Made by a program: the position numbers and the translations under genes. From a bacterium (GTDB taxonomy: Bacteria > Zhuqueibacterota > Zhuqueibacteria > Oceanimicrobiales > Oceanimicrobiaceae), in the NCBI GenBank assembly GCA_046757025.1, contig JBHHXN010000147.1, positions 1-13,248 on the forward strand: a stretch of 13,248 nucleotides of DNA, given 5' to 3'. The notes beneath the pieces are model-generated. The model worked only from the letters and a program-made list of their open reading frames with translations. It was not told where the DNA came from and did not search any database. Positions 1 to 13,248 of this stretch are shown one piece after another. Every line of letters begins with the position of its first letter. Within the stretch, counting starts at the first letter, position 1.

Positions 1-832
1 AACAGGTCACAATTTGTCCGCTCCAGGATAACGAAGCCCCTGACCGAGTCGGGCCGGTCTTGCCAAAATGTAATCCCACCGGCAGAACGTCGGCAGCGTT
101 CACGACGCCGTCATTGTTGGTGTCCCCGGGCCAAACGAAACAGCCACAGCGAATGGTGGTTTTAGCGGCTACCGGGGTTAAGTTAATGGCATTGCCAATT
201 GGGTCATTTGCTGAAATATTCGATAGAGACCAGTTTATGTCTGTCGGGTCTGGAGTATTCACCTGAGATACAAATTTTATCCACACGACCGCGCCGCTGC
301 CACTCACCCCTCCCTGACCAGACTTGCGGCTCACACCTACGCTTACCTTTCCGCTGGCGTCATCGGGTGTGGCAATAAATATCAGATCGCCGCCAAGAAA
401 GTTTCCGGGGCCGATTACAGGGTTGGTGGACTGGGCGGAGACATAATCGATGTAGGTGGTCTGGTAGGTTAAATCAAAACTAACGCCGAACAGAACCGTG
501 ACCGGGTCTGGATCGCCGACGTCCACCGCGACCCAGAATTCCTTTCCACATCGCGCGGTTGAGGGCGCGTCGGGTTTTATGGAAACCGCCTGGAGAGGAG
601 TAGAGGTAGTGGTATACCAGAAACCGATTAAATGAATGTGGGACGAGCTGCTTGATACCCCGATGACATCCTGCCCCAATGTTCCAACCATGCGGTAACT
701 GTTGTTGCTGATCACGGCACCCCCATTGCCAAGCACACTTTTCGACACAGCATATTGGGCTTCAGCAGGCTTCTGGAGCGTCAGGCCAGCAACAAAAGCC
801 ATCAGCGTCAAAGTTAATATTAGCTTTTCCAT
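1..832 (-). CDS. Secreted cohesin + dockerin-like domain protein, runs off the window (3' truncated)
   Basis: Not in the ORF track; translated by hand as 277 open codons from ATG 832, with SD GGAAGGAG at 840-847. Signal peptide MEKLILTLTLMAFVAGLTLQKPAEA|Q. N-domain QYAVSKSVLGNGG...VGTLGQ...LIGFWY (614-757). Cohesin-like region (GKEFWVAVDV, LFGVSFDLTY, GNFLG, GKVSVGVS, GVSGSGAVVWIKF). Dockerin-like Ca-loop WPGDTNNDGVVNAADV (~86-133). Confidence 0.85.
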   Translation of the reverse strand, partial: MEKLILTLTLMAFVAGLTLQKPAEAQYAVSKSVLGNGGAVISNNSYRMVGTLGQDVIGVSSSSSHIHLIGFWYTTTSTPLQAVSIKPDAPSTARCGKEFWVAVDVGDPDPVTVLFGVSFDLTYQTTYIDYVSAQSTNPVIGPGNFLGGDLIFIATPDDASGKVSVGVSRKSGQGGVSGSGAVVWIKFVSQVNTPDPTDINWSLSNISANDPIGNAINLTPVAAKTTIRCGCFVWPGDTNNDGVVNAADVLPVGLHFGKTGPTRSGASLSWSGQIVTC

Positions 833-903
833 GGGTATTCTCCTTCCAATCATCGTGGCAACAAGTCCACTATAAACTGATTTGTTCATAAGATCAGATC
901 TCT

Positions 904-981
904 CAATTCAGGAATTGCAGATTTCAGATTGCGGTACAGATGCTCCCAATCCGCAATCTACATTCCGCAGTCCGCAATTGA
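904..981. repeat. Inverted arrays of degenerate heptamers (imperfect hairpin) just downstream of the protease stop
   Basis: Left arm ggaattg-cagattt-cagattg (911-931); right arm caatccg-caatcta-cattccg-cagtccg-caattga (947-981). The arms are approximately reverse-complementary. Confidence 0.65.
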
Positions 982-982
982 A

Positions 983-2542
983 TCAATTCCCAATAACGGC
1001 ATTTCCATTTCGCCATCCCTTCAATGTAACCAGCGTATTGATAATCAATTTCTCAGGATAAAATCCACCGGCGATCCTTATGGTTCGCGGCGGTTCTATA
1101 ATGGCGTTTATCCCCTCGATGACTGTATTGAAAGGATTGGATTGTGAGCCATATTCAAAACCGTTGTTGGCCTGGTCAACGAAAATCGGCGGCATGCGAA
1201 CTTTGAAAGTCATCGTTGGACCTGCCGGTGAAATGTCATAGATTTCAATATAACTGGCGGTTGCATTCGTCCAGCCTGTATTTCTTGGAGTAGAAGTGGC
1301 CGTGAAATCATAACCCTGGACCTTATCGATTCCGTTCCAGAGAGCCAGGCTGTCATTGTGCCAGGTGGTTGGCCAATGTCCCTCCCGTCGAATGAGACGA
1401 ATGACTTTACGCAAATTGGTCTCATTTTCATTAACCAGCCAGACGGCCAGTCCCTGATCATCCAACGCCTCCTGGTTGCGATTTTCTAAAATGAAATATT
1501 CCTTATAAGGATCATTTTGGAGCGGATCGTAGATAATAATTGCTTCGGGCTGGCTATCCTGCAGCGGAAAAGTTCGCTCGGTCTCTGCATCATAAAGAGT
1601 GTAAGTCCCATCGTGGGTGACAATCAGTGGCTTGACGAAACCCAGGTGGATTTTAGCCCACGGATCTAAATGGAGAATGCGCCACTCCGGATACAGCGCC
1701 ATAAAACTATATGGCCCTGGCGGAGGCGGAAGCCAGTCGGTATTATTATTGACGAGATAACCATCTGCAACGTGCGTGTTAGGAGTCGCCTCGTACAAGT
1801 CTCCCAAGCCGAGAATCTGGTGGCCCAGCTCATGGGCCATGGTGCCAACATGCTCATGTTCAGTGGCAGCCGCGATTGCCTGGCTGACATTGAGCTTATT
1901 TCCTTCTACCGGCACCGGGCTGGGATTCGTGGCCCGGACGTTGGCGCCACCGCTGGCAGCTGCATTGACCAGAATAACAGCCAGCTCATCTTTGGTAATC
2001 ACGCTGTCGCCGTTGCCACGCGGCGGCATATCATAAATCGCATAATCGAATAGAGGGTCGGCAATTCTGATCGCTTCCGCACGTTTCTGCTGAATTTCGA
2101 TCAAATCACAGCAATAATCGCCATAGGTGGCTTGTGTGGTACGCCAGCCAATAATGCCGTCTTTTGTCCCATCTAGGTCGCCGTCCGTTGCCGGCACCAG
2201 CAGCAAACGCCCATTGGAGTTTTCTCTGTAAATTTCAGCAACACTTGGCCTGCCATTCGCCCGGTTCTGGCCAAAAAACAGATCATCAAAGTGAGCCACA
2301 TCGTGCGCCGCTTGATGTTGAACGTCTGTGAATTCCATCAGCACCACCAAAAGCGGGCGCTCGACCACGGTATTCTGATTGGCAAAAAGTTCAGGCGTTG
2401 TAATAGCGCCGTTAACACCAGGGTGTGGTTGGTTGGGATGGGCGAACTGGCGCCACAATTGTCCGTAGGCTGTGCGAACCAGTGACGAGTGCATTCCGGC
2501 AATCAGGATGATAGCTCCTATGAAAAAACGGTATCTTTGCAT
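983..2542 (-). CDS. Secreted M6 (immune inhibitor A-like) zinc metalloprotease with C-terminal DUF1565-like module
   Basis: PLLVVLMEFTD, SVAEIYRENSNG, zinc motif HELGHQILGLGDLY (HELGH at 1820-1834), Met-turn YSFMA, PWAKIHLGF, EYFILENR. ATG 2542 with GGAG at 2551-2554 gives signal peptide MQRYRFFIGAIILIAGMHSSLVRTAYG|Q; the track start at 2599 overlaps the upstream gene. Confidence 0.85.
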   Translation of the reverse strand: MQRYRFFIGAIILIAGMHSSLVRTAYGQLWRQFAHPNQPHPGVNGAITTPELFANQNTVVERPLLVVLMEFTDVQHQAAHDVAHFDDLFFGQNRANGRPSVAEIYRENSNGRLLLVPATDGDLDGTKDGIIGWRTTQATYGDYCCDLIEIQQKRAEAIRIADPLFDYAIYDMPPRGNGDSVITKDELAVILVNAAASGGANVRATNPSPVPVEGNKLNVSQAIAAATEHEHVGTMAHELGHQILGLGDLYEATPNTHVADGYLVNNNTDWLPPPPGPYSFMALYPEWRILHLDPWAKIHLGFVKPLIVTHDGTYTLYDAETERTFPLQDSQPEAIIIYDPLQNDPYKEYFILENRNQEALDDQGLAVWLVNENETNLRKVIRLIRREGHWPTTWHNDSLALWNGIDKVQGYDFTATSTPRNTGWTNATASYIEIYDISPAGPTMTFKVRMPPIFVDQANNGFEYGSQSNPFNTVIEGINAIIEPPRTIRIAGGFYPEKLIINTLVTLKGWRNGNAVIGN

Positions 2543-2564
2543 GATATATTCTCCGAAAATAACA

Positions 2565-3758
2565 TTAGTTACCGATGCGAACGGTTCCTCCCTTAGCAAC
2601 CAATCTTATGCGCTTGGAAAGAATTAACGATTCTGCGTAGGTACCTGCCTTGATACTGATTTGAGCCCCGTCCCAGGCCATCGCGTATGCCTCGACGACG
2701 GTATCGAACGGTTGATTGGGCTTTCCCCGTTCTGTTCCGCTGTACGCGTAGTTGACGTAAATCTTGTTGGTATAATGCCTGATATAGACGTCATCGCTTA
2801 TGTCATTATCGAGCAACAGAACATGGAGTTGCCCTGAAATGTTTGGCGCCCGGCCGTCGTCCAGATCCCAGATGGTAAGCCCTTCTGGTTCTTCGCATTG
2901 ACTGCTGCCAAATGGCGGACTGCAATCAGGGTCATAACCGTACCAGAACGGCTGCGCGCCATCCCTGGTGGATTTGATGATCCTGCGTTTCGTCTGCATG
3001 TCGAACACACTGATTCCGTCTTGGTGAGTATCATAATCGCCGAAATACCCATTATTCATATAGAGCAGTTTTCCACTCTCCGAGAATGTTGCGCCCTGAC
3101 CACCTATCAACAAAGGTGAGCCGGATTCGTCAAGGAGCCGCAATTCGCCAGCATATTGAAGAGACATGGTGCCATTCTGCGCCAAAGCGTGCCAGTCGAG
3201 ATCATAAATATATACCCATCCAGGCGCATCTTCATGAGGCGCATAAACCAGCCCATTCACATCCACGGCAACCCATGGCGCATTCCCTGGCTGGGACAAA
3301 TGCTGCGGCAACTTTAGAGTTGCATGAGCGATGTACTGAAGATTGTCGGGATTGAAAGCCGCTACGGCAGGGGGCACGGCTCTGTCCTTATCTTCCAGTG
3401 CAAGAAGTAGAAATCCGGTGGACTCGTTGTACTGGTAGTAGTCGATATCACCAACATGATTATAGGCATTTATACTATTCAGATTCCCACAAGCCACTCC
3501 GGAAACGCCGCAGGCTATGGGCCCGGCCAGGTCAAGGTTAACGGGTATTTTCCACAAACCCCACTCCTGGGAAATAAACCAGTTGTTTTTGTCGTGCGCC
3601 AAACCCTGGACGTTACCAGCGTAGTTTGTTTCCGCCTCATCGGGACGCGTGCTAGTGTAGTTAAAGTAGGATTCATACAAAGCCTGCGCCGCTGCCTCGT
3701 GCGGGGTTGCCAGTGGCGCAAGAACGCAAGCCAATACAAATGCCTTTGCTATTTTCAT
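2565..3758 (-). CDS. Secreted hypothetical protein, probable beta-propeller + C-terminal DUF1565-like module (paralogue B)
   Basis: ATG 3758 with SD GAGGAG; signal peptide MKIAKAFVLACVLAPLATPHEAAA|Q. Blade-like motifs VQGLAHD, HVGDIDY, PWVAVD, GQGATFS, EEPEG. Collinear with 5095..6381. The fold is inferred. Confidence 0.8.
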   Translation of the reverse strand: MKIAKAFVLACVLAPLATPHEAAAQALYESYFNYTSTRPDEAETNYAGNVQGLAHDKNNWFISQEWGLWKIPVNLDLAGPIACGVSGVACGNLNSINAYNHVGDIDYYQYNESTGFLLLALEDKDRAVPPAVAAFNPDNLQYIAHATLKLPQHLSQPGNAPWVAVDVNGLVYAPHEDAPGWVYIYDLDWHALAQNGTMSLQYAGELRLLDESGSPLLIGGQGATFSESGKLLYMNNGYFGDYDTHQDGISVFDMQTKRRIIKSTRDGAQPFWYGYDPDCSPPFGSSQCEEPEGLTIWDLDDGRAPNISGQLHVLLLDNDISDDVYIRHYTNKIYVNYAYSGTERGKPNQPFDTVVEAYAMAWDGAQISIKAGTYAESLILSKRIRLVAKGGTVRIGN

Positions 3759-3871
3759 CTTATCACTCCTCATTCTCAGGTGCTGGAGTTGAATCATTAC
3801 CGCCCACAGCAGATGTATCATGAAATATTTCGAATCCATTTTTGACTCGACTGCCTCTTTGGCTTTGCAAC

Positions 3872-5071
3872 CTAGCGGCGGATCAGCTTGTATTTCCCAT
3901 ACAGGCCCCAGTGGTCTGATGATTGATTGGTCGTCAAGCCATCTTCGCTCAGGGTGCGGCCGATAAACGGCAAGACTTCCACAGTTGTGGGGATGACCTC
4001 GACCGAGCCGGCGTGACTGGGGAGGTAGAAGATGTAGTCAAGGCGGCCGCTGACCGCTTCATCGTCGAAATACGTTGCCAGTGGATTGCAGTCGCAGTAC
4101 GTCGTATGTTGGGCGCCGGTAAAATCGAATCCCGGGCTGTTGCGATCCGAATCCCGGCCGCCGGCCTGAGCGCCCATTCGCGGAATGAGCACGTTGTAGT
4201 ACTCAGACTGCTCGCCGTACACATTGAAGTCGCCCATGGCAAATACCACGTGATCAGGATGCGAGGCTCGATAGTTGGCGATCGCGTCCCGGAGTTGGGC
4301 TATTTGTGCAGAACGCGCCTCGAGGTCGCTGCTGCTATAGTCTGCCTGGGTGTGCGTGTTGAACAAGCCAATGGCGAAGCCATTCTTGTAAATCGTCGCC
4401 TGCACCCAGCCTTTGGCCGCGTTTGGTTCAAAGGTACCTGCCTCCTCTTCATACTCCACCTGCGCAAAACCAACCAGGGGGTACTTGCTCATTAATGCAA
4501 GTCCCGAGTTGAGAATGTCTCCTTCTATGTCCCCGTGATCACCATGAGGGTATCCCGAGCGTGGACGGATTCCATTGGCGCCATCGCCGCCGAAAAACAG
4601 GTCTTCGTCCCAGATCTCTTGAAAACCGACAACATCCGGGCTGGGGTTAGGGCCGCCGAAAAAATCGGCGATGTCGTCCGCACGCTCATAATCTTGCCAG
4701 CTCGGCATGAATACCTCATCTCCGGCCAGGTGGGTATTCAGGATAATAATCTCCAGCGTCGTCGCCGCCTGATAGCCGAGCTTCCCGATGACAGCGCTGC
4801 CGCCGGCAGCCGTTAAAACAACCGGCGTGTCTGTCGTGAAGGTTTCGTAATACTTGCCGGCCGCGATTTCAACAGTGCGGGCCGGCGAAGTCAAAGTCCG
4901 GACAATGCCGGCTTCGACCATTTGATACGGTTTGGCCTGAGAGCCATCCGGATCGGGACTGCCGGCTTTCGTCACATAAATGGCGTTCTGGGCAATAGCA
5001 CTGGCTGACATCCCCAACAACAAAGGGACCGTCAGCTCTATGATGTTTAAATGATAGCGAAAGCTTTGCAT
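3872..5071 (-). CDS. Secreted EEP-superfamily phosphodiesterase (sphingomyelinase C-like) with N-terminal DUF1565-like module
   Basis: EEP motifs LNTHL, DVVGFQEIW, NSGLALMSKYP, KGW, FNTHTQA, GDFNV, RLDYIF, SDHWG. ATG 5071 with GGAG at 5081-5084 is preferred; ATG 5095 overlapping the upstream TGA is an alternative. Signal ...LLLGMSASAIA|Q. Substrate not determinable from sequence. Confidence 0.85.
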   Translation of the reverse strand: MQSFRYHLNIIELTVPLLLGMSASAIAQNAIYVTKAGSPDPDGSQAKPYQMVEAGIVRTLTSPARTVEIAAGKYYETFTTDTPVVLTAAGGSAVIGKLGYQAATTLEIIILNTHLAGDEVFMPSWQDYERADDIADFFGGPNPSPDVVGFQEIWDEDLFFGGDGANGIRPRSGYPHGDHGDIEGDILNSGLALMSKYPLVGFAQVEYEEEAGTFEPNAAKGWVQATIYKNGFAIGLFNTHTQADYSSSDLEARSAQIAQLRDAIANYRASHPDHVVFAMGDFNVYGEQSEYYNVLIPRMGAQAGGRDSDRNSPGFDFTGAQHTTYCDCNPLATYFDDEAVSGRLDYIFYLPSHAGSVEVIPTTVEVLPFIGRTLSEDGLTTNQSSDHWGLYGKYKLIRR

Positions 5072-5094
5072 ACTAAATTTCTCCAAAATGAACA

Positions 5095-6381
5095 TCAATT
5101 CCCGATTATGACCGTCCCTCCCTCGGCGATTAGCCTGATCCGTTTGGAGAGAATCAACGATTCCGGATAGAAGCCGGCCTTAATTTTCATTTGCGCGCCA
5201 TCCCAGATCGGGTAGTGATTGTAAGCCTTACTTATTGTTTTGAAAGGCTGAGAAGGCGACCCATACTCGTTGCCCGTATGGGCGTCATCAACATGGATGA
5301 TTCCGCTATAATGCTTGAGGTAAATTTCATCGGCACTCGCGTCATTATCCAGCAAAAGAACATGAAGTTGTCCTGTAATTCCCGGAGCTCTACCGTCGTC
5401 CAGGTCCCAGATGGTGCTCCCTTCCGGCTCTTCCGATTCACCAGGCCATGTGCCGGGGTTGAAGTCGTAATTGAAGTAGCCATAGCCGTCGGTGGAATGT
5501 GCTACTCTGCGCCCGGTTTGCATGTCAAAAACATTTATGCCATCGTGTGCATAATGGTCATCATAAAAACCAGTCACAATGTAGAGCAGGTTTCCACTTT
5601 CTGAGATCACCCCGCCCTGTATATGCGTGAGCGTGAGCGAATTGCCGGATTCATCGAGAAATGCGAATTCACCATTTGGCTGCAATTTCACCTGGTTTGG
5701 CACAAGATCCCATCTCAATTTGTATATCTCACATTTATTGACTTGCCAATCGGAGGTATATACGCGACCGTTGGGATCGATTGCACACCATCCCGCGCTT
5801 GTACCGCCACTCAACTCGGCATGTCCGACGAAACCGAGATCTCGGGCTCGAAAAACAGCCAAGAGCCCGGCTGGGCCTCTTGTTACCGGTATGACCAGAT
5901 ACACCTCGCCATCATGATTCTCATTTTTATAGTAGCTAAGATCGCCAAAATGATCGTAGCCTTTACTGGCAAGCTCGGGTATGTCATCGAGTGATATCCG
6001 TAGAACTCCCGGAGTATGGGGTGAGACGGAGCCAAGATTTTGAGTTACCGGAATTTTCCATAACGACCGTTCTGCAGGATCCTCATCGTCTGCGTCTGAT
6101 TGCGTGATAAACCAGTTGCTATCATCATGGGTTATCCCCTGAACGTCTTCATGGTATCCAGGATTGACATCGTTTGGATAATTGCCCAAATACAGAAAGT
6201 AGCTTTCGTAGCCATCCTGGGCAATGCCAATTCTCCAAAAGAGTGTTAGAAAAAGCGCTGTTATGGCGATTCCGGTTCGCGCTGCTAATTTATGGTTCAA
6301 TACTCCGAAATCCCGGTCGGTTCGTCGAAGCGATAGCAGCCACCCCCCTTGTCCGCTTGTATTTGTTGCCATTTCTCTCAT
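5095..6381 (-). CDS. Secreted hypothetical protein, probable beta-propeller + C-terminal DUF1565-like module (paralogue A)
   Basis: 428 aa ORF with YESYF, VQGITHD, LWKIPV, HFGDLSYY, IQGG, EEPEGSTIWDLDDGRAPGITGQLHVLLLDND. Hydrophobic stretch IAITALFLTLFWRIGIA|Q. Start uncertain: about 35 residues precede the h-region. Confidence 0.8.
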   Translation of the reverse strand: MREMATNTSGQGGWLLSLRRTDRDFGVLNHKLAARTGIAITALFLTLFWRIGIAQDGYESYFLYLGNYPNDVNPGYHEDVQGITHDDSNWFITQSDADDEDPAERSLWKIPVTQNLGSVSPHTPGVLRISLDDIPELASKGYDHFGDLSYYKNENHDGEVYLVIPVTRGPAGLLAVFRARDLGFVGHAELSGGTSAGWCAIDPNGRVYTSDWQVNKCEIYKLRWDLVPNQVKLQPNGEFAFLDESGNSLTLTHIQGGVISESGNLLYIVTGFYDDHYAHDGINVFDMQTGRRVAHSTDGYGYFNYDFNPGTWPGESEEPEGSTIWDLDDGRAPGITGQLHVLLLDNDASADEIYLKHYSGIIHVDDAHTGNEYGSPSQPFKTISKAYNHYPIWDGAQMKIKAGFYPESLILSKRIRLIAEGGTVIIGN

Positions 6382-6394
6382 GGTTCGCTCTCTC

Positions 6395-8035
6395 TTACTG
6401 CAACGTTACCAACACAAGGACAAGCCCTTTACCATGAGTCAGCGGGGTCATCGCCTTGCCGATGATGGCGCCGCTGGCTTGTGAGTGATCTGACACTTTC
6501 ATCGCGTGGCCGGGCGTTTCAGAAGTGGTTAGCAAATCGCCTACTTCAATGACGCCATTGGAAGCATCGGCATAGCAGTAGACGCGGCCTGTCAAAGCAA
6601 CCGGGTACTGTCCATCGGCTACTGAGCCGAATTGTCCCATGAGCATGCCCGGTTTAACGCCGCCCGCGCCGCTGATGATGCCCGCCACTTTGCGGTCATA
6701 AACCTGGCTGCTGACCACGAGCTTGCCGGGATTTTCCGCATCGATGGAGACCACCATGCCCGGCTGAATTTGTTGCTGAGCAGAATTAGCTCCGCCGACC
6801 TGATTCGCCACTACATCAAACTGTTCGGAGAGGTCTGAGCCGCCGGTTATCTCCAGGACTTTGGTGGTGGTCTTACCGTTCTCGTCAACCGTACAAACGT
6901 CATTCCCACCAGAATTTTTAACCCTGAAGACGCCATTTTCTCCACCATTATTGTCAAGCCTCACGATGACATCATAGTTGCTTGACAGGATCAAGACGCT
7001 GTTCGGAATGGATGGGTCGGTATTGATTCTTCCTATGATGCCGCCAAGACCCAGGTCAGCGTGGTCATTATCACTGGAGAAAAAGCCACCGAAATCGGTG
7101 GTCCCTTTTCCCCAAACCCCGTAGCCGCTGCCGGTACTCACGCCAAACACACCGTTGCCGTCGCTGTTGACGCCATATACTGCGGAAAAAAGCGAGCTAT
7201 TGTTGTGGCCCTCTATGGCGCCACCCCCACCTTCATTAACGCCGAATATCGCAGAGGTCAGGGCTGCGCTAGTTATGCCCCAAACAGCTTTGCCATCGAC
7301 GCTTCGTCCAAAGACGCCGGTGCCAAAACCATCGGCTGAGCCATGCACGCCGTAGCCTTCATGACTAAAGCCGCGTACACCAGCAGATTCTGTAAAAGGG
7401 CCCTCAGCGAACCCCATAAGGCCATGCAGGTTCAGACCTTCAAGAGCCGCTCCTGTCCCAAATTGGTGAACTTCAACCCCCCCGTCTTCACTTCCAACTT
7501 GCCCTTTGAAGGGCAAACTCAATCCTGTTGCCGCTGGTTTATCCCACACCACATTCGAACCGTTGTACATAAGAGCTTGACCGGCAGATGCGCCCGTTGT
7601 ATTAAGCTTTGACGTCGTAACCGCACCATCAGCAATTTTGTTGCTCGTCACAGCATTATCTACTATCGACCGCGCCTGCAAGCCATAAGCCGAGGCGGTA
7701 AGTTGTATCCGTGGCGAAAGCTCTGTGCCTGTGCCCACGGTGATGCCAAGCCAATAGGGTTTATCAAAAGGTCTGTTCAACGGATTCGCGCTTCCTAACC
7801 TCACATTGAAAATACCATGGCTTATAGCTGCAACCTGCGACTCAGACCAGATGGATGTTCCACCAGATGCCGCTTCGTACAGCTTGAAGGTCAGGGTGTA
7901 ATTGCCATCTGAGACCACGTTGCCACTAACATCGGTTAACACCCCCTGGTAACTGATGGTTTGAGGAACCTGCCCCCAAAGGAATGGCACAGTTAATACG
8001 GAAAACAGTGTGCAGAGAAAAAGTGTCCGATTCAT
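6395..8035 (-). CDS. Secreted tail-fibre-like protein with Gly-rich repeats and C-terminal peptidase G2-like intramolecular chaperone
   Basis: SD AAGGAGG at 8043-8049. Signal peptide then QVPQTISYQGVLTD...LTFKLY...GIFNVRLG. 10-aa repeats IVDNAVTSNK/IADGAVTTSK. (G/A)VxG repeats every ~10-12 aa (~7080-7480). C-domain GGSDLSEQF...PGMVVSID...GIISG...VALTGRV...GDLLTTS...IIGKAM. Confidence 0.75.
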   Translation of the reverse strand: MNRTLFLCTLFSVLTVPFLWGQVPQTISYQGVLTDVSGNVVSDGNYTLTFKLYEAASGGTSIWSESQVAAISHGIFNVRLGSANPLNRPFDKPYWLGITVGTGTELSPRIQLTASAYGLQARSIVDNAVTSNKIADGAVTTSKLNTTGASAGQALMYNGSNVVWDKPAATGLSLPFKGQVGSEDGGVEVHQFGTGAALEGLNLHGLMGFAEGPFTESAGVRGFSHEGYGVHGSADGFGTGVFGRSVDGKAVWGITSAALTSAIFGVNEGGGGAIEGHNNSSLFSAVYGVNSDGNGVFGVSTGSGYGVWGKGTTDFGGFFSSDNDHADLGLGGIIGRINTDPSIPNSVLILSSNYDVIVRLDNNGGENGVFRVKNSGGNDVCTVDENGKTTTKVLEITGGSDLSEQFDVVANQVGGANSAQQQIQPGMVVSIDAENPGKLVVSSQVYDRKVAGIISGAGGVKPGMLMGQFGSVADGQYPVALTGRVYCYADASNGVIEVGDLLTTSETPGHAMKVSDHSQASGAIIGKAMTPLTHGKGLVLVLVTLQ

Positions 8036-8080
8036 GGCTTTGCCTCCTTGTTTGAGGTTAGTTTATCTGATTTCTATTTA

Positions 8081-8226
8081 GTGTCCATCCGTAATCGCAT
8101 TCCCGAATGCTCCCTGCTTAAAACATACAGGGACAAGCTTGTCGGGAATCTCATGCCTAACTGACCAATGGGTTCCCGCTTAAAGATTGCGGGAATGACA
8201 AAAAAAGGTTCTTTACGGATGGACAC
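8081..8226. mobile_element. 146 bp MITE-like non-autonomous element
   Basis: Perfect 14 bp terminal inverted repeats GTGTCCATCCGTAA (8081-8094) / TTACGGATGGACAC (8213-8226). Direct repeat TATTTA flanks both sides (8075-8080, 8227-8232). No ORF; internal palindromes. Confidence 0.8.
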
Positions 8227-8387
8227 TATTTAGATTACGCTTAAGGGTCCGCAATTACCCAAAAATGTTTTATTTCAACAACAAAAGCTTTTTTTTTAAA
8301 CAACATCTTTATTTTGCCAAAACTTGACATTATAGTATTACCACGAACTTTTACATTTTTATGCAAAATATCCCCAAAGCCTTATGA

Positions 8388-8511
8388 AAAATTCAAAATG
8401 CAAAGTGAAAAATGCAAATTTCAAAATTCAAAGCTGATAGTTTTTCTTATCCCCCCCCTTTTTATAAATTAATTTTGCATATTGCAATTTCAAATTTTCA
8501 ATTTGCATTTG
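8388..8511. repeat. Inverted arrays of AT-rich heptamers
   Basis: aaaattc-aaaatgc-aaagtga-aaaatgc-aaatttc-aaaattc (8388-8429), a spacer, then taatttt-gcatatt-gcaattt-caaattt-tcaattt-gcatttg (8470-8511), approximately the reverse complement. Confidence 0.7.
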
Positions 8512-8592
8512 CGGCTTCGCCACGTTATGAGTTTTGTTATTTCTCTGGTAAATTGACTTATTTCAAAATTGCAAAATAATTCATACTAATCA

Positions 8593-8610
8593 ATACCATG
8601 TACATGGGAT
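8593..8610. promoter_or_regulatory. Candidate response-regulator box upstream of the secreted operon
   Basis: ATACCAT-gtac-ATGGGAT; arms differ by one base from the perfect palindrome at 9349-9366. A further half-site ATGGGAA at 8624-8630. Confidence 0.6.
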
Positions 8611-8684
8611 ATTTTATTAATGTATGGGAACAGTGTGGAGTAACTATTTCTGAGGTAAGGTTAAGAAAAATCAGTTATAAAAAT

Positions 8685-9314
8685 TCAAATCTCACCCCGA
8701 AGGGATTTGCTGATAACCTCAGCTTTGCAGTGGACATGCAGTTTTTTGTAGATGTTTTTAATGTGGGTGCGGACGGTTTCTATGGAGATGAACATGCGAT
8801 CGGCGATCATTTTATAACTCAAACCATCGACCAGTCCAATTACAATCTCTCTTTCTTTGTCGGTCAGGGGAGATTCAGAATTTTTAGACTTTTGTGGTTG
8901 GAAATACTCGATGACTTTGCGGGCAATTTGCGGCGTCATTGGAGCACCGCCAGCATATAAAACTTCTATTGCTTGTTTGATTTCCGCAAAAGGCCTGTTT
9001 TTTAATAGATACCCTGAAGCACCAGCACAAAGGGATTGGAATATTTTATGGGAATCATCATAGATGGTGAGCATGATAATGTCGATATCTGGAAATTTCT
9101 CCTTGATCAATTTGATGCCATCAATTCCAGACATTCCAGGCAAGCCTATATCCATGAGGATAACATCAGGAAAATTATCTTCATTGATTTTGACAATAAA
9201 TTTTTCTACAGAACCTTCAACCAGTTCACACAAAAATTCTTGTTGGTCATTTAAATATCCCTGAATGGCCTGGCACACCTCGTGGTCATCTTCTATTATC
9301 GCGACATTTATCAT
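8685..9314 (-). CDS. NarL/FixJ (LuxR-type HTH) response regulator
   Basis: REC domain IIEDD, DVILMDIGLPGMSG, IMLT, GASGYLLK. HTH LTDKEREIV...GLSYKMIADRMFISIETVRTHIKNIYKKLHV. Confidence 0.95.
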   Translation of the reverse strand: MINVAIIEDDHEVCQAIQGYLNDQQEFLCELVEGSVEKFIVKINEDNFPDVILMDIGLPGMSGIDGIKLIKEKFPDIDIIMLTIYDDSHKIFQSLCAGASGYLLKNRPFAEIKQAIEVLYAGGAPMTPQIARKVIEYFQPQKSKNSESPLTDKEREIVIGLVDGLSYKMIADRMFISIETVRTHIKNIYKKLHVHCKAEVISKSLRGEI

Positions 9315-9320
9315 GGTACA

Positions 9321-9349
9321 ATTATATCACATTTTTTGACAAGTGTAAA
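9321..9349 (-). promoter_or_regulatory. sigma70-type promoter of the response regulator (probably leaderless transcript)
   Basis: Minus strand TTTACA (9349-9344), 17 nt spacer, TATAAT (9326-9321) with extended TGn. Only 6 nt to ATG 9314, and no SD. Confidence 0.7.
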
Positions 9350-9366
9350 TCCCATGAATATGGGAT
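9349..9366. promoter_or_regulatory. Perfect 7-4-7 palindrome, candidate autoregulatory box
   Basis: ATCCCAT-gaat-ATGGGAT overlapping the first base of the -35 element. Confidence 0.65.
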
Positions 9367-9473
9367 AAATTGAGAATTCATCAACTGCTGATGCCATTTA
9401 TAAACCCAAATTAATGGCTTCCTGCTTTAAAAACTGCGGGAGAGACGACGGGGTGAATTGTTACGAAACTTTT

Positions 9474-12400
9474 TTACACCGCTTTCATTTTTAGAATCAC
9501 TTTTGTTTCGTCCTGGTGTGAAATTACTAAATCCGCTCTGAGCCGTTTTGCTCGCATGCGCATATTCTTCAATCCATTACCTACTCGTATTTTGCTTTCA
9601 TCAAATCCTTTTCCGTCGTCTGAAATCGTCAAATAAAATTCACTACCTTTATTATTTAAATGAATATGAACGTTTTTTGCAGACGAATGCCGGGCGATGT
9701 TATTAATGGTTTCTTTGAAAATCAAATATAAATTTTGTCGAATACCTGCGGGCAGGATTTTGGCACAATCCAGTCCATCTGATTGAAAAGTTACTTTGAT
9801 CTGTTTTGGTGAAAGCGTATTCATTGCAAAATCACGCATTCGATCGAGCAGGTCACCAATCGTATCGTTTCGGGAATCAATGGACCAGACGATATCGCTC
9901 ATGGTCGTGACAATCTCACGACTCATCTCGCCAATTTTTTTGGCAGAAGATAAGATTTTACTGTTCTCATTCGTTGTCTGTATGATTTCCGAATGTACAG
10001 CAATCTTTGTCAGAGTTGACCCGATGTCATCATGCAAATCACTAGCTAAGCGTGTGCGGATTCGCTCCAATTCCAGACGTCGAGATATCCGATAATTATG
10101 GAAAAGAATGATAGTACCTGCAATGGCAGCAAATAATAAGATTTGAAACCACCAGGTTTGCCAAAATGGTGGTGTGATTATGATTTTGATCGCAGTCCCG
10201 GTTTCATTCCAAACCCCATCATTATTTGAAGCCTTTACACGAAATATGTATTTCCCTGGATCAAGATTGGTGTAGGTAGCAAAACGCCGTGTTTCTGAAT
10301 AATACCAATCTTCATCGAAACCTTCCATTTTATATGCATACTCATTCTTCTCCGGACTATTATAATCCAACGCTGCAAACTCGAAGGAAAAAACATCATC
10401 TTTATAGGAAAGCACAATTTCATCAGTTTCAGAAATATGTTTTATTAAAGGTGTACTGCCGTCGGGAGAAATTTTTATGGTTTTGTTGGCGATTTGGAAA
10501 TCGGTAATTACTACAGGAGGGATAGTCGGATTATCTTCAATACTATCGGGATAAAAACTATTAAAACCATTAACACCCCCGAAGAACATCTCTCCGTTGC
10601 GACTATTAAAAAAGGCACCTCGATTGAATTCATTGCTTTGTAATCCGTCATACACATCATAATTTCGAAATGTTTTTGATTTCGGATTAAATTTTGACAC
10701 TCCTTTTTTCGTGCTCAGCCAAAGATTTCCGCTCGCATCCTCAAGGATACCGCAAATATTGTCATTGGGCAGTCCATCTTTTTCAGTATATCTATTAAAT
10801 CTCCTAGTTTTCGGATCGAATCGATTGAGTCCTCCTTCAGTACCAACCCAGATGGTTTCGGAGTTGTCTTCAAAAATACACTGCACAAAATTATTACTCA
10901 AACTTGTAGAATCATCGGGATTGTTTATCCAATGTGTAACTGTACCGGTTTCTCGATTGAATAAATTTATCCCACCGCCGCCGGTACCCAACCAGAGCCT
11001 TCCGGCTTGATCTTCATAAAAGCAACGAACATCGTTATTATTGAGTCCCTCACGTTTTCCAGCTTCATGGACAAAATGATTAAACATTACTTTTTTTTTG
11101 CCATCCCAAATCATTTGATTCAACCCGCCTGCATGCGTCCCTATCCACAAAACACTGCTACTATCGGTTGTATCTTCAAAAAAAGATAGGACATACTTTT
11201 GATTTAAACCTTTCCCGAAAACAGTGTGGATGCCGTAGGCGTAAGGCCAGGGGACGAACTTTTTCGTTTTCCGATCAAATTGAAGGAATTTACCGCCATA
11301 GGTTCCAAGCCAGAGTATCTTATATGAATCTTCAAAAATGGCGATGATGTTGTTGACTTGTGGATAATATATGTCTATGCCCAACCCCTCAATGTCTCCG
11401 CGTTGGCTAATCCAATGTTTAAATTTGCCGGTCTCGCGATCGAATTGATTTAATCCACCGCCGTAAGTTCCGATCCAAATAGCGCCGGATTCGTCTTCAT
11501 ATATAGCTCTGACATCATTATTGCTTAAACTACTGGAGTCACCAGTAACATATAGCCAATGCAAAAATCTATTCTCGGCGCCACGATTACGCCCAACCTT
11601 ACAAACGCCTCCGCCAGAAGTGCCAATCCAAAGAACACCGGCTCTATCTTCAAAAATGGTAGTGACTTCATTATCACTTAAACTGCTTGGTTTACCAGGT
11701 TCCGTCAACCATTGCGTAAAGATTGCTGTTTCTGGATTAAAACAATTGAGGCCGCCTCCATCCGTTGCAATCCAGAGCAGGCCTGAATTATCTACATATA
11801 GAGAATTGAGATAATTATTACTCAAACTTAATGGATTGTCTGATTCGTTTAACCAGTGGGTGAAGGTTTCTTTTTGCAAGTCGAATCGATTGAGACCGCC
11901 GCCATGTGTTCCCAGCCAGAGTACTTTTCTATATATATTCGCACTGTCCTCAGAAGATCGATTTGCACATATGGCATTTATCCAATCATTGCTCAAACTA
12001 TTGGGATTTCGAGGATCATGAATCCAATGTTTAAAGGTTTCTGTTTGAGGATCAAACCTGACCAGACCACCCCCTTCCGGTCCTAGCCAGAGCACATCAG
12101 ATTGGTCTGCATAAATACAAGCTATTGCATTGGATCTTACACTGTCAGGATTTTCGGGACCGTGGCGCCAATGTGTGAATTTTGTGGTTTCTGAATGCTG
12201 TTCTATGGTCGTTGAATCGGTACTTAATATGAGTCGGTTCAGCCCGCCGCCCTCCGTTCCGATCCAGAGCACATTTTTGTTGTACGGATCAACCAATAAA
12301 GATAATACATAATCGTCACTTAAACTGTAAGGATCGTTTTCTCGATGTCTGAAGGTGTTAAAAGAATCTGTTTCGCGATTAAAGCGTGCCAGACCGCCGC

Positions 12401-12731
12401 CGTAAGTACCAATCCACAGCGCACCAGATGTATCTTCAACAATTGCTCGAATTTCATTTCTGCTCAGACTCTTCGGATTATTGGAGTCATGTTTATAAGT
12501 CGTAAAGCGGTAGCCATCATATTTACTCAGTCCAGCATTTGTACCAAACCACATAAATCCTTTACTATCCTGAAAGATGCAATTAACAATACTTGGAGAT
12601 AAACCCTGATCATGGGTGAGGCGTTCAAATTTGAGCTTGAGGTTCTGGGCTATTCCCAAGCTGCTAAAAGAAAATAGTAAACAAACAGAAAGAAAGATTA
12701 TGCTCATTGAACGAATCAATTTTATTTGCAT
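9474..12731 (-). CDS. Sensor histidine kinase: Reg_prop beta-propellers, Y_Y_Y, TM, HisKA_3, HATPase
   Basis: Many LWIGTxGGGL / SLSxNxV repeats. Y_Y_Y: YAYKMEGFDEDW...YTNLDPGKYIFRVKASNNDG. TM WWFQILLFAAIAGTIILF. H-box RLASDLHDDIG, N-box ETINNIARHS, DDGKGF, GNGLKNMRMRA. Confidence 0.95.
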   Translation of the reverse strand: MQIKLIRSMSIIFLSVCLLFSFSSLGIAQNLKLKFERLTHDQGLSPSIVNCIFQDSKGFMWFGTNAGLSKYDGYRFTTYKHDSNNPKSLSRNEIRAIVEDTSGALWIGTYGGGLARFNRETDSFNTFRHRENDPYSLSDDYVLSLLVDPYNKNVLWIGTEGGGLNRLILSTDSTTIEQHSETTKFTHWRHGPENPDSVRSNAIACIYADQSDVLWLGPEGGGLVRFDPQTETFKHWIHDPRNPNSLSNDWINAICANRSSEDSANIYRKVLWLGTHGGGLNRFDLQKETFTHWLNESDNPLSLSNNYLNSLYVDNSGLLWIATDGGGLNCFNPETAIFTQWLTEPGKPSSLSDNEVTTIFEDRAGVLWIGTSGGGVCKVGRNRGAENRFLHWLYVTGDSSSLSNNDVRAIYEDESGAIWIGTYGGGLNQFDRETGKFKHWISQRGDIEGLGIDIYYPQVNNIIAIFEDSYKILWLGTYGGKFLQFDRKTKKFVPWPYAYGIHTVFGKGLNQKYVLSFFEDTTDSSSVLWIGTHAGGLNQMIWDGKKKVMFNHFVHEAGKREGLNNNDVRCFYEDQAGRLWLGTGGGGINLFNRETGTVTHWINNPDDSTSLSNNFVQCIFEDNSETIWVGTEGGLNRFDPKTRRFNRYTEKDGLPNDNICGILEDASGNLWLSTKKGVSKFNPKSKTFRNYDVYDGLQSNEFNRGAFFNSRNGEMFFGGVNGFNSFYPDSIEDNPTIPPVVITDFQIANKTIKISPDGSTPLIKHISETDEIVLSYKDDVFSFEFAALDYNSPEKNEYAYKMEGFDEDWYYSETRRFATYTNLDPGKYIFRVKASNNDGVWNETGTAIKIIITPPFWQTWWFQILLFAAIAGTIILFHNYRISRRLELERIRTRLASDLHDDIGSTLTKIAVHSEIIQTTNENSKILSSAKKIGEMSREIVTTMSDIVWSIDSRNDTIGDLLDRMRDFAMNTLSPKQIKVTFQSDGLDCAKILPAGIRQNLYLIFKETINNIARHSSAKNVHIHLNNKGSEFYLTISDDGKGFDESKIRVGNGLKNMRMRAKRLRADLVISHQDETKVILKMKAV

Positions 12732-12895
12732 AAGTTTTGAGAATATTGAAAGTTTCCTAATTACTTAATTAAAAGTACCTTAAGTTTCAAGGAAAAAATA
12801 AAAAGGGGGAAACAATCATGTTTTTTCTTTTATTGGAATTATGGTTTTGAAAAAAAGTGAGGGTCTTCAATCAAGTACTACAAAATTGCATAATT

Positions 12896-12926
12896 TATGA
12901 CCGTCATCTCAGAGATGACGGTCATA
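12896..12926. terminator. Perfect 15 bp inverted repeat (terminator or REP-like element)
   Basis: TATGACCGTCATCTC-a-GAGATGACGGTCATA, 21 nt downstream of the stop at 12948. No clean U-tract on the minus strand. Confidence 0.55.
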
Positions 12927-12947
12927 TAAATAAATTGCCATTTGTCA

Positions 12948-13248
12948 CTATTTCAAAAACATCATTTTGCGTGTTGCCGTAAACTCACCAACATGCACCG
13001 TGTAAAAATAAAGTCCGGAGGAAAGCCACTCGCCCTGATTATTTTTTCCATCCCACAGCACTGAATAAACACCCGGAGCTTTGTCCTCATCCATTAAAGT
13101 GCGCATAATTTGTCCCTTGATGTTATAAATTTTCAAGCTGACCTTCACTCCACCGATATATTTCCTGGGCACTGTGAAGTTAATTGTTGTGGTTGGATTA
13201 AACGGATTGGGATAATTCTGGGACAGCGTAAAGGTTTCTGGTGCTGCG
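12948..13248 (-). CDS. C-terminus of a T9SS type A sorting / FlgD-Ig domain protein (5' truncated)
   Basis: Frame is open to the window edge: AAPETFTLSQNYPNPFNPTTTINFTVP...VSLKIYNIKGQIMRTL...GVYSVLWDGKNNQGEWLSSGLYFY...TRKMMFLK*. Confidence 0.9.
   Translation of the reverse strand, partial: AAPETFTLSQNYPNPFNPTTTINFTVPRKYIGGVKVSLKIYNIKGQIMRTLMDEDKAPGVYSVLWDGKNNQGEWLSSGLYFYTVHVGEFTATRKMMFLK

What the first reader, a model, noticed from the sequence alone, without database searches (positions are those of the whole stretch)
1..8035. Candidate modular surface system: self-processing fibre + four identically tagged secreted proteins + cohesin/dockerin anchor
Seen: six co-directional, closely spaced genes, all with signal peptides. 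The first is fibre-like, the last has cohesin and dockerin domains, and the four between share one ~65 aa module. None of the five complete proteins ends in the T9SS-type CTD seen at 12948-13248. Established: cohesin-dockerin pairs assemble multienzyme complexes, and G2-type chaperones fold trimeric fibres. Inference: the operon builds a scaffolded complex displaying a protease and a phospholipase-like enzyme, for attack on or scavenging of cells or membranes. I know of no described system with this layout, but could not search.
Basis: partly seen in the sequence, partly recalled or inferred. Interest (0 to 1): 0.85.

Follow-up and report, generated by a model that had tools for sequence, protein, structure and literature searches.

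The report
Enzyme-tipped, self-cleaving bacterial surface fibre
This gene cluster encodes a secreted phage-like fibre with a predicted self-cleaving tip, followed by four secreted proteins that share one short tag; the same tip type is followed by tagged enzymes in many unrelated bacteria, so the tag likely docks interchangeable enzymes onto the fibre tip, a display system I could not find described.

Summary
In detail: six co-directional, apparently secreted ORFs, four sharing a ~66-aa module. That module is the N-terminal cap plus about one rung of a parallel beta-helix, left as a stub. The fibre's C-terminal domain folds like the phi29 gp12 autochaperone (Z 12.3) and keeps the Asp/Glu motif.

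The conserved link is tag to one clade of that tip domain. Tagged genes follow this tip in 21 of 22 evaluable genome loci and 54 of 61 metagenome loci. They follow 0 of 38 sister tips. About 20 unrelated cargo families carry the tag, mostly peptidases. Genomes with no T9SS match also have the module.

The cohesin/dockerin scaffold idea is not supported: no Pfam cohesin in 56 partner proteins. The last gene's conserved part is its 'GFW' N-peptide, which tracks the fibre's MAT-like N-domain.

Best model (0.55): after the chaperone cleaves off, the stub caps the fibre's beta-helix end, as PAAR caps VgrG and gp38 caps gp37. Earlier AI notes of this scan saw the same module on other DNA. My paper searches found no description.

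The parts
6395..8035 (-). g1: secreted trimeric-type fibre (546 aa): signal peptide, SYQG N-domain, Gly-rich GVxG repeats, beta-stalk, G2-type tip
7664..7975 (-). g1 N-domain (aa 21-124), distantly MAT-like; inferred partner of the GFW peptide
   Evidence: NF053851 Bdello_MAT_N E 1.4e-4, 21.7 bits against a cut-off of 60; co-occurrence with GFW
6836..6877 (-). Conserved last strand before the predicted cleavage site (aa 387-400, VLEITGG motif); predicted mature tip and inferred docking site
   Evidence: conserved while the upstream stalk varies
6398..6835 (-). G2-type autochaperone domain (aa 401-546), phi29 gp12 C-terminal fold; D401 and E404 invariant
   Evidence: 3gqh Z 12.3, rmsd 3.0, 111 aligned, D401 aligned to gp12 residue 692; 3suc top Foldseek hit; invariant in 94 of 94 sequences
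5095..6381 (-). g2: beta-propeller of the glutaminyl-cyclase/YjiK fold with C-terminal tag; activity unknown
   Evidence: AF2 pLDDT 95; 3mbr Z 21.6, rmsd 2.8, 229 aligned
5098..5301 (-). tag of g2 (beta-helix cap stub)
3872..5098 (-). g3: N-terminal tag plus EEP phosphodiesterase (sphingomyelinase-like); motif residues present; likely start 5071
   Evidence: PF03372 E 3.8e-14; TIGR03395 below cut-off; motifs
4781..4990 (-). tag of g3
2565..3839 (-). g4: propeller paralogue of g2 (45% identical) with C-terminal tag; likely start 3758
2568..2765 (-). tag of g4
983..2599 (-). g5: M6-like zinc metalloprotease (HELGH at 1820-1834) with C-terminal tag; likely start 2542
   Evidence: TIGR03296 E 6e-20, below cut-off
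986..1186 (-). tag of g5
2..889 (-). g6: GFW-peptide adaptor with cohesin-fold domain and dockerin-like loop; cut by the contig end; likely start 832
602..757 (-). GFW N-peptide of g6 (GTxGQ...GFW); the conserved part, tracks the fibre N-domain
146..595 (-). cohesin-fold domain of g6; accessory, not found in other cargo loci

Best explanation
The operon likely builds an enzyme-tipped surface fibre: g1 is predicted to trimerise with help from its phi29-gp12-type C-terminal chaperone and to cleave it off between S400 and D401, after which the beta-helix stub carried by g2-g5 would cap the exposed end of the fibre and hold an interchangeable hydrolase away from the cell. Shown: the genes, the domain folds, the tag, and the tight genomic link between the tag and one clade of tip domains. 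Inferred from phi29 gp12: trimerisation and self-cleavage. Inferred from co-occurrence and geometry: the stub's open last rung stacks on the three terminal strands by main-chain hydrogen bonds, likely one cargo per trimer, so the cell would display a mixture of tips. Inferred: the GFW peptide of g6 binds the fibre N-domain and, through its variable C-terminal part (often a T9SS CTD), would export or anchor the assembly. The cohesin/dockerin part is an accessory of this lineage. The cargo set, mostly peptidases plus phosphodiesterases, points to digesting protein- and lipid-rich particles or cells at a distance; whether that is scavenging or attack is not resolved.
For: Propeller-first: 31 of 39 loci with a tagged propeller have a G2-type gene, against 1 of 38 untagged. 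Tip-first, chosen without regard to tags: 21 of 22 evaluable VLEITGG-clade tips have a tagged gene within 2 kb downstream, against 0 of 38 tips outside the clade; the one miss is a frameshifted tag. Metagenomes: 54 of 61 evaluable. Phage relatives: 0 of 6. The cargo link maps to one G2 clade. 91 tagged proteins fall into 23 clusters and none has a CTD; they include trypsin, M12, astacin, M43, M36, C1, C10, C25, S8, EEP, Vps10/BNR and beta-lactamase-like domains. The tag is a beta-helix cap (8fqc E 1e-6, pectin methylesterases). A sub-clade with a different pre-cleavage end (ELGEG) has cargo with a different last rung. The catalytic-site Asp and Glu are invariant. The module occurs in genomes with no SprA or PorV match. 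Precedent for monomers capping trimeric beta-helix ends: PMC12407873 and bioRxiv 2026.05.12.724579.
Against: No inter-protein covariation was found: top MI-APC 0.22 against shuffled maxima up to 0.24 in 83 pairs, and tag-to-G2 distance correlation 0.047. The pre-cleavage strand and the G2 domain always travel together, so genomics cannot say which one is bound. Tagged propellers are mostly one clade (34 of 36), so the propeller-first count is not independent. In genomes picked for orphan cargo only 10 of 17 evaluable tips have a tagged gene downstream. Five tagged propellers have no fibre in their locus. Three trypsin+tag proteins carry their own T9SS CTD and have no G2 neighbour. The ELGEG cargo count (9 of 10) is circular. 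The cap motif itself is very common (24,382 representatives).
Confidence: 0.55

Rival explanations
1. The tag binds the G2 domain itself, a trimer of the capsid-decoration fold. Cargo would either sit on an uncleaved tip, or ride out with the fibre and be released with the chaperone when it cleaves: a piggy-back export and release system.
For: Cargo association follows the G2 clade exactly. G2 is about 60% identical across pairs. The fold is shared with capsid decoration proteins and the phi29 head-fibre base, which are docking trimers. Cargo lacks a CTD while 23 of 56 GFW partners have a CTD/FlgD domain.
Against: [quoted passage not shown] Four sister tips with similar G2 domains but different pre-cleavage ends (L127, L128, L180, L288) have no cargo. 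The module is present in an Anaerolineae genome with no T9SS match; that lineage is recalled as monoderm, where piggy-back export would not be needed.
Confidence: 0.27
2. There is no physical docking. The tag is a folding cap, or binds a third component (cell surface, substrate or an export factor), and the genes are simply co-inherited cassettes.
For: The cap motif is ubiquitous. No covariation. Tag plus own CTD without a fibre neighbour. Orphan cargo genes exist.
Against: About 20 unrelated enzyme families carry the stub beside one tip clade, and 0 of 38 sister tips have it. Three of the four genomes with orphan cargo have strong G2 matches elsewhere whose fetched copies carry the cargo-clade motif. 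Matches of that strength occur in only 3 of 151 Planctomycetota genomes sampled.
Confidence: 0.14
3. Cellulosome-like scaffold: the cohesin and dockerin of g6 organise the complex and the tag binds the cohesin.
For: g6 has a cohesin fold and a dockerin-like loop.
Against: 0 of 56 GFW partners in cargo loci have a Pfam cohesin (Pfam also misses g6's own). g6 matches those loci only through the GFW part. The tag is not a dockerin. The C83 paralogue and L130 have cohesin/dockerin but no tagged neighbours.
Confidence: 0.04

Closest known systems
Bdellovibrio MAT (mosaic adhesive trimer) fibres (PMC10769870, passages read)
   Same: Secreted phage-like trimeric fibres with a conserved N-domain after the signal peptide (weak NF053851 match) and variable stalks; some end in a self-cleaving chaperone.
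   Different: The chaperone here is phi29-type, not S74. The MAT tips described are part of the fibre chain, and the passages read mention no tagged enzyme partner. The paper says the N-domain's surface partner awaits identification; the GFW protein is a candidate here.
phi29 gp12 tailspike autochaperone (Peptidase_G2; PDB 3gqh, 3suc)
   Same: Same fold, register and D-x-x-E start of the released fragment; mature gp12 ends at residue 691 (PMC6542822 passages).
   Different: Chromosomal secreted fibre. No Pfam hit. Phage relatives have no tagged neighbours. The ATP site of gp12 (recalled) was not tested.
T-even/S16 gp37-gp38 fibre tip, and T4 gp5-gp5.4 / T6SS VgrG-PAAR tips (bioRxiv 2026.05.12.724579, PMC12407873; passages read)
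   Same: Works-like model: a separately encoded monomer caps a trimeric beta-helix end, after chaperone cleavage in gp37, and can carry effectors.
   Different: No PAAR family was listed for the window proteins or the cargo scanned. No contractile machine in the window. The cargo has signal peptides. The cap is a pectate-lyase-type beta-helix stub.
Cellulosome cohesin-dockerin scaffolds
   Same: g6 has a cohesin fold and a dockerin-like loop; many enzymes share one tag.
   Different: The enzyme tag is not a dockerin, there is one cohesin only, and it is not conserved with the tags.
Parallel beta-helix N-cap (DUF1565-like; pectin methylesterase and tailspike caps)
   Same: Sequence homology.
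   Different: The tag stops after about one rung and is usually the C-terminus (77 of 81).

Membership tests
MAT fibres | Conserved ~130-aa beta-rich N-domain after the signal peptide | tested here: inconclusive
   NF053851 E 1.4e-4, 21.7 bits against a cut-off of 60
MAT fibres | S74 chaperone (SDxxxK) or a folded adhesive tip domain | tested here: not met
   The C-terminus has the phi29 gp12 chaperone fold instead; no S74 Pfam hit
MAT fibres | Trimeric beta-helical fibre on the cell surface | not testable with these tools
   Only a monomer model of the last 200 aa; its residues 1-51 align weakly to Bd3182 (Z 4.5)
Peptidase_G2 autochaperone | Fold of the phi29 gp12 C-terminal domain | tested here: met
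   3gqh Z 12.3, rmsd 3.0, 111 aligned, but tied within 1 Z with a capsid decoration protein at 12.0; 3suc is the only Foldseek hit at E<0.001
Peptidase_G2 autochaperone | D-x-x-E motif at the cleavage site | tested here: met
   D401 aligns to residue 692; D401 and E404 invariant in 94 of 94. The catalytic role of gp12 E695 is recalled; the paper was not held.
Peptidase_G2 autochaperone | Pfam PF11962 match | tested here: not met
   0 of 32 members; one Atlas neighbour cluster has 12% PF11962
Peptidase_G2 autochaperone | Self-cleavage and release | not testable with these tools
   needs an experiment
Cellulosome | Enzymes carry dockerins | tested here: not met
   g2-g5 have no dockerin; the tag is a beta-helix cap
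Cellulosome | Cohesin scaffold conserved with the enzymes | tested here: not met
   0 of 56 partners by Pfam; no blastp match to g6's cohesin in the loci
T9SS substrate | C-terminal CTD on g1-g5 | tested here: not met
   g6's end is missing
T9SS substrate | Host encodes a T9SS | tested here: met
   SprA_N and PorV over cut-off in G000
VgrG-PAAR / gp37-gp38 tip loading | PAAR motif or gp38 homology in the cap | tested here: not met
   No PAAR family among the Pfam hits; PDB hits of the tag are beta-helix caps
VgrG-PAAR / gp37-gp38 tip loading | A monomer binds the trimeric beta-helix end | not tested

The most novel reading that the evidence does not exclude
A widespread, undescribed bacterial display system: a chromosomal phage-derived fibre whose chaperone-cleaved tip is a universal socket for any secreted enzyme carrying a one-rung beta-helix stub, while a GFW-peptide adaptor grips the MAT-like N-domain and supplies export or anchoring. 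It would be a non-injecting counterpart of VgrG-PAAR effector loading, and the GFW peptide would be a candidate for the sought partner of MAT-type N-domains.
Probability: 0.55. Interest if true: 0.9.

Novelty: categorically new. Interest (0 to 1): 0.8.

Why it matters
If the tag docks on the fibre tip, many uncultured anaerobic and environmental bacteria share a plug-and-play way to hold peptidases and lipases away from the cell. The module appears in Planctomycetota, KSB1, Chloroflexota, Acidobacteriota, Calditrichota, deltaproteobacteria and others. It would explain secreted enzymes that lack any known outer-membrane export signal, and give a function to a common orphan domain. It would extend phage tip-capping logic to cellular fibres and offer a 66-aa tag and socket pair for protein display. 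The test is small: two short fragments expressed in E. coli. The GFW link also gives a testable candidate for the unidentified partner of MAT-type N-domains.

Tried and rejected
Complex prediction of tag with fibre tip was not available, so there is no structural evidence either way. MI-APC on 83 fibre-tag pairs gave nothing above shuffles. The distance correlation for the pre-cleavage strand returned no value, and the tag-to-G2 value was 0.047. No RNA holder was listed, so co-transcription is untested. Promoter-like sites (11) and terminator-like sites (8) were at chance level. Sequence search of the PDB found nothing for g1 or the G2 alignment. The first search of 41 relatives with the 4-sequence tag profile found, outside the window, mostly caps inside large beta-helix proteins. 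The 1.84-billion-protein search was dominated by giant multi-cap proteins and said nothing on stand-alone stubs. My single-sequence cohesin profile was too insensitive (it missed L130's Pfam cohesin) and was not used for counts. Rejected: the tag as partner of the SYQG N-domain; cohesin as scaffold; the tag as a T9SS signal. Xiang et al. 2009 on gp12 was not held. Nine paper searches listed no description of the module; the library lacks most subscription papers. CASP16 passages (PMC12750041) were irrelevant.
Full report
Observation. The window is contig C147 of G000. Six minus-strand ORFs run from 8035 to the contig end, 13-150 nt apart. Each has a hydrophobic N-terminal stretch (no signal-peptide predictor was available). 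g2, g4 and g5 end in a ~66-aa module and g3 begins with it; its pairwise scores (58-202) exceed all 500 shuffles per pair (maxima 39-49). g3 is an EEP phosphodiesterase and g5 an M6-like protease with an intact HELGH motif. g2 and g4 are 45% identical, and g2's model is a propeller closest to glutaminyl cyclase and YjiK. g6 has a GFW N-peptide, a cohesin fold and a dockerin-like loop, and is cut off. g1-g5 have no T9SS CTD, although the genome has SprA and PorV and 168 ORFs ending in a CTD-like domain.

What the parts are. A profile of 66 tags matches the N-terminal cap of parallel beta-helices (tailspike 8fqc E 1e-6, pectin methylesterases). Such caps are common (24,382 representatives), but they normally start a long helix. 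Here the chain stops after about one rung. The last 146 aa of g1 get no Peptidase_G2 hit, but the model's best matches are phi29 gp12: 3suc by Foldseek and the C-terminal fragment 3gqh at Z 12.3, tied with a capsid decoration protein at 12.0. D401 aligns to residue 692, the first residue after mature gp12 (PMC6542822 passages). [quoted passage not shown] D401 and E404 are invariant in 94 aligned relatives while the stalk upstream varies. The g1 N-domain weakly matches the Bdellovibrio MAT N-domain, whose surface partner is unidentified (PMC10769870 passages).

The conserved link, propeller first. Of 77 genome loci with a g2 relative, 39 have a tagged propeller and 31 of those have a G2-type gene; 3 of the 8 misses have no upstream DNA. 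Of 38 untagged, 1 has such a gene, and there the propeller is cut by the contig end. This count is not independent: 34 of 36 tagged propellers fall in one 37-leaf clade.

The conserved link, tip first. I searched 167 genomes of the window's phylum and fetched all 33 other matches of 150 bits or more, plus 27 regions around the 68 weaker rows. I added 16 regions from a 151-genome Planctomycetota sample and from genomes behind earlier loci. The script dropped one duplicate sequence and the partial domains of L113, L129 and L179. In the VLEITGG clade, 21 of 22 evaluable tips have a tagged gene within 2 kb downstream; 3 more were too short to judge, and the miss, L106, has a frameshifted tag. Outside the clade the count is 0 of 38, with 3 too short. 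On the tree the cargo link is one clade. Its ELGEG branch has cargo ending in a different beta-stub with a conserved last rung. That count (9 of 10) is circular because the profile was built from these loci; the tenth has the motif internally. Of the best 79 metagenome loci (577 confirmed), 54 have a tagged gene downstream, 18 are too short and 7 have none. By eye or by position, 3 of those 7 do carry a divergent or internal tag. None of 6 phage relatives has a tag. In genomes picked for orphan cargo the link is looser: 10 of 17 evaluable tips have a downstream tag, 2 an upstream one and 5 none, with 3 too short.

Cargo. 91 tagged proteins beside such tips form 23 clusters, two of them tag-only fragments. 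77 of 81 standard tags are C-terminal and no cargo has a CTD. Pfam names include trypsin, reprolysin, astacin, M43, M36, C1, C10, C25, S8, EEP, Vps10/BNR and beta-lactamase-like domains. This repeated acquisition by unrelated domains is the independent evidence. Window-like layouts recur, such as fibre, M6+tag, GFW in L184 and tag+EEP in L194, L197, L207 and L221.

The last gene. In G000 the fibres on C99, C83 and C353 are followed directly by a GFW protein with no tagged gene, and only g1 has the G2 tip. Among 89 G2 loci with enough flank, a GFW gene is near 40 of 59 tips whose gene has the SYQG N-domain, and near 2 of 28 where the locus has none; 2 loci were intermediate. It is in 1 of 32 control loci (the GFW profile came from these loci). 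Of 56 GFW partners in cargo loci, 23 carry a T9SS-CTD/FlgD domain, 4 a weak dockerin and none a Pfam cohesin (Pfam also misses g6's own). g6 matches those loci only through its GFW part. So there appear to be two pairings, N-domain with GFW and tip with tag, and cohesin/dockerin is an accessory.

Mechanism. Trimerisation and cleavage at S400/D401 are inferred from gp12. Docking is inferred from the distribution. The mature end is favoured over the G2 domain for four reasons. The chaperone should leave. Four sister tips with a different pre-cleavage end lack cargo. The type of last rung changes with the type of fibre end. Monomers capping trimeric beta-helix ends through main-chain bonds are established for gp5.4 and PAAR, and gp38 binds the gp37 tip, in gp37's case after chaperone cleavage (PMC12407873 passages; bioRxiv 2026.05.12.724579 passages). 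The module is also in Phycisphaerales, Acidobacteria and Anaerolineae genomes with no SprA or PorV match (their completeness was not given), so the tag is not a T9SS signal.

Against. There is no covariation. The end strand and G2 never separate, so rival 1 stays open. Five tagged propellers have no fibre in their locus; three of their four genomes have cargo-clade tips elsewhere and one has only a sister type. Three trypsin+tag proteins have their own CTD and no G2 neighbour; two of their genomes had no G2 match and one only broken copies. No complex model and no RNA data were available.

Novelty. Nine paper searches (listings only, plus the passages cited) showed no description of the module; subscription papers and supplements were not seen. 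Two earlier AI notes of this scan describe the same fibre-plus-tagged-enzyme pairing on other DNA. I had stated my reading before that look-up, and they are not independent support. The system fails membership of cellulosomes and is at most a distant relative of MAT fibres. It likely works like phage and T6SS tip loading without being a member. Interest 0.8.

Noticed in passing
window 8079-8232: 154-bp repeat with long terminal inverted repeats (MITE-like; this label is from recall) just upstream of g1; 44 matches of 120 nt or more on 38 contigs of G000.
   Followed up: partly
window 8685-12731 (-): LuxR-type response regulator and a propeller/Y_Y_Y sensor kinase upstream and co-directional, at lower GC (about 0.30-0.44 against 0.44-0.57); a possible regulator of the operon.
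   Followed up: no
window 5104-5136 and 4981-5069, run X4: One contig has 9 differences clustered in the last codons of g2's tag and a joint beside it; possible cassette exchange at tag ends between strains.
   Followed up: no
G000 C58:12588-13097 (-): A SYQG-like N-domain followed by a short hydrophobic tail, lying among genes that look like cytochrome c maturation genes (by eye).
   Followed up: no
L105, L109, L117-L122, L125, L126: ELGEG sub-clade of tips whose cargo (C10 and C25 peptidases, among others) ends in a different beta-stub with a conserved last rung; may be a second tag/socket specificity.
   Followed up: partly
L158-L160: Trypsin-like proteins with the tag followed by their own T9SS CTD, with no fibre nearby.
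   Followed up: partly
L063, L172, L174, L052, L111-L116: The cargo-clade tip also sits on proteins without the SYQG N-domain: FG-GAP repeat proteins, a collagen-repeat protein and short ~270-aa proteins, so the tip module moves between scaffolds.
   Followed up: partly
P0173: One database protein joins a G2 tip to an astacin fragment plus tag; could be a deletion or an assembly artefact.
   Followed up: no
G322: One Phycisphaerae genome has 13 strong G2-tip matches, several followed by different tagged enzymes.
   Followed up: partly

What the first reader, a model, noticed from the sequence alone, without database searches (positions are those of the whole stretch)
986..5298. Same stand-alone ~65 aa module on four adjacent proteins of three different families, ending IGN/IGK
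Seen: copies at 986-1186 (IFVDQANNGFEYGSQSNPFNTV..IRIAGGFYPE..NAVIGN*), 2568-2762 (IYVNYAYSGTERGKPNQPFDTV..ISIKAGTYAE..TVRIGN*), 5098-5298 (IHVDDAHTGNEYGSPSQPFKTI..KIKAGFYPE..TVIIGN*) and, N-terminally, 4781-4981 (IYVTKAGSPDPDGSQAKPYQMV..VEIAAGKYYE..SAVIGK). Established: YV...GSxxxPFxTI...GxYxE (DUF1565-like) normally caps the start of right-handed beta-helix proteins. Here no beta-helix follows. Inference: the cap has been reused as a portable docking, oligomerisation or sorting tag, possibly complementing a beta-solenoid in trans. Its use at either terminus favours a binding module over a C-terminal secretion signal.
Basis: partly seen in the sequence, partly recalled or inferred. Interest (0 to 1): 0.8.

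Follow-up and report, generated by a model that had tools for sequence, protein, structure and literature searches.

The report
Enzymes docked on bacterial fibre tips
Four neighbouring, likely secreted proteins share a 65-residue tag that in many bacterial groups is carried by the gene right after a phage-like fibre gene, and the tag is predicted to plug onto the fibre's tip once the fibre has likely cut off its own chaperone, so these bacteria would display swappable enzymes, mostly proteases, on the ends of surface fibres.

Summary
Observation confirmed: four copies (25-63% identical) of a beta-helix N-cap plus one rung, with no beta-helix after it. In loci picked by the chaperone alone, the next gene carries the tag in 50-60 of 73 (GTDB, many phyla) and 59 of 64 (metagenomes, held-out profile); cargoes are mostly unrelated proteases (46 of 77). 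A model of three cleaved fibre tips plus one tag scores 0.84 against a best control of 0.00 (mark reached by 116 of 157 solved and 2 of 215 mismatched pairs): three strands of the tag's open rung each pair with one fibre chain. Best reading: a bacterial enzyme-display system, anchor - trimeric fibre - one swappable enzyme per tip. It works like phage S16 gp37-gp38 but uses unrelated parts. Cleavage, binding and display are predicted, not shown. The scan noted the fibre-plus-tagged-enzyme pairing before on other DNA; tip docking is what I tested here. Not found in print in seven searches.

The parts
6395..8035 (-). P0005, 546-aa fibre precursor: likely signal peptide, MAT-like N-terminal domain, Gly-rich repeats, tip, C-terminal chaperone
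   Evidence: NF053851 21.7 bits, below cut-off 60; only gene with this chaperone found in the genome
6836..6862 (-). Fibre tip K392-S400; predicted last strand of the mature trimer and docking surface
   Evidence: L394, I396, G398, G399 conserved in 90% or more of 63 rows; interface residues in all three chains
6398..6835 (-). G2-type (phi29 gp12 D4-like) intramolecular chaperone D401-Q546; predicted cut S400|D401
   Evidence: D401 and E404 invariant in 92 rows; model pLDDT 93.1; top hits 3SUC E 4.9e-4 and 3GQH Z 12.2, aligned range starting at D401 and residue 692
5095..6381 (-). P0004, propeller-like cargo; tag at 5098-5298 (C-terminal)
   Evidence: its tag is the one modelled with the tip
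3872..5098 (-). P0003, EEP-family phosphodiesterase-like cargo (likely start 5071); tag at 4781-4981 (N-terminal)
   Evidence: PF03372 E 3.8e-14; TIGR03395 sphingomyelinase below cut-off
2565..3839 (-). P0002, propeller-like cargo (likely start 3758); tag at 2568-2762 (C-terminal)
983..2599 (-). P0001, M6-like zinc metalloprotease cargo (likely start 2542); tag at 986-1186 (C-terminal)
   Evidence: TIGR03296 E 6.1e-20; zinc motif at 1799-1834
2..889 (-). P0006, candidate anchor: conserved ~50-aa N-terminal domain (614-757), weak dockerin-like repeat; runs off the contig
   Evidence: PF00404 E 0.014; related N-terminal domain on 28 ORFs in 27 of 160 fibre loci; anchor role inferred

Best explanation
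The 65-residue module is a beta-helix N-cap with one open rung, carried by unrelated enzymes encoded next to a fibre gene, and it is predicted to dock one enzyme onto the tip of the trimeric fibre after the fibre likely cuts off its own chaperone. Steps: (1) fibre and cargoes are exported with signal peptides (inferred from sequence); (2) the G2-type chaperone trimerises the fibre and is cut at S400|D401 (inferred from the fold match to phi29 gp12); (3) three exposed 'VLEIT' strands are left at the tip, and the tag's triangular last rung, with a pseudo-threefold of three strands, pairs head-to-head with them, one strand per chain (modelled); (4) the fibre base is held at the cell surface, probably by the P0006-type protein (inferred, weakest step). 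One tip takes one tag, so this operon would make a mixed population of fibres, each tipped with one of four proteins, likely to digest protein and other polymers at a distance from the cell.
For: Gene linkage from the fibre side: next gene tagged in 50 of 73 evaluable GTDB chaperone genes with the 9-row profile, 60 of 73 with the iterated one, and 59 of 64 metagenome genes with a profile not trained on them. From the tag side: all 4 stand-alone copies in this genome follow its single G2 fibre; in complete chromosome G168 all 5 full G2 fibres are followed by a tagged gene, the 7 best tag hits all lie behind them, and 5 S74 fibres have none. Chaperone tree: 147 of 166 evaluable rows tagged inside one clade, 0 of 18 outside. 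A sub-clade of 11 with a different tip (LGxGL|D) has a different tail on the next gene. Tag is terminal (2 or fewer residues after) in 50 of 70 hits. Interface positions 53, 57, 59, 66, 68 are hydrophobic in 87-100% of 63 rows. Complex model: 0.84/0.84/0.83, best of 3 controls 0.00; mark reached by 116 of 157 solved and 2 of 215 mismatched pairs; runs agree in at least 87% of contacts; partner pLDDT at least 87.
Against: No experiment. Loci were the best matches to five seed fibres that I had found through the tag, so the rates hold for this clade only; near-duplicate loci are in the counts. 19 of 166 evaluable in-clade fibres have no detected tag on the next gene. L094 and L096 carry the tag behind an S74 fibre with a different tip, and that cargo has its own T9SS-type tail. 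The tip/tail switch is one evolutionary event. The chaperone is below the Pfam G2 cut-off and ties in fold with a capsid decoration protein (Z 11.9). The anchor domain was detected in only 27 of 160 loci.
Confidence: 0.7

Rival explanations
1. The tag binds the fibre tip only transiently, as a hitch-hiking export or sorting signal; the enzyme is released outside the cell.
For: None of the four window cargoes has a T9SS-type C-terminal domain; most tags are terminal like sorting signals. The linkage and the model fit this equally.
Against: Some cargoes carry both the tag and their own sorting-type tail (L094, L177, L180 T9SS-type, L116 Soli_cterm). A released tag would expose a hydrophobic rung.
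Confidence: 0.12
2. The tag binds the chaperone domain or the uncleaved precursor rather than the cleaved tip.
For: The chaperone is unusually conserved (50-71% identity to the window copy across phyla), and some fibres are only 260-280 aa, little more than tip plus chaperone (L033, L034, L090, L091). Not modelled.
Against: The cleaved tip alone gives a confident, symmetry-matched interface; tail type changes with tip sequence.
Confidence: 0.08
3. The module is an independent substrate- or surface-binding appendage, and the gene order only reflects co-regulated operons of secreted proteins.
For: It folds alone in the model (pLDDT 92.6); a few tagged genes lie upstream of, or opposite to, the fibre gene (8 of 82 tagged ORFs, 5 of 73).
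Against: It follows one chaperone clade and not S74 or other G2 fibres in the same genomes; conserved positions are an inward-type hydrophobic pattern, not a ligand pocket; complex model.
Confidence: 0.07
4. The module is a functionless remnant of a truncated beta-helix.
For: Homology to ordinary caps: 25,466 representative proteins match the profile and the best 150 are long proteins (850-7527 aa) with several matches each.
Against: Same end point on at least ten unrelated peptidase families in many phyla and tight linkage to one partner.
Confidence: 0.03

Closest known systems
T-even phage long tail fibre tip, Salmonella phage S16 gp37-gp38 (PDB 6F45; PMC6851490 and PMC7917993, passages read)
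   Same: Homotrimeric beta-helix fibre whose C-terminal chaperone is autocleaved, exposing a surface on which one separately encoded protein from the next gene docks (3:1).
   Different: gp38 docks by three Trp prongs on an alpha-helical N-terminal domain; here beta-strand pairing by a beta-helix cap is predicted. S16 cuts at S^SDRRIK (S74-like); here a G2-type GGS|DLSE site. Cellular, not phage; cargoes are many unrelated enzymes and the tag works at either terminus.
phi29 gp12 appendage with C-terminal D4 chaperone (Pfam Peptidase_G2; PDB 3SUC, 3GQH)
   Same: Fold of the chaperone (Z 12.2, rmsd 2.9, 111 aligned), aligned range starting at D401 and gp12 residue 692, D-x-x-E motif.
   Different: Below the Pfam cut-off, shorter, in bacterial secreted fibres; no tip-docked partner is known to me for gp12 (recalled).
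Bdellovibrio MAT fibres (Caulton 2024, PMC10769870, passages read)
   Same: Chromosomal, signal-peptide-bearing trimeric phage-like fibres with a conserved N-terminal domain and variable tips; weak NF053851 match.
   Different: MATs have S74 chaperones or adhesive tips in the same chain; no separately encoded tip protein in the passages seen.
DUF1565 / N-terminal cap of right-handed beta-helices (Pel9A 1RU4, pectin methylesterases, phage 7-7-1 tail fibre 9RKV 183-251)
   Same: Fold and sequence pattern of the module.
   Different: No beta-helix follows; the chain stops after one rung, which is predicted to be closed in trans.
Cellulosome cohesin-dockerin (recalled)
   Same: Logic of a small portable tag that loads unrelated hydrolases on a surface scaffold.
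   Different: Unrelated domains; predicted one cargo per fibre tip; mostly proteases.

Membership tests
DUF1565 / beta-helix N-cap | Cap fold (strand, loop, helix, first rung) | tested here: met
   AF2 pLDDT 92.6; 9rkv_M Z 8.2, rmsd 2.1, 67 aligned; Pel9A Z 4.9; Atlas TM 0.79-0.87
DUF1565 / beta-helix N-cap | Pfam PF07602 cut-off | tested here: not met
   best E 0.053 in 2 of 4 copies
DUF1565 / beta-helix N-cap | Followed by a beta-helix in the same chain | tested here: not met
   stop codon follows in 3 copies, EEP domain in the fourth; no Beta_helix/NosD hit at E 1e-6 in 77 tagged proteins scanned
Peptidase G2 intramolecular chaperone (phi29 gp12 D4) | D4 fold at the C-terminus of a fibre | tested here: met
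   3SUC top Foldseek hit E 4.9e-4; 3GQH Z 12.2, tied with decoration protein 8qsy Z 11.9
Peptidase G2 intramolecular chaperone (phi29 gp12 D4) | D-x-x-E at the start of the released fragment | tested here: met
   D401, E404 invariant in 92 rows; aligned range starts at D401 and residue 692 of 3GQH; that E695 is catalytic is recalled
Peptidase G2 intramolecular chaperone (phi29 gp12 D4) | Pfam PF11962 cut-off | tested here: not met
   15 of 92 rows match at E up to 1, best 0.006; window copy none
Peptidase G2 intramolecular chaperone (phi29 gp12 D4) | Autocleavage after trimerisation | not testable with these tools
   needs protein work
T-even gp37-gp38 fibre tip | One protein capping a trimer tip | tested here: inconclusive
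   predicted only: 0.84, best control 0.00, mark reached by 116 of 157 solved and 2 of 215 mismatched pairs
T-even gp37-gp38 fibre tip | Alpha-helical attachment domain with three Trp prongs | tested here: not met
   module is a beta-helix cap; modelled interface is its residues 42 and 48-70; gp38 features from PMC6851490
T-even gp37-gp38 fibre tip | Encoded in a phage tail module | tested here: not met
   no phage structural genes among the window's long ORFs; IMG/VR gave 2 weaker (46%) chaperone relatives, both outside the tagged clade
Bdellovibrio MAT fibres | Conserved ~130-aa N-terminal domain (NF053851) | tested here: inconclusive
   21.7 bits, E 1.4e-4, cut-off 60, partial
Bdellovibrio MAT fibres | S74 chaperone (SDxxxK) or adhesive tip in the same chain | tested here: not met
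   P0005 has no PF13884 match and ends in a G2-type domain
T9SS C-terminal sorting signal | TIGR04183-type domain at the extreme C-terminus | tested here: not met
   no such hit in P0001-P0004; tag also N-terminal or internal
Cellulosome cohesin-dockerin | Dockerin on enzymes, cohesins on scaffold | tested here: not met
   no dockerin or cohesin hit on P0001-P0005; only a weak dockerin-like repeat on P0006

The most novel reading that the evidence does not exclude
A widespread, undescribed bacterial surface machine: anchored trimeric fibres whose self-cleaved tips are sockets for interchangeable enzymes, joined by a split beta-solenoid (one triangular rung closing a three-chain prism), with at least two and perhaps three tip/tag codes (cap tag, LGxGL-type tail, 3-coathanger stack).
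Probability: 0.65. Interest if true: 0.9.

Novelty: categorically new. Interest (0 to 1): 0.82.

Why it matters
It would give a function to a large unannotated gene pair found in KSB1, Planctomycetota, Verrucomicrobiota, Acidobacteriota, Bacteroidota, Calditrichota, Chloroflexota and others (record titles), and describe a 'protease-on-a-stalk' display system comparable in logic to the cellulosome. It adds a new way of solving a 3:1 symmetry mismatch, explains a stand-alone DUF1565-like cap, suggests a role for the orphan 3-coathanger stack domain, and offers a 65-residue tag with a 9-residue trimer socket that can be tested with two small recombinant proteins. The assembly logic has a phage precedent (gp37-gp38); the parts, host range and enzyme cargo do not match it.

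Tried and rejected
Word-based homologue search with the tag found only 2 proteins among 29 candidates. The search of 1.84 billion representatives was swamped by long multi-match proteins, so the tag-to-fibre direction was tested only in this genome, KSB1-group relatives and five other genomes. Pattern scanning with the tag alignment was not possible. Sequence search of the PDB with chaperone profiles found no gp12; the link came from folds. No RNA holder was listed. The primary gp12 paper (Xiang 2009) is not held; PMC8326128 and PMC12917162 (passages) added nothing on the G2 site. Paper searches (listings only) for gp12/chaperone (46), gp37/gp38 (47), coathanger (57), MAT (74), DUF1565 (103), Peptidase G2 (104) and chaperone-fibre-protease-docking (131) showed no description of this arrangement; most subscription journals are not in the library, and the supplementary tables of PMC10769870 on MAT-like proteins in other bacteria were not opened. 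Rejected: C-terminal secretion signal of T9SS type (tag at either end; cargoes with both); prophage remnant; chance similarity.
Full report
Observation. The window is the whole contig C147 of a 5.96-Mb genome; a genome of the same family is titled candidate division KSB1 (L144 = G011). Six genes run on the minus strand with short gaps: P0005 (6395-8035), P0004, P0003, P0002, P0001 and P0006, which runs off the end. A profile with no window row finds all four at E 7e-19 to 1e-8 among 75,168 six-frame ORFs; its four other hits in the genome are followed by 653-1266 further residues that read as beta-helix by eye. The carriers are an M6-like metalloprotease, an EEP-family enzyme and two paralogous propeller-like proteins. 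Signal peptides were judged by eye.

What the module is. Sequence matches to DUF1565 and to pectin methylesterase and phage tail-spike caps are weak. An AF2 model from 63 rows has pLDDT 92.6 and matches beta-helix N-caps: 9RKV residues 183-251 Z 8.2, Pel9A Z 4.9, with the same families at the top of Foldseek though none at E 0.001. It is a cap plus one rung that stops where the solenoid would go on.

The partner. Searching 60 relatives gave stand-alone copies in G048, G011 and G058. In all five loci the gene or gene run was preceded by a fibre gene with the same C-terminal domain as P0005; this genome has one such gene. I then reversed the test and took loci by that domain alone. GTDB, best 80 of 582 confirmed stretches: 83 chaperone genes, 1 dropped as cut, 9 more not evaluable; the next same-strand gene carried the tag in 50 of 73 with the 9-row profile (one locus repeats a training row) and 60 of 73 with the iterated, partly circular profile; of 82 tagged ORFs, 2 were on the other strand and 6 upstream of every chaperone gene. 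Metagenomes, best 80 of 519: 82 genes, 18 not evaluable, 59 of 64 tagged with a profile not trained on them; some loci are near-duplicates of each other or of GTDB loci. IMG/VR gave two weak relatives only. In the complete chromosome G168 all 5 full-length chaperone fibres are followed by a tagged gene, the 7 best tag hits lie behind them and 5 S74 fibres have none; the 3 S74 fibres of this genome have none either. Of 145 tagged ORFs I scanned 77 against Pfam: 46 peptidases of ten families (C10 10, astacin 10, reprolysin 8, S8 5, trypsin 5, M4 2, C1 2, M43 2, C11 1, M23 1), 3 beta-lactamase-like, 4 sortilin-type propellers, 4 others, 20 without a family, none with a beta-helix family.

The fibre end. 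The domain's model (pLDDT 93.1) has pre-mature phi29 gp12 as top Foldseek hit and the gp12 C-terminal fragment as top structural match, Z 12.2, the aligned range starting at D401 and residue 692, tied with a capsid decoration protein at Z 11.9. D401 and E404 are invariant in 92 rows. [quoted passage not shown] So a cut at S400|D401 is inferred. Pfam G2 matches stay below cut-off. The fibres vary widely upstream but keep a VLxITGG end.

Tip and tail change together. A tree of 211 distinct chaperones has one clade of 191 rows (support 0.69, midpoint root): 137 cap-tagged, 10 with a second tail type, 19 untagged, 25 not evaluable; outside it 0 of 18 evaluable rows are tagged. Eleven fibres with an LGxGL|D end form one nested clade (support 1.0); 10 have a different beta-rich tail on the next gene (9 trained that profile, L101 was found by it) and L099 has the cap tag with a short extra tail of that look. 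This is one event, so it is suggestive only. L170 has a standard tip followed by a 3-coathanger stack domain (NF045639, 29.8 bits, cut-off 26). Against: L094 and L096 carry the tag behind an S74 fibre.

Complex model. Three copies of P0005 321-400 with the P0004 tag scored 0.84, 0.84, 0.83, best of three controls 0.00; the mark was reached by 116 of 157 solved and 2 of 215 mismatched pairs, counts that hold only roughly for this job; runs agree in at least 87% of contacts, partner pLDDT at least 87. All three chains touch through residues 392-400; tag residues about 49-53, 58-61 and 66-68 each meet a different chain, and the closest pairs run in antiparallel order (my reading of the pair list). 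Tag positions 53, 57, 59, 66 and 68 are hydrophobic in 87-100% of rows. The model supports binding; it does not show it, and the other three tags, the uncleaved fibre and the chaperone were not modelled.

Third part. The N-terminal domain of P0006 recurs on 28 ORFs in 27 of 160 loci, with tails that look by eye like T9SS-type, dockerin-like, verrucomicrobial and PGF-CTERM-like surface signals (T9SS type confirmed for two). It also follows untagged fibres. I infer an anchor for the fibre base; this step is untested.

Comparison. [quoted passage not shown] This system would work alike but is not a member: other chaperone, other docking fold, cellular genes, enzyme cargo. MAT fibres are the nearest bacterial fibres, with tips in the same chain (PMC10769870, passages). 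Seven paper searches showed no description (listings). The scan's earlier notes e1-2930621, e1-3770683 and e1-5121991 report the same fibre-plus-tagged-enzyme pairing on other DNA; I saw them after my counts and after handing in the complex job, and they are not independent evidence.

Verdict. Real, widespread and most likely a tip-docking tag for enzyme display on self-cleaving bacterial fibres: docking to the tip in some form about 0.8, stable display 0.7. Interest 0.82.

Noticed in passing
window 8685-12731 (-): LuxR-type response regulator and propeller/Y_Y_Y histidine kinase upstream of the fibre on the same strand; a regulator-kinase pair also precedes the fibre in L087. GC drops from 46-57% in the operon to 34-44% here.
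   Followed up: no
window 614-757 (-); L112, L146, L169, L233, L135 and others: A ~50-aa domain (GGG...GQ...GFW) fused to lineage-typical surface-sorting tails beside fibre genes; one (L233) ends in a PGF-CTERM-like tail by eye, hinting at an archaeal copy.
   Followed up: partly
L170:9640-10638: A 3-coathanger stack domain (NF045639) takes the place of the tag behind a standard tip; it may be a third docking domain.
   Followed up: partly
L201-L205, L207-L209, L101, L102, L099: A second, unannotated C-terminal tail ending in G.I.L.NGG.I.F behind fibres with LGxGL|D tips.
   Followed up: partly
L094:6513-9191, L096:6524-9218: Tag behind a short S74-type fibre, on a protein that also has a T9SS-type tail; not explained by the tip code.
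   Followed up: partly
L033:5709-6524, L034:8170-8997, L090, L091: Mini-fibres of 260-280 aa lacking the usual N-terminal domain, still followed by a tagged metalloprotease.
   Followed up: no
window 6398-6835 (-): The chaperone fold is shared with phage capsid decoration proteins and the phi29 gp8.5 base.
   Followed up: no
L199, L211, L104, L088: Extra broken or partial copies of the chaperone gene in tandem beside fibre genes.
   Followed up: no
window 12948-13247 (-): 3' end of a gene with a T9SS-type C-terminal domain by eye.
   Followed up: no
G068, G069 (L212-L214): Two genomes hold 9-10 distant chaperone-fibre matches each; those examined have no tagged neighbour.
   Followed up: partly

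What the first reader, a model, noticed from the sequence alone, without database searches (positions are those of the whole stretch)
2525..5106. Homologous gene junctions reveal a duplicated [propeller + enzyme] cassette with swapped catalytic cargo
Seen on the minus strand: the junction at 5106-5057 reads ATCGGGAAT TGA TGTTCATTTTGGAGAAATTTAGT ATG CAA AGC TTT CGC. The junction at 2576-2528 reads ATCGGTAAC TAA TGTTATTTTCGGAGAATATATC ATG CAA AGA TAC CGT. Similarity runs through the 23/22 nt spacer and into the next gene (MQSFRY vs MQRYRF), although those genes encode unrelated enzymes. Inference: a two-gene unit was duplicated and the catalytic domain exchanged behind a retained signal-peptide start. 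It also supports the starts at 5071 and 2542.
Basis: partly seen in the sequence, partly recalled or inferred. Interest (0 to 1): 0.7.

Follow-up and report, generated by a model that had tools for sequence, protein, structure and literature searches.

The report
Fibre operon with matching-tagged secreted enzymes
The two look-alike gene junctions are real but are a side detail of an operon in which four likely secreted proteins share one short tag and sit behind a phage-like fibre gene; across many bacteria the tag type tracks the fibre type, so the tag likely docks interchangeable enzymes onto the fibre tip.

Summary
The junction likeness is real (0 of 612 other junctions in the genome score as high) but ends at codon 6. 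It is no relic of a recent duplication: silent sites of the two propeller genes are saturated, the genes lie in different clades, and both enzymes are intact members of widespread families with their own signal peptides. What is there: both five-bladed propellers, the M6-like protease and the EEP hydrolase all carry one ~65-aa terminal module, a beta-helix N-cap without its helix. Such tagged genes follow a MAT-like fibre gene whose conserved C-terminal domain resembles a Peptidase_G2 self-cleaving chaperone (39 of 50 loci vs 0 of 34 controls; reverse test 10 of 24 vs 0 of 16). New here: two fibre-tip classes pair with two tag types (extension in 0 of 83 class I, 9 of 9 class II cases), though only one contrast rests on well-supported branches. 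Best reading: tags dock swappable cargo on the fibre (inferred; the complex predictor was unavailable). The scan noted this fibre-plus-tagged-enzyme system before on other DNA; my paper searches found no description of it.

The parts
6395..8035 (-). Fibre gene (546 aa): signal peptide (by eye), MAT-N-like domain (about 7661-7972), Gly-rich shaft, class I tip motif ITGGS-D-x-x-E, conserved C-terminal domain 'fibC'
   Evidence: (Bdello_MAT_N E 1.4e-4, below cut-off)
6398..6835 (-). fibC: ~145-aa C-terminal domain, Peptidase_G2 / capsid-cement-like, predicted self-cleaving chaperone and likely tag partner; only copy in this genome
5095..6381 (-). Propeller A (428 aa from the first ATG; true start may lie further down): five-bladed beta-propeller + C-terminal tag
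5098..5298 (-). Tag of propeller A (beta-helix N-cap module, ends at the stop codon)
5054..5097 (-). Junction A: stop overlapping an in-frame ATG, 23-nt spacer with GGAGA, first six codons of the EEP gene
3872..5071 (-). EEP-family hydrolase (399 aa; sphingomyelinase/phospholipase C-like, catalytic motifs present) with the tag at its N-terminus
   Evidence: PF03372 E 3.6e-14; TIGR03395 below cut-off
4781..4981 (-). Tag of the EEP hydrolase, directly after the signal peptide
2565..3758 (-). Propeller B (397 aa): five-bladed beta-propeller closest in fold to glutaminyl cyclases and YjiK + C-terminal tag
2568..2762 (-). Tag of propeller B
2525..2567 (-). Junction B: 22-nt spacer with GGAGA and first six codons of the M6-like gene
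983..2542 (-). M6-like zinc metalloprotease (519 aa, HExxH at residue 237) + C-terminal tag
   Evidence: (TIGR03296 E 5.6e-20, below cut-off)
986..1186 (-). Tag of the M6-like protease; folds alone in prediction (pLDDT 94)
1..889 (-). Last gene, cut by the contig end: 'GGFW' N-terminal domain shared with small proteins of related loci, then a cohesin-like stretch (by eye) and the start of a dockerin; likely surface adaptor
   Evidence: (Dockerin_1 E 0.014)

Best explanation
The window holds an operon in which a fibre gene is followed by four genes whose products share a ~65-aa terminal tag, and the tag likely docks these interchangeable, likely secreted enzymes onto the tip of the fibre, which is predicted to be a surface-held trimer. 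Shown: the shared tag, its homology to the N-cap of right-handed beta-helices, its terminal position with no helix rungs behind it, its tie to fibC-ending fibre genes in both directions, and the pairing of tag type with fibre-tip class. Inferred steps: (1) all six proteins are exported by signal peptides; (2) fibC trimerises the fibre and cuts itself off before the invariant D-x-x-E, as the phi29 gp12 chaperone does; (3) the tag's terminal beta-hairpin adds to the open beta edge at the new tip, or binds fibC itself; (4) the GGFW protein, whose C-terminus changes with the host (T9SS signal, dockerin), holds the fibre's N-domain at the cell surface. The result would be a mix-and-match enzyme display for digesting proteins and lipids at a distance. 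The alike junctions are best read as a translation-start element kept by selection behind homologous tag-coding ends, where strains also exchange alleles.
For: Tag in all four genes, in 119 of 120 listed propeller homologues, 45 of 50 EEP and 58 of 74 M6 hits, and on trypsin-like, M12, M36, M43, C10, S8, beta-lactamase-like and alpha/beta-hydrolase neighbours. fibC gene in 39 of 50 loci of 8 kb or more with a tagged propeller vs 0 of 34 with an untagged one (58 of 88 vs 3 of 63 for all lengths). In fibre arrays only the fibC-ending paralogue precedes the tagged genes (L012, L019, L025, L098). Reverse test in a phylum sample: next gene tagged at 10 of 24 strong fibC places vs 0 of 16 weak ones; 9 more of the 24 end in a second, related tail (7 of 9 pass a leave-one-out profile). 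Class match: 0 of 83 tagged genes beside class I fibres carry the 21-25-aa extension, 9 of 9 beside class II do (7 by the fixed pattern, 2 by length and look); L031 holds both pairs side by side. On a propeller-only tree the extension changes 9 times and fibre class follows it in all 51 rows. fibC is 60% conserved per column with G, D, E, F invariant in 38 of 38. The adaptor's anchor changes with the host while the tag does not.
Against: No structural or experimental evidence of binding. Class II fibC is one clade, and only 1 independent contrast rests on well-supported branches (7 on the unsupported best tree), so no significance can be claimed. Loci include near-duplicates. 5 of 24 strong fibC places have no complete tag next door, and 31 tagged genes lie in loci without a detected fibC, many of them short. 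The G2 assignment is weak (2 of 43 rows, best E 0.0028; no PDB sequence hit) and the residue before D varies. The tag works at N-terminal and internal positions too, which strains a model needing a free C-terminal strand. Stoichiometry of four cargos on one trimer is unexplained.
Confidence: 0.5

Rival explanations
1. The tag is recognised by fibC acting in trans as a folding, export or carrier chaperone; the enzymes are then released rather than displayed on the fibre.
For: Same genomic ties and class match as the best reading. fibC is far more conserved than the shaft, resembles trimeric cement proteins (PF23982 in 22 of 43 rows), and short extra fibC ORFs occur (L006, L211, L212). Cargo lacks host-type sorting tails.
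Against: fibC is nearly always fused to a full fibre with the N-domain; the class difference includes the residues before the predicted cut, which would stay on the fibre.
Confidence: 0.22
2. The tag is a self-sufficient accessory domain (surface, glycan or self-association module). It travels with the fibre only because the operon is inherited and shuffled as a unit.
For: The tag folds alone in prediction; class II is a single clade and only one contrast is well supported; beta-helix caps are very common (37,560 hits).
Against: The extension is gained or lost repeatedly on the propeller trees yet never mismatches fibre class; unrelated C10 and C25 proteases beside class II fibres end in the same second tail without any cap module; both pair types sit in single genomes (G090, G151) and in one locus (L031).
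Confidence: 0.18
3. One reading: a [propeller + enzyme] cassette was duplicated in this lineage and the catalytic domain was exchanged behind a retained signal-peptide start.
For: Junction likeness beyond chance and unique in the genome; a strain variant with a replaced patch around junction A.
Against: Saturated silent sites and separate clades; likeness stops at codon 6; both enzymes are whole members of widespread families with opposite tag positions; leader absent behind 76 other propeller genes. An old whole-gene replacement by crossover inside the first codons cannot be excluded.
Confidence: 0.1

Closest known systems
Bdellovibrio MAT (mosaic adhesive trimer) fibres, Caulton et al. 2024 (PMC10769870; passages read)
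   Same: Signal peptide, conserved N-terminal beta-rich domain (weak NF053851 match, E 1.4e-4 here, 8e-12 in L093), mosaic shaft, C-terminal chaperone in some members; N-domain proposed to bind an unknown surface element.
   Different: MAT tips are S74 chaperones (SDxxxK) or adhesive domains; here the tip is G-x-D-x-x-E fibC. The passages I read describe no tagged partner enzymes and no adaptor gene.
Phage phi29 gp12 pre-neck appendage with its C-terminal autocleaving chaperone (Pfam PF11962 Peptidase_G2)
   Same: Invariant D-x-x-E right after the fibre end; weak Pfam and Atlas likeness; beta-rich chaperone body described in PMC4690869 (passages read).
   Different: Chromosomal gene with a signal peptide, no phage context (only 6 distant viral hits, 30-37%); P1 residue varies; the catalytic-residue numbering of gp12 is recalled, the primary paper was not held.
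DUF1565 / Pel9A / pectin methylesterase / tailspike right-handed beta-helix N-cap
   Same: Clear sequence homology of the tag (PDB 8fqc E 1.8e-8, 2nsp E 1.6e-5; DUF1565 in 12 of 45 rows).
   Different: The tag stops after the cap and a terminal hairpin, sits at protein ends on unrelated enzymes and has no helix rungs or catalytic groove.
Cellulosome (dockerin-tagged enzymes on a cohesin scaffoldin; recalled)
   Same: Many unrelated hydrolases with one small shared tag, clustered with a structural protein and a surface anchor.
   Different: Tag is not a dockerin, scaffold is a phage-like fibre, cargo is mostly proteases and lipid hydrolases; binding is untested.
Bacterial/plant-type glutaminyl cyclase (3mbr, 3nok) and YjiK (3qqz) five-bladed propellers
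   Same: Best fold matches of propeller B (Z 20.9, rmsd 2.9, 225 aligned; Z 19.4; Z 19.0).
   Different: 12-14% identity, no profile match; own set of conserved polar residues (Q51, H101, D104, W162, Q221, E290, E292); function open.

Membership tests
MAT fibres | Conserved ~130-aa beta-rich domain right after the signal peptide | tested here: inconclusive
   NF053851 21.7 bits vs cut-off 60; relatives 15.7-45.2 bits or none
MAT fibres | S74 chaperone (SDxxxK) or adhesive tip domain at the C-terminus | tested here: not met
   No S74 match for any of 43 fibC rows; motif is G-x-D-x-x-E-x-F. Non-S74 MATs exist, so this separates it from the S74 subgroup only
MAT fibres | Homotrimeric surface fibre | not testable with these tools
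Peptidase_G2 intramolecular chaperone | Profile match to PF11962 | tested here: inconclusive
   2 of 43 rows, best E 0.0028; Atlas cluster with PF11962 on 12% of members at 0.95
Peptidase_G2 intramolecular chaperone | Invariant acidic D-x-x-E motif at the fibre/chaperone boundary | tested here: met
   D and E in 38 of 38 rows; its role in gp12 is recalled, not read
Peptidase_G2 intramolecular chaperone | Self-cleavage after trimer folding | not testable with these tools
   needs expression
Right-handed beta-helix proteins (DUF1565/Pel9A-like) | N-terminal cap with helix | tested here: met
Right-handed beta-helix proteins (DUF1565/Pel9A-like) | Stack of beta-helix rungs after the cap | tested here: not met
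   Tag ends at the stop codon in three genes and is followed by the EEP domain in the fourth
Cellulosome | Dockerin on the enzymes | tested here: not met
   No dockerin match in the four cargo proteins or 25 neighbours; dockerin only in the GGFW protein
T9SS cargo | Por_Secre_tail C-terminal sorting domain on the enzymes | tested here: not met
   Absent from the four cargos and the fibre; present on 4 of 14 GGFW proteins scanned
Glutaminyl cyclase (five-bladed) | Five-bladed propeller fold | tested here: met
   Z 20.9 to 3mbr
Glutaminyl cyclase (five-bladed) | Profile match and catalytic residue set | tested here: inconclusive
   No profile match in 94 rows; no residue-level structural alignment was returned

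The most novel reading that the evidence does not exclude
A widespread, undescribed bacterial assembly line: a phage-derived self-maturing fibre serves as a scaffold, a truncated beta-helix cap serves as a plug-in tag with at least two lock-and-key classes, and a small adaptor ties the fibre to whatever anchoring route the host has. It would be a cellulosome-like enzyme display built from tailspike parts, and it would name the missing surface partner of MAT-type fibres.
Probability: 0.45. Interest if true: 0.85.

Novelty: categorically new. Interest (0 to 1): 0.68.

Why it matters
If the tag binds the fibre, uncultured Planctomycetota, Acidobacteriota, Eiseniibacteriota, Bacteroidota, KSB1 and others have a second, independently built way to mount sets of hydrolases on the cell surface, with a 65-residue tag and a class code that can be tested with two small proteins. 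It would give a role to an unannotated propeller family (274 hits) and an unannotated fibre-end domain, and offer a candidate (the GGFW protein) for the unknown surface element that holds MAT fibres. The junction likeness by itself is of modest interest.

Tried and rejected
Complex prediction of fibC trimer with the tag: tool not available, nothing was folded, so no verdict. Search of 50%-representatives with the tag profile: 37,560 hits, but the 150 listed are large multi-repeat proteins, so it did not size the terminal-tag family. Foldseek of the tag alone: no match under E 0.001, weak rows are beta-helix caps. No PDB sequence match for fibC or the propeller body; no PHROG match for tag, propeller or fibC. 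No Rfam match; promoter and terminator counts at chance level; the junctions fold no better than shuffles, so an RNA structure was rejected. No RNA holder listed. A closer look at the X4 variant could not be made, so it rests on one contig. Atlas search with the propeller did not complete. Careful tree did not finish; quick trees only. Paper searches: DUF1565 + C-terminal + secreted (3 listings, none on this); mosaic adhesive trimer (1 paper); gp12/phi29 chaperone; Peptidase_G2 (0 occurrences in the 10 listed); intramolecular chaperone + tail fiber-like + secreted + Planctomycet (2 listings); beta-helix cap + docking (2 listings). For these I saw listings and abstract starts only, except passages of PMC10769870 and PMC4690869; no supplements were read, and the MAT paper's supplementary tables of further tip domains may bear on novelty. 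Rejected: recent duplication (saturated silent sites); assembly artefact (whole stretch in one contig in two runs that may be the source); tag as host sorting signal (anchor varies on the adaptor, not on cargo).
Full report
Setting. The window is one whole contig (C147) of a 5.96-Mb assembly. On the minus strand a sensor kinase and LuxR-type regulator precede six co-directional genes: a 546-aa fibre-like gene (8035-6395), propeller A (6381-5095), an EEP hydrolase (5071-3872), propeller B (3758-2565), an M6-like metalloprotease (2542-983) and a gene cut by the contig end (889 to <1). All six begin with what look like signal peptides (judged by eye; no predictor was run).

The observation. The two junctions are as quoted. 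Their spacers score 22 against each other; the best of 612 other crudely called junctions scores 18 against either, and none reaches the summed score. The consensus occurs nowhere else in the genome. The likeness in the coding part is short: 10 of 15 nt after ATG, gone after codon 6. The junctions fold no better than shuffles.

The duplication-and-swap reading. The propellers are 45% identical, but only 21 of 73 four-fold-degenerate sites agree (25% expected by composition), 7 of 34 in the 3' third, and in a quick tree of 60 of the 120 listed homologues they sit on opposite sides of 96-supported branches, each with closer relatives from other samples. A neutral 23-nt spacer would not outlast saturated silent sites, so the likeness needs selection or later exchange. 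Both enzymes are whole members of larger families: 44 of 50 EEP hits have the same N-terminal module (1 internal, 5 none), 58 of 74 M6 hits have it at the C-terminus. Of 76 distinct post-stop sequences behind other tagged propellers none approaches the leader (best 29 vs 43). The closest EEP relative (P0281, 76%) keeps the in-frame leader peptide of junction A. One contig of run X4 matches 5069-6802 with 11 differences, 9 of them in 5104-5136, leaves the window at the EEP start and rejoins at 4981; by my reading of that table four of the nine are silent and the rest change two residues of the terminal hairpin. The spacer thus looks better kept than the coding sequence on either side, and the region is exchanged between strains. 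This rests on one contig laid at 85% likeness from the same study as the possible source runs.

What is really shared. All four genes between the fibre and the last gene carry one 65-67-aa module: C-terminal in both propellers and the protease, N-terminal in the EEP enzyme (blastp E 3e-9 to 1e-3). It is homologous to the N-cap of right-handed beta-helices (tailspike 8fqc E 1.8e-8, pectin methylesterase, Pel9A; DUF1565 in 12 of 45 rows), is predicted to fold alone (pLDDT 94) and ends in a beta-hairpin with no rungs behind it. 119 of 120 listed propeller homologues (274 found) carry it. In 151 loci from genomes and metagenomes, neighbours of tagged propellers often end in the same module: trypsin-like, M12, M36, M43, C10, beta-lactamase-like and alpha/beta hydrolases. 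Propeller B is a confident five-bladed propeller (pLDDT 93) closest to glutaminyl cyclases and YjiK (Z 19-21), with no profile match; its activity is open.

The fibre link. A fibre gene ending in a conserved ~145-aa domain (fibC) lies in 39 of 50 loci of 8 kb or more whose propeller is tagged and in 0 of 34 whose propeller is not (58 of 88 vs 3 of 63 overall; two of those three propellers are cut by contig ends). The loci include near-duplicates. In fibre arrays the fibC-ending copy is the one before the tagged genes. In this genome fibC occurs once, here; the other fibre paralogues have different ends and no tagged neighbours were found for them. The reverse test used 151 genomes of the phylum (46 with a match); I fetched 40 of the listed places, chosen by score and contig length. 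The next gene carries the module at 10 of 24 strong places and 0 of 16 weak ones, with no propeller needed. Nine more strong places have a C10, C25 or unassigned protein ending in a second short tail; five have neither (one next gene stops at what looks like the start of the module, one contig end, one broken fibre, two without). fibC has 60% mean column identity and an invariant G-x-D-x-x-E-x-F at its start; it resembles capsid cement proteins (22 of 43 rows) and weakly Peptidase_G2 (2 of 43; Atlas 0.95). That D-x-x-E holds the catalytic glutamate of phi29 gp12 is recalled; the paper was not held.

A two-class code. Fibres fall into class I (ITGG-x-D, as here) and class II (LG-x-GLDY), and class II is one clade even with the motif left out of the tree. 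Among tagged genes, 0 of 83 beside class I carry a 21-25-aa extension after the module and 9 of 9 beside class II do (7 by a fixed pattern, 2 by length and look); 31 more lie in loci without a detected fibC. The extension aligns with the stand-alone second tail; 11 of 15 such tails pass a leave-one-out profile at 8 bits and no class I neighbour does. L031 holds one pair of each class. On a tree of 69 propeller domains the extension changes 9 times and fibre class agrees in all 51 rows with both traits. Against this: only one independent contrast lies on well-supported branches, so a sign test cannot be significant.

The adaptor. The last gene begins with a 'GGFW' domain found in 18 of 50 tagged loci vs 0 of 34. 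Its C-terminus varies with the host: T9SS type A signal above cut-off in 4 of 14 scanned, GC-type dockerin in 1 above and 1 below cut-off, short Chloroflexota-type tails by eye. Cargo and fibre carry no such signals. The MAT paper states that the fibre N-domain presumably binds an unidentified surface element (PMC10769870, passage read); the GGFW protein is a candidate (inference).

Mechanism and rivals. Most likely (0.5) the tag docks cargo at the fibre tip and the adaptor holds the fibre on the cell. Alternatively fibC chaperones or carries tagged cargo in trans (0.22), or the tag is an independent accessory domain that co-travels (0.18). No binding evidence exists; the complex predictor was unavailable.

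Novelty. The parts have known relatives (MAT N-domain, G2-like chaperone, beta-helix cap), but the arrangement fails the defining tests for MAT-S74 fibres, beta-helix enzymes, cellulosomes and T9SS cargo, matches no NCBIfam model above cut-off, and my eight paper searches (open-access library only) found no description. Earlier notes of this scan reported the same fibre-plus-tagged-enzyme pairing in other genomes; I had reached that reading before looking, and they are not independent support. The class code, the second tail and the strain-level patch are not in the lines of those notes that I saw. Interest 0.68: the junction itself is minor, the system behind it is surprising and directly testable.

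Noticed in passing
window 8685-12731 (-): Y_Y_Y/Reg_prop sensor kinase with HisKA_3 and a LuxR-type response regulator lie upstream of the operon on the same strand; they may control it.
   Followed up: no
window 8073-8234 and 8396-8510: AT-rich intergenic region before the fibre gene holds a 22-nt inverted repeat (91%) and a 37-nt inverted repeat built of 14-nt units; no Rfam match.
   Followed up: partly
window 915-969 and 12896-12926: A hairpin of short repeats between the M6 gene and the last gene, and a perfect 15-bp palindrome near the contig end.
   Followed up: no
window, all six operon genes: By eye every predicted mature protein starts with Gln after the signal peptide, and the propeller's closest folds are glutaminyl cyclases; a dedicated cyclase role is possible but untested.
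   Followed up: partly
G000 contig C83, 2-1231: A paralogue of the last gene (73% over 203 aa) breaks off at the same dockerin peptide at its contig end, so a shared repeat likely broke both contigs.
   Followed up: no
G000 contigs C83, C99, C322, C353: Other fibre paralogues end in what looks by eye like an S74-type chaperone and three are followed directly by a GGFW-like gene, without tagged cargo (not scanned).
   Followed up: partly
L204:6519-8108: A C10-like protease behind a class I fibre stops just inside the start of the tag, as if the tag were frameshifted off.
   Followed up: no
L143:3310-3612; L072:1122-1367 and 2588-2917: Short ORFs that are little more than the tag itself, next to tagged propellers.
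   Followed up: no
run X4, window 2563-2581; run X1 record 2, window 2560-2622: Contigs of X4 also break at junction B, and X1 holds a 170-nt contig matching it with 8 differences, hinting at further variants of this junction in the community.
   Followed up: no
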